In this document: positions 1-64,000 of the stretch, one piece after another
How the letters are laid out: the number at the start of each line of letters is the position of its first letter
Numbering within the stretch: position 1 is the stretch's first letter
Source of the DNA: Leucoraja erinacea
Taxonomy: Eukaryota
Length of the DNA: 64,000 bases
NCBI RefSeq assembly: GCF_028641065.1
Contig: NC_073379.1
Span: 82,708,001 to 82,772,000 of the forward strand
Reading direction: 5' to 3'
Position numbers and translations under genes: made by a program
The notes under the pieces: model-generated
The model's database searches: none
Seen by the model: only the letters and a program-made list of their open reading frames with translations
Told to the model about the DNA's origin: nothing

Positions 1-695
1 CACAAAGCTGGGTGGCAGTGTGAACTGCGAGGGGATGCTATGACGCTGCAGGGTGACTTGGATAGGTTGGGTGAGTGGGCAGATGCATGGCAGATGCAGT
101 ATAATGTGGATAAATGTGAGGTTATCCACTTTGGTGGTAAGAACAGGAAAGCAGATTATTATCGGAATGGTGTCAGATTAGTAAAAGGGGAGGAGCTTCG
201 AGAATAAATTGAGGAAGGACATCATTACTATTAAGAGAGTTCAGCATGGGGTCACCAGGTTATTTCACGGGATGGCGGAACTGACATATGATGAAAGAAT
301 GTGTCGACTGGAATTTAGGATGAGAAGGTATATAGAAACATATAAAATTCTTAAGGGATTGGACAGGCTAGATGCAGGAAATAAAATTCCCGTTGTTGGG
401 GAAGTGCAGAACCAGGTGTCACAGTTTAAGAATAACGGGTAGGCCATTTATGACTGAGATGAGGAAAAACTTTTTCACCCAGAGAGTTGTGAATCTGTGA
501 ATTTCTGCTGGATGTTTTCAAGAGAGAGTTAGATTTAGCTCTTAGGGCTAAAGGAATCAAGGGATATGGGGAAAAAAAGCAGGAATGGGGTACTGATTTT
601 AGATGATCAGCCATGGTCATATTGAATGGCGATGTTGGCTCAAAGGACCGAATGACCTACTCCTGCACCTATTTTTTTTTATGTTTCTATGTTCT
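1..695 (+). mobile_element. CR1 LINE 3' fragment
   Basis: TKLGG..CEVIHFG RT remnant and CR1 C-terminal motifs (LEFRMR, ETYKILKGLD), CR1 3' UTR and TATGTTTC-type tail. Confidence 0.9.
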
Positions 696-1699
696 ATCTA
701 AACTTCCTCATTTCACAATTTCTGACATTCTTATCTTAGGTTGACAGGTCTTTCTTTGTTCAATGCCATCTTAAAGACAACACTACTAATAATACAACAG
801 TCTGTTGTCATTGATAGTGAGTTTGCAGTCCACAACAGTTTAAACCTACTTATGTGAAAAATTCAAATAGGTTGCTGTCACCAAAGTAACATTTGATTTC
901 AATCGGTCTATGAATATAATAGAACAATATTCATACAACAGAAAAAACGGTTGTAACAAACTCTCATTGAGTATACCTAGGCAATCATACCAGCCAAAAC
1001 TACCACTGACTGAACATAATTAAAAAAACAAGCCACCCTCAATATAACGCAGTGCAAGATTATGTTCCATGAAAATGAATGCTCTGCCACATCAATACAG
1101 TCACATCATGATTAATAGAAACACAGGCAAAGGCAATGATTTCATACTCCAACCCATGACACTCCTGAAAGATCCAGTATATTTTCTGAAGCGACCTCTG
1201 CACTAATTAGCAAAATATGGAGCAGTTATGAAGCGGAATTCAATTAACAACCACTATTTGAAATACATTGCCAGTGAGTCAATATGGGTGGTTCCTGGCA
1301 GATTACTCAAGACTCCTGATATGGAGGGGATGGATGATTCATTCATTGTAACAATCAGTTTACTGCACCTAGTCTTCACGGTGAATTTATCACCTTCCCA
1401 CTCAGACAGACCACATCACACTACAATGTTGCGTTGTGTCGTTTCCACAAGAGTGCCAGCGATTCACACCGATCCGTGCCGGCTCCTGGATAGACTCTAA
1501 ATGTCAGTCCACCAGCAGGCAGTCCGCTTGGTCCACCCAGTAAACCATGGATGTCGACCAACTAAGGGCTCTCCGGTCCGTGAGATTAACAACCCGAAGC
1601 AAACATTCGCCGGCATGAAGCCAGCTCTAATCTTTTTCATTTTAAAAATTAAGGTTTATTTACAGTTAAGTTAGATATCCTAAACAAAAACTCTCCAAA

Positions 1700-2157
1700 C
1701 TGTTGTATCTGCGTTCACCGAAGCCCGCACTCACCGGCCGTCGCCAACCCCCGGCTTCGTGAGCCGCCGCACGGCGAGAGCTGAGAAACCACCATCAGGG
1801 GAGGGGCCGGGGCTTCTGTGTGACCAACCGCCCGCCCGCCACACGTGACCAAAGATACTAGCGGAGCCTTTGCACGTGACCAACTACCACACGTGACCCG
1901 CATCACGGCAGGGAGTCACAGGCGGTGGATGAAAGCACTAATCAGGGGCCGGAAAACGGAGGGGGCAGGGCTTCTATGTGATCTACGTCACAGGTGAACG
2001 ACCATTGCACGTCACTAAACCTCACGGCGTGGGCAGGTGGAGCAGTAAATGCACCAATCAGAGGAGGGACCAATCAGAGGAGGGCGGCGGGGGCGGGTTC
2101 TACATCACACGTGACTCGGCATCGTGCAGAACCCCGCCCCCCGCTCCAGCTTGTGAC
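1700..2157. promoter_or_regulatory. CpG-rich promoter-like segment with E-boxes, CCAAT boxes and GC boxes
   Basis: CACGTG at 1842, 1873, 1890, 2108; CCAATCAG at about 2054 and 2070; GGGGCGGG/CCCCGCCCC near 2090 and 2132; high CpG density. Confidence 0.5.
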
Positions 2158-2181
2158 CAAGGAGCTCCTCTAGGACCTTTG
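2158..2181. mobile_element. 24-bp DNA-transposon footprint (TIR remnants) with 8-bp TSD CTTGTGAC
   Basis: CTTGTGAC(2150-2157)-caaggagctcctctaggacctttg-CTTGTGAC(2182-2189); degenerate version of the CAAAGATCCTATAG TIR. Confidence 0.7.
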
Positions 2182-2709
2182 CTTGTGACGGCATTTGCCC
2201 CTCCTCCCCGCGTGCGAGGAGTTGCCGTTGGTCCAGCTCCCCGCGCGCGTTCTAACCTGAACAAGGGCGTCACCCGCTGCTTCTCTCCACAGATGCTGCC
2301 CGCGAGTCCCGCTGGGTTACTCCAGCTTTGTGGGTCTATCCGCTCTGCCCCCCCCAACATCCTTGTTATAAACTCCGCGCTACTCTCAATCCCCGCGATG
2401 TAAACTCCGCGCTACCCATCGCCGGACTCCAGTTGGAAGACTGTCTTGCCTATTTGAGTTGGAAGATTTCTGGACTATTTGAGAGATGGGCAAGAACAGT
2501 CTTCGAACTCAAATTGGGGTCGAGACCCTTGTTCAGGTTAGAACGCGAGCGGGGAGCTGGACCAACGGCAACTACTCGCATACGGGGAGGAGGGACAAAG
2601 GCCGTCACAAGCAAAGAAGGAACTGCAGATGCTGGAAAAATCGAAGGTAGACAAAAATGCTGGAGAAACTCAGCGGGTGCAGCAGCATCTATGGAGCGAT
2701 GGAATAGAT

Positions 2710-2737
2710 GACGTTTCGGGTCGAGACCCTTCTTCAG
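2710..2737 (-). ncRNA. Minimal hammerhead ribozyme motif at Penelope end
   Basis: Minus strand CUGAAGA-A-GGGU(CUCG)ACCC-GAAA-CGUC; matches the minimal HHR type known from Penelope-like elements; helix I is weak. Confidence 0.6.
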
Positions 2738-3198
2738 ACTGGTGAGGGGGAGGGGGCAGGAAGAAGAAAGGAAGAGGTGGGGACAGTGGGCTGTGGGAGA
2801 ACTGGGAGGGGAAGGAGGGAGAAAGCAAGGATTACCTGAAATGGGAGGTCAATGAATGTTCATACCGCTGGGGTTTAAACTATCCAATTGTAATATGAGG
2901 TGCTGCTCCTCCAATTTGCGGTGGGACTCACTCTGGCCATGGAGGAGGCCCAGGACAGAAAGGTCAAATTCGGAATGGGAGATAGATTTGAAGTGTTGGG
3001 CCACCGGGAGATCAGGTTGGTTAGAGCAAACTGAGCGGAGTTTGGTTAGAGCAAACTGAGCGGAGGTGTTGGGCGAAGCCATCGCCAAGCCTACACTTGG
3101 TCTCATCGATGTAGAGCAGCTGACATCTAGAACAGCGGATGCAATGGATGAGGTTGAAGGAGGTGCCTCACCTATAAAGACTGTTTAGGTCCTTGGAT

Positions 3199-4053
3199 TA
3201 GCAATGTTACAAAATTTTGAGATTTAAAAAATCAAGTCTGCAATTTATCCCATCAGATAAAGCATAACAATAAGTTTAATTTGACACCAAATTCACTTTC
3301 ATATCTCAAGTATTAAAAAAGTTATGACCATTTTCATACTCGGAAATTAGCATCTTGTTCCCTATTGATTTTCAATGGGCATTACAAAAAAACTGTGATC
3401 TTAGATAGTCAAAAGCACATTTCTTAAGGAAAGATTAACATTTTTAAATAGCCTAAGTGTCCAAAGATTATTCACAAATAATTCACAATATAACATGATT
3501 TTTATATCTAATTTACATTAATTTATAGGCCAAATGGAAGGAATTTAGTGTTCAATTGCTGTAAATAAATGCCCATTTAAATCGGTTTTCTAGTGGGTTC
3601 ATGTGGAACGCGCAGGTTTAGAATGTTGACAGCGCGCTGGATTAGTGCCCTCAAATGCCGAGAAAAATACTGCGGGATATAAAAAGCCCAAAATGAGCTA
3701 CTCGCTATAGAAAATTATAATTATAGGGTTATATACATCCCCATTTAACTAAAAATAAGGTACCCCTTTAATTGTGGACTTTATAAAACCCAGGGGCTGC
3801 AACATCGGGAATGAACAATCTTCCTGCATCTAGCCTTTCCAACCCCTTATATCTACTCTTCGAGGCCTCTATAAAATCCCCCGGGTCTTGCAGCGATTCT
3901 CCGTTAATGATTTACTAGGCTGAACATCTGCGATTGGAACAGCCTAGTAAAAATCGGGTTTTAAACCCGCCCCCTCCAAACAGCTCCAAAATCACACACA
4001 AGGGGAGGGGCAGATGCTCAGCCACGATTCAGGTACGTTTTGTAACATACCTA
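3199..4053. mobile_element. Non-autonomous TIR DNA transposon, TAG...CTA ends, 7-bp TSD CTTGGAT
   Basis: TAGCAATGTTACAAAA / TTTTGTAACATACCTA; CTTGGAT at 3192-3198 and 4054-4060; splits a Penelope sequence. Confidence 0.8.
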
Positions 4054-4114
4054 CTTGGATGGAGTGAAGGGAGAGGAAAAGCGGCAAGTGTAGCATTTCC
4101 TGTGGTTGCAAGGG

Positions 4115-4505
4115 AAACATAGGAAATAGGTGCAGGAGTAGGCCATTCGGCCCTTCGAGCCTGCACCGCCATTCAATGGCTGATCATCCAACTCAGTATC
4201 CTGTACCTGCCTTCTCTCCATACCCCCTGATCCCTTTGGTGAATCTAACTCCCTCTTAAATATAGCCAATGAACTGGCCTCAACTACCTTCTGTGGCGGA
4301 GAATTCCAGAGATTCACCACTCTCTGTGTGAAAAATAGTTTCCTCATCTTGGTCCTAAAAGATTTCCCCCTTATCCTTAAACTGTGACCCCTTGTTCTGG
4401 ACTTCCCCAACATCGGGAACAATCTTCCTGCATCTAGCCTGTCCAACCCCTTAAGAATTTTGTAAGTTTCTATAAGATCCCCCCTCAATCTTCTAAATTC
4501 TAGCG
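4115..4505 (-). mobile_element. CR1 3' fragment
   Basis: ORF 4051..4488 RGDLIETYKILKGLDRLDAG..FFTQRVVNLWNS. Confidence 0.9.
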
Positions 4506-4947
4506 AAAGTGCCTGGGGATGGGGTGGTTTGGGTGGGAAGGGACGAAGCGACCAGGGTGTTACGGAGGGAGCGGTCTCTGCGGAAAGCCGAAAGGGGAGA
4601 TGGGAAGATGTGGCCAGTGGTGGGCTCCCGTTGGACGTGGCGAAAATGTCAGAGGATTATATGTTGTATGTGGCGGCCGGTAGGGTGGAAGGTGAGGACA
4701 AGGGGTACTCTGACCTTGTTACGAGTGGGGGGATGGGTAGTGAGAGCGGAGCTACGCGATATAGAAGAGACCCTGGTGAGAGCCTCATCTATAGTCGAAG
4801 AGGGGAACCCCCGTTCCCTAACGAATGCCTCCAATGCCCTGTTTTGGAACACCTCATCCTGGGTGCTGATGCAGCGTAGACGGAGGAATTGGGAGTAGGG
4901 GATGGAGTCCTTACAGGAAGCAGGGTGGGAAGAAGTGTAGTCCAGAT

Positions 4948-4971
4948 CAAAGATCTGCTATAGGATCTTTG
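4948..4971. mobile_element. 24-bp DNA-transposon footprint with 8-bp TSD GTCCAGAT
   Basis: GTCCAGAT-caaagatctgctataggatctttg-GTCCAGAT within Penelope sequence; right part identical to the TIR end at 52338-52353. Confidence 0.85.
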
Positions 4972-4999
4972 GTCCAGATAGCCATGGGAGTCAGTGGTT

Positions 5000-5333
5000 A
5001 TCTTTGGTCACAAGCTAGAGCGGGGGGCGGGTTCTGCACGAGTCACATGTGATGTAGATCCCACCAAAACCACGCCCCTCACCTCTGATTGGTGCATTTA
5101 CTGCTCCGCCTGCTCACTCCGTGGTATTTAGTGACGTGCTGTGGTCGATCACGTGTGATATAGATCACATAGAAGCCCTGACCACCCCGTTTTCCGGCCT
5201 CTGATTGGTGCTTTCCTCTGCTGCCTGTGACCCCTGCCGTGGATGTCGGTCAGGTGTGGTAGTTGGTCATGTGTGGAGGTCAGTCACGTGTGATGTTTGG
5301 TCACACGGAAGCCCTGCCCCCTCCCCTGATGGT
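5000..5333 (-). repeat. Diverged inverted duplicate of 1791-2164
   Basis: Colinear reverse complement, e.g. ttggtcacaagc..gagcggggggcgg and ccctgatggt. Confidence 0.85.
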
Positions 5334-6463
5334 AGATAAGACATAAAACAGTATAGCCCTTAATGTCTATGAAGATGAACATGGTGCCTATTTAACCTAA
5401 TTCCTTCTGCCTGGACGTGTTGTACATTCCCCCATTCTCTGCATATTCATGTGTATCTAAAATAAAGAACCTTTTAAACACTACTGTCTATTTGCTTCCA
5501 TGACCACCCTTGGCAGTGTGTTCTGGACACCCACCAGCCTATGTTAAAAAAAAAACTTGCTCCGTACATATCCTTTGAACTTTCCATCTCTGACCTTGTA
5601 GCTCAGCCCTCTAGATTTTGGCATTTCAATCCTGGGGAATAGGTTCTGACTGTCTACCTTATCTTATATCAGGTCTCCACTCGGCCTCCCATGCTTTAGA
5701 GAAAACCATCAACGTTTCTCCAACCTCACCTTTTGGTAATATTCTGTAAACCAGACAGCATTCTGGGAAGCCTATTTTTTCTCTTTTTTTCTTCCTTGGT
5801 GATTTTATTAAATGAAATGGCATGTTGCTATTTTTTACTATTTTAAACACCTCATTTGTTGACTCGTCTCAGTCCCAAATGGCCTACCCCTTATTCTTAA
5901 TCTGTGACCCCTGGTTGTGGACTCCCCGAACATCAGGAACATTTGTCCTGCAACTAATATAAACTTTTAAGAATTTTATATGTTTCTATAAGATCCAGGG
6001 AAAACCTAGCAATACATAGTGCATTATCAAATGCAATAGTCCCATGAATTATTTAAATAGTTAAAACATTACCTGCACATATTTTCAACATATTGCTATC
6101 AGGCAAAGTGCTACATTAGAGCAAAAATTGAACATTTAATCTTTGTTTTTTTAAGATATGTTCTAAAAAAACAGCTAATTTCAGAAGTTTTGCCAATTCC
6201 ATTCAACCTGCCAACTAGTATATTGGGGTAAATAAGATAATTTTAAAGTTAATTTCTGTATATTTGCTTTTTTAATTTTTATTTAAACAAGATAACCAAA
6301 CACATCACAAGCAAGTTAATGGTACAATTTTATTGAAACAGCGATATGACTATTTTTATTGGAACAAGTGCAACAATTAACAGCTACAGAATAGCAGTTA
6401 GCAGGCCCAGAAATACTGACTACTTCTCATATATTGGCCTATGAACGATCAGACAGAAAGTGT

Positions 6464-6676
6464 CTAGACACGAGATCTGCCCCAACGACGTATCATAGTA
6501 CTACCATATCGGGAGAGATGGGACCACATAGGAAAATTAAGTATATGGCCTGGGGTCAGTTGGTTAATTTGATCTTCAAGGCAGAGCCGGTCCTCTCCAT
6601 GACAAAGTCGCTCACGTTTTTCCCAGAAAAGGCTCTCCTCCCCTTCGTCATCTGGAATATTGTGTACCTTTTGATG
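6464..6676 (-). CDS. TEX43: TEX43/SPMIP10 last coding exon
   Basis: Acceptor cctttatgtag; HQKVHNIPDDEGEESLFWEKRERLCHGEDR...PMWSHLSRYGSTMIRRWGRSRV*, resembling mammalian SLF....ERLCHGEDR...SPLSRYQST; synteny with PHAX. Confidence 0.88.
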   Translation of the reverse strand, partial: HQKVHNIPDDEGEESLFWEKRERLCHGEDRLCLEDQINQLTPGHILNFPMWSHLSRYGSTMIRRWGRSRV

Positions 6677-8039
6677 CTACATAAAGGAAAGTAACAAAAC
6701 ATTAAATCATAATTTTGTACTTCACTAATTCATTAAGATTAACTGTCAGATCTTTCCAGCTTCAATATTCAGCACTTTTAAAACTTGCAATACAAAGATC
6801 TTAATTTAACCTATTTGGATTGTGAATGGGCAGGTATAGTGTCATTCATTTTAATCAGGGTTCTTTCTTCATGGCACAAAGAATGATGTAAAATATTGTT
6901 ATTTCCACTTGAACAGCCTTCCTTTTGAACAGCTTCTTGTGGCCCTTTCCATTTGATATTTTTTTCTTTTTTATTGTTAATGTTAAATGAGAACAAGATA
7001 GAAGAATTGTGGGTAAAACATAATGTCAATCTCCATAAAATAACCAGAAAGAAAAAATATCCTGGTTATTAGTCTATTTTTTGTTGCATGTTGACATATA
7101 ACAATTATAACAGCTCGGGTTTAATGAGTACTGCAGAAAGATTCGAGCCGTTTCTCACTTTAATCAACTCAGACGAAAATGATTTGTTAACTGCCACTGT
7201 TAGGACTTTTTAACAGCCAGTAATTAACAGTAGTTATACAATGTGTCATCAATACATCGATCCACAGTACTCAGTAAATGTAATTGTGTTTTAACACCGC
7301 GTTCCTTTGAATAAAATTCAAGTGAGAATTTCTTAAACTCAGTCAGGGCTACCGGATCGCGAGCATGGGCTCAGGTAAAGTCACGTTTTATTATTCCACG
7401 TTATTTTATTTGCCTCCGTGCCTCTCTGCCTCCGTGCCTCTCGCCCGCTCTCCGCTCTCTCCCCTGCTCTGCCCGCTCTCGAAAACTCGATGGTGTATTT
7501 TGGGAGGTATTTTGTAGAAAGGAGATGAATAAATTGTGCACATTTAAAAAATCAGGGTTCAGATATACAAACCTTAAAAAGCAAATGATATGATACATTT
7601 TCAAATGGGAAATAATGCTTAAGAAGCTAATAGAAAATGTTTATAAATCATTGGTTGTGGCATAGTTAGAATATTGTGCTCAATTTTTCTGGAACGATAT
7701 TTCCTTCAGCTAACAAAAATAATGAATAATTAGTCTGTTAGTCAATTAGTTAATGGTGCAGTAACGCTTGGCTAGCAGTCACCGTTGAATGGTATTCGAT
7801 ATACTAGTTAAGAGGGAGAAGGGTCAGTCAGAAAACAAGGCTCTAAATTTAAGTAAACTTTGGGAAAGTGAGGCAGGAGAGTAGACTATGCAGAGCATTG
7901 ACAAACAATGTGAAATGTTCCAAGATCTTGGTAATAGACCTGTACATTTTTGAATTGAATTGAAATTATTTGTCATTCAAAAATGAATGAAAAGAAATGA
8001 ATGTTATCCCTAACAACTAAGTTCAGGTAGGCAGTAACA

Positions 8040-9310
8040 TGGATAAGGAAGAGCCAGTGGATGTAGTTTGTGGACTTTCAGAAAGCCTTTGATAAGGTCC
8101 CACACAGGAGATTAGTGGGCAAAATCAGAGCACATGGTATTGGGGGTAGGGTGTTGACAAGGATAGAAAATTGGTTGGCAGACAGGAAACAAAGAGTAGG
8201 AATTAGTGGTTCCCTTTCAGAATGGCAGGTAGTGACTCGTGGGGTGCCTCAAGGCTCGGTGCTGGGACCGCAGCTATTCACAATATATATTAATGATTTA
8301 GATGAAGGAATTAAAAGTAACATTAGCAAATTTGCTGATGACACAAAGCTGGATGGCTGCGTGAACTGTGAAGAGGATGCTATGAGGATGCAGGGTGACT
8401 TGGATAGGTTGGGTGAGTGGGAAGATGCATGGCAGATGTAGTATAATGTGGATAAATGTGAGGTTATCCACTTTAGTGGCACAAGAGGCAGATTATCATC
8501 TGAATGGCAGGTAGACACAATGCTGAAGTAACTCAGCGGGTCAGGCAGCATCTCTGGAGCAAAGGAATGGGTAACGTTTCGGGTCGAGACCCTTCTTCTG
8601 TATGGTGTTAGATTAGGAAAAAGGGAAATGCAACAAGACCTGGATGTACTTGTACTTGTACAAACAGCAGGCAGTGAAGAAAACTAATGGCATGTTGGCC
8701 TTCATAATGATAGGATTTGAGTATAGGAGCAAACGGGTCCTTCTGCAGTTGTCCAGTGCCCTGGTGAGACCACACCTGGGTTTTTGTGTACAGTTTTGGT
8801 CTCCTAATTTGAGGAAGGACATTTGTGCTATTGAGGGAATGCACCGTAGGTTCACCCGGTTAATTCCTGGGATTGCAGAAATGTCATATGATGAAAGAAT
8901 GGAATGACTGGGCTTGTATCCACTAGAATTTAGGATGAGAGGGGATCTCATAAAATTATTAAGGGATTGGACACGCTAGATGCAGGAAACATGTTCCCGA
9001 TGTTGGAGGAGTCCAGAACCAAGGGCCACAGTTTAAGAATACGGGGTAGGCCATTTGGAACTGAGATGAGGAAAAACCTTTTCACCCAGAGTGTTGTGAA
9101 TTTGTGGAATTTTTTGCCTCAGAAGGCAGTGGAGGCGACTCATTAGATGCATTCAAAAGACAGTTAGATAGAGCTCTTAGGGATAGTGGAATCAAGGGAT
9201 GTGGGGAGAAGGCAGGAATGTGGTACTGATTGTGGAAGATCAGCCATGATCACATTGAATTGCTCGAAGGGCCGAATGGCCTACTCCTGCACCTATTTCC
9301 TGTGTATCTA
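8040..9310 (+). mobile_element. CR1 RT and 3' end, degraded, with a Penelope-end insert at about 8508-8600
   Basis: DFQKAFDKV, GVPQGSVLGP, FADD motifs. Confidence 0.9.
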
Positions 9311-9311
9311 T

Positions 9312-9705
9312 GTAAAATGCTGGAATAACTCAACGGAACAGGCAGCATCACCTGGAGAGAAGGAATGGGTGACCTTTCGGGTCGAGACCCTTTTTCATAC
9401 TGATTTCAGGGATGAGTGGGACAGAGATAGAATGCAGTCGGAGACAGTAAGACTGGTGGGAGAACTCCGAAGGGGGAGGGAATGGAGAGAGAGGGAAAGC
9501 AAATTCTATTTGAAGTTAGAGAAGTCAATGTTCCTACCGCTGGGGTTTAAGCTACCCAAGCGAAATATGAGATGATGTTTCTCCAATTTGCGCTGGGCCT
9601 CACTCTGACAATGGAGGAGGCCCAGGCCAGAAAGGTTAGATTGAGAATGGGAGGGTGACTGTCAGTCTGAAGAAGGGTCTCAACCCGAAATGCCATCTAT
9701 TCCAC
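9312..9705 (-). mobile_element. Penelope 3' end fragment with a short inverted end
   Basis: Terminal repeat similar to 2617-2990; inverted HHR-like segment at about 9663-9705. Confidence 0.75.
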
Positions 9706-10184
9706 TATATGATCATTGCTTTCGTCTGGCTGAGAGAGAGAGATGCAAAAAAGCAGCTATGACATATAATATGCAATAAACTATATTATAAATACACAAT
9801 AAACAAGTTATGCATTTTTGTACTCTTACATGGTTAAGACCGCACATAAAAGCCTGCACCGCCATTCGTATTTGAGATAGTGTAGTTGAGATAGTTGTTG
9901 GAGTCAGTGGGTTATCCATGTGATCACCTCCGATCTCCTTTCTTAATTGAAAAGTAGATAAGCTGGAAAGAGTGCCAAGATGCTGCATGGGCATGATGGC
10001 TTGAGCTTAAGGGAGAGGTTCGGCAGGCTCGGAATTTATTCTTTGGACCATAAAAGGCTGGGGTGATATTACAGAGGTACATAAAATCATGATGGGCGGA
10101 CAAATAGTCTTTACCCAGAGTAGTGGAATCGGAACATGAGAGGTAACTTTTTAATATTGCTGGGTATATGGAATGAGCTGTCAG

Positions 10185-10590
10185 AGATTCAGATTCAGAT
10201 TCAGATTCAATTTTAATTGTCATTGTCAGTGTACAGTACAGAGAGCGAAATGCATTTAGCATCTCCCTTGAAGAGCGACATAGCAAACGATTTTGAATAA
10301 AAAAAAAATAATAAGGGGGGGGGGGGTGGTGATTGGCAGTCACCGAGGTACGTTGTTGAGTAGAGTGACAGCGGCCGGAAAGAAGCTGTTCCTCGACCTG
10401 CTGGTTCGGCAACGGAGAGACCTGTAGCGCCTCCCGGATGGTAGGAGGGTAAACAGTCCATGGTTGGGGTGAGAGCAGTCCTTGGCGATGCTGAGTGCCC
10501 TCCGCAGACAGCGCTTGCTTTGGACAGACTCAATGGAGGGGAGCGTGGAACCGGTGATGCGTTGGGCAATTTTCACCACCCTCTGCAATG
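10185..10590 (-). mobile_element. Rex1/Babar LINE 3' end
   Basis: KDCSHPNHGLFTLLPSGRRYRS..RTSR.RNSFFP motif; (GAATCT)n tail. Confidence 0.8.
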
Positions 10591-11023
10591 CCTACCAGAG
10601 GAGGTAGTTGAGGCCGGTACCATAACAGCATTTAAAATAAATTTGGCCAGGTACATGGATAAGGAAAGGTTTAGAGGGATATGGGCAGGTGGGACTTGCA
10701 TAGATGGGGCATCTTGGTTGGCACGGGCAAAATGGCCTGTTTCCATACTGCATGACTCTATAAGTGCCATATTCTGTAGAATTTCTTCATAACTCAAACA
10801 TGCAACATTACAGAGACCATATCAAAAGAGCTTCACTTTATATGACCTCTGCAAATGATTATCATAGTGCATGTAAAAAGACTGAGTGATAGATTTTATT
10901 CCAGCATCAGGCCATTTGGGATAGACACAAAAAGCTGTAGTATCTCAGGGGGTCAGACAGCATTTCTAGAGAAAAGAAATAGGTGATGCTTCGGGGGAGT
11001 TTGCTGGATTTGTTGAAACATAC

Positions 11024-11132
11024 CAGTAAAATCAGCCTCCTGTTTTTCATGTTCTGTTTCCATGGCATTACATAGAGTCTTGGAATACAGGGGTGAAGGG
11101 TTGAGAAAACTGGATTATGAGTTGCATCGCAT
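11024..11132 (-). CDS. TEX43: TEX43/SPMIP10 internal coding exon (109 nt)
   Basis: tttttag acceptor, gtatgt donor; CDATHNPVFSTLHPCIPRLYVMPWKQNMKNRRLILL resembles mammalian IPRRYVMPWKENM; phase 2 to 0 joins the 6676 exon in frame. Confidence 0.88.
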
Positions 11133-11368
11133 CTAAAAATAAATAAAAAGACAACACAGCTCATAATTTACTTAAAGCATTGTTTATTTGAAAACTAATA
11201 TTTGAAAGATATATTTCAATACAACCTTCAGAACATATGGCATGTCCTTTTTATCTGGGAATTAACTTTTATTTTTCAAGAACTGATGAATGTTTTTCAG
11301 AGCTATCGTTATTGAATAAATCAAATTTTAATCAATTTCATTGATTGAAGGGTTTTCAATGATCTTTT

Positions 11369-11506
11369 GGGGTGGGAGATTGCAACCTTCACAGAATCTG
11401 CCCTGTTTCGACAAATGCAATCAACCTGGCATGCACAATCAAATAAGATCAAATAGAACAAGTTGTCCTACAACTTTAGGCTGTGCACGCCATACGCAAG
11501 AAGAAG
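11369..11506 (+). mobile_element. Short retroposon 3' end (Vingi/Ingi-like) with 11-bp TSD
   Basis: Ends in GCCATACGC(AAG)n; AATGATCTTTT at 11358-11368 and 11507-11517. Confidence 0.65.
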
Positions 11507-11527
11507 AATGATCTTTTCCCCCTTATA

Positions 11528-12661
11528 TCTATATAATTAAAAGTCTCATCTTGACCACTTCCTATCTGCGCTGTATATTGATTTTAGAAAAAATGCAACC
11601 ATATATCGCTATGATTTTTGGCCATCTTACTCACACTCCTCCGCTGAGCAGGCCCTGAGGATTTTTCCCAATAGATGAAAAATAAAACATTTCTGAGTGT
11701 TTAAAAAACCTTGAGATCCTCTCGCCTGTCAATCAACACGATGAAGGTAACGCCCCTTCCGGGGGGAGGGGGGGGGGCAGAACTATAAAACCCTGGATGC
11801 CTGGGGTCTGCAAGATCGCGAGTGAGAGGCCACGACTCTCATTATAAGCTGTGAATCAACTGAACTATGAGTCTGTAATGTACTTGCAATAAATGATTGG
11901 TTAACCCTTAATGACAATGCCATGAGTTGTTTGGCCTGTTGCCCTGCCTGTGCTTGAAACTGCAATGCTTTATTAGTTCCGACTGTGTTTGGAAGGAATA
12001 AATGCTTTATTAGGTCCGACTGTGTTTGGTTCAAAGGTCCCGCTCATTTCGTGACTTCCGCCTAGTGGACAGGTCATGCTGATTGCGTAATTTCCGGTGA
12101 GTGCAGAGGTCACGCTGATTGCGGAAGTGTCGCTGACTGCCATGTGAGTATTCAAGAAAGTTTTGCCATATATATGGTGTGTGAGTCAGTGAGTATGTCA
12201 GTGTGTGTGTGTGTGTGTATGTATGAGTTTCTGCGTGTGTGTGTGTGTGAGTGTTTGTGTGTGAGTATGTATGTAAGTGCGNNNNNNNNNNNNNNNNNNN
12301 NNNNNNNNNNNNNNNNNNNNNNNNNNNNNNNNNNNNNNNNNNNNNNNNNNNNNNNNNNNNNNNNNNNNNNNNNNNNNNNNNNNNNNNNNNNNNNNNNNNN
12401 NNNNNNNNNNNNNNNNNNNNNNNNNNNNNNNNNNNNNNNNNNNNNNNNNTGCCAGGCCAAGAATCCATTCGCCCACAATGTCCATATTATCCCTCTGGCA
12501 ACCAGCTGCTTCGGCCCACAACACCATGCTAGCGCTCCAGAAAGCCCTCCCCCTCCCACCACTGGCCAGCAATATTGGAATTGGTGGAGCGGTGCAATAT
12601 TGCGTTGGGGGACCAGCCCTCCTGTGTGAAGCTGGGACCCAACGGGTCCCACTTAGTCTAG
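11528..12661 (+). mobile_element. Non-autonomous Helitron (spans the N gap)
   Basis: a|TCTATATAATTAAAAG start; GGGACCC-AAC-GGGTCCC hairpin at 12634-12650, then CTAG|t. Confidence 0.75.
12282..12449. other. Assembly gap next to a (GT)n microsatellite
   Basis: Run of N. Confidence 0.98.
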
Positions 12662-12824
12662 TCTCTCCGAAATCTGAGTTTACCAATTGCCTATATAAGT
12701 TTATTTTTAAGACTGGCATGGTTACAAATCAAATCTCACGTTATGGTCTACAGTTGCAAACCATTATAGTTTTGTAATGAATACCTGAGATGATCAGTTC
12801 CTTGTATACATTCTTCCAGATATA

Positions 12825-14425
12825 TCTATATTACTAAAACTCTTCTCTTGTTTGTGTGTATGTATATGTGTGTGTGTCATCTGGGCACAATCTGGTTAAT
12901 TCCTATTTTCTTCCAAACGCTAGGCCACAGCCTTCCCATTTTCACACATTCTACTCACATTTTTCCCGTCGAGGCGATAAACATCTTCACGTCGCATTCC
13001 CACCTATATTTCCGAACTTTTTAATCATTTAAAGTTTTAAAAACAGCCCGAAAACTCACCCATTTTGGAAAAAAACCCGGAGTGATGTCACAATGCACTC
13101 GCAAGGCAGGACGGGACACTCCGGGAGGGAGGGGCACTCCAGTACTTATGTGGCGGCCGCTGCTGGTGCCCGACGCCCGGTGCCGAGGGTGGTGCTGGAG
13201 CTGGAGTGAGGGCCGGGGCTTTGGATGGGGCCATGACCGGGGCCGAAAAATAAGCCTCCGCTGGAACCAAGGACGAGCCTGGGACCGTTGTCAGGGACGA
13301 GCCCGGAGATGAGTTCGTAGCCTGAACTATAGCCCAAGCGGCGGCTGAGCCGACGGCTGGAGTCTACAGCCAGGGCCGGGCCGAGTACGAGAACCAGGCT
13401 GAGTTCCAGGCCCTGACGCTGCTCTACGCCTGGGTAGATAGATATAGATATAGATATAGATATAGATAGGCCATTTATTGTCACTATACATGTACAGGAA
13501 AGCTGCTCGAAACAAAAAACATAAACAGAAATGACTGAGGCATAGGGAGAATGGCACAAAAAACAAGTAGAGGGAGATGAGGGGGGGGGGGGGGGGGGGG
13601 GGGGGGGATGGGGGGGTTCTGTGGCGCTAGATAGGGATATACATATATACAGATGGAAGTCCGGTTGGGCGGTTGTAGTCAGTGCATGTGTGAATTTGAG
13701 TTTATAGTAGATATAGTTCTCGGAAAGCAACTATTCCTGAGTCTGTTTGTCCTGGATTTGATGCACCTATAGCGCCTTCCAGAGGGCAGCAGGTCGAACA
13801 GTCCAAGTGCAGGATGGGAGCTGTCTTTGATGATCTTCTTTGCCCTGCTAAGGCTGCGGGAGGTGTAGATGTCTCAGGGAGGGGAGAGGGCAGCCCCTCC
13901 CGCTGTCCTGGTTACCCTCTGAAGCCTCTCCCTCTCTACCATGGTGCAGCCCTACCATGCTAATGCAGGATGTCAGAATGGACGAGCGGTAGGGTGAGCA
14001 GAGGTTAGAGTCCAGGTAGGACCTGGGGCAGGGAATGGAAGAGGATGAGGGAAATGATGAGGAGGGAGATGGAGTGGGGTGGTAGCTGTAGGGGGGGGGG
14101 GGGGGGGGGGGGGGGGGTGGAGAGGAGATGGGGGATATTGCATTGGGGAAGAAGGTGATGAACAACGGGATCCCCATTTGGTCTAGTCTTACATTAAAAA
14201 TCAAAGTGCCCCTCTCCCTCCCCTCCCGCCCCCCTCTCTTATACCGCCCCCCCTCTACCCCCCCTTCCCTCTCTAGGGATTGAAGAGGGAGGGTGAAGAG
14301 GAGGAGGAGGGAGTGCTGGGGGATGAGGAGAAATGAGCCGCTCCTGCGTAGCTGGGGGCTATGCATGAGTGGTGCAATATTGCGTTGGGGAACAGGTGAG
14401 AACAACGGGTCTGCACTTGGTCTAG
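12825..14425 (+). mobile_element. Second non-autonomous Helitron with two 3' ends and a nested Rex1 fragment (about 13460-13880, minus)
   Basis: a|TCTATATTACTAAAA start; AACAACGGG..TTGGTCTAG|t ending at 14186 and 14425. Confidence 0.65.
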
Positions 14426-15974
14426 TTTACATTAAACATCAAAGTGATGGTCTGGCTAGACAATTGTCTCAGGGTAGGCGCTGGTAAGAGCATATCTTTG
14501 GGTTGAGAGGGGAGTGGAAAGAAGGAAATCCATACAATCTCAGAGAGAACATGTAATCTCCACACAGCAATGGAGGTTAGGATTACTTCCTGGTCACAGG
14601 ATCGCTGAGGCAAAACTGTACTAACTGTATCACCTAATCTACCTCAACACTGTCCTCCAAAAGAAATTGGAATTAACAATTATCGAAGAACCAGTCATCT
14701 GATTATCACTAACAAATCAATAACTTTCCTTGCTTAAATCACTGATTACAGATCACAAATTGCTGATATCCCAATACTAACCTTTGCTGGATTTCACCTG
14801 TTACAGCCTAACAATTTAATTAAATTTAAATACCATTTTGTTAGTATTACTATTTTGTTTGTATTTTGTTGGCATTGCATAAGGTATGCATGTAAAAAAA
14901 ACTTGTAAGTTATTTGAATCTCTATTTAGTTAAGTGAAAATGAACTGGTTTTGGGCTGTTTCATTATTTCCTGTGATTTTCTTTCTTGATTCTTGGGTCG
15001 AGACCCTTCTTCAGACTGATTAGGGATAAGGGAAATGAGAGACATAGTGATGTGGAGAGATAAAGAACAATGAATGAAAGATATGCAAAAAAAGTAACAA
15101 TGGTAAAGGAAACGGGCTGTTTGTAGGGTGAAAATGAGAAGCTGGTGTGGCTTGGGTGGGGGGAGGGATAGAGAGAGAGGGAATGCCGGGGCTACCTGAA
15201 TTAAGAGAAATCAATATTCATACCACCAAGCGAAGGCACTGGAAAACACTGAGGACAGAAAGGTCTGTGTAGGAATGGGAAGAAGAATTAAAGCGTCCAG
15301 CAACCGGGAGATCAAGTTGGTTCACGCGGGCTGAGCGAAGGTGTTCCGCGAAACGATCTGCATTTGGTCTCGCCGATGTATAAGAGCCCACATCTTGAAC
15401 AACGGATACAGTAGACGAGGTTGGAGGACGTGCAAGTAAACCTCTACCTAACCTGAAAGGACTGTCGACAGGTGTTACATATTTTGCGTTTGCAGGGGAA
15501 GGTACCTGAGGAGGAGGCGGTTTGGGTGGGAAAGGACGAGTTAGCCAGGGAGTTGCGGAGGGAATGGTCTCTGCGGAAGGCGGAAAGGGGTGGAGATGGG
15601 AAACTGGCTAGAGGTGGGATCCCGTTGGAGGTTGCGGAAATATTAGATGCGATGGCTGATGGGATGGAACCAGGGGGACTTTGTCTCTGTTGCGGGGAGG
15701 GGGAGCAAGGGCGAAGCTTAGGGGTACTGAGGAGACGTGTGAGGGCCTCATCTATCATGGAAGAGGGGAACCCCCGTTCCCTAAAGAATGAGGACATCTC
15801 AGTTGGTCCAGTATGGAACACCTCATCTTGGCTGCAGATGTGTAGATGGAGGAATTGGGAGTAGGGGATAGAGTCTTTGCAGGAAGCAGGGTTGGAAGAA
15901 GTGTAGTTGAGATAGTTGTGAGATAGTACGCTACATCTTGAAGATATGAGACTAATCTTCGCAGTAAAATCAGA

Positions 15975-18900
15975 GCAATTTTTAAAGATATGGTCTCCAT
16001 ATAACCATATAACAATTACAGCACGGAAACAGGCCACCTCGGCCTTTCTAGTCCATGCCGAACACTTATTCTCCCCTAGTCCCATCTACCTGCACTCAGA
16101 CCATAACCCTCCATTCCTTTCCCGTCCATATAACTATCCAATTTATTTTTAAATGATAAAATCGAACCTGCCTCCATCACCTCCACTGGAAGCTCATTCC
16201 ACACAGCTACCACTCTCTGAGTAAAGACGTTCCCCCTCATGTCACCCCTAAACTTCTGTCCCTTAATTCTCAAGTCATGTCCACTTATTTGAATCTTCCC
16301 TACTCTCAGTGGGAAAAGCTTATCCACGTCAACTCTGTCTATCCCTCTCATCATTTTAAAGACCTCTATCAAGTCCCCCTTTAACCTTCTGCTCTCCAAA
16401 GAATAAAGACCAAACTTGTTCAACCTTTCTCTGTAACTTAGTTGCTGAAACCCAGGCAACATTCTAGTAAATCTCCTCTGTACTCTCTCTAAATTTTGAC
16501 ATCCTTCCGATAATTAGGCGACCAAAATTGTACACCATACTCCAGAATTGGCCTCACCAATGCCTTGTACAATTTTAACATTATATCCCAACTTCTATAC
16601 TCAATGCTCTGATTTATAAAGGCCAGCACACCAAAAGCTTTCTTTACCACCCTGTCTACATGAGATTCCACCTTCAGGGAACTGTGCACAGTTATTCCTA
16701 GATCCCTCTGTTCAACTGCATTCCTCAATTCACTACCATTTACCATGCACGTCCTATTTTGATTTGTCCTGCCAAGATGTAGCACCTCACACATATCAGC
16801 ATTAAACTCCATCTGCCATCTTTCAGCCCACTTTTCCAAATGGCCTAAATCTCTCTGTAGACTTTGAAAATCTACTTCATTATTCACAACACCACCTATC
16901 TTAGTATCATCAAATGGTGTTGTACTTCCGGTGGCGCTGGTGCCAGCTGCCTCCACCTTCAGCCCGGTATCTTTTTGTTTTTTCGTTTCTTTTGTTATGT
17001 TGAAGTGTGTTTTTTATGTTTTTTTTTTAATGTTTTAATGTGGGGGAAGAGGGTACGGTAAGGGGGATACCGTCCTTCAGTCGCTTCCTAGAGAGGGCGC
17101 GACTATTATTCGAGTCGCGTCCTCGCTCCCCCCCCCCCCCCCCCCCCCCCAGCGGCATACCCACTGGATTGGCGCGGCCTTTCCTGCCTGGACCGACCAG
17201 AGCTCCAGCAGCGGCGGCACAGCGCTGATACATCGCGGGGCTGGCGATGCCTTACCGGGGATCGCCGTCTGGAGCCCGGAGTGCTGGGCCTGTGGCACCG
17301 ACATCCTGGAGCTGTGGTTCGCGGAGCTCCCAACGCGGGCGGCGCTGACAAACATCGTAGGGTCCTGCGACTCTGCCCGGCTCTGCCTGTGGACTCGGGA
17401 GCTGTGGACTCCCGTGGGAGGCGGCTGATCGGGAGGTCCGGGCCGCTGAGGAGGATTTTTCACTGTCGGGCATCGGCGTTCCATCAGCCCGGCGAGAGGG
17501 CCTGAGCATCAGGCCGCCCGGGGGTGGCGACTACGGGTGTTCGGAAGGCCCCGACCACGGGTGAACATCTGGGAAGATCGGAGGGAGGCTGGCTGGACTA
17601 TGGTGCCTTCCTCACCTTGGTGCCATTGTGTTATGTTGTGTCGTGGACTTCTGTGTTTGTGCTTTTTTTTTAAATTCTATTTTATTTTTTATGTTTTATT
17701 ACTTATTATTTATTTATTTTTATGATGCTGACTGTAAAGGGAAATTCATTTCGTTGTCTCTAATTGAGACAATGACAATAAATTTGAATACAATACAATA
17801 CAATACAATCATCTGCATACTTACTAATCCAATTTACCACACCATCATCCAGATCATTGATGTACGTGACAAACAACAGTGGACCCAACACAGATCCCTG
17901 TGGCACCCCACTAATCACTGGCCTCCAACCTGACAAACAGCCATCCACCATTACTCTCTGACATCTCCCATTCAGCCACTGTTGAATCCATCTTGCTACT
18001 CCACCATTAATGCCCAACAATTGAACCTCCTTAACCAACCTTCCATGAGCGACCTTGTCAAAGGCCTTACTGGTCCATATATACAACATCCACGGCTTTA
18101 CCCTCATCAATTTCCCGAGTAACCTCTTCAAAAAATTCAAGGTTAGTCAAACATGACTTTCCAGGCACAAATCCATGCTGACAGTTCCTAATCAGACCCT
18201 GTTTATCCAGATGTTTATATATATTATCTCTAAGTATCCTTTCCATTAATTTACCCACCACTGACGTCAAACTAACAGGTCTATAATTGCTAGGTTTACT
18301 CTTAGAACCCTTTTTAAACAATGGAACAACATGCGTAGTACACCAATCCTCCGGCACTAATCCCGTTTCTAATGACATTTGAAATATTTCAGTCATAGCC
18401 CCTGATATTTGTCAAAAGTGTCAGTACTTCCTCTTCTTTGAATCTCATAGTTTCCATAGCTACTCTACTTGTTTCCCTTACCTCACATAATTCAATATCC
18501 TTCTCCTTGGTGAATACCAATGAAAAGAAATTGTTCAATATCTCCCCCATCTCTCTTTTGGCTCTGCAGATAGCTGTCCACTCTGACCCTCTAATGGACC
18601 AATTTTATCCCTCGTTATCCTTTTGCTATTAATATAGCTGTAGAAACCCTTTGGATTTACTTTCACCTTACTTGCCAAAGCAACCTCATATCTTTTTGCT
18701 TTTCTAATTTCTTTCTTAAGATTCTTCTTACATTCTTTATACTCCTCAAGCACCTCATTTACTTCCATGCTGCCTATAATTATTGTAGATCTCTCTTTTT
18801 TTCCGAACCAAGTGTCCAATTTCCCTTGAAAACCATGGCTCTTTCCAATTTTTACTATTTCCTTTCAACCAAATGGACATAAAGATTCTGTACTCTTAAA

Positions 18901-19310
18901 ATGACACCTTTAAATGTCTTTCATTTCTCTTCCACATCTTTCCCATAAAACAAAATGTCCCAAGTCACTCCTTTTAAATCCTTTCGCATCTGCCTCAAAG
19001 TTAGCCTTTCTCCAATCAAAAATCTCAACCCTAGGTCCAGTTCTGACCCTCTCCATAATTATATTGAAACTAATGGTATTGTGATCGCTGGACCCGAACT
19101 GTTCCCCAACACATACCTCTGCCACCTGACCTGTCTCATTTCCTAACAGGAGGTCCAGCACCGCCCCTTCTCTAGTAGGTACCTCTATGTATTGATGCAA
19201 AAAACTGTCCTGCACACATTTTACAAACTCCAAACCATCCAGCCCATTTACAGAATGTGTTTCCCAGTCTATGTGTGGAAATTTGAAATCTCCCTCAATC
19301 ACTACCTTTC
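15975..19310 (-). mobile_element. CR1 (divergent subfamily), endonuclease end through RT and 3' UTR
   Basis: GDF.FPHIDW, LDLLLGNE, SDH, NYRPVSLTS, GVPQGSVLGP, YADD. Confidence 0.9.
16912..17807 (+). mobile_element. GC-rich non-coding retroposon with (CAATA)n tail and 6-bp TSD ATCATC
   Basis: Splits the CR1 YADD|DTK region; ATCATC at 16906-16911 and 17808-17813; ACTTCCGG near the 5' end. Confidence 0.8.
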
Positions 19311-19549
19311 ATTGATTCATTACAAGTATAGTACCAAAAGTGCTGTACAGGGAAATCAACAAAAAGTGCAACCATTAAGACAGGACTATAAAAACACATT
19401 AAAAGCACTAAAACAGGAACAATGTCTCAGCCAGTGTCGAAAGCCAGTTTTTACAAGTACAAGTATAGTATGGTGCAACACACTCTGGAATTAAACCGAT
19501 TCACGAACAGGGTGATGGGTGTGGTGAGAAATGAAGCAGGTATATCAAC

Positions 19550-19822
19550 ACATAACGGTCTCTTTTTTTCTTTTTCTTTATTATTTTTGGTTTTTGTCTT
19601 CTTACTCTTCTATGGGCTTTTACTCGTTCACTCCTAGACTGCACTATCTGCTAGTCTAGGGGTTTACACATCACTATTTCTCTCACTTTCTCTCTCTCGC
19701 TCCTTCTCTCTTGTTCTAATTCTCTCTTGTTAAATTTAAAATAGTACATTAAATGTATTTTGTCATATGCCGCGGTTTATACTACTACTCTAATAAAAAT
19801 ACAAATTAATTTTTTATTTTTA
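19550..19822 (+). mobile_element. L1/Tx1-like 3' UTR fragment
   Basis: Pyrimidine-rich tract ending CTAATAAAAATA; resembles the reverse complement of 53275-53667. Confidence 0.45.
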
Positions 19823-22021
19823 AAAGAGATAGTTGTGAGAGCCAGTGGGTTTGTAATAGACGTCAGTCAATAGTCTATTTCTTGTGATGGAAACTGAGAT
19901 CAAGAAAGGGGAGGGAGGTATTGGGGATGGTCTAAGTAAATTGGAGTGCTGGATGAATAATGATGGTGGTGGATGAAATCCATGCATTCTGCATGGGTGC
20001 AGGAGGTAGCACCGATGCAATCATCAATGTAACAGAGATAGATTTTGGGGATAGGCCAGTGCATGCCTGGAACAGGGATTGTTCAACGTACCCTACAAAG
20101 AGGCAGGCATCGCTGGTGCCCATGTGAGTGCCCATAGCTATACCTTGGATGGAGGAAGTGGGTTGTGTCAAAGGAGAAGATGTAAAGAGTGAGGACCAGC
20201 TCCGCTAGGCGGAGTAGAGTGTTAGTCGAGCGAAATTGGATGATTCTGTGGTCAAGGAAGAAACGGAGGGCTTTAAGACCTTCCTGGTGAGGGATGGAGA
20301 TGTTGAGTGACTGAACCTCCATAGTAAAGAGGAGGGAGTGGGGGCCCAGAAAGTGGAAGTATTAAAGAGACGAAGGGCATGTGAAGTATCTTGGACATAG
20401 GACGGGAGAGATTGGACCAGGTGGGTAGGATGGAGTCAAGGTATGTGGAAATCAATGTGGTCAGAGGAGGGCCGGGTTGTGGATAAAGGCCGAGGCGAGA
20501 TCTGATGGGGGGGGGGGGGGGGGGGGGGGGGGGGGTGGTGGGTGTTTAGAGAGGGAGGGTGGCGTGAGGACTATAGTATGGGTGGGGTGGGGTGGTCGGG
20601 GTAACCTGGTTAAAAGATGGGGAAGGGGAAGACCCATCACTACTGAGGTTCCCTGTAGGAGGGGTGAGGGGGCACTAGAACCTAGCAGAGTAAGGCCACG
20701 TGGTGTTGGAGTCTGCATCGTGGAGGCTGTGGGTCTGGCGCTGAGCCTGGAACTCGGGTGAGGCAATGGCTCCGACCCGCTGGTGGGCGGTGGAGAGTTG
20801 GAGAGGCGAGGGTTTGCGGAGTCGCTGGTGGAGGCCCGTGGGGGGCTGGGGTAGATAGGGACGGCGGCAGCTGCAGCAGCATCGGTGGTCTCGGGGAGAC
20901 AGTGAAGGCCAGTGACGGCCGTGGCCCCAGGGAGGCGGTGAGATGCGGTGAGAGTCGGCGACCGTGGCAGTTTTGGTGTTTTAGGCCTGGGTTCGGCCGG
21001 GAAGGCGGTGAAGGTCGGAGAGGCGGTGGTGCTGCTCCTTGTGGTGGCAATCTCGTGTTCAGGCAGGCGTCGCGGTCCAGCAGTGGAGTCACAGGCTTGC
21101 GGGTGGTCGAGTCGAGGAGTGTCGGTGGAGGGACCGGTCTGGAGGTGGGAAAGCTTGTGATCCTTTGAATGAACGAAAGGTATGCAAAAATATAAGGATG
21201 GTAAAGGAAACGGGCCATTGTAAGCTGTTTGTAGGGTGAAAATGAGAAGCTGGTGTGACTTGGGTGGGGGAGGTATAGAGAGAGAGGGAATGCCGGCGGG
21301 GCTACCTGAAGTGAGAGAAATCAATATTCATACCACTGGGCTGTAAGCTGCCCAAAGTGGAATATGAGATGCTGTTCCTCCAATTTGTGTTTAGCCTCAC
21401 TCTGACAATGGAGGAGACCTTTATCATTGTTACTTTTCTGCATATCTTTCATTCATTGTTTACAATGGAGCACAGTGACCGAGGGCGGGAGGGTGTGGGA
21501 GGGGGATGTCCCCTCTCCCATGGTAGGTAGCTGTCGCGTTTTTTAGCTTGAAATTGTGCAATCTGGTGCATACTGTTGAGAGTCTTTTAATATACACTTG
21601 AATGCAACATTTATGCTTTAAATTGGATTAGGTATGAATATGGTTAGGCTAAATTACATTCCTAATTACAATCTACAGTCGAACCAGACTCTGATCAACA
21701 GGTGCAGCACATGAATGACCTTAATATATTCATGTATGGAAATCAGATTATAATTCATGCTGTGATGCATATGTAATATAAAGATAAAAACAGAGAAACA
21801 AGGCAAGAGTCGGACTTCCATCACTGTTCTGCACAAATAAATCAATCAACCTTACCCTTTGACTATAGAAACAAGACGAAAATAATGCCACATATTCAAT
21901 CGTATATGGTTCAATGAAATTAAGATATATATGTAAAACATATATATGGAAACATGCCCTTCAGCCCACCAAGTCCACATCGACCAACAATCTATCATAC
22001 ACCAGTTCCATCCTGGTGTAT

Positions 22022-23742
22022 GATAGATTGAACAGGTACTTTGGATCTGTCTTCACTAAGGAGGACACAAACAATCTTCCTGATATAGTAGTGGCCAGAG
22101 GATCTGGGGTGACAGAGAAACTGAAGGAAATCCACATTAGACAGGAAATTGTGTTGATAGACTGATGGGACTGAAGACTGATAAATCCCCAGGGCCTGAT
22201 GGTCTGCATCCCAGGGTACTTAAGGAAGTGGCTCCAGAAATCGTGGATACATTGGTGATAATTTTCCAATGTTCTATAGACTCAGGATCAGTTCCTGTGG
22301 ATTGGAGGGTAGCTGATGTCATCCCACTTTTTAAGAAAGGCGGGAGAGAGAAAACGGGGAATTATAGACCAGTTAGCCTGACATCGGTGGTGGGGAAGAT
22401 GCAGGAGTCAATTATAAAAGATGAGATAGCCGCACATTTGGATCGGTCCGAGTCAGCTTGGATTTAAGAAGGGGAAATCATGCTTGACTAATCTTCTGGA
22501 ATTTTTTGAAGATATAACTAGGAAAATGGACAAGGGAGAGCCAGTGGATGTAGTGTACCTGGACTTTCAGAAAGCATTTGATAAGGACCCACATATGAGA
22601 TAAGTGGGCAAAATTAAGGCACATGGTATTGGGGGTAGAGCGCTGACATGGATAGAGAAGTGGTTGGCAGACAGGAAACAAAGAGTAGGGATTAACGGGT
22701 CCCTTTCAGAATGGCAGGCAGTGACTAGTGGGGTACCCCAAGGCTCGGTGCTGTGACCGCAGCTATTTACAATATACATCAATGATTTGGATGAAGGGAT
22801 TCAAAGTAACATTAGCAAATTTGCAGATGACACAAAGCTGGGTGGCAGTGTGAACTGTGAGGAGGATGCTACGAGAATGCAGGGTGACTTGGACAGGTTG
22901 GGGAATGGGCAGATGCAATGCAGATGAAGTTTAATGCGGATAAATGTGAGGTTATCCACTTTGGTAGCAAAAACAGGAAGGTAGATTACTATCTAAATGG
23001 CGTCAAGTTGGGAAAAGGGGAAGTACAACGGGATCTGGGGGGTCCTTGTACATCAGTCTATGAAAGTAAGCATGCAGGTACAGCAGGCAGTGAAGAAAGT
23101 CAATGGCATGTTGGCCTTTATAACAAGAGGAATCGAATATAGAAGAAAAGATGTCCTTCTGCAGTTGTACAGAGCCCCAGTGAGACCACACCTGGAGTAT
23201 TGTGTGCAGTTTTGGTCCCCTAATTTGAGGAAGGACATTCTTGCTATTGAGGGAGTGCAGCATAGGTTTACAAGGTTAATTCCCGGGATGGCGGGACTGT
23301 CATATGCTAAGAGAATGGAGCAGCTGGGCTTGCACAGTCTGGAGTTTAGAAGGATGAGAGGGAATCTCATTGAAACATATAAGATTGTTAAGGGCTTGGA
23401 CACACTAGAGGCAGGAAACATTTTCCCGATGTTGGGGGAGTCCAGAACCAGGGGCCACAGTTTAAGAATTAGGAGTAAGCCATTTAGAACGGAGCCGAGG
23501 AAACACTTTTTCTCACAGAGAGTGGTGAGTCTGTGGAATTTTCTGCCTCAGAGAGCGGTGGAGGCAGGTTCTCTGGATGCTTTCAAGGGAGAGCTAGATA
23601 AGGCTCTTAAAAATAGCAGTCAGGGGATATGGGGAGAAGCAAGGAACGGGATACTGATTGGGGATGATCAGCCATGATCACATTTAATTGCGGTGCTGGC
23701 TCGAAGGGTCAAATGGCCTACTCCTGCACCTATTGTCTATTG
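22022..23742 (+). mobile_element. 5'-truncated CR1 inserted in a SINE
   Basis: KSPGPDGLHP, RT motifs, 3' UTR with (ctattgt) tail; SINE remnants on both sides. Confidence 0.9.
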
Positions 23743-24364
23743 TCCGTCCTACACACCAGGGACAATTTACAGAAGCCAATTAACCTACAAACCTGCACTT
23801 CTTTCGGATGTGGGAGAAACCGGAATATCCAGAGAAAACCCATGTGCGTAGTTAGGCAGCAACTCTACCGCTGCGCCACCGTGCCACCCCACTAAATTAT
23901 TTTTTCTGTAATATATTTATTATGGTGTCACGTCAATAAAGATGAACACATCATTCTGATTTCTACCCTTAGTTGGATAACACACATCTCCAGTCATTGT
24001 GTTTTATGGCTGGTTTTCAAACTCTTCAGTCTGAAGGTCTCGATCTGAAACATCACCTATTCTTTCTCTCCGGAGATGCTGCCTGGCCTGCTGAGTTTTT
24101 CCTAGTTTTTAGTGTCTATCTTCAGTTTAAACTAGCATCTGCAGTTTCTTCCTACACTCTTTGTTAAGCGAAACAGGTCCTATTCTCATATTATTCACCT
24201 CAAGTAAGTTTTTTCTTCACCTCCGTTGCTGCAGAGAATATAATCCCAGTTATCAAATCTTTCTTCAAAGTAAAAAAAAAAATTCCAGCCCTGCCAACAT
24301 CTTCATAAATCGCCCCTGGATCCTCTCCAGAGCAATTGCACCCTTTCTACAATGTGTCATAGTT

Positions 24365-24962
24365 TAAAGGATTTGAGTATAGGAGCAGGGAGGTTCTACT
24401 GCAGTTGTACAGGGCCTTGGTGAGACCACACTTGGAACATTGCATACAATTTTGGTCTCCTAATCTGAGGAAAGACATTCTTGCCATAGAAGGAGTACAG
24501 AGAAGGTTCACCAGACTGATTCCTGGGATAGCAGGACTTTCATATGAAGAAAGACTGGATTGACTCGGTTTGTACTCGCTAGAATTTAGAAGATTGAGGG
24601 GGGATCTTATAGATACTTACAAAATTCTTAAGAGGTTGGACAGGCTAGATGCAGGAAGATTGTTCCCGATGTTGGGGAAGTCCAGAACAAGGGGTCACAG
24701 TTTAAGGATAAGGGGGAAATCTTTTAGGACCGAGTTTACACAGAGAGTGGTGAATCTCTGGAATTCTCTGCCACAGAAGGTAGTTGAGGCCAGTGCATTG
24801 GCTATATTTAAGAAGGAGTTAGATGTGGCTAAAGGGATCAGGGGTATGGAGAGAAGGCAGGTACAGGATACTGAGTTGGATGATCAGCCATGATCATATT
24901 GAATGGCGGTGCATTCAAAGGGCCGAATGGCCTAATCCTGCACCTATTTTCTATGTTTCTAT
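24365..24962 (+). mobile_element. CR1 3' fragment
   Basis: ORF 24570..24893, CR1 C-terminus and tail. Confidence 0.9.
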
Positions 24963-25513
24963 AAGCCACTATCAAATCTATTTTTTTGGTGCAGAAAAAA
25001 TGAAAATAAAAGTCTAAAATTGAATGTTATTTTTTTTCACATTTAAGGAAAATAGAAGTAACCTTATTACTCAATGTGGGTTATAGTATGAGAAATTCTG
25101 ACACATTTTCCTCACATTTTCCTTTTGGTGTTGGTCGCTGCATCGACTTTTGAAGAGCTCATGATGATTGAGTGTAGGGACTGTACACTTTTGTCTTCGA
25201 GAAGCCCCTTGTCGACCCTGTTCACTGAATATCCAAGTAATATATCACAAGAATAAATTTGCTAATTATATGAATCATACTATTATGATGTCAATTCAAT
25301 GACCTTTATATTTGCTTAGCAACAGGAATGGCCTATGACTTAACTGATGTAACAATTGCTTTCATTTCTGGGTGCACATTGCTTTACACAAAGTGTGTCT
25401 TTTGATCTTTGTAAAGATATCAAACCAAATACTACAAATACTGTATGCCAATAACTTTTACAACACTGCATCACAATAGCTGCGAGCAGCAAATGTAACT
25501 TGCTGAATCATAC

Positions 25514-25545
25514 TTCATTGCATCTTTATCCATAAAGACTTTCAT
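25514..25545 (-). CDS. Candidate first coding part of TEX43 (MKVFMDKDAM, phase-2 donor)
   Basis: Exon-like 25600-25514 with ctttatgcag acceptor and aa|gtatga donor; phase fits the 11132 exon; no clear homology. Confidence 0.3.
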
Positions 25546-25998
25546 CTCATTCTTTCAGTTTCTGTGTCCTAGATTTCTGCTTTGTATCTGTGCCTTCAAA
25601 CTGCATAAAGAATTCATACATATAATGACATTGAAAAGGGCCATTTGGCCCATCAAGTCCATGCCAGCTGTCATGAGAGCAATCTTATTGGTACTCGTCC
25701 CCTCTTTCTCTATCCCTGCGACTTAATCTCACACAAACCCCTCGTCAACATTTTGGTTCTTTTTGCCATTAACCAATAATTAATCATAAATTACAGGGAT
25801 CAATTGATGCACGTGTATCGTTTATGAAGACTTATGGAGAAAATGCACAAATTTTGCATGGATAATCCTTAAAATCAGAATTGCAAAAGGGTTCTTGGAG
25901 TTGTGAGGTAGCAGCACTGATTGCTGAGCCTCCATATTATTATTCCTTGCTTTCAGTTCCTATATGAATCCGAACTTTTGGTTGAATGTCTTCTGTAC

Positions 25999-28008
25999 CA
26001 AAGCGAAGGATGATGCGTACAAATTAGCCAGAAAAAGCAGCATACCGGAGGACTGGGAGAAATTCAGAGACCAGCAGAGGAGGACAAAGGGCTTAATTAT
26101 GAAAGGAAAAATAGATTATGAAAGAAAACTGGCAGGGAACATAAAAACTGACTGTAAAAGTTTTTATAGATATGTGAAAAGAAAGAGATTAGTTAAAACA
26201 AATGTAGGTCCCTTGCGGTCAGAAACAGGTGAGTTGATCATGGGGAACAAGGATATGGTGGACCAATTGAATAACTACTTTGGTTCCGTCTTCACTAAGG
26301 AAGACATAAATAATTTGCCGGAAATAGCAGGGGACCGCGGGTCAAAGGAGTTGGAGGAATTGAGTGAAATCCAGGTTAGCCGGGAAGTGGTGTTGGGTAA
26401 ATTGAATGGATTAAAGGCCGATAAATCCCCAGGGCCAGATAGGCTGCATCCCAGAGTACTTAAGGAAGTAGCTCCAGAAATAGTGGATGCATTAGTAATA
26501 ATCTTTCAAAACTCTTTAGATTCTGGAGTAGTTCCTGAGGATTGGCGGGTAGCAAACGTAACCCCACTTTTTAAGAAGGGAGGGAGAGAGAAAATGGGGA
26601 ATTACAGACCAGTTAGTCTAACATCGGTAGTGGGGAAACTGCTAGAGTCAGTTATTAAAGATGGGATAGCAGCACATTTGGAAAGTGGTGAAATCATTGG
26701 ACAAAGTCAGCATGGATTTATGAAAGGTAAATCATGTCTGACGAATCTTATAGAATTTTTCGAGGATGTAACTAGTAGCGTGGATTGGGGAGAACCAGTG
26801 GATGTGGTGTATCTGGACTTCCAGAAGGCTTTCGACAAGGTCCCACATAAGAGATTAGTATGCAAACTTAAAGCACACGGCATTGGGGGTTCAGTATTGA
26901 TGTGGATAGAGAACTGGCTGGCAAACAGGAAGCAAAGAGTAGGAGTAAACTGGTCCTTTTCACAATGGCAGGCAGTGACTAGTGGGGTACCACAAGGCTC
27001 AGTGCTAGGACCCCAGCTATTTACAATATATATTAATGATCTGGATGAGGGAATTGAAGGCAATATCTCCAAGTTTGCCGATGACACAAAACTGGGGGGC
27101 AGTGTTAGCTGTGAGGAGGATGCTAGGAGACTGCAAGGTGACTTGGATAGGCTGGGTGAGTGGGCAAATGTTTGGCAGATGCAGTATAATGTGGATAAGT
27201 GTGAGGTTATGCATTTTGGTGGCAAAAACAGGAAAGCAGACTATTATCTAAATGGTGGCCGACTAGGAAAAGGGGAGATGCAGCGAGACCTGGGTGTCAT
27301 GGTACACCAGTCATTGAAAGTAGGCATGCAGGTGCAGCAGGCAGTGAAGAAAGCGAATGGTATGTTAGCTTTCATTGCAAAAGGATTTGAGTATAGGAGC
27401 AGGGAGGTTCTACTGCAGTTGTACAGGGTCTTGGTGAGACCACACCTGGAGTATTGCGTACAGTTTTGGTCTCCAAATCTGAGGAAGGACATTCTTGCCA
27501 TAGAGGGAGTGCAGAGAAGGTTCACCAGACTGATTCCTGGGATGTCAGGACTGTCTTATGAAGAAAGACTGGATAGACTTGGTTTATACTCTCTAGAATT
27601 TAGGAGACTGAGACGGGATCTTATAGAAACTTACAAAATTCTTAAGGGGTTGGACAGGCTAGATGCAGGAAGATTGCTCCCGATGTTGGGGAAGTCCAGG
27701 ACAAGGGGTCACAGCTTAAGGATAAGGGGGAAATCCTTTAAAACTGAGATGAGAAGAACTTTTTTCACACAGAGAGTGGTGAATCTCTGGAACTCTCTGC
27801 CACAGAGGGTAGTCGAGGCCAGTTCATTGGCTATATTTAAGAGGGAGTTAGATGTGGCCCTTGTGGCTAAGGGGATCAGAGGGTATGGAGAGAAGGCAGG
27901 TACGGGATACTGAGTTGGATGATCAGCCATGATCATATTGAATGGCGGTGCAGGCTCGAAGGGCCGAATGCCTACTCCTGCACCTAGTTTCTATGTTTCT
28001 ATGTTTCT
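25999..28008 (+). mobile_element. Young 5'-truncated CR1 with an uninterrupted ORF2 RT
   Basis: 649-aa ORF 25964..27913 with all RT motifs and an intact C-terminus; (TTTCTATG)n tail. Confidence 0.95.
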
Positions 28009-28987
28009 CTACAGGTTTCTGTACTGAGGTCGTTCCCTCGGTTTGTGTGACCAAGATCATATTCTAATGCCAGTTTTTTTTAGCATTTCATCCTTGACGT
28101 TGGTGTGTATGACTGTTGTGCCAGGCCTGGGATTAGTTGGGAAGGAACATGATGTGCTTTCATCCAGCTGTGAAGGACAGAAACCGATATGTATTACATT
28201 CAGAAGTGGACCCATTGTCATGGTAACATTGGCCAAGTTGGAGGTCAGTGGGAGTGGATCATTTGAACACAACACAGTACTTTTCTTTTGGGTGCAACCT
28301 CCGTTGATGTGCTAGCTGTTTTGTTTTTTTAAAGCTTTACATGTGGATTACATTTGGACATTATCTGTTCAGCACTTGGATTATCATAAGACTGAATTAT
28401 TTTATAAATTTTCCAAAGAATGCATGATAACTATCTGGCCTGTTGTACAGGTCGAATTATATTCACTGAAGCTTATGTTGTATGATTATAAGTTAAATCT
28501 GTTCCATAGTAGTTTTTATTGGTTAAAGTTGGTTGGTTGTGAACTGTGAAACTCACAACTTGGCAGTTGCAGTGCTGCAAAACTATTCTTTGAAATACAG
28601 TATAGAATTCCCTTCTCAGGTAATTCTGCTTTAGCATGATAGTTGCATTTGTAAGAGGTCTCACATTATACAACATTGTCATAGAAGCAATTGTGTCAAT
28701 GGGGGAGAGGAAGTTGGGGGCTAGAATTGCAAATCACGGATTTTCAAACAAAAGGGGTCTTTTAATAGCTGTGTTTATTTTTGTAAAGAGGTTGTTTCTC
28801 ACTTAGCATTTTCAATAAAGGGTTCATTTTAATAACTACAAATCTATTTTTAAAATACTATGTTACATTGTTTAATAGAGTACTGTTGCACAAGTGTCAG
28901 TAGAAGCAATTGCTTGTCAATTCAGTGGTCACCCTTGGTAAACTGTTCTTGAGACAAAGATGGCTGATTAGTTTAGTTTAGAGATAC

Positions 28988-31035
28988 GTGGGCAAGCATC
29001 TTGTGCCGGGCCAAGGGGCAGATCTCATCCTGGACTATTACAACCAGTTCAGCATGAGAGTCTCATCAGGGTCAGTAACATCAGAGTGGCACAGACTGGA
29101 GGTTGGGATCATCACAGGCTGTACCATCTCTGTGATCCTTTTTGCCTTGGCGATGAACATGATCGTCAAGTCTGCTGAGCCAGAGTGCCGGGGCCCTCTG
29201 ACCAAGTCAGGAATGCGCCAACCACCAATCAGAGCCTTCATGGACGACCTGACTGTCACCACTGAGTCAGTGCCAGGAGGCAGGTGGATCCTCTAGGGGT
29301 TGGAGAAACTGATTGGATGGGCAAGGATGAGATTTAAGATAGGAAAATCAGGGTCACTGGTGCTGAAGAAGGGCAGAGTAATGGACAGGTTCCGCTTCAG
29401 CATCGAAGGGACACCAATCCCAACTGTCTCCAAAAGGCCAGTGAAGAGTCTAGGCAAGGTGTTTAACAGCAGCCTGAAGGATACAGCATCTGTCCAGGAA
29501 ACCTGTCGGGAGCTGGAGAGCTGGTTGAGAGCGGTGGACTGGTTGGGGCTTCCCGGCAAGTTCCAGGTGTGGATTTACCAACATGGTATCCTGCCAAGGA
29601 TATTCTGGCCACTGCTTGTCTACGAAGTCCCAATATCCATTGTAGAGAGATTGGAGAGGAAAGTCAGCAGCTTCCTCAGGAGGTGGCTGGGACTGCCCAG
29701 GAGCCTTAGCAGCATCGCCCTTTACGGAAACAACACCAAGCTCCAGCTGCCCCTGAAGTCCCTGTAGGAGGAGTTTAAGGTGACTCGGGCCAGAGAGGTG
29801 ATGCTGTACAGGGACTCCAGCGACCCCAAGGTGGCTGTGGCAGGGGCGGAGGTGAAAACTGGGAGGAAGTGGAAGTGGAGTCTCGGATATGCCAGAGTCC
29901 TGGTGGGAGCAGTGACTCGGGGAAGAGCTGGCCTGGGAATTTTCCCATCTCCCCAGTTTGACAAAGCCAAGGGGAAGGAGAGGCGCAGGCTGGTCCAGGA
30001 GGAAGTCAGGGCAGTGGTGGAGAAGGAGAGGTGTGCCAGAGCAGTTGGATTGAGGCAGCAGGGGGCCTGGCCAAGGTGGGAGCAGGCCTTGGACCAAAAA
30101 GTCCCATGGACTGAGCTCTGGCAGGCTGAACCACAGCGCATCAAGTTCCTGGTCCAGGCAGTGTATGATGTCCTGCCCAGCCCATCGAACCTCTTCATCT
30201 GGGGCAAAGCGGAATCTCCAGATTGCCCGCAATGCTCAGGCAAGGGAACGTTGGAACACATCCTGAGCTGCTGCCCAAAGCCTCTTGGGCAGGGCCGGTA
30301 CACATGGCGTCACGACCAGGTTCTTAAACCTATTGCATAAGCCATCAGCACGGGAATCAGCAGCTGCAGACGTGAACGGCCCACCACCCAGATGATCACC
30401 TTCGTGAAGGCTGGAGTGCAGCTGCCAAGAACCACGGCCGCCAGGTGTTAGTCAGGGATCCTGGCAACTGCGCAGGACTGGCAACTTTCCGTAGACCTGG
30501 TGAAACAGCTGAAGTTCCCACAGCACATTGCCACGACCACCCTGAGGCCAGACATCCTCCTGGTCTCAGAGGCGACCAAAAACATTGCCTTGTTGGAACT
30601 GACAGTGCCGTGGGAGGACCGTCTGGAGGAGGCCCACAAGAGGAAGATGACCAAGTACGAAGAGCTGGTCATAGACTGCCATAAGCAGGGCTGGAAGGCA
30701 AGGTGTATGCCCATCGAGGTTGGCTGCAGAGGTTTTGCAGGGCAATCGCTCTATAAAGCCTTGAGTGCACTGGGCGTCAACAGAGTGGCGAGGAGAAGAG
30801 CCATCAAGAACACCACAGAGGCAGCGGAGAAGGCCTCGAGATGGCTCTGGATCAGGAGAGGAGGTCCATGGGGAGGAGCGAATGCCACCTGATCCACAAG
30901 TCGTGTTCTGATCAACCACGGCTGGGTCGCCTGGGTGAGGGTGTCTGATGTTGAAAGACCCGAAACACCCAATGACCCCAGGTTACATCATTGATGATGT
31001 GTTCAGGAGCATCAAAAGATGTATTTTTATCAATC
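28988..31035 (+). mobile_element. 5'-truncated RLE non-LTR retrotransposon, HERO-like, inserted in a SINE
   Basis: One frame 28988-30892 with 4 stops: GIITGCTIS, FMDD, CPQC..EHILSCC (CCHC), RHD, RPDILL..ELTVPWE..KMTKY nuclease. Confidence 0.88.
30924..30997 (+). ncRNA. Candidate permuted hammerhead ribozyme with a kink-turn in the HERO 3' UTR
   Basis: Four complementary helices placed around GUC, GAAA and (U)UGAUGA; AAU-GA/GA k-turn (see findings). Confidence 0.55.
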
Positions 31036-31328
31036 AGTGCAGAAACAGGCCCTTTGGCCCACTGAGTACGCGCCAACCAGCTATCCCCATACATTAACGC
31101 CATCCTCCACACACTAGGGACAATGTACAATTATACCAAGCCAATTAACCTACAAACCTGTATGTCTTTGGAGTGTAGGAGGAAACCAGAGATCCTGGAG
31201 AAAACCCACGTAGGTCACAGGGAGAACATACAAACTATGTACAGACAAGCACCTATTGTCAGGATAGAACCCGGGTCTCTGGTGCTGAAAGGCAGCAACC
31301 CTACCGCTGTACTACTGTACCACCCTAC
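31036..31328 (-). mobile_element. SINE whose tail (gtttagtttagagatac) lies at 28971-28987
   Basis: aagccaattaacctacaaacctg..gtctttggagtgt..aggaaacc family, also at about 23745 and 37050. Confidence 0.75.
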
Positions 31329-31845
31329 TTCAGGGATGTTACGTGGAAACATTTTATTTTCGCTCGACTTTTTCTCCAAAGAGATCTTTTTGTTTGCCTG
31401 TCAATTTCCGAAGTAACTTTCAAGTGGTTCTCTCGTTTCCGATAGAAATCACATTATAATCAGTTTAGCCGGCATAATACAAAGTGTTTAATTTACCAAT
31501 TGCATTATGTCCAATCGCAATGTGAAGACATGCATTATAGCAGAACAACCTATACTGTGATTTGCCATTTCCATGGACAATTTTGTTCAAATAATTGCAA
31601 CGTATGCTATTCGTTAAGTACAACCTTTTAGACTAATGGATCCGAAGCCTGTTTATACTGGTTACCATTAAGTTCTACAGATGGCTCTCAATTCCTGAAA
31701 TCTTGCCATTCCATTCCTGTCTCTACTTTGATAAATAATTTAAGGACTTATGTGCTATTGAAGGCAGCCCTCAGTCCAAACAGACAACATCCAGTAAGTA
31801 GCATTCTTCATGTAACTTCAATATTAGAACCAATGTTCTGTTCAG

Positions 31846-34800
31846 CAGGGCTGTAGAGTCGGAGTCGTGGAGTCGGAGCAATATTTGTGCTGCTGGAATA
31901 AGAGTCAGTAAAAAAGTCCCGCCTCCGACCTCAACACAAATATCAGAAACTACGTAAATCTCTGCCTTATCCACTGACTTGGCCTCCACCGCCGTCTGTG
32001 GCAAAGAATTCCACAGATTCACCCCCCTCTGACTTAAGAAATTCCACTTCATCTCATTCCTAATTCTGAAGCCATGACCTCTAGTCCTAGACTCTCCCAC
32101 AAGTAGGAGAAGACTTAGGCCATTCGGCCCATCAAGTCTACACCGCCATTCAATCATGACTGATCTATCTCTCTCTCCTAACCCGATTCTCCTGCCTTCT
32201 CCCCATAACCCCTGACACTGTACTAACCAATTTTACTTTAGTGCCTGCAAACTTGCTAATCATGCTGTGTATGTTCTCAAGATGAATATATGGTAAGAAA
32301 GCTAAACTGAACAGAATCAGGCCATGCTGACTTTATGCCTCGGTCCACATGACAATAAATTAACTCTCCCCAGAAAAAGAAATAAGTTCAGCAAGCATTA
32401 AGAAATTGCAGCGAATTGTGGACGCAGCCCAGACCATCACACAAACCAACCTCCCTTCCATTGACTCCATTTATACCTCACGCTGCCTCCGCAAAGCCAG
32501 CAGCATAATCAAGGACGAGTCTCACCCTGGCCATCACTCTTCTCCCCTCTCCCATCAGGCAAAAAGTACAGGTGTGAAAACGCGCACCTCCAGATTCAGG
32601 GACAGTTTCTTCCCAGCTGTTATCAGGCATGAACCATCCTACCACAACCAGAGAGCAGTGCTGAACTACTATCTATCACTTTGGTGACCCACAGACTATC
32701 CTTGATCTGACTTTGCTGGCTTTACCTTAAGGGAATAAATGTTATCACCTTATCATATATCTGTACACTGTAAATGGCTCAATTGTAATCATGTGTTGTC
32801 TTTCTGCTGACTGGTTAGCACGGAACAAAAGTTTTTCACTGTACCTCGGTACACATGACAATAAACTAAACTGAACTGAAACTAAGACACAAAATGCTGG
32901 AGTAACTCAGTGGGACAGGCACCATTTCTGGAGAGAAAGTCTGAAGAAGGGTCTCGACCCTATACGTCACCCGTTCCTTCTATTCAGAGATGCTGCCTGT
33001 CCCGCTGAGTTACTCCAGCATTTCGGTTTAAACCAGCATCTGCAGTTCCTTCCGACATATAAATTGAAACTGAACTGAACTACTGTAAACTTTACAAATC
33101 CCAGGTAGTTCAGTAAGGACGTTCGGGGTGATGTTATGTCACCCTTACATAACGCTAAGCCTCAGCAGTGAAATCTGCACTCTGTTAGTTAGGGGTGGAT
33201 CATAAATGCCAATGATACCATCACCACCCACAAACGATAACATCTTTAAAATATGCCCAACCTCTGCCCAAATATACACATTGCTATGCCGATAAAACCC
33301 TGTTGCTCCAAAGCAGCTACACAGAGAGAGAGAGAACTTCAGCACATAGAATCATATAATCAGGCTTGATAAGGCGCTGGTAAGGCTCCATTGGAGTATT
33401 GTGAGCAATTTTGGGCACTATATCTGAGGAAGGATGTGCTGGCTCTGGTGAGGGTCCATAGCAAGTTTACAAGGATGATCCCAGGAATTAGTATGTTGAT
33501 CTATGATGAGCATTTGTCGGCACTGGGCCTGTACTCGCTGGAGTTTTGAGAACAATTTCTTTAGTCAGAGGGTGGTGAATCTGTGGTATTTAATGCCACA
33601 GAAGGCTGTGGAGACCATCAGTGGATATTTTTAAGGCAGAGATAGATAGATTCTTGATTAGCATGGGCGTCAGGGATTATGGGAAGGCAAGAGAATGGGG
33701 TTAGGAGGGAGAGATAGATCAGCCATGATTGAATGGCGGAGTAGACATGATGGGCCAAATGGCCTAATTCTATTCCTACGACGTGACCTTATGACATATA
33801 TATTTATGCAAAAGAATATAAATATCATAGTTATTATAGAACAGAATATAGCATATTGTTGTAGAATATAGTCTTTGTAATGGAATAGAATAGAGCATAG
33901 AACAGTCCAGCACAGGAACGGGCCAGCACAGGAACGGGCCCTTCGGCCCACAATGTCCATGTTGAACGTGATGCAAATAACATCCAATGTCTTCAATGTT
34001 TTTTCTTAAGAGTCATAAAGCATGGAAAGAGGGCCTTCAGCCCACCTTGCCCACCCTTTCCAGCTTGGCAACATCTTTCCTACAATACGGTGACTAATAC
34101 TCTATATTCAATGCGCTGCCTGATGAGGGCCAATGTAACCAAAGCCTTCTTGACCATCCTGTCGACCTGTGACCACTTTCAAGGAGCTTTGTGCCTGCAA
34201 TTGAATTTCGATCACAAAAATAACTTGTTTTTAAAAACACAGCAGGCATCTCTCCCACACGTGACGTACAGGCCAATTATCCACAATAATAGGCGGAGTG
34301 GGCAAGGAATAGAGTCCTAGCCTACACAACCTCCCCCTATAGTTCAGACCCTCTAGTCCTGGCAACATCCTTGTAAATCTTCTCTGTGCCCTTTCCAGCT
34401 TGACGACATCTTTCCTATAACATAGTGACCAGAATTGAACACAAAACTCTAAATGTGGCCTCGCCAACGTCTTATACAACTGCAACATGAGCGCCCAACT
34501 TCTATAATCAATACTCTGACTGATAACGGCCAATGTGCCAAAATACTTTTTGACCACCTTGTCTACCTGTGATGGCACTTTCAATGAACTATGTTCATGT
34601 ACTCCTCGATCCCTCTGCTCTAAAACACTATCCAAAGGCCTACCATTCACTGTGTAGGTCCTGCCCATGTTAGACTTCCTAAAATGCAACACCTCACATT
34701 TTTCTGTATTAAATTCCATCAAACATTCCTCAGCCCACCTGGCCAATCGATCCAGATCCTGCTGCAAGTTTTCACAATCTTCACTATCTGCAAAATTACC

Positions 34801-36892
34801 CACTTTTGTATCATCAGCAAACTTGCTAATCTTGCCCTGTATGTTCTCGTCCAAATCATTGATGTAGATAACAAACAGTAACAGGCCCAGCACCAAACCT
34901 TGAGGCACACCACTTGTAACAGGCCTCCAGAAGCAACCTTCCACCATCACCCTCTGCTTCCTTCCCTGAAGCCTATTTTCTATCCATTCAGCTCTTTCCT
35001 TGAATGTCCTTGATTCCGCTAACCGCAAGAGCTCTATCTCTTTCAAATTTATCCAGTGAATTGGCCTCCACTGCCTTCTGTAGCAGAGAATTCCACAAAT
35101 TCACAACTCTCTGGGTGAAAACTCAATTTTAAATGGCCTCCCCTTTATTCTTAGACTGTGGCTGCTGGTCCTGGACTCCCCCAACATAGGGAACATTTTT
35201 CCTGCATCTAGCTTCTCCAGTCCTTTTATAATTTTATGTGTTTCTATAAGATCCCATCTCATCCAAAATTCCAGTGAATACAAGCCCAGCCTTTCCATTC
35301 TTTCCTCATATGACAGTCCCACCATCCCAGGATTAACCACGTGAACCTGTGCTGCACTGCCTCAATAGCAAGGGTGTCCTTCCTCAAATTAGGAGCAAAA
35401 CTGCACGCAATACTCCAGATGTGGTCTCACCAGGGCCCTGTACAACTGCAGGAGGACCTCTTTACTCCTATACTCAAATCCTCTCGTTATGAAGGCCAAC
35501 ATGCCATTAGCTTTCTTCACTGCCTGCTGTACCTGCATGTTTACTTTCAGTGACTGGTGCACAAGGACACCCAGGTCCCTTTTTCCTAATCTGACACCAT
35601 TGAGATAATAATCTGGCTCCTTGTTCTTGCCGCGAACGTGGATAACCTCACATTTATCTACTTTATACTACACCTGCCCACTCACTCAACCTGTCTATGT
35701 CACCCTGCAACCTCCTAGCATCCCCTTTGCAGTTCACACTGCCACCCAGCTTTGTGTCATCAGCAAATTTGCCAGTACTTTTTCAAGTTACTTTTAATTC
35801 CATCATCATCTAACTCATTAGTGTAAATATTGTGGCCCCAGCACCGAGCCTTGTGGCACTCCACTCGTCACTGCCTGCCATTCTGACAGGGACCTGTTTA
35901 TCCCTACTCCTTGTTTCCTGTCTACCAATCAATTCTCTATCCATGTCAACATCCTACCCCAAATATGTTCTAATTTTGCCCACTAATCTCCTGTGTGGGA
36001 CCTTATTCAAAGGCTTTCTGAAAGTCCAGATACACTACATCCACTAGCTCTCCTTCATCCATTTTACTTGTCACATCCTCAAAAATTTCCAGAAGATTAG
36101 TCAAGCAGGATTTCCCCTTCATAAATCCATGCTGACTTGGACCAATCCTTATACTGCTATCCAAATGCAGCGTTATTACTTCTTTAATAATTAACTCCAG
36201 CATCTTCCCGACTACTGATGTCAGGCTAACTGCTCTATAATTCCCTGTCATCACTGCTTATCCAGAAATTGTAAAATTTGCAGCTATGTTACTAACAGCC
36301 ATTCCACCCACTCAGGTCAACGTGGAGACTGTTCTCCGCACTGAAAATAATTAAATTAGATTTAAGGGTTTCAATGAAAGAGGATCTTGTGGAAGCAATT
36401 CTGTTCCTAAGGACATTATTAATAAATTTTAGGTGTGTACTTTTGTAGCAAACTTAACTACCTATGCATTTACTTTTAATTTCTATTTCACGTGAGATTT
36501 TTTTTGTCATAATTTAGCCATTTAGCTCATACCTGTGGCCTTGATTTAATAAATTTTGGAGTAATGTTTTTGTAATTTTTTTTTAATTCAATGGAATTTA
36601 AATTTTGTCATAATCCTTTCTGTAATTTTTTTTCTTTTAGCATAATGAATTAAGTTTTTTTCCTAAAATAAACATTAAAAAAGCCACAATAGCAAAGCTA
36701 CAACCATTAGACTCAAAACTTTAAGGACATGGGTTTAAAAGGTAGCTTGATGATTCATGTGGTTACTATGAAATGCCATCTTGTGTAATGTCATCATAGC
36801 AGATTTAGAATTATTATACCTCGGGGTCAGGGTCCGGACACAAGAAATCAGAGTCGGAGTCGGGTGTTTTGGGTATCTACTCCACAGCCCTG
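31846..36892 (+). mobile_element. Degraded hAT transposon with 8-bp TSD CTGTTCAG, containing many nested CR1, Rex1 and Penelope fragments
   Basis: TIR CAGGGCTGT.GAGT / ACTCCACAGCCCTG; GGAGTC subterminal repeats; hATC remnant IPPTQVNVE.LFSALKII..EAILFLR at about 36258-36420. Confidence 0.88.
34310..36248 (-). mobile_element. Two adjacent CR1 fragments nested in the hAT element
   Basis: ORFs 34231..35046, 35101..35340 and 36003..36254 carry CR1 RT motifs. Confidence 0.88.
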
Positions 36893-38262
36893 CTGTTCAG
36901 GGTGGGTCAATGTGCTGCCTAAATATTTGGCTTCAGACTAAGCTGGTCTGTGCCTTTCCAGCCCAGTATCATAGGATGATAGTAGCATTAGCTGGTTCCT
37001 TAAACTTTGGCTCAAGTCCATGCCAACCAGCACTAATTCTTTCTGACACACCGGGGACGATTTGCAGAAGCCAATTAACGTACAAACCTGCACGTCTTTT
37101 TTAATGTGAGGAAACCGGAGCACCTAGAGAAACTCCACAAGGTCCAAGGGAGAATATACAAACTGTACAGACAGCACCTAGTCAGGTTGAACCCGGGACT
37201 CTAGCACATGGAGGCAGCTGCCCAAGAGGCAGGACATGGATGAGTGGTTTATTTTGGGTATTCATTTAAAGTTTGATTTGGTATCAGCAGGCAAATGGTA
37301 AATTCAGTTGAACGTTCAGCCAGGGAGCAGATGAGGATTTTAGGCTAGGATGATGGAGTTATATTTGGTGTTGATTTAAAATTCAACTTGAAATCAGCTT
37401 GGAGGTAGATGGCAAACATCACCTGAAAGCAAGTCAGGCTATCATGTTTGCCTCAGCTAGATAGTTTACCTCAGAGATTTTCCACCTCCGAGGGTAGCCA
37501 AGGCATTTCAACTGTGTTCGGAGTGTCTTTGTCAAGGATGACCAGGCATCAGTGTCAGCAAAGGCCTCAGGATCTTGAAATGATCACCAATTACCAATGA
37601 ACATATGGTGTAGGAAAGAACTGCAAATGCTGGTTTAAATCGAAGGTAGACACAAAATGCTGGAGTAACTCAGCAGGGCAGGCAGCATCTCTGGAGAGAA
37701 GGAATGGGTGACGATTTGGGTCGAGACCCTTCTTTAGACTGAACACATGGTAACTGATCTGATTTTGATTATATTTAATTAAGACGATGTTCTATAATTA
37801 TATGTGAAATCTTCACTAACATTCTTACCAGTGGTCAGAGTAGCTTTTACATTGTGATCCCTATAACTTGGCAGTCATTTTTGTTGTATTTAAAATCAAA
37901 ATCATTCTGCTGAAAAGGATAAAATGAGCGGCAAAGAGTATCTGCATTTAATTCATTATAAAAAGTTGGCTGAAAGAGTAGAAAATTATGATGTACATAA
38001 AGTTAAATTTACAGAATGTTGAAGGGAAATAACCTGTTGCCATAACGAATGTTGTTTGATGCTAGATTTTTTTGCAATATTGTTAGACTGAAACAATGAA
38101 GACACTAATTCACAAGTTGACAAACAATTGCCACCTTAAAGAATCAAAAATGAAACTATGGTGTTATAAATGTAACATATTTCAAATGGAAATTTCAATG
38201 AAATCAATACAGGAATACGAATTACATTTGTTTTGTTGCAATATCAGTGTGTTCAGCATTAT

Positions 38263-38535
38263 TCAAAATATTTCCAGGTCATTACTATGATCAAGTTCAA
38301 TTACATCTTCTGGATCTAATGTTGATTTTTCCATCTGAACTTCTTCCGTATCTTCAACAGAAGCCAAGGCATCATTTGTGTCACTAGCAAAAGTCTCTCG
38401 TGAAGCGTCATCATCCATTTGCAAATTCAGCTCTTTAATTGCCTGCTTCATCTTTTTTCCAATTATGTGGCGCCTCCTCTTTTTCGCTGCTTTTTTGGAA
38501 TTATATTCCCTCTGATTTTCATCATAAAATATTTC
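38263..38535 (-). CDS. PHAX: PHAX coding exon 5 (last)
   Basis: EIFYDENQREYNSKKAAKKRR..KKMKQAIKELNLQMDDDASRETFASDTN..ELDHSNDLEIF*; cag acceptor. Confidence 0.95.
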   Translation of the reverse strand, partial: EIFYDENQREYNSKKAAKKRRRHIIGKKMKQAIKELNLQMDDDASRETFASDTNDALASVEDTEEVQMEKSTLDPEDVIELDHSNDLEIF

Positions 38536-38783
38536 CTGTTGATGTAAATCAAGAGATGCTTTTATTTTTAGATAAGTACAGTTTAAGCCTTCTTGCTACG
38601 GGGGAAAAAATGATCCATTTTGCATTTTTTAAATAACGCTTTGAGAGTTTAACCACTTGATTAACAGAAAATCACTCAATGGAATCCAAGTTCTGGAATA
38701 GAGAGAGGGAGTGGTGTCAGAGGAAAGGTATGAGAAGTTTGGAGATAGAGATTAGTGCAAGGCCATGAATGGATTTGAATAGA

Positions 38784-38953
38784 TGTTGAACACATCTGCC
38801 ATTTCCTTATACTTATAGAAGCTCAATACATGCTGCAACATGGTTCTTGAAGTTTCAGAGCAAGTGTGGGCACTATGCAAGAGACTATTCTTAGCATTAA
38901 AACGTGGCCGGTAACTGAAATGGCATCTACCAGAGTAGCCTAACGCTGTTAAT
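38784..38953. repeat. Inverted-repeat arm in PHAX intron 4 (partner 40447-40616)
   Basis: 170 bp, two mismatches on manual comparison. Confidence 0.95.
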
Positions 38954-39309
38954 ACATGTACACCTCTGCAGTTCTTCCCATATAAAGATTAGAGGTTATG
39001 TGATGAGGAAGCAAAATTTCACATCCACACTGTAGTCTGCACTAGATTGGCTCACATATATCAGGAACAAAAATGCCCAGACAATAGAGCACCCATCGTC
39101 TCCCATGACGTGGCGGTGGAGTGCAGTGATTATGAAAAGTAAAGCAAAACATTTTCATTTCAATTACTATTGCCTCCTAGTGTTTCTATTTATGCAAGTG
39201 GTAAGTTAAAAGAAAAAATATTGACCATTTTTAAATGTATTCATTTAATTATTTTTAATTTATTTATAAAATTATTACATTAATAACCAAAAAATATTTA
39301 ATCACTGAC

Positions 39310-39393
39310 CTTTATTTGGTCTTGAGTGATACTTGGAGTACTTTTCAACAACTGTAGGTAAACACCACCAGGTGTTCTTCTGCGACTGCCATC
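39310..39393 (-). CDS. PHAX: PHAX coding exon 4
   Basis: DGSRRRTPGGVYLQLLKSTPSITQDQIK (RNA-binding domain RRTPGGV); 84 nt, ag/gt. Confidence 0.97.
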
Positions 39394-39743
39394 CTGTAGA
39401 GAAGAAACAAATTTGGAGCAATGCCTTTAGTTTTAAAGTGGGTGAAATTCTATTAATGAAAACCAATTATCTTAACTGCCACACTTCCCTATTACCACGT
39501 CTCCTTGGAGCAAGTCTCTTCCACAAGCTATCACTTGCAACACAATAAAAATAACATTGCAAGGAAGACATATTGGCACCATTATTTCTCCCAAACTCGA
39601 AAGTGCAGACGCCAAATATAACTCTCCCATCATTAACGGGCAATACTGCTTAACTGAACAGACTTTACAGATGTTTTTAGTTATCACTGAAATAGGTTGT
39701 ATTTGACAAATCATTACAAAGAAATAGAAAAACTGTTACTTAC

Positions 39744-39864
39744 AACAATCATGAGTCCGCCATTCTGCTCAACCTCAGCTGTTTGCACCAAGAGTTCTAT
39801 TGCTTTCTTCTTCCCGATGGCTGTTACAACCCTTTGAATCAAGGCAGTTTTTGGCTCTCGGAGT
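39744..39864 (-). CDS. PHAX: PHAX coding exon 3
   Basis: LREPKTALIQRVVTAIGKKKAIELLVQTAEVEQNGGLMIV; 121 nt, phase 2 to 0. Confidence 0.97.
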
Positions 39865-40446
39865 CTGAAAATTGAAATAAAAAATTGAGAGCAGCTTTCT
39901 ACATCACTTATTTAACAACATTTATATTCATCAAAGCAATTAATTATGCTGAGGTCAAATTATGGATAGGGCACATTTTTTAAAATTATTTTCTGCAAAT
40001 GATAATAAACATATGAGCTCCAAACTTGAGTGACCTGGTCTCTATCCCCTCCAAAACAAAGGTCAGGTCAATGCGCCAGATATATTATAACTGTCTTAGC
40101 GAAATACATTTTTTGTTCTTGATAATATAAATAAACAGCATACAACTGCAATTGTCCTCTCAAAATTAAAAAGCAGAACTACTTACAGATGTCCACAATC
40201 ACAGTTTTCCAGGCCTGAAATGTTATAACTTAACTGTGAATATAGTGCAACACCACACTGACTAGTGACTTTTCTTGGTAGTGAGGAAGCGAGTTCTTTG
40301 GAGATACGATACAGACATATTGAAACTATGGAGCATTCTCTGAAGATTGTACTGAACCCAGCATGTTAATGTAATCACGATGAAAGCTCACCAATGCCAC
40401 CTCTTCCTTAGATTTGACATGTGGCCAAATATCTATTGAAATGTGC

Positions 40447-40616
40447 ATTAACAGCGTTAGGCTACTCTGGTAGATGCCATTTCAGTTACCAGCCACGTTT
40501 TAATGCTAAGAATAGTCTCTTGCATAGTGCCCACACTTGCTCTGAAACTTCAAAAACCATGTTGCAGCATGTATTGAGCTTCTATAAGTATAAGGAAATG
40601 GCAGATGTGTTCAACA
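40447..40616. repeat. Inverted-repeat arm in PHAX intron 2 (partner 38784-38953)
   Basis: Reverse complement of 38784-38953; overlaps the CR1 5' junction. Confidence 0.95.
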
Positions 40617-42290
40617 GGTACTTTGGCTTGTCTTCACTAAAGAGAACACAAACAATCTTCCTGATCTACTAGGGGCCAGAGGATCTAGGGTGGCGGAGGA
40701 ACTGAAGGAGATTCACATTAGGCAGGAAATGGTGTTGGGTAGACTGATGGTCTGGATCCCAGGGTGCTTAAGGAAGTGGCTCCCAGGGTACTTAAGGAAG
40801 GAAATCGTGAACGCATTGGTGATAATTTTCCAATGTTCTTATAGATTCAGGATCAGTTCCTGTGGATTGGAGGGTAGCTAATTTTATCACACTTTTTAAG
40901 AAGGGCGGCAGAGAGAAAACATGGAATTATAGACCTGTTAGCCTGACATCGGTGGTGGGGAAGATGCTGGAGTCAATAATAAAAGATGAAATAGCAGCAC
41001 ATTTGAATGGCAGTAGCAGGATTGGTCTGAGTTAGCATGGATTTACGAAGAGGGAATCATCTAATCTTCTGGAATCTTTTGAAGATGTAACCAGGATAAT
41101 GGACAAGGGAGAGCCGGTGGATGTAGTGTACCTGGACTTTCAGAAAGCATTTGATAAGGTCCCACATTGGAGATTAGTGGGCAAAATTAGAGCACATGGT
41201 ATTTGGGGTAGGGTGCTGACATGGATAGAAAATTGTTTGGCAGGCGGGAAACAAAGAGTAGGAATTAACAGGTCCGTTTCAGAATGGCAGGCAGTGACTA
41301 GTGGGGTACCGCAAGGCTCGGTGCTGGGACCACAGCTATTTACAATATATATTAATGATTTGGATGAGGGGATTAAAAGTAAAAATAGCAAATTTGCAGA
41401 TGACACAAAGCTGGGTGGTGGTGTGAACTGTGAGGAGGATGCTATGAGGATGCAGGGTGACTTGGACAGGTTGGGTGAGTGGGCAGATGCATGGCAGATG
41501 CAGTTCAATGTGGATAAATGTGAGGTTATCCACTTTGGTGGCAAAATCAGGAAGGCAGATTACTATCTAAATGGTGTCAAATTGGGAAATGGGGAAGTAC
41601 AACGGGATCTGGGGGTCCTTGTACATCAGTCTATGAAAGTAAGCATGCAGGTATAGCAGGCAGTGAAGAAAGCGAATGGCATGTTGGCCTTCATAACAAG
41701 AGTTGAGCATAGGAGCAAAGAGGTCATCCTGTTGTTGTACAGGGCCGTAGTGGAGTATTGTGTGCAGTTTTGGTCTCCAAACTTGAGGAAGGACATTCTT
41801 GCTATTGAGGGAGTGCGGCGTAGGTTCACAAGGTTAATTCCCGGGATGGCGGGACTGTCATATGTCGATAGATTGGAGCGGCTAGGCTTGTATACTCTGG
41901 AATTTAGGATGAGAGATCTTATTGAAACATATAAGATTATTAAGGGTTTGGACACGCTAGAGGCAGGAAATATGTTCCCAATGTTGGGGGAGTCCAGAAC
42001 CAGGGGCCATAGTTTAAGAATAAGTGGCAAGCCATTTAGAACGGAGATTAGAAAAAGCTTTTTCACACAAAGAGTTGTGAGTGTGTGGAATTCTCTGCCT
42101 CAGTGGGCGGTGGAGGCTGGTTCTCTGGATGCTTTCAAGAGAGGGTTAGATAGAGCTCTTAGGGATAGCAGAGTTAAGGGATATGGAGAGAAGGCAGGAA
42201 CAGGGTACTGATTGTGGATGATCAGCCATGATCACATTGAATGACGGTGCTGGCTTGAAGGGCCAAATGGCCTACTCCTGCACCTATTGT
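40592..42290 (+). mobile_element. 5'-truncated CR1
   Basis: ORFs 41099..41656 and 41663..42211. Confidence 0.92.
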
Positions 42291-42294
42291 AATG

Positions 42295-42965
42295 TGGAGA
42301 GCAGACTGACTAGTTGCATCATGGTCTGATTAGAAAATTCAAACATCTAAGAATGAAGGAGGCTGCAGAAAGTGATGGGACATTGCCTCGTGCATCACGG
42401 GTACTGACTTCCCATCATCAAATTGATCTGCAGGAAGATTTCATTACCACCAGGTTAAAGAACACCTTCCTCCCATCCACCTTTTTTGAACTATCCCGCA
42501 CAACTCCAATCACAACCATACCTCAACACTGAGGACTGCAGGACTAAGATTGCTCTACGTAATTTGGTGTTTGCAATAACATTGTCTAGTTTACTTAGAT
42601 TAACTCACTCCGGACACTGCCTCTACTCCCCTCTGCCATCAGGCAAGATGTACAGAAGTGCGAAAATGCATACCTCCAGATTCAGGGATAGTTTCTTCCA
42701 AGCTGTTATTTGGCAACTGAACCATCCTATCACCAACTAGAGAACAGTTCTGACCTACAATCTATCTCGTTAGAGACCCTCAGACTATCTTTAATCAGAC
42801 TTTACTGGACTTTACCTTGCACTAAACGTTATTCCCTTTATCCTATATCTGCACGCTGTGGTTGGCTTGAGTGTAATCATGTATACTCTTTCCGCTGACT
42901 GGATAGCATGTAACAGCAAAGCTTTTCACTGTACGTCAGTACACCTGACAATAAACTAAACTAAC
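42295..42965 (+). mobile_element. Rex1/Babar-type 3' fragments
   Basis: HSGHCLYSPLPSGKMYRS..TSRFRDSFF; tgacaataaactaaac tail. Confidence 0.65.
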
Positions 42966-43319
42966 TTGTTATATGTTAAATTTGTTATTGTTGCATTTTA
43001 TGCACCATTAAAGCTGCAGCAAGTATTTAATTGTTCCGGTTCATATATTGTGTGCATGACAAATAAATACTCTTGAACACTTGATTTATCATCCCGACAT
43101 GTTATTTGGAACACGAGTGATCTAACAGATGGGATTTGGTATTCTTAGCTTTAGGCAAGCCTAATCACAAACCTTTACCAATTTGAACTCAAATCTTCTC
43201 ATCTTAATTAAGCAGAATGTGCAGTTCACAATATCTAGGAAAAATATTTTACCATATGCATAATATTAAAAAATAACAGATTTACTGTCCCACATGACCA
43301 TGGGACCAACTTGTTCATC

Positions 43320-45245
43320 CCAGTTTGGCAAAAGACTAAATCAGGGAAGGTAGTGCATCCGTGGATAACACGGGAAATCAGGGATAGTATCAAAACAAAA
43401 GATGAATAATACAAATTAGCCAGAAAAAGCAGCCTACCAGAGGACTGGGAGAAAGTCAGAGTCCAGCAGAGGAAGACAACGGGCTTAATTAGGAAAGGGA
43501 AGATAGATTATGAAAGAAAACTGGAAGGGAACATAAAAACCGACTACAAAAGTTTTTATAGACATGTGAAGAGAAAAAGATTAGTTAAAACAAATGTAGG
43601 TCCCTTGCAGTCAGAAACAGGTGAATTGATCATGGGGAACAAGGACATGGCAGACCAATTGAATAACTACTTTGGTTCTGTCTTCACTAAGGAAGACATA
43701 AATAATTTGCCAGAAATAGCAGGGGTCCGGGGGTCTAATGAGATGGAACTGAGTGAAATCCAGGTTAGCCGGGAAGTGGTGTTAGGTAAATTGAATGGAT
43801 TAAAGGCCGATAAATCCCCAGGGCCAGATAGGCTGTATCCAAGAGTACTTGAGGAAGTAGCCCCAGAAATAGTGGATGCATTAGTGATAATTTTTCAAAA
43901 CGTTTTGGATTCTGGAGTAGTTCCTGAGGATTGGAGGGTAGCTAATGTAACCCCACTTTTTAAAAAGGGAGGGAAAGAGAAAATGGGGAATTACAGACCA
44001 GTTAGCGTAACATCAGTAGTGGGGAAACTGCTGGAGTCAGTTATTAAAGATGGAATTGCAGCACATTTGGAAAGTGGTGAAATCATTGGATAAAATCAGC
44101 ATGGATTTATGAAAGGTAAATCATGTCTGACGAATCTTATAGAATTTTTCGAGGATGTAACTAGTAGAGTGGATGAGGGAGAACCAGTGGATGTGTTATA
44201 TCTGGACTTTCAGAAGGCTTTCGGCAAGGTCCCACATAAGAGATTAGTATGCAACCTTAAAGCATATGGAATAGTGGGTTCAGTATTGCTGTGGATAGAG
44301 AACTGGCTGGCAGACAGGAAGTAAAGAGTAGAAGTAAACGGGTCCTTTTCAGAATGGCAGGCATTGATTAGTGGGGTACCGCAAGGCTCGGTGCTGGGAC
44401 CCCAGCTATTTACAATATATATTAATGATTTGGACAAGGGAATTGAATGCAACATCTCCAAGTTTGCGGATGACACAAAGCTGGGGGGCAGTGTTAGCTG
44501 TGAGGAGGATGCTAAGAGGCTGCAAGGTGACTTGGATAGGCTGGGTGAGTGGGCAAATGCATGGCAGATGCAGTATAATGTGGATAAATGTGAGGTTATC
44601 CACTTTGGTGGCAAAAACAGGAAAGTAGACTATTAACTGAATGGTGGCCGATTAGGAAAAGGGGAGATGCAACGAGACCTGGGTGTCATGGTACACCAGT
44701 CATTGAAAGTAGGAATGCAGGTGCAGCAGGCAGTGAAGAAACCAAATGGTATGTTAGTATTCATAGCAAAAGGATTTGAGTATAAGAGCAGGAAGGTTCT
44801 ACTGCAGTTGTACAGGGTATTGGTGAGACCACACCTGGAGTATTGCGTACAGTTTTGGTCTCCTAATCTGAGGAAAGACATTCTTGCCATAGAGGGAGTA
44901 CAAAGAAGGTTCACCAGACTGATTCCTGGGATGGCAGGACTTTCATATGAAAAAAGACTAGACTCGGCTTGTACTCGCTAGAATTTAGAAGATTGAGGGG
45001 GGATCTTATAGAAACTTACAAAATTCTTAAGGGGTTGGACAGGCTAGATGCAGGAAGATTGTTCCCGATGTTGGGCAAGTCCAGAACAAGGGGTCACAAT
45101 TTAAGGATAAGGGGGAAGTCTTTTAGGACCGAGATGCGATGAACATTTTTCACACAGTGGTGAATCTCTGGAATTCTCTGTCACAGAAGGCAGTTGAGGC
45201 CAGTTCATTGGCTATATTTAAGAGGGTGGTAGATGTGGCCCTTAT
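43320..45245 (+). mobile_element. 5'-truncated CR1 (same subfamily as 25999-28008)
   Basis: ORFs 43566..44981, with stops. Confidence 0.92.
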
Positions 45246-46555
45246 GGGGGGTGGGGGAGGAAGAAGCCAGGTTCAGTTTATTCTTGTTATCTTCTTTTTC
45301 TGATTAGATTTTAAGACATCAGAGGTTGGATAATGAACAGTACACCTGTATAAAATATTTGGAGCCTCGCAGAACCTGAAGACCTAAACCTTTGCCAAAC
45401 TGCTTCAAATTTTCCTGCCGAGTTCTCGATGTCCTTGTCAATAAGTATATCTCAAAAGAACATCACAGAAACAGATTATCTTCTAATTCATTTCACTGTT
45501 TATCATAACTTTGTTATTTGGATGCATTATAATTGATTGGTCATTTGCATTTGTAATTTGCAATTAATATATTACTTTATTTGGCATTACGGGTAATTAA
45601 AGTGATTACCTGCCAAATAATGAAAGGCCGACCGAGTGGATGTGGAGAGGATGTTTTCATTAGTGGGAGAGTCTTGGATCAGAGGGCACAGCCTTATAAT
45701 AAAAGGATGTATGTTTAGAATGGAGATCAGGAGGAATTTCTTTATCCGGAAGGCACTAAATCCGTGGAATTCATTGCCACAGACGGCCAAGTCATTGGAT
45801 ATTTTTAGTAGAGATTCACTGGTTCTTGAATTAAAAGGGCGTCAAAGGTTACGGGGAGAAGGCAGTTGAATGGGGTTGAGAGGGAAAAATAGATCACCCA
45901 TGATCGAATGGCGGAGCAGACACGATGGGCTGAATTCTGCTCCTATGTCTTATAAGACTGAACATATATGCAACAGAGGGTGGGCAGAGTACGTTGGTAT
46001 GTACAAGCACTGTAGCGGAAGCATTGAAGTACATGCCTTGCCTTGTGAGGCCAAAAGCAAAAACAAAATGCTGAGCAATTTCTTAACCATCACATATTTA
46101 CTACTAACTGACCCATGTGTAGCAACTTTGAAAACACAATATATGGTCTATAAGATTCATGTGAAACATACCCACTTTTCAATTGTCTGATTTTCAGCTA
46201 TAGCATATTTGACATACGGCAGTAACTTATTGCCCATAAGAAATATTATAGGGTGTCCAGTGACCACTGTTGTGATCACTACCCAGTCCATCATCGGCTC
46301 TGACCTCCCCACCATCAAAGGATCTATCGCATCACTGCCTCAAAAAGGCTGCCAACATCATCAAAGACCCACACCATCCTGATCACACACTCATTTCACC
46401 GTTGCCAACGGGAAGAAGGTACAGGAGCCTGAAATCTGTAACATCCAGGTTTAGGAACCTTCTTCCCCACAGCCATCAGGCTATTAAACACAACATCAAA
46501 TCAGCTCTGAACATTAACAGTCTATTATTATTATTGCACTATATCTGTTTATTGC

Positions 46556-47055
46556 CTTGCCATAGAGGGAGTACAGAGAAGGTTCACCAGACTGATTCCT
46601 GGGATGTCAGGACTTTCATATGAAGAAAGACTGGATACACTTGGCTTGTACTCGCAAGAATTTAGAAGATTGAGGGGGGATCTTATAGAAACGTACAAAA
46701 TTCTTAAGGGGTTGAACAGGCTAGATGCAGGAAGATTGTTCCCAATGTTGGGGAAGTCCTGAACAAGAGGTCACAGTTTAAGGATAAGGGGTAAATATTT
46801 TAGGACCGAGATGAGGAAAACATTTTTCACACAGAGTGGTGAATCTCTGGAATTCTCTGCCACAAAAGGTAGTTGAGGCCAGTTCATTGGCTTTATTTAA
46901 GAGGGAGTTAGATGTGGCCCTTGTGGCTAAAGGGATCAGGGGGTATGGCGAGAAGGCAGGTACAGGATACTGAGTTGGATGATCAGCCATGATCATATTG
47001 CAGGCTCGAAGGGCCGAATGACCTACTCCTGCACCTATTTTCTATGTTTCTATGT
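46556..47055 (+). mobile_element. CR1 3' fragment, preceded by a Rex1 fragment (about 46280-46540)
   Basis: CR1 C-terminus and TTTCTATG tail. Confidence 0.88.
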
Positions 47056-47463
47056 CTGTTTCTATTTATTGTGTATATATGGTCAATGGTCTGTAGACAC
47101 ACTGAACTTTTATCTTCTGTTTTGTACTATGTTTACATAATCTATTGTGCAGCAAGTAAGAATTTAATTGTCCTATCTGGGACACATGACAATAAAACTC
47201 TCTTGACATTTTGATAGGCCACTTCCTGATCCTGCAAGAAATGTGCTCTATATTCTAGTATTACTGACTTCATTTGTCAAAGAGTAATAATAAAAAATAA
47301 ACAGGACAGAATCAAAATGTAATAACTCTTGCTTACACTGGACACGCCAAAGGCTCCGAGCACACTGAGCAGTGAAAAATATTGAGAGCCACATTAAATG
47401 TATCCAAACTGTTAATGGCACGTTAGCAACACGTATTTCCAACAGTGTTCAGCGCCAACTAAC

Positions 47464-48143
47464 CTGTGTGCTATTTCATCAGAAATCTTATCTGGACTAT
47501 CATCTTCTGTAATATCACATTTTCCTTTATAGTCCATTTCAAGTACTTCACCCAGACGCTCTTTGACAGGCCTTTTTCGCTTGAGGTTGTTGGGGTTACA
47601 TGCTTGCTGGCGATTGCTGCCCTTTCCATCCTGAACATAGTCATCCAATTCTTTTTCTAATTTAGTCATTTCCTTTTCTTCCTCCTCCTGACGTTCTTTT
47701 TCCATCATTTTCTTTGCCTGTACATAATTGTAAGTCTCAGACTGACGAGAATCCATGTCAATGTTGCCTTCCATTCCCAGAATTCCTAGCTCGGTTGCCA
47801 CGGCATCTTGATTTTGTTCTTGCAGCACAGAGCCCCAAATATTGTTAACTTTGCGACCAGCCGGTTTGGCAAAGTTGCCAGAAGGTGCAACACTTTCCCC
47901 ATCTGTGCCAAAAGGCATCACCGCTGATTTTGTACGCACATTCCCGCTGTGTGAACATTTCTGCCGTTTTCGCCGCAAGAGTCTTTCTTCTTCTTCAGAG
48001 TCTTGCTCACTGTCTTCGCTCGAGTTGTCAGATTCTATGATTTGGTAACGACTGCTCAAATCAAATGATGATGGACGAGGTTGAAAATCATCTTGCGCAG
48101 TAAACAGTATTGCAGGATAGTTGGGAAGAGCAGGTTGCTGAAT
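47464..48143 (-). CDS. PHAX: PHAX coding exon 2
   Basis: RRKRQKC, KVNNIWGSVLQEQNQDAVATELGILGMEG, SRQSETYNY, KRKRPVKERLG; donor ag|gttagt; acceptor at 48143 or 48137. Confidence 0.95.
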
Positions 48144-48804
48144 CTTTGAAAGAAGTAAAATACAATTAACAAGAATGAATATCTCAAACAATTTAATCAA
48201 TTATTTATTTTTCAGCCGTTTATGCCATGAGAGTAATCACTAGGTATTATTACATAATCTAACTATTGTCAATTTCTCCCTCCACTCTCTAATTTCTTAA
48301 CTTTATTTACCCCAAAATTCTTAAAATCATAATTTTCAAATATTTTGTTCATGCAAATTGTATGATAAACTGTGTAAGAAGGAACTGCAGATGTTGGTTT
48401 AAACCGAAGATAGACACAAAAAGCTGGAGTAACTCAGCGGGACAAACAGCATCTTTGGAAAGATGGAAAGGGGTGTCGTTTTGGGTTGAGACCCTGGTAT
48501 TTAACACCAAGATCTGGGGCAGGTAATCACAAGCTTGATCAAAGAGAAATTGTTAAGTGTCTTAAAAGATAGAGGCTTGGAGTGTGTTCAGGGAAAACAA
48601 TAATTTATAGTCTTGACATTTGACCATCAATGGTGGAGCAATCAAAATTAGTAATGTACATTATTTATAAGGAAACAGAAATGTTGAAATATTGCAGGAC
48701 TGAAAGGCATCGTGGAGGTACATGCACAAGTATCAATGAATAGATGAATAAATGAATATGGTAAAAGTATAGAAGAAAATGAAAACAGAAATTAAAGTAT
48801 TAGA

Positions 48805-50875
48805 AATCAAAGGTAGACAAAATTGCTAGAGAAACTCAGCGGTGAGGCAGCATCTATGGAGCGAATAGGTGACGTTTCTGGTCGAGACCCTTCTTCAGAC
48901 TGATGTGGGGGGGGGGGGGGGGGGGGGGGAGGAGGAAGAAAGGAAGAGGCGGAGACAGTGGGCTGTGGGAGAGCTGGGAAGGGGAGGGGAAGGAGGGAGA
49001 AAGCAAGGACTACCTGAAATTGAAGAAGTCAATGTACATACCGATGGGGTGTGAACTACCAAGCAAAATATGAGGTGCTGCTCCTCTAATTTGCAGTGGG
49101 ACTCACTCTGGCCATGGAGGAGGCCCAGGACAGAAAGGTCGGATTCGGAATGGGAGGGGGAGTTGAAGTGCTGAGCCACCAGGAGATCAGGTGGGTTAAT
49201 GCGAACTGAGCGGAGGTGTTGGGCGAAGCAATCGCTAAGCGTACGCTTGGTCTCACCGATGTAGAGCAGTTGACACCTAGAACAGCGGATGCATTAAATG
49301 AGGTTGGAGGAGGTGCATGAGAATCTCTGCCTGGAAAGACTGCTTGGGTCCTTGGATGGAATCGAGGGGGAGGTAAAGTGACAGGTGTAACATTTCCTGT
49401 GGTAGCAAAGGAAAGTACCAGGGGAGGGGGTGGTTTTGGGTGGGAAGGGACGAATTGACCAAGGAGTTACGGAGGGAGCAGTCTCTGCGGAAAGCGGAAA
49501 GGGGAGGAGATGAGAAGATGTGGCCAGTGGTGGGATCCCGTTGGAGGTGGCGAAAATGTCGGAGGATTATCTGTTGTATGTGATAGCTGGTAGGGTGGAA
49601 GGTGAGGACAAGGGGGACTCTGCCCTTGTTGCGAGTGGGGGGGATGGGGAGTGAGAGCGGAACTACGGGATATAGAGACCCTGGTGAGAGCGTCATCTAT
49701 AGTCGAAGAGGGGAACCCCCGTTCCCTAAAGAATGAGGACATCTCCGATGCACTGATTTGGAATAACTCATCCTGGGTGCAGATGCTTTAGGGAACGGGG
49801 GTTCTCCTCGACTACAGATGAGGCTGTCAACAGGTTCTCCTCTATATCCCGTAGTTCCGCTCTCACTCCCCATCCCCCCACTCCTCCAACCTCATTTAAT
49901 GCATCCGCTGTTCTAGGGGTCAACTGCTCTACATTGGTGAGACCAAGAGCAGGTTTGGCGATCGCTTCACCCAACACTTCCGCTCAGTTCGCATTAACCA
50001 ACCTGATCTCCCGGTGGCTCAGCACTTCAACTCCCCCTCCAATTCTGAATCCGACCTTTCTGTCCCGGTCCTCCTCAATGGCCAGAGTGAGTTCCACTGC
50101 AAATTGGAGGAGCAGCACCTCATATTTTGCTTTGGTAGTTTACACCCCAGCGGTATGAACATTGACCTCCAATTTCAGGTAATCCTTGCTTTCTCCCTCC
50201 TTCCCCTCCCCTTCCCAGCTCTCCCAAAGCATACTGTCTCCACCTCTTCCTTTCTTCTTCCTGCCCTGCCACCCCCACATCAGTCTGATATAAGGGTCTC
50301 GACCCAAAACGTCACCTATTCCTTTGCTCCATAGATGCTGCCTCACCCGCTGAGTTTCCTGGGATGTCAGGACTGTCATATGAAGAAAGACTGGATAGAC
50401 TCGGTTTGTACTCACTAGAATTTAGAAGATTGAGGGGGGAATCTTACAGAAACTTACAAAATTCTTAAGGGGTTGGACAAGCTAGATGCAGGAAGATTGT
50501 TCCCGATGTTGGGGAAGTCCAGAACAAGGGGTCACAGCTTAAGGATAAGGGGGAAATCTTTTAGGACCGAGATGAGAAAAACATTTTTCACACAGAGAGT
50601 GGTGAATCTGTGGAATCCTCTGCCACAGAAAGTAGTTGAGGCCAGTTCATTGGCTATATTTAAGAGACAATTAGATGTGGCCCTTGTGGCTAAAGGGATC
50701 AGGGGGTATGGAGAGAAGGCAGGTACAGGATACTGAGTTGGATGATCAGCCATGATCGTATTGAATGGCGGCGCAGGCTTGAAGGGCCAAATGGCCTACT
50801 CCTGCACCTATTTTCCATGTTTCTCCAGCAATTTTGCCTACCCTCGATTTTTCCAGCATCTGCAGTTCTTTCTTA
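48805..50875. mobile_element. Penelope fragment with an inverted second copy; CR1 fragment nested at about 50358-50822
   Basis: About 48830-49310 (minus) mirrors about 49885-50358 (plus); GIY-YIG C-terminal motifs on both strands. Confidence 0.85.
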
Positions 50876-51368
50876 AATATTAGAAATATTAGAAAGGTGG
50901 TCCTCGGGATAGACGGGGAAAAAGGCAGCAAAGTTGCAAAATGATTTACGCATGGGCTGGATTACCATATCCATAGTATACATTTCTTTAATCAGATAAT
51001 TTATTTATCAATGTTCTGATAAATGCAAATGGTAAATGCTAAATCTTAATTGTAGAATTCAAACATGGAACTGAAATTTCAACATGGATAATGGGAAAAT
51101 GTATCGGGGGGGGGGGGGGGTCTACAAAGATAGGGATTGTATTTGAGAAAGGGATGGTGTGTTCCCGGCATGATACATGTGTAGACATCAAACATAATGA
51201 ATGGCAGCTCTTGTTCGCATTGCCTGGGCCCTTCTCACCTCCACGTGTGGGGTAGGTAGGTAGGCAGCGGCTTTACCGGGAGAGCCTCCTCCTGCAGCCT
51301 CGCAGCTGCACCAGGCCGCGCTCCCGGCACAGCGCTGCAGCACCGCACACACCGCGCCTCTCCCGTAC

Positions 51369-51458
51369 CTGTTGGTCGGCGCCGGTCGTCATCTCAGAGT
51401 CCGAGTCCGACTCCGAATCCGAGTCCAGCACCTCGCCATCTTCCAGCGAAGCCGCCAT
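51369..51458 (-). CDS. PHAX: PHAX coding exon 1
   Basis: MAASLEDGEVLDSDSESDSDSEMTTGADQQ, cag|gtacgg donor; five exons sum to 1248 nt (415 aa plus stop). Confidence 0.93.
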
Positions 51459-51500
51459 CACTTCACCCTCGCCTCCAGACAAGCTCTGGGGATGTGGGGA

Positions 51501-51510
51501 CACTTCCGGT
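51501..51510 (-). promoter_or_regulatory. ETS (GABPA/ELK-type) motif ACCGGAAGTG upstream of the PHAX ATG
   Basis: Consensus ETS site in CpG-rich sequence about 45 nt from the ATG. Confidence 0.5.
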
Positions 51511-51546
51511 GTCCGGGTCCCGCCTTTATCACATCCCACCGCGGTG

Positions 51547-51955
51547 CCGCTGCCTGTATCGCCTCCCACCACTGATGGCGCTGTCACTGCTGTACCGCCT
51601 CCCTCCACTGATGGCGCTGTCACTGCTGTATCGCCTCCCACCACTGATGGCGCTGTCACTGCTGTATCGCCTCCCACCACTGATGGCGCTGCCTGTATCA
51701 CCTCCCACCACTGATGGCGCTGTCACTGCTGTATCACTTCCCTCCACTGATGGCGCTGTCATTGCTGTATCACTTCCCTCCACTGATGGCGCTGTCACTG
51801 TCTGTATCACCTCCCACCACTGATGGCGCTGTCATTGCTGTACCACCTCCCAGCACCACAGAGGCGCTGTACCACCTCCCACCACCGACAACGCTCTCAC
51901 TGCCTGTAACGCCTCCCACCACTGATGGCGCTGTCGCTGCTTTATCACCTCCCAT
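51547..51955. repeat. Minisatellite, 36-bp unit, about 11 copies
   Basis: ctgtatcgcctcccaccactgatggcgctgtcactg in tandem. Confidence 0.95.
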
Positions 51956-51971
51956 CGCCTCTCCAATGGCA

Positions 51972-52353
51972 AGCTAGATAGACCAATCCTGCTAAATGCA
52001 ATGGGCTGACGTGTAGTACGCAGCGGAGCGGAACGTGGGCCTTTTTTTCATCCATTTCAGTAACCCGACTCGCAGTGTAATCAACGTTGCGGGAGAACAG
52101 TTGTTAATTCTGTTAAAAATTATATTTCTGTTATAAATTATAATTCTGAAAATGAGGAGAACATTTTTCCCAAATAACTTTGATTTTTACGAGGATGTTT
52201 CCGTAACCGGCTTCTGTCTCCGCAATATTATCCTATGGGATCTTTGGTGCGGCGACGGAAGCCGGTTACAGAAATGGGGCCTAAAATGACTCATGAATCT
52301 GCCCATGACCGTACTACGTCGAGTGATCTATCTTGCTTGCTATAGGATCTTTG
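51972..52353. mobile_element. MITE of the CAAAGATCCTATAG-TIR family (left end truncated)
   Basis: Right end gagtgatctatcttgcttgctataggatctttg; left remnant agatagaccaatc; internal inverted repeat cgtaaccggcttc/gaagccggttac. Confidence 0.7.
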
Positions 52354-52557
52354 GCTGTGACCGCCCACCACCGCAGACATTTATTTGCACCAACTCTTGC
52401 AGTTCGTGATCTCCTCTAGTCCCATTACATGAATTTGACGTGTTCAACCGAACCAGCGTTTTAAAGAGGCTTAAAATCTTTACTCTTAAAGTCCAACCGA
52501 CTGTTTACATATGGCAGAATTTATAATGTATTTAAATCACTTTGTCAACTTGTTTAG

Positions 52558-52792
52558 GAAAGAACTGCAGATGCAGGAAAATCGAAGGTAGACAAAAATG
52601 CTGGAGAAACTCAGCGGGTGAGGCAGCATCTATGGAGTGAAGGAAATAGGAGACGTTTCGGGTCGAGACCCTTCTTCAGACCAAAGATGCTATATTTGCT
52701 TCAGACTGATGGGGGGCGGGAAGAAGAAAGGAAGATGCGGAGACTGGGCTGTAGGAGAGCTGGAAAGGGGAGGGGGAAAAAAGGAGAAAGCA
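52558..52792 (-). mobile_element. Penelope end with an intact minimal HHR core (52652-52679) and a 17-bp footprint (52682-52698)
   Basis: CUGAAGAAGGGUCUCGACCCGAAACGUC on minus; CTTCAGAC-caaagatgctatatttg-CTTCAGAC. Confidence 0.8.
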
Positions 52793-53274
52793 ACTTGTTT
52801 ACTATTTGTCAACTTGTTTACAACTTTTGAGCATTTGTGTTTACTCCTTATAAGACAGGAAATATTTCACCACCTTGGGAGGTGGAAGGAGGTGATTAGG
52901 GCCAGGGTCACGGTCTGAAAACAGGATTGAAACATTGCAACTTGTAAAGGGTATTTAAGTTTGGATTGTCTTCTGAAAATGACCATTGATCCCAACTAAA
53001 TTACTAATGTTAAATCTAACATTTTAATAAATATTGACAAAATAAATGAAAGGATGTGGGGCAAACATAGAAAAATAGGTGCAGAAGTCGGCCATTCGGC
53101 CCTTCGAGCCAGTACCGCCATTCAATATGATCATGGCCGATCATTCAAAATCAGTACCCCGTTCCTGGTTTTTCCCATATCCCTTGATTCATTTAGTCCT
53201 AAGAGCTAAATCTAACTCTCTCTTGAAAACATCCAGTGAATTGGCCTCCAATGCCTTTTGTGGCAGAGAATTAC

Positions 53275-53667
53275 TTTTTTTATTTTTTTTAATTTTATTT
53301 TTATTAGAAGTACGGTAAATTACAATCCTACACAACACATATATCTTAATACATTTTTTGTACCGCTTCATTTTTTTGAGCTTTAAGAAAAAGGTAGAAG
53401 TAAGGAAAGTAAAGAAAGTGCAAGAGAGTCGTGCAGTGCAAGAGTGTTGGGAAAAGAAAGCCCCTTAGGAAAGAAGTTAGAGAAGGAAGTAAAGTGAGAA
53501 AATAGACCCTAGAAAAGAAAGAGAGAGAAAATAGAAACAATCGCTCTATTATAACATTAAACTCCGCAGAAAGGGGACTACCAACCAAGTCTGTTTTTGT
53601 TATTTTACCTCCCGTTACCAGGTCCTGATACCACTTATTTATATATTTGGTTTTTTTTTTAAATTAC
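53275..53667 (-). mobile_element. L1/Tx1-like 3' end flanked by a 228-bp direct duplication
   Basis: Minus strand ends AATAAA plus A-rich tail; 53047-53274 matches 53668-53895. Confidence 0.7.
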
Positions 53668-55964
53668 TGAAAGGATGTGGGGCAAACATAGAAAAATAGG
53701 TGCAGAAGTCGGCCATTCGGCCCTTCGAGCCAGTACCGCCATTCAATATGATCATGGCCGTTCATTCAAAATCAGTACCCCGTTCCTGGTTTTTCCCATA
53801 TCCCTTGATTCATTTAGCCCTAAGAGCTAAATCTAACTCTCTCTTGAAAACATCCAGTGAATTGGCCTCCAATGCCTTTTGTGGCAGAGAATTACACAGA
53901 TTAACAACTCTCTGGGTGAAGTTTTTCCTCATCTCAGTCCCAAATGGCCTACCCCTTATTCTTAAACTGTGACCCCTGGTTCACCCCCAACATCGGATTT
54001 TTCCCCCCCCTGCATCTTGCCTGTTCAATCCCCAAAGAATTTTACATGTTTCTATATCCAGAAAATATCAAGAATTTGGTCAAAGATCAACCAATATGAA
54101 GGGTCACAACAGTCGCTGGCTCCGTAGATGCTGCCTCACCCGCTGAGTTCTTCCAGCAATTTGTTTTAAGCAAAGACGCGGTGTAGATTTGTGTAGAGTC
54201 CAAGCTGAGACAAACCACAGGAAAAGCATCAGAAATGAGGAAGAACCCGTCCCATGGATTTTGGCACTCAAAGGTAAATAGCCCGAGTCATCGAGAGACT
54301 AAAGCTAAAACTCAAGTTCTCATCTATCTGGATAAAACCCAAGAAGCCACTCGACACCAACGTATCTCTTGGGGTGTGTTTCAATGCATTGGGTCTACTC
54401 CATTGAACCACAACCTTTGGTACTACCTCAGTAATATTACTTCCTGAACTGACTGAGCTGTTCCTTTTGTATAATAAACTCAGACCAAAATAATCAAATG
54501 ATCCCAAGTTCAGCAGGAGGAAATATTGGGAAAACCTAATTCTGCTAGGGTTGAGAGGAATCTGAAGGCAGTTGATGCATGCCGCATGAAGGGAATATAT
54601 CACCTGCACTTGCTCTGACCAACATGTTGTTCCAGGTCAACTTTACTCAACTTAGTGCCTACGATCAAGAAAGCCATTTACTTATTACTTCAGAAGGGGC
54701 TTCTGTCATGTTAGCTGTTTATGTTGTTCCTCCAGTCAACTCTGCAGCCTTGTACCAGCCGGGTGAACGAATTCATTGACTGCAGCCGGCAGCAGCTGCA
54801 GGGAGAGGCCGCGGCTGAGGACTGGGAACGCGGCCGGAGCGGGCACTGCGGTCTCGATGCCCGGGTCGGGGCCTCGCTGGTAGGTCCGGGTCAGGTGGCG
54901 TGGCCGACCGAGCCCGCGGCTGGGGAGGCGTGAAGTGGGGCGTCGACAGCGGTGAGGCCTCGGTGGCGGCAAAGCTTCGCTAGTCGACCTGTGGTCAATG
55001 GTCAATGGGAGCGCGGAGACCCACAGTGTTGGGAGAACGAAGGGCCCAGCGTGGGGGAACTGTAAGGGGGGTGGGGACAAAAGAAGGAGCCGTGTAGGTG
55101 GCCGCTATTTGTATACATTGTGTTTTCACTGCGCCTAGTCACATGTGACAATGAAGTATTCCTATCCCTACACTGGGCCAAGCCCAACCCTGCTTTATTA
55201 ATTCAGTACTGCACGATACCGAGCCTAAAGGAGACAAATTTAAAAAGGCCCTTACCTTAGGCCTTTGCCTAGGCCAAGGTCAGATTTTTCAGAGACTTGA
55301 ATGTTGCAAGATAGCACCGGAATGTGGCGACTGGTTATGTGCTGTCCCAGACGGGGGTCTACGTACAGTAGTCTCACTTGTTTAACTTGTGTATCCCCTT
55401 TCATTCTCCCCACCATCGCCGCCTTCAGCTGCTAAGGCCACAAGGTCAAGACTTCTTCTAATTCGAATTTCTAAAAATAAAAACAGAAACTATTGATGTC
55501 CAGCCTAAGTTTCTCTTTCCACAGATGCTGCCTCACCTGCCGAATATTTTCCCCATTTTCTCTTTTATTTGAGATGTCCCGTTCTTGGTTCTCTCAATGT
55601 TTGATTTAACATGCCCTTTGCAACATAAACCTGATTTAAGGTGGCAGTTTCTTTAGATCGAATTCCTGTTGTGCATTTTAATGAAGGTATATATACGAAT
55701 TGATTAATGCTGTAGTGAAGAAAATATATACAACAGTGCCAAATCAATGATAATAATAATACATTTAATTTTTATAGCGCTTTTCTAAGACTCAAAGTCT
55801 TGCATGGTTTGAGTCAATGAAACACAGAGGATTATTTGATAATAAATCCAGCGTGCATTAATTAAACTGCCGAGTACAGAGGGAAGGTGCACATTATGGC
55901 GCTGCAGTATTTAATTTCCATTGGAAGTTTCCTCATCCAACTTCTGGCTGCGTTTCGTGTGCCA

Positions 55965-55996
55965 GTGGGAGGGCGGTACTCGCTTTTACCAATCAG
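55965..55996 (+). promoter_or_regulatory. ALDH7A1 proximal promoter: GC box and CCAAT box
   Basis: GGGAGGGCGG at 55967-55976; CCAAT at 55989-55993. Confidence 0.5.
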
Positions 55997-56068
55997 AATG
56001 ATAGGCGTGGGCTTTTGGCTTCCCGATTGTGCGAGTGTTTTCACGTTTGACTTGCGTTTCGCATAACG

Positions 56069-56254
56069 ATGCAGCGAGTGACGCTCTCCTTGGCCTGGCC
56101 TCTGCTCCGGAGAAAGGCTTTCTGGGGCTGGAGACCATCTGCGGCCATGTCTAGCCTTCTCATTCAGCAGCCCAAATACAGCTGGCTGAAAGAGTTGGGG
56201 CTGAAGGAAGACAACCCCGGCGTGTTCAACGGGAGCTGGGGAGGGAGTGGAGAG
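56069..56254 (+). CDS. ALDH7A1: ALDH7A1 (antiquitin) exon 1
   Basis: Arg-rich leader, then [36 protein letters not shown]; gag|gtaagc donor. Confidence 0.96.
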
Positions 56255-57173
56255 GTAAGCGGGGCAGGCTGTACGCGCTGCAACATGTCCAGCGGGTTGG
56301 TGCAGTTATTATTAGAAAGACCTCCCGACCAGCTCATTTAGAAATACTTTTCCAATTCTGACTTGCACAGCTTTCCCCGAAACTTTAATAATGTTGTGAT
56401 ATGTGTACCCCTCAGTCTTCAGCAAAAAAATCCCACGGGAAGAATTGAAACCGGATAAATATCGCGCGAAATGGAAATATTATTGTTAAATATAAAGGTC
56501 AATTAGTTAGGTTATTGCCCCTTTTTGCGTGTTAAAATTGCAAACTCTTGTTTCGGATGACACAAATGGAGACTCACACAAATCCCTGAAAGTCCAAGCG
56601 CAAGTAAAGTTAGTAGTATTTGGGGCTTAGAAGAAGGAATTAAGTCGACACCAACATGGGTGGAATTACAATGAGGATGGTTGTCAAATTATACAACAGG
56701 ATATGGATCAACTACAGAATATGGTGGGGAAATGGCAGATGGAATTTAATTTGAGCTAATATGAAGTGTTGCACTTTGGGAGGTTGAATATAAGGGGAAA
56801 ATATATAATTAATAGTACGACCCTTAAGCCCATTGATATACAGGGGGTTATTTAAGAACAAGTCCACAGCACCCTGAAAGTGGCAACACGAGTAGATAGA
56901 GCGGTAAAGAGGCATATGGTATGCTTACTTTTATCGATCAGGGCATTGTATAAGAGAAGGCATGTGCTTTATAGGTCTCTGGAAGTCCTGATGGGACTTG
57001 TTTGTAGACCCCTCTGCTGTCCAGAAGCTGCACCAAAGAGCAAAGTCTTGTGGCAAACATCTAGAGATAAGTATCTAAATGTGACCAGTTGACCTACAGA
57101 ACAATCAAGCAGTAGACTGACTAAGTCACACTTGGATAATTAGAGGCTTGGTGGGGGAGTTGTCCTTGGGGTC

Positions 57174-58985
57174 ATAGAAACATAGAAAATAGGTGCAGGA
57201 GTAGGCCATTCAGCCCTTCGAGCTTGCACCGCCATTCGATATGATCATGGCTGATCATCCAACTCAGTATCCCATCCCTGTCTTCTCTCCATACCCCCTG
57301 ATCCCTTTAGCCACAAGGGCCACATCTAACTCCGTCTTAAATATAGCCAATGAACTGGCCTCAACTACCTTCTGTGGCAGAGAATTCCACAGATTCACCA
57401 CTCTCTGTGTAAAAAATGGTTTTCTCATCTCGGTCCTAAAAGATTTCCCTCTTATCCTTAAACTGTGACCCCTAGTTCTGGACTTTACCAACATCGGGAA
57501 TAATCTTCCTGCATCTAGCCTGTCCAACCCCTTAAGAATTTTGTAAGTTTTTATAAGATCCCCCCTCAATCTTCTAAATTCTAGCGTGTACAAGCCGAGT
57601 CTATCCAGTCTTTCTTTATATGAAAGTCCTGCCATCCCAGGAATCAGTCTGGTGAACCTTCTCTGTATTCTATGGCAAGAATGTCTTTCCTCAGATTAGG
57701 AGACCAAAACTGTATGCAATACTCCAGGTGTGGTCTCACCAAGACCCTGTACAACTGCAGTAGAACCTCCCTGCTCTTATACTCAAATCCTTTTGCTATG
57801 AATACTAACATACCATTTGCTTTCTTCACTGCCTGCTGCACCTGCATTCCTACTTTCAATGACTGGTGTACCATGACACCCAGGTCTCGTTGCATCTCCC
57901 CTTTTCCTAATCAGCCACCATTCAGATAATAGTCTACTTTTCTGTTTTTGCCACCAAAGTGGATAACCTCACATTTATCCACATTATACTGCATCTGCCA
58001 TGCATCTGCCCGCTCACCCAACCTATCCAAGTCACCTTGCAGCCTCCTAGCATCCTCCTCACAGCTAACACTGCCCCCCAGCTTCGTGTCATCTGCAAAC
58101 TTGGAGATGTTGCATTCAATTCCCTCATCCAGATCATTAATATATATTGTAAATAGCTGGGGTCCGAGCACTGAGCCTTGAGGTACCCCACTAGTCACTA
58201 CCTGCCATTCTGAAAAGGACCCATTTACTCCTACTCTTTGCTTCCTGTCTGCCAGCCAGTTCTCTATCCACATCAATACTGAACCCCGAATACCGTGTGT
58301 TTGTATACTAATCTCTTAGGTGGGACCTTGTCGAAAGTCTTCTGAAACTCCAGATATAACACATCCACTGGTTCTCCCTTATCCACTCTACTAGTTACAT
58401 CCTCGAAAAATTCTATAAGATTCGTCAGACATGATTTACCTTTCATAAATCCATGCTGACTTTGTCCAATGAATTCACCACTTTCCAATTGTGCTGCTAT
58501 CCCATCTTTAATAACTGACTCCAGAATTTTCCCCACCACCGATGTTAGACTAACGTCTGTAATTCCCCGTTTTCTCTCTCTCTCCCTTTTTAAAAAGTGG
58601 GGTTACATTAGCTACCCTCCAATCCTCAGGAACTACTCCAGAATCTAAAGAGTTTTGAAAAATTATCACTAGTGCATCCACTATTTCTGCGGCTACTTCC
58701 TTAAGTACTCTGGGATGCAACTTATTTGGCCCTGGAGATTTATCGGCCTTTAATCCATTCAATTTACCTAACACCACTTCCCTGCTAACCTGGATTTCAC
58801 TCAGTTCCTCCATCTCATTTAACCCCCGATCCCTTGTTATTTCAGGCAGATTATTTATGTCTTCCTTAGTGAAGACAGAACCAAAGTAGTTATTCAATTG
58901 GTCTGCCATGTCCTTGTTCCCCATGATCAATTCGTCTGTTTCTGACTGCAAGGGACATACATTTGTTTTAACTAATCTTTTCCTC
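57174..58985 (-). mobile_element. 5'-truncated CR1 in ALDH7A1 intron 1
   Basis: ORFs 57264..58990 on minus with RT motifs. Confidence 0.92.
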
Positions 58986-60396
58986 CTCAATATCGACTAC
59001 AAGCCCTCTGAAGATTTGTGGCTTAGGGAGAAATTGGGTAAAGAAACGTCCTCCGATTACCACCTACGACACTCATTCTGCTCCTCTGCGCTGAGGAGGG
59101 GGAAGGGGAGGCAAGAGGGGGTGGGAGAACACTGAACACCGCCACTTGCACGTTCCTCACCAAAACATGCACCACCCATATTTGCTGGTGCATTGCAGGT
59201 CTTTAATTGCTGTGAGTCTACATATGGTGCCATTGTACGAGTACCTTCCAGAAGAAGTGCAGCAGTTCAAGAAGAACCACATTCACAAATGCAAGTGGGA
59301 ATGGACCGTAAATGTTGGATTTGCCAGTGATGGCCAGATTATGAAAAGTTAATGAATAAATTAACCTCATCCATTGCTTTAAACATCTATTGGCATTTAG
59401 TCACCGTTCTCTGGCTGTATAATCACCCATGTAGAGTCCAATTATGTGTTTTACCTTGCTTCTAAGCTTTTTGGCCTCTGTTCAATCATGCTCCTGACAA
59501 ATTAACTTGATTTTTCAATCAAACTCACCGATGGAACTCTCCATGAAGATGTTAAGCCCACTCATCCTCAAAGTTTAACTCGTCCCTTTTGATTAGCTGC
59601 TTGTAGCCCCAAACCTGGTGCTAATACCGAGAACACCTGTGACCATTGCTCCTGTGCCGAGTTTCAAGCCATACCATGATTCTCCTTTTTGCCATCATTC
59701 TAACAGTCATCAGTTGGTGACACGGGGAATAATGAAAAAAGTCCTATTTTTAAATTTGCTCCTCCAATCCTGAAAGTTGATCACAGTTTCCAGCTCACTC
59801 CTTCCTCCTTACAATATATCCTGCACACTCCTTTACCTGACACTGTAGAGGTCACGCTGAAATCTAGACATTTCGGATTGTTATAGAAATGGTCTTAATC
59901 TCCCTAACTGTTTGTCTGAAAACAACAGTATTTCCGTGGTTTGTGCAGTCTCATTCAACAGTATTTCTTGTCTGTGCAGTCTGATCTGTTGGTGGAATGT
60001 TTTGGATGGCGTTCCTTCAAAATGTGAGCACCGGTTTTGCATAACACGCTCCCCAGTAGACTCTTGCACATCTTGCCACTTGCACCTATCTATCTGTCTG
60101 TCTAAATCCTTTCCCTCCATTTGCCTGTCTGCCTGTCTATTTTCTGCCTGTTTGCATTTCAGTTCCCTACTTGTCTTTTACCCTGGTCTTTTCCAAAAGT
60201 GTCATAGTTCACACTTTCAGCGCCATCAAAATATAGCTGAAAGCCTGTGCCTATGCTCTTTCATTATTTTTGGGCCTATTTCTCACTGAAATTCGTTGCT
60301 ACGAGTAGTATGTTAAATATGTTATCTATTTGGATGTTGCTAACTATCCAAAACCAATGTTGAGTGATGAAATGACTCTGTTCTACTTTACCTTAG

Positions 60397-60450
60397 GTAG
60401 TCACTTCCTATTGTCCAGCAAACAATGAACCAATAGCCAGAGTAAGACAG
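60397..60450 (+). CDS. ALDH7A1: ALDH7A1 exon 2
   Basis: VVTSYCPANNEPIARVRQ, 54 nt, ag/gt. Confidence 0.96.
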
Positions 60451-60561
60451 GTGATTATCTTTTATATATTCCTCCTCGAAATTTGTTAAAATGTTCAGGT
60501 GCATTTGTTGGATCCTGCTGACATCAGTAATTTTTTGGCATTGATATATGTTATATTCCAG

Positions 60562-60627
60562 GCCACTTTGAAAGAATATGAAGAAACGGTACAAAAGGCC
60601 AAAGAAGCGTGGGATGCATGGGCTGAC
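60562..60627 (+). CDS. ALDH7A1: ALDH7A1 exon 3
   Basis: ATLKEYEETVQKAKEAWDAWAD, 66 nt, ag/gt. Confidence 0.96.
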
Positions 60628-61369
60628 GTAAGTGTCGTAAACCAGTACTTAAAATAGGTTGTTTAGTTTATTGTCATGTGTACCAAGGTACAGTGAAAAG
60701 CTTTTGTTGCTGGGCTGGGAATAACTTTACAGTGTCCAACAGTGCTCACCATTCAGTGGACAGACAATACATGATTACAATCAAGATGCTTAACATGAAG
60801 TAGAAACAAGTGCCCATGACCTGCTTCTGCTGGTCCTCGTCAGCATTGTTTACCTGTCCCATTGTGAATGTCCTAGGAATGAACATCCACCATATGCTTT
60901 ATGATGCAACTTCCAGGTGTGATTATTCTTCAATATAATACTGAGCTGCATCCTACATTCAATCTTAATTTGACGAGAACTCCATTTGCCTGCACTTTTG
61001 TTTTGTATTGGAACTATCCTTCCTTCATCAAATTATGATCCACTTTATGCAGCATTTAAAGCTTGTCTTTGTTTATAAGTACATTCACAGCTGCATTCTT
61101 TATTCATATTTTACTCCTGCTCAGCAAACTAATCATCAAATAAAACAATATGTACAACAATATGAAGCCAAGAAACAAAGTTGGCACTGTAAATTTATTC
61201 ACAGGCCAGTGCGGGGGCACCGTGCAGTTGGGTATGGCTGCCCAGCCTGCAGCTGTCTGTCTTTTCACTTCTTTCTTTTATTGTTAGTGTGTTAAAAAGT
61301 GTTTTGTTTGGAGGTCTATTCTTTTTTTATGTGGTGGTGGTGGGGGGATGGGGGGGGATTCAGCACACA

Positions 61370-61895
61370 GAACATAGTAGGCATTTACTACAAAACGGAT
61401 CAGTGTGTCCATATACCATCATATAAATATATACACACATGAATAAATAAACTGATCAAGTGCAAATAACAGATAATGGGTTATTAATAATCAGAGTTTT
61501 GTCCGAGCCAGGTTTAATAGCCTGATGGCTGTGGGGAAGTAGCTATTCCTAAACCTGGTTGTTGCAGTCTTCAGGCTCCTGTACCTTCTACCTGAAAGGT
61601 AGCAGGGAGATGAGTGTGTGGCCAGGATGGTGTGGGTCTTTGATGATATTGCCAGCCTTTTTGAGGCAGCGACTGCGATAAATCCCCTCGATGATGGACT
61701 GGGCAGTGTTTACTACTTTTTGTAGTCTTTTCCTCTCCAGGGCGCTCAAGTTGCCGAACCAAGCCACGATGCAACGGGTCAGCATGCTCTCTTCTGTGCA
61801 CCTGTAGAAGTTAGAGAGAGTCCTCCTTGACAAACCGACTCTCCATAATCTTCTCAGGAAGCAGAGGCGCTGATGAGCTTTCTTGATAATTGCAT
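61370..61895 (-). mobile_element. Rex1/Babar 3' fragment
   Basis: FYRCT.ES.LT.CI.AWFGN...KDPHHPGH. Confidence 0.8.
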
Positions 61896-62621
61896 AGCTT
61901 TAAGGTGAGGGTGGCAAAGTTTATCATCTGCAGGTGATTTTACTACACAGAGGGGCTGGAATGTGCGGCCAGAGCTGGTGGTGGAGACAGATAGTGGCAT
62001 TTAAGTGACTTTTAGGTAGTTGGATGGATATGCAAGGAATGGAGGGATGTGGAATATTGTATGTGCAGGCAGATAAGACTTGGTCTAGGCATCATGACTG
62101 GCACAGACATCGTAGGTGATTGCACCTGTCTGAAGAAGGGTCTCGACCCGACACATCACCTAACCATAGTCTCCAGAGATACTACCTGACCTGCTGAGTT
62201 GCTCCAGCACTCTGTCCTTTTGTGTATCAACCAACACGTGGAGTTCTTTGTTTCTACTGTTCCTTTTCTGTACTGTTCTATGTTCTGTGAATAGCAATAA
62301 ATCAAAACGGAGGGAAAAAAAACATTGGCTCCAATTCGTTTGGGTTGGTCCAAATAAACATTTCACACACACAATCAATCATTATGCTTAAACATTTTTT
62401 TTTTTAATAGTACTTTAAATATTACCGGGAAGATGACCAGACATAGTTCAAGTAAGGCTGACTACAGTATCTGTCCTTCATCAGATTATACGTGTAGTTA
62501 CTGTTCTAACTGATATTTTGTTTCAATGTTTTTAAAAGGTTATAAAAAATAATTCAGCGTTTTTCAGAGAGCCGATCATTTAATATGTTGAAATGCAGAC
62601 TCGGGCGACCAAAATACAATT

Positions 62622-63511
62622 TACAATAGACAATAGGTGCAGGAGTAGCCATTTGGCCCTTCGAGCTAGCACCGCCATTCAATGTGATCATGGCTGATCA
62701 TCCCCAATCAGTACCCCGTTCCTGCCTTCTCCCCATATTCCCTAACTCTGCTATTTTTAAGAGCCCTATCTAGCTCTCGAAAGCATCCAGAGAACCCGTC
62801 TCCACTGCCCTCTGAGGCAGAGAATTCCACACTCACCACTCTCTGTGAGAAAAAGTGTTTCCTCGTCTCCGTTCTAAATGGCTTACTCCTTATTGTTAAA
62901 CTGTGGCCTTTGGTTCTGGACTCCCCCAACATCGGGAACATGTTTCCTGCCTCTAGCGAGTCCAAGCCCTTAACAATCTTATATGTTTCAATAAGATACC
63001 CTCTCATCCTTCTAAACACCAGAGTGTACAAGCCCAGCTGCTCCATTCTCTCAACATATGACAGTCCCGCCATCCCGGGAATTAACCTTGTAAACCTACT
63101 CTGCACTCCCTCAATAGCAAGAATGTCCTTCCTCAAATTAGGGGACCAAAATTGCACACAATACTCCAGGTGTGGTCTCACTAGGGCTTTGTACAATTTT
63201 GCTCCTATATTCGATTTCTCTTGTTATAAAGGCCAACATGCCATTCACTTTCTTCACTGCCTGCTGCACCTGCATACTTACTTTCATAGGCTGATGTACA
63301 AGGACCCCCAGATCCCGTTGTACTTTTCCCAACTTGACGCCATTTAGATAGTAATCTGCCTTCCTGTTTTTGCTACCAAAGTGGATAACCTCACATTTAT
63401 CCACATTAAACTTCATCTGCCACGCATCTGCCCACTACCCCAACCTGTCCAAGTCACCCTGCATTCCCATAGCATCCTCCTCACAGTTCACGCTGCCACC
63501 CAGCTTTGTGT
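62622..63511 (-). mobile_element. CR1 3' part in ALDH7A1 intron 3
   Basis: ORFs 62708..63196 and 63138..63416. Confidence 0.92.
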
Positions 63512-63536
63512 AATTTTACGTTTTGATATTGTACAG

Positions 63537-63617
63537 ATTCCAGCACCAAAAAGAGGAGAAATAGTGCGACAAATTGGTGATGCTCTCAGAAAGAAACTTA
63601 AAGTCCTGGGCAACCTG
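63537..63617 (+). CDS. ALDH7A1: ALDH7A1 exon 4 (gene continues beyond the window)
   Basis: [27 protein letters not shown], 81 nt, cag/gtaggt. Confidence 0.96.
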
Positions 63618-63902
63618 GTAGGTGAAATTTGATAAATCATTGTATGTTTTCTCTTTAGAAAAATATAAATTGTAGGCGAATATTTCACCATTTTAAGTTG
63701 ATTTTATTAATAGCCTTGATAGTATTGTTTTGCAATGTCATCTTGGCGACATCAGCAGGAACAAGCAAGTAAAATGAAGTATAAAAACCTAACATATTCA
63801 ACAATCACCCAATAGCTGACAATGGTAAAGCAGATGAGACAATAGAATAGTCCCAAATTACTTTAATAGAAGGGGGGGGGGGGGAGAAAGACAAAATATA
63901 GT

Positions 63903-64000
63903 AGAAACATAGAAAAATAGGTGCAGGAGTAGGCCATTCGGCCCTTTGAGCCTGCACCGCCATTCAATATGATTATGGCTGATCATCCAACTCAGTATCC
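63903..64000 (-). mobile_element. CR1 3' end
   Basis: Reverse complement of the CR1 3' UTR and tail. Confidence 0.85.

What the first reader, a model, noticed from the sequence alone, without database searches (positions are those of the whole stretch)
4940..4979. P-element-style excision footprints (three in the window)
Seen: tiny inserts made only of the two TIR tips, each between perfect 8-bp TSDs: 4948-4971 (GTCCAGAT), 2158-2181 (CTTGTGAC) and 52682-52698 (CTTCAGAC). The longer MITE at 51972-52353 has the same end (..tgctataggatctttg). The 4948 insert parses as about 7 nt of left TIR plus 17 nt of right TIR. Known: P transposase makes a 17-nt staggered cut and leaves TIR tips between 8-bp TSDs, whereas hAT excision normally leaves no TIR; the TSDs resemble the GGCCAGAC P target consensus. 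Inference: a P-superfamily (THAP9-related) family was highly mobile in this lineage's germline.
Basis: partly seen in the sequence, partly recalled or inferred. Interest (0 to 1): 0.7.

Follow-up and report, generated by a model that had tools for sequence, protein, structure and literature searches.

The report
P-transposon scars record its cut depth
These tiny inserts are among thousands in this genome made of just the two tips of a P-element-type jumping gene between 8-base target repeats; they are likely scars left when it jumped out, and their lengths suggest that this enzyme cuts 18-20 bases into its own ends, at a point likely set by a short DNA motif, rather than the 17 known from fruit flies.

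Summary
The three inserts are real, each between perfect 8-bp repeats; a fourth lies at 1850-1872. Genome-wide, 4,248 tip-to-tip inserts of 16-46 bp match a strict pattern (7 in the control; only 197 of 47-76 bp). A 10.5-kb element with the same ends and a perfect target repeat carries a 773-codon P-transposase frame, so the P assignment holds. In one subfamily 1,314 arms reach 20 nt and 90 reach 21; in another 423 reach 18 and 17 reach 19. Both stop at AGC^AAGAT, so the inner cut is likely placed by sequence, not counted from the tip; trimming to a GC microhomology is the main rival. At 2158 one related organism has an empty site and two have longer palindromic scars of two different subfamilies. 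No full element was seen at an orthologous site; THAP9 orthology was not shown. This scan noted the same system before on other DNA, in this and other genomes. Verdict: new variant of a known kind, interest 0.6.

The parts
4940..4979 (.). Scar 1: 24-bp insert 4948-4971 (20-type tips, arms of 15-18 and 6-9 nt) between GTCCAGAT repeats, inside a high-copy host repeat
   Evidence: 32-bp skip (insert + one TSD) in contigs of all 4 runs, from other copies of the host repeat; organism C contig 4923-5400 has no gap
2150..2189 (.). Scar 2: 24-bp insert 2158-2181 (18-type) between CTTGTGAC repeats; likely a 34-bp 18+18 palindrome minus 10 bp
   Evidence: organism B empty, C start of an 18+18 palindrome, D start of a 20+20 palindrome
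52674..52706 (.). Scar 3: decayed 17-bp insert 52682-52698 between CTTCAGAC repeats, at a recurrent target in a common host repeat
   Evidence: same target seen empty 77 times and with inserts 7 times among session loci, which were chosen for inserts
1842..1880 (.).
   Evidence: spanned without a listed deletion by contigs of organisms C and D; lies in a short tandem repeat, so the TSD is less certain
51972..52353 (+). Non-autonomous MITE of the family (about 400 bp when whole), left tip missing, right end intact (19-type)
   Evidence: 2,846 candidates, 40 scored; 21 of the 30 fetched copies have both tips and an 8-bp TSD with at most 1 mismatch
5001..5333 (-). Inverted copy (76%) of 1791-2163, ending at a second copy of the 2158 target site followed by a TIR-like tip
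2526..2616 (-). Inverted copy (93%) of 2177-2267, the other flank of the second copy of the 2158 target site

Best explanation
The inserts are the two tips of a P-superfamily DNA transposon joined head to head between its 8-bp target repeats, likely scars of germline excision in which the transposase is predicted to cut each end in a long stagger and host end joining would fuse the two 3' tails. SHOWN: the inserts, their TSDs, their number, the P transposase inside elements with the same ends, the arm-length caps (20 nt and 18 nt in two subfamilies), and that both caps fall at AGC^AAGAT. INFERRED: (1) the transposase cuts one strand at the tip and the other just 5' of AAGAT, leaving 18-20-nt 3' tails on the donor; (2) the tails are joined mostly through their terminal self-complementary GC (38-, 36-, 34-mers; 33-, 31-, 28-mers at the inner GC), less often bluntly (40-mers), with templated inserts, or after one-sided gap-repair synthesis (51-53-mers), the same classes as fly P repair junctions; (3) the inner cut is placed by sequence or by the fixed spacing of inner motifs, not counted from the tip.
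For: 4,248 sites of 16-46 bp vs 7 control; 197 of 47-76 bp vs 12, by eye mostly nested, tandem, templated or chance. 40 of the first 50 sites have an 8-bp TSD with at most 1 mismatch; 39 of 50 have distinct flanks. 20-type: arm >=17: 2,246 rows, >=20: 1,314, >=21: 90. Of the 90, by eye 39 are 20 + a partner arm that starts with A, and 5 clearly continue into the TIR; four of those 5 keep the other arm at 19-20. Blunt 20+20 joins: 4 sites in the first 100 rows (3 of 4 with perfect TSD); no 21+20 or 21+21 join among the 90. 18-type: 423 vs 17 rows; 19 of 22 fetched sites have TSD with at most 1 mismatch. An ATGGG-type motif lies 27 or 38 nt behind AGC^ in 59 of 73 intact ends of all three tip lengths. 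Autonomous partner: G000:C956:134044-144562 and C1:34496784-34506705 with perfect TSDs; PF21787/8/9, PF12017, upstream THAP half; 6p5a E 1.3e-42 with D230/D303/E531 and 7 of 8 GTP-contact residues kept. Empty orthologous site in organism B, two different palindromic scars in C and D. Fly junction tables show the same classes with a cap at 17 (PMC2895639).
Against: No full-length element was seen at an orthologous site of any window scar, so full-to-scar is not shown directly. In the fly tables the commonest joins use a microhomology 1 nt inside the tail, so a GC-driven cap could lie 1 nt short of the true cut. In the 18-type, four independent 37-mers have a 19-nt arm, against one blunt 18+18 join in the first 100 rows: 18 vs 19 is not clean. 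The 19-type ends gave only 36 rows, 5 running on with A: inconclusive. Counts include copies amplified inside other repeats (133 fetched sites fell into 92 flank clusters). One-end tip deletions were dominated by direct-repeat deletions and gave no clean second test. No biochemistry.
Confidence: 0.78

Rival explanations
1. Excision scars of a P element, but the cut lies at a fixed or longer distance (1-3 nt further in) and the tails are trimmed back to the self-complementary GC before joining, so the caps show repair preference rather than the cut.
For: Most arms at the cap end in an AGC|T join. Fly joins often lose the last base to use a 2-nt microhomology. Four independent 19-nt arms in the 18-type.
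Against: Microhomology-free joins also stop at AGC: 16 of the first 100 rows go on with G or C (by eye), including blunt 40-mers, and no 41- or 42-mer of the 21-nt kind is among the 90 rows. A 20-nt ruler in the 18-type would leave a terminal AA able to pair with TT of the partner; that 26-mer occurs once in the first 100 rows. In the fly tables blunt and insertion joins often keep the full tail.
Confidence: 0.13
2. Ordinary internal deletions of MITEs (slippage or abortive gap repair) that happen to leave only the tips; no link to the cleavage geometry.
For: Deletions between short direct repeats do occur inside the ends; a few remnants keep 27-34 nt of one end.
Against: 4,248 vs 197 sites in two length bins of like width; a drop to 7% and 4% at one base although the TIR runs on to about 35 bp with further 2-5-nt microhomologies. 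Most joins are palindromic tail-to-tail joins, not direct-repeat deletions.
Confidence: 0.04
3. The 24-40-bp palindromes are themselves mobile micro-elements.
For: Identical inserts recur at many sites with different TSDs.
Against: They lack the inner motifs kept in intact ends; recurrent forms are those that microhomology predicts; the strikingly repeated forms share their flanks, i.e. they travelled inside larger repeats; one target carries different forms in different species.
Confidence: 0.03
4. One reading: a fly-like 17-nt stagger.
For: Fly P leaves 17-nt tails (PMC7776569, PMC2895639); the 4948 insert can be parsed 7 + 17.
Against: At least 1,314 of 2,246 arms that reach 17 go on to 20; 18-type arms stop at 18.
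Confidence: 0.02

Closest known systems
Drosophila melanogaster P element and its transposase (PDB 6p5a/6pe2; review PMC7776569, passages and section 8 read)
   Same: THAP, HTH, split RNase H with GTP-binding insertion; DDE triad and most GTP-contact residues; 8-bp TSD; TIR of 31-35 bp; asymmetric inner motifs (fly sites 9 and 21 bp behind a 31-bp TIR, i.e. 24 and 36 nt behind the cut by my arithmetic; here 27 and 38); bias to CpG-rich flanks, like the fly's promoter bias; long retained tails.
   Different: Tail likely 18-20 nt and varying between subfamilies of one genome instead of 17; other TIR sequence; 8-10.5-kb autonomous copies; host is likely a cartilaginous fish (from recalled repeat content and earlier notes, not tested); thousands of fixed scars.
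Fly P donor-site end-joining junctions (PMC2895639, passages and parts of Tables 1-3 seen)
   Same: Short-microhomology, blunt, 1-3-nt insertion, templated insertion and synthesis-then-joining classes between intact TSDs, capped at the tail length.
   Different: Those are laboratory events at one site in repair mutants; these are natural, fixed, genome-wide and partly shared between species.
Zebrafish THAP9/Pdre elements (PMC10983969, passages seen; supplements not read)
   Same: Vertebrate P-type transposon with TIRs, 8-bp TSD and internally deleted copies.
   Different: 13-bp TIR, about 50 copies, one full gene; the passages seen report larger donor deletions and give no cut position. Orthology of this transposase with THAP9 not shown.

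Membership tests
P superfamily DNA transposon | Transposase with HTH, split RNase H and GTP-binding insertion domain | tested here: met
   PF12017, PF21787, PF21788, PF21789 above cut-off; only PDB hit 6p5a, E 1.3e-42
P superfamily DNA transposon | Catalytic D230/D303/E531 and GTP-contact residues | tested here: met
   Triad aligned; K385, V401, S409, F443, D444, N447, D528 identical, K400 is R (alignment, residue list)
P superfamily DNA transposon | N-terminal THAP domain | tested here: met
   C-terminal half of THAP in an upstream frame of the C956 element, E 1.9e-6, and in frame in another copy; first exon and splicing not modelled
P superfamily DNA transposon | Gene enclosed by the same TIRs as the scars, with 7-8-bp TSD | tested here: met
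   3 of 15 extended loci gave a TIR pair with matching 8-mers (2 perfect, 1 with 2 mismatches); most others showed one end only
P superfamily DNA transposon | GTP-dependent cleavage with a long stagger | not testable with these tools
   Only inferred from scar lengths
Drosophila-type P cleavage | 17-nt stagger | tested here: not met
   Caps at 20 and 18 nt
THAP9 orthology group | Groups with vertebrate THAP9 in a tree; single domesticated locus | not tested
   No tree built; no hit named THAP9 among the best 120 of 321, most unnamed; multicopy and TIR-bounded here
hAT superfamily | hAT transposase between these TIRs; footprints without TIR remnants | tested here: not met
   TIR-bounded gene is P-type; scars keep up to 20 nt of each TIR. 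No genome-wide search for a hAT partner was made.

The most novel reading that the evidence does not exclude
In P-superfamily transposases the inner cut is not a 17-nt ruler but is placed by an internal copy of the element's own tip sequence that re-pairs with the terminus, so tail length drifts between subfamilies; this recently mobile vertebrate family (six frames 98-100% identical, no stops) and its thousands of germline scars let one read cut depth and end-joining outcomes straight from genomes.
Probability: 0.5. Interest if true: 0.72.

Novelty: new variant of a known kind. Interest (0 to 1): 0.6.

Why it matters
[quoted passage not shown] Here two subfamilies in one genome give different tail lengths that end at one motif, a direct and cheap prediction for how the inner cut is placed. 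The family also has young, uninterrupted transposase frames with their own ends, a natural vertebrate P system for biochemistry, and the scars are a large record of how a vertebrate germline joins long non-complementary 3' tails, concentrated in CpG-rich, promoter-like DNA.

Tried and rejected
Random sampling of 20 x 10 kb gave only two weak 10-bp candidates, so it was dropped for pattern counts; it served as the background for CpG content. 19-type ends as a third test of ruler versus motif: 36 rows, 5 run on with A, inconclusive. One-end tip deletions as a test free of GC microhomology: 148 rows vs 6 control, but mostly deletions between ATAG, AG or AGC repeats; by eye about 10 of the first 100 resume at AAGAT with at most 1 nt of overlap, a few at neighbouring positions; suggestive only. 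The frequent 26-, 17-, 36- and 40-mers were checked and found to be copies inside larger repeats, not separate events. The first read-laying on 1500-5400 was swamped by repeats. Names for the nearest proteins: none informative. Beall and Rio 1997 and Ghanim 2019 were not held, so the base-pair register in the fly structure could not be checked. The fifth CA..TG hit (59952-59974) has no TIR likeness and was rejected. The background part crashed and was redone.

Full report
1. Observation. The three inserts are in the window as described, each between perfect 8-bp direct repeats. A fourth lies at 1850-1872. Four such inserts were seen against none in 98 of 100 Markov simulations of the window. 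The MITE at 51972-52353 shares the right tip but has lost its left tip. Its relatives are about 400 bp long with a TIR of about 35 bp; 21 of 30 fetched copies have both tips and an 8-bp TSD with at most one mismatch, 6 have both tips with a worse match, 3 lack a tip. Because the TIR runs well beyond 17 bp, a cap on retained length can be tested.

2. The autonomous partner. PF21787 matches 40 places in the genome. Fifteen were extended; three gave a TIR pair with matching 8-mers: G000:C956:134044-144562 (10,519 bp, perfect TSD), C1:34496784-34506705 (9,922 bp, perfect TSD, frame broken) and C1305:33102-43612 (two mismatches); seven others showed a family end on one side only. The C956 copy holds a 773-codon stop-free frame with the HTH, RNase H and GTP-binding families, and half a THAP domain upstream. 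A 99% identical copy matches only the fly P transposase in the PDB (E 1.3e-42), with the DDE triad and 7 of 8 GTP-contact residues named in the review kept. Six such frames are 98-100% identical, so the family is young or was recently active. The nearest named proteins are molluscan P transposases at 39-44% identity; a special tie to THAP9 was not shown.

3. How many scars. The pattern of 8 bases of tip, 0-30 bases and 8 bases of reverse tip has 4,248 sites against 7 in the control; with 31-60 bases between, 197 against 12, and by eye the first 50 of these are mostly nested, tandem, templated or chance. Of the first 50 sites in genome order, 40 have a TSD with at most one mismatch, and flank clustering leaves 39 distinct, so roughly 3,300 separate events fit the strict pattern. 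Three of the four window inserts do not fit it, so the true number is higher. Flanks are CpG-rich (observed/expected 0.61 against 0.40 in 212 random bins). The symmetrised TSD profile of 67 perfect TSDs is G/C-T-N-N-N-N-A-C/G.

4. The cap is not 17. For ends of the 20-type, arms that reach 17 nt number 2,246 rows, those that reach 20 nt 1,314, those that reach 21 nt 90 (rows count arms, and include amplified copies). By eye, 39 of the 90 are a 20-nt arm joined to a partner arm that begins with A (15 32-mers, 20 30-mers, 4 29-mers), most of the rest are slips, inserts or CpG decay, and 5 clearly run on into the TIR. Four of those 5 are independent 51-53-bp remnants whose other arm stops at 19-20, the form expected from one-sided synthesis then joining. 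Blunt 20+20 joins occur (4 sites in the first 100 rows); no 21+20 or 21+21 join is among the 90.

5. The cap follows a motif. The autonomous copies have a shorter tip, with AGC ending at base 18. For this type 423 rows reach 18 nt and 17 reach 19 (the second pattern misses joins whose partner starts at once with A, one in the first 100 rows). Both caps fall at AGC^AAGAT. An ATGGG-type motif, possibly the THAP site (untested), lies 27 or 38 nt behind this point in 59 of 73 intact ends of 18, 19 and 20 nt; the fly's two sites lie 24 and 36 nt behind its cut (my arithmetic from PMC7776569). Against a clean reading: four independent 18-type scars have a 19-nt arm; the 19-type test was inconclusive; and fly joins often lose one base to use a microhomology. 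The five bases after the cap repeat TIR positions 3-7 exactly. In the fly TIR as printed in PMC11368186 the five bases after position 17 match positions 3-7 at three places plus one wobble, in the same register. The review says that the transferred strand loops out and pairs with the 5' part of the non-transferred strand, with bases -14 to -18 disordered.

6. Related organisms. Contigs of coded runs were laid on 1500-2280 (one contig per run at each point). At 2158, organism B skips 32 bp (insert plus one TSD), organism C (two runs) continues into the start of an 18+18 palindrome, and organism D into the start of a 20+20 palindrome. The window's insert equals the 34-mer less 10 bp and one substitution. 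So one target holds nothing, an 18-type scar or a 20-type scar in different species: repeated insertion or replacement, then excision, is the likely history. B's empty site may be ancestral or a reversion. The 1850 scar is spanned in C and D, the 4948 scar in C, and the empty form of 4948 appears in other copies of its host repeat in all four runs. No run showed a full element at these sites. Run X1 may be the window's own source and is not counted as support.

7. Mechanism. Most likely the transposase cuts each end at the tip on one strand and just 5' of AAGAT on the other. The donor keeps two identical 18-20-nt 3' tails that end in GC. Host end joining pairs the terminal GC or an inner 2-3-nt match, or joins bluntly, or adds templated bases, and the result is fixed in the germline. 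Shown: anatomy, numbers, caps, partner. Inferred: cleavage, repair, and what places the inner cut.

8. Known versus new. It works like the fly P element and passes the P-superfamily tests that could be run; it fails the 17-nt feature. Papers seen: PMC7776569 (passages, section 8), PMC10983969, PMC2895639, PMC3698922 and PMC11368186 (passages); all else as search listings only. Searches showed no paper on P scars in cartilaginous fishes or on a cut depth other than 17; the library lacks most subscription journals and repeat databases, and no supplement was read, which may matter for the zebrafish junctions. The host is likely a skate-like cartilaginous fish (recalled repeat content and earlier notes; not tested). 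This scan noted the same system with the same 18-20-nt reading on other DNA of this genome and of other genomes; my reading was written down before that look-up, and those notes are not counted as evidence.

9. Verdict. Real; P-superfamily excision scars (about 0.93); inner cut at AGC^AAGAT, 18-20 nt deep (about 0.78 overall). New variant of a known kind; interest 0.6.

Noticed in passing
window 1791-2267 and 2526-5333: The CpG-rich, promoter-like stretch with CACGTGAC and CCAAT motifs is present twice in inverted orientation; the second copy of the 2158 target also has TIR-like tips, with about 2.4 kb of other repeats between them. Either the site was hit twice or the duplication followed or was caused by the insertion.
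   Followed up: partly
window 52674-52706; L002, L008, L127, L151, L155, L200: One CTTCAGAC target in a very common host repeat is found empty, with full MITEs and with several different scars: a target hot spot.
   Followed up: partly
L061 2223-2258, 2595-2630; L063 7904-8014: The autonomous elements carry scars of their own family inside their 5' regions, and many repeated scars sit inside longer non-autonomous copies: the family inserts into itself.
   Followed up: partly
L274 4854-5657: A 267-codon frame that looks like a LINE reverse-transcriptase piece (recalled likeness, not searched) lies inside the autonomous copies, 3' of the transposase gene, and is shared by several young copies.
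   Followed up: no
L312-L315: Four independent 51-53-bp remnants with one 32-34-nt arm and one arm at the cap, like synthesis-then-joining products.
   Followed up: yes
L073 / G000:C1530 about 55,350: A right end and a left end of two elements face each other across one GTCCTGGC 8-mer, i.e. a tandem insertion at one target.
   Followed up: no
window 52232-52246 and MITE consensus 227-303: The MITE has an internal palindrome with tip-like arms, possibly an old scar carried along by all copies.
   Followed up: no
P0001-P0005: Unnamed relatives at 58-79% identity, then a gap to 39-45% where molluscan names appear; horizontal transfer is possible but untested.
   Followed up: no

Follow-up and report, generated by a model that had tools for sequence, protein, structure and literature searches.

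A split-block hammerhead-type fold near the 3′ end of HERO-like retrotransposons, and its possible part in making a circular RNA template

Introduction

Hammerhead ribozymes of types I, II and III have their strands in the cyclic order C-G-S and lack pseudoknots. In type SGC (Eckert et al., 2023; PMC10085705) the blocks follow in the order S, G, C, with a short linker between stems I and II and an extra helix that links the other sides of these two stems. SGC ribozymes cleave in vitro at 0.007-0.19 per min, and the same paper assumes that a split between A9 and G10.1 cannot occur. Among retroelements, the model for retrozymes combines cleavage, circularisation and reverse transcription of more than unit length (PMC7761336). 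In vitro, the Penelope element PAc did not depend on cleavage and used mainly unprocessed RNA as its substrate (PMC11167929).

Here we describe a hammerhead-type motif near the end of a retrotransposon copy within a 64,000-nt stretch of the Leucoraja erinacea genome (the window). The original prediction from this sequence held its strand order to be undescribed; the order is in fact the cyclic order of the type-SGC hammerheads and so is already known. New relative to the published SGC account (PMC10085705) are the split of block C, with two extra helices in a predicted four-way junction, the k-turn and the autonomous host with a restriction-like endonuclease (RLE). In the literature searched, which lay outside Repbase Reports and the subscription journals, we found no report of the motif in retrotransposons, nor of terminal repeats in HERO elements.

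Results

The host element

The motif belongs to a copy on the forward strand of the window:

28989..31035, +, RLE-type (HERO-like) non-LTR retrotransposon copy, 5′-truncated and decayed, equal to nt 1578-3651 of a unit of about 3650 nt
30452..30892, +, end of the ORF, coding for the C-terminal region with the restriction-like endonuclease, with the stop codon at 30890-92; from protein homology

The copy matches a full unit in the same genome at 92.5% (blastn) and retains pieces of RVT_1 and zf-RVT in an ORF broken by in-frame stops and frame breaks, while a sister copy (L175) has an open frame of 1092 aa. The single ORF carries a reverse transcriptase (RT), then a zinc knuckle and then a PD-(D/E)XK-like endonuclease, whose motif was read from the sequence, and the element thereby falls within the R2 group (RLE) as defined in PMC3636483. 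Homologues of the C-terminal protein number 393, the best of them from fish and amphioxus. One homologue, the Takifugu rubripes RT BAC82598.1, which we take to be HEROFr, is 63% identical. The name HERO is provisional and is given for this likeness to the Takifugu RT. No clear target-site duplications were seen among 14 complete copies, and the lack of target specificity fits HERO elements, which insert non-specifically (PMC4640811, PMC3636483).

Two tandem copies 3.7 kb apart (C5) were considered as an array and rejected, the shared flank indicating a local duplication. The window also contains a run of 168 Ns at 12282-12449, distant from the motif, and, just upstream of the copy at 25928-27913, an RT frame of 661 aa from a different LINE (RVT_1, E 7.7e-34), presumably CR1-like. 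Four bacterial assemblies in the prokaryote genome collection (L141-L144) contain pieces of the animal element, two of them with an intact motif; these pieces are most likely host contamination or misbinning.

Parts of the motif

From the stop codon to the end of the copy, the window reads as follows:

30890..30898, +, helix P0, 5′ strand, including the stop codon; from sister copies, the fold of a family copy and relatives
30899..30923, +, hairpin P0b with a palindromic loop at 30909-14; with P0 it makes a predicted four-way junction at A9/G10.1
30924..30928, +, helix II, 5′ strand (10.1-10.5), GGGUC; from covariation and best partner position
30930..30938, +, helix P5, 5′ strand (CCUGGG, 30930-35), and the non-bulged k-turn strand (3n, 2n, 1n)
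30939..30951, +, block S: helix III 16.x (GGGUGU, 30939-44), predicted cleavage after C30945, helix I 1.x (UGAUGU, 30946-51); from invariant U16.1/G16.2 and covariation
30957..30970, +, block G: helix II 11.x (GACCC, 30957-61), G12-A13-A14-A15.1 (GAAA, 30962-65), helix III 15.x (ACACCC, 30965-70)
30971..30982, +, k-turn 3-nt bulge and tandem GA (within AAUGAC, 30971-76), helix P5 3′ strand (CCCAGG, 30977-82); from the standard k-turn pattern
30985..30997, +, first half of block C: helix I 2.x (ACAUCA, 30985-90) and the CUGAnGA box (UUGAUGA, 30991-97), with C3 changed to U here
30998..31005, +, helix P0, 3′ strand, immediately after A9
31006..31035, +, 3′ tail; insertions end within its last few bases

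Every helix segment named in the original prediction reads as given there, and the order of its strands (10.x, S, G, 2.x-box) does lie outside types I-III. Helix P0 and hairpin P0b put the start of the motif at 30890, and not at 30924 as first proposed; these two elements at the A9/G10.1 break had been missed, as had the regenerated terminal repeat described below. The bases after the box, which had been offered as an alternative partner for helix II, pair with 30890-98 in P0, and no hit has a 5/5 helix II partner there. In the window copy a substitution and an inserted base disrupt P0, which is present with altered sequence across relatives. The window copy itself departs from the hammerhead core at C3, an impairment that had been noticed from the outset. 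Position 30991 is C in 26 of the 30 closest copies of the same genome and the family box is CUGAUGA, so that U3 represents private decay of a dead copy.

Both P0 and P0b form in the computed fold of a family copy. In its minimum-energy fold, obtained by a method that cannot represent pseudoknots, GGGUC pairs with a second GACCC instead and the pseudoknots are absent. In the window this second GACCC gives a rival non-pseudoknotted fold (30924-30929 with 30973-30978), which is not conserved in other families and could be an off state. An Rfam search of the window region returned no hammerhead and no other credible match, the two hits being weak and unrelated.

Conservation and covariation in related elements

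Relatives were picked by their C-terminal protein only, and comprised the best 80 of 189 from metagenome contigs together with four from prokaryote assemblies; viral contigs contained no relatives of this protein. Of the 84 protein-selected loci, 53 contain a match to a descriptor that specifies 10.x, S, G and 2.x-box in this order. When a 5/5 helix II was required as well, there were matches in 43 of the 73 3′ segments that span 150 nt or more, the window among them, compared with 0/73 in each of the three controls (reverse strand, upstream coding DNA and shuffle). Eight of the 31 descriptor-negative loci have less than 100 nt after the protein; among the remaining 23, 13 match a profile at E<1e-6, four do so weakly or partially and six, mostly short or broken, do not. 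The motif is carried by 66 of the 76 protein-selected relatives that have enough 3′ sequence.

The proteins of 36 non-redundant representatives are 26-82% identical. The descriptor required helices I and III and tolerated a single mismatch in the core, which means that the core counts reflect selection in part: across the representatives the core C3 U4 G5 A6 N7 G8 A9, G12 A13 A14 and A15.1-U16.1 is invariant except for C3 and G12 (35/36 each), which matches the core of active hammerheads (PMC3088659). Helix II, position 17 and N7 were left unconstrained. All 54 hits have C, A or U at position 17 (H17) and never G, N7 takes all four bases across hits, and U16.1, G16.2, A15.1 and C15.2 are invariant.

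In a sequence-only MAFFT alignment of 39 loci, which retained three rows misaligned at the 5′ side (L121, L135 and L144), pairing over the 15 base-pair positions of helices I-III reaches 92.8%, compared with 64.0% in shuffles and 29-48% in slid-partner controls. Double changes in these helices number 153, compared with 44.9 in shuffles (0/500 as high), and pairs with a change on both sides show no excess in this alignment (12 compared with 11.2; 180/500). Because kin share changes, we mapped the changes on the protein tree, where for 10 of the 12 variable pairs the two partners change on shared branches (Jaccard index 0.5-1.0), the highest value among 583 unpaired column pairs being 0.42; pairs 10.1-11.1 (Jaccard 0) and 16.4-15.4 (0.33) do not exceed the unpaired pairs. 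Covariation in helices I-III, which had been proposed as a check, is strong in both the 39-locus alignment and the protein-tree mapping, and stems I, II and III adjoin the core as they do in hammerheads. We regard the hammerhead fold as practically certain, and judge from its sequence that the ribozyme is very probably catalytically active.

In two loci the same motif lies 650-770 nt past the ORF in a long 3′ UTR (L129, about 740-810 after the protein match; L140, about 650-715). In L096, L116 and L082 the ribozyme subtype and the protein tree look incongruent, with the palindrome-loop type inside a protein clade of the GACG-loop type and the reverse, possibly through swaps of the 3′ UTR or a weak tree.

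Architecture, k-turn and P0b loop

The order S, G, C and the distance of G12, 12-19 nt after C17, place the motif close to type SGC, in which only a short linker separates stems I and II. P5 joins the other sides of these two stems; it comes after strand 10.x and before strand 2.x in the representatives inspected and would, by analogy, be equivalent to the SGC helix between these stems. The uninterrupted block C (2.x-CUGAnGA-10.x) of type SGC is not found: strand 10.x lies upstream of S at a fixed offset, with the best helix II partner 20-21 nt ahead of C17 for 50 of the 54 hits, and helix II, as predicted for the upstream GGGUC, covaries. The family sequence runs from A9 directly into P0, gapless from P0 into P0b and from P0b directly into G10.1, so that a perfect four-way junction would form where P0, P0b, helix II and the core come together. 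In this model the junction would hold helix II stacked on the core, and the k-turn would fold helix III back to P5, which would act as the SGC stem I-II helix. The split at A9/G10.1 may also slow or stop catalysis.

The standard k-turn, with its consensus known from Kt-7 and U4 snRNA, is defined also by a kinked geometry and by binding of L7Ae-family proteins. This pattern of a 3-nt bulge followed by tandem G.A and A.G pairs between flanking helices is found in the window copy and in 30 of the 36 representatives (near-miss in two, absent in four), the 3b.3n pair being A.G in 9 of the 30. Unlike the standard k-turn it is embedded in a ribozyme stem, and other loops take its place in six of the 36. 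The k-turn proposed in helix III therefore stands for the window copy and these 30 representatives but is not universal, being missing from one clade. The clade of L121, L135, L136 and L144 keeps the whole ribozyme and a compact P0/P0b, with the tandem GA of the k-turn swapped for other pairs and with no palindromic loop.

In 24 of the 36 representatives the P0b loop forms a palindrome of 6 nt, compared with 103 of 862 background windows, and changes within it preserve the palindrome (window 30899-30923; relatives L098, L101, L102, L093, L103 and L087). The loop reads GACG or GAUG in six more representatives, and a palindrome or GACG-type loop is missing in six. Palindromes and GACG tetraloops are dimer-linkage motifs of retroviruses (PMC516450).

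Repeats of the 3′ tail ahead of complete copies

Exact matches to the 5′ start of the unit number 28, and in 27 of these the element's own 3′ end lies directly upstream (26 by BLAST and one by eye). The 8-mer at the junction is identical in 23 of the 28 and has one substitution in four. At their distal 3′ ends copies differ by several bases, with 3 of 60 continuing 6-9 nt into the 5′ start. This combination of a fixed junction, variable distal 3′ ends and run-on argues for a continuous template from which the junction is copied, and for internal priming; the priming site would lie within the last few bases of the 3′ tail, 90 nt past the predicted cut. Self-insertion was rejected as the source of the upstream repeat, as ordinary truncated copies lack the repeat and the junction is fixed.

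Within a copy, the upstream and downstream repeats have non-majority bases in common, 23 in all, compared with 6.8 expected and a maximum of 22 in 10,000 permutations (p about 1e-4; 16 copies, from 28 loci examined and 17 with both repeats, L235 having been dropped as a duplicate of L234). In these independent copies the shared variants fall on both sides of the cut site and include private ones. This suggests that both repeats derive from one template region, as in LTRs; gene conversion between nearby repeats could be partly the source of the shared variants.

The 24 independent upstream repeats, a set that excludes L219, L220 and L221 (shared flanks) and L212, are 0-391 nt long with a mean of 160 nt. 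Thirteen extend beyond the cut site, 11 contain a whole second ribozyme and none ends within 5 nt of the cut site. The stop rate after the junction is about 5.7-fold that in the body of the unit, or 3.8 if L212 is counted. The arrangement in L212/L239 consists of about 1.9 kb of the 3′ part, then the junction, 267 nt of 5′ UTR and unrelated DNA, and would reflect priming further round a circle or a later deletion. The head-to-tail arrangement also occurs in 11 of 67 metagenome loci, some of them distant, a count that discounts L140 (a chance 18-nt match); collapsed assembly can favour such wraps yet needs the junction in the DNA.

A proposed circular template and its alternatives

A circle made by the ribozyme would explain why a piece of the element's own tail stands ahead of nearly every complete copy. 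From cutting onward we infer the steps of the cycle, starting from the observed fold, covariation, own-tail repeat, fixed junction, shared variants and short repeat length. The hammerhead in the 3′ UTR would cleave after C30945, letting the element RNA close into a circle, and a read-through RNA from a copy with two ribozymes would likely be cut twice. The cut halves would find each other again by pairing in P0, helix II, P5 and helix III, after which they would be ligated. The element protein would prime at the tail, cross the joint and complete the circle, which would be copied by the element's RT for slightly more than one round; soon afterwards the RT would stall, on its own cDNA or on degraded template, and so regenerate the repeat. 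The palindromic or GACG-type P0b loop (30 of 36 representatives) might pair two ribozymes for strand exchange, a step that is speculation and for which one clade lacks the loop. The proposed cycle matches the retrozyme model of PMC7761336. From the sequences of the copies we favour, with some reserve, the circle as the main template for reverse transcription.

The predicted cut sits 90 nt before the 3′ end and therefore cannot make that end, as the original prediction anticipated in seeking another role for the motif. The template might instead be uncut multimeric or partly tandem linear transcripts, primed internally as proposed for PAc, with cleavage a side or regulatory activity such as a timer or quality control. 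All copies span the site intact, a fixed junction is likewise expected of such a template, and the PAc precedent (PMC11167929) keeps this explanation alive. Against it, there is no complete dimer in the 28 loci, and it gives no reason for the rise in stop rate right after one unit. With a fixed 5′ end near -391, about 65% of repeats would be expected at the far end, yet lengths of at least 375 nt are found in 2 of 24; repeats would moreover shrink over generations and their concordance would be lost. We consider an uncut linear template unlikely.

The repeat, concordance and length data would also be accounted for if the ribozyme were active and the cut unit-length RNA were held by about 25 base pairs as a nicked, unligated circle, with the RT jumping across the nick. 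RT jumps of the R2 type usually add or lose bases, leaving extra or missing ones. No indel is found at the scissile bond in 57 of 59 distinct copies, and the other two lack 10 nt, a deletion which lies between two UGA repeats and may be aligned to the cut site. This deletion could be taken as a scar of such jumps, but a deletion hot spot at the cut was rejected, since the pattern has two exact matches genome-wide compared with 506 for a control 21-mer (it missed one sampled copy). We place a nicked circle next, as an unlikely reading too, and retain the sealed circle as the preferred template.

An active ribozyme in the upstream repeat might merely set the 5′ end of a linear RNA, HDV-like as in R2, with the distal ribozyme blocked by protein. 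Setting the 5′ end is a known ribozyme role in R2 and RTE elements (PMC7761336), and 11 of the 24 repeats are shorter than 90 nt. However, no copy starts at the cut, with 0 of 24 repeats 85-95 nt long and 13 longer. A hot spot of 5′ truncation at the cut was likewise rejected: it appeared in 0 of 30 copies chosen by a 21-mer, in 0 of 24 repeats and in 0 matches to a pattern starting at U1.1, which by our estimate detects roughly a quarter of such copies and whose control 21-mer gives the 506 matches genome-wide mentioned above. Such a role would neither regenerate the repeat nor explain the shared variants, and we regard it as very unlikely.

In four RNA runs of a related organism reads fall on either strand, show neither an accumulation of ends nor a dip at the site, and offer no useful joints or strand bias; these poly(A) and single-cell libraries are dominated by dead copies and blind to a seamless circle, and the reads look like read-through of dead copies. 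Loose ends in the RNA reads at L008:1614 and 1716 reveal a second subfamily in the related organism, in which the two P0 strands have changed together.

Discussion

Least probable of the explanations is that the fold is a non-catalytic platform for protein binding or dimerisation, with hammerhead-like bases kept for structure and any circles arising otherwise: the palindromic loop (24 of 36 representatives) points to contact between RNAs and the 3′ UTRs of non-LTR elements bind their own protein, as is established for R2, but exclusion of G at position 17 with N7 free is the catalytic consensus (PMC3088659), held here across proteins 26-82% identical.

Returning to the sealed circle, we raise tentatively, at somewhat less than even confidence, the wider proposal that a whole clade of autonomous, protein-coding LINE-type elements may replicate through a ribozyme-made circular mRNA, using a split-block hammerhead with a four-way junction and a k-turn brace, and a self-complementary loop that unites the terminal ribozymes for cross-wise joining. 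If this is true, animal genomes contain, in hundreds of copies, a ribozyme whose permutation is not circular, with many natural variants for structure work, and the published assumption of an uninterruptible CUGAnGA block is broken. An autonomous non-LTR retrotransposon would have gained terminal repeats resembling LTRs and a circle of RNA as template, which would connect LINEs with Penelope-like elements and retrozymes, and the role of hammerheads in autonomous retroelements would become directly testable. RLE retrotransposons are under development for gene insertion, and a circle-templated, internally primed member would be of practical interest.

The motif shares with type SGC (HRIMA-1 and variants; PMC10085705) the cyclic order S-G-C, the short linker, an extra helix (P5 here), the full core and two pseudoknots. 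It differs in that block C is split at A9/G10.1, its ends lying within the added helix P0 with hairpin P0b, in that the extra helix joins stem III on both strands via the k-turn, and in its host, an animal retrotransposon as opposed to the hairpin-ribozyme contigs of metatranscriptomes. A word search finds neither kink nor k-turn in the main text of that paper, no kink in its supplement, and retrotransposon in its references only.

Among retroelements, retrozymes (PMC7761336) resemble the present elements in the hammerhead repeats that flank the unit and in the proposed circle model, whereas they are short, non-coding and non-autonomous and carry type I or III hammerheads. The unit of about 3.65 kb described here encodes its own RT and endonuclease and so is not a retrozyme. 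The self-cleaving RNAs at the 5′ end of R2 and RTE elements (HDV-like and twister; PMC7761336) likewise sit in non-LTR retrotransposons, in our case as a predicted activity; theirs set the 5′ end, whereas the present motif sits 90 nt ahead of the 3′ end and its predicted cut does not coincide with the start of copies. Penelope-like elements, with their pLTR (PMC11167929), are similarly autonomous, with a partial-tandem terminal repeat containing a hammerhead and internal initiation by the RT, but have a GIY-YIG endonuclease and minimal type I ribozymes, in contrast to the RLE and full permuted core of the elements described here.
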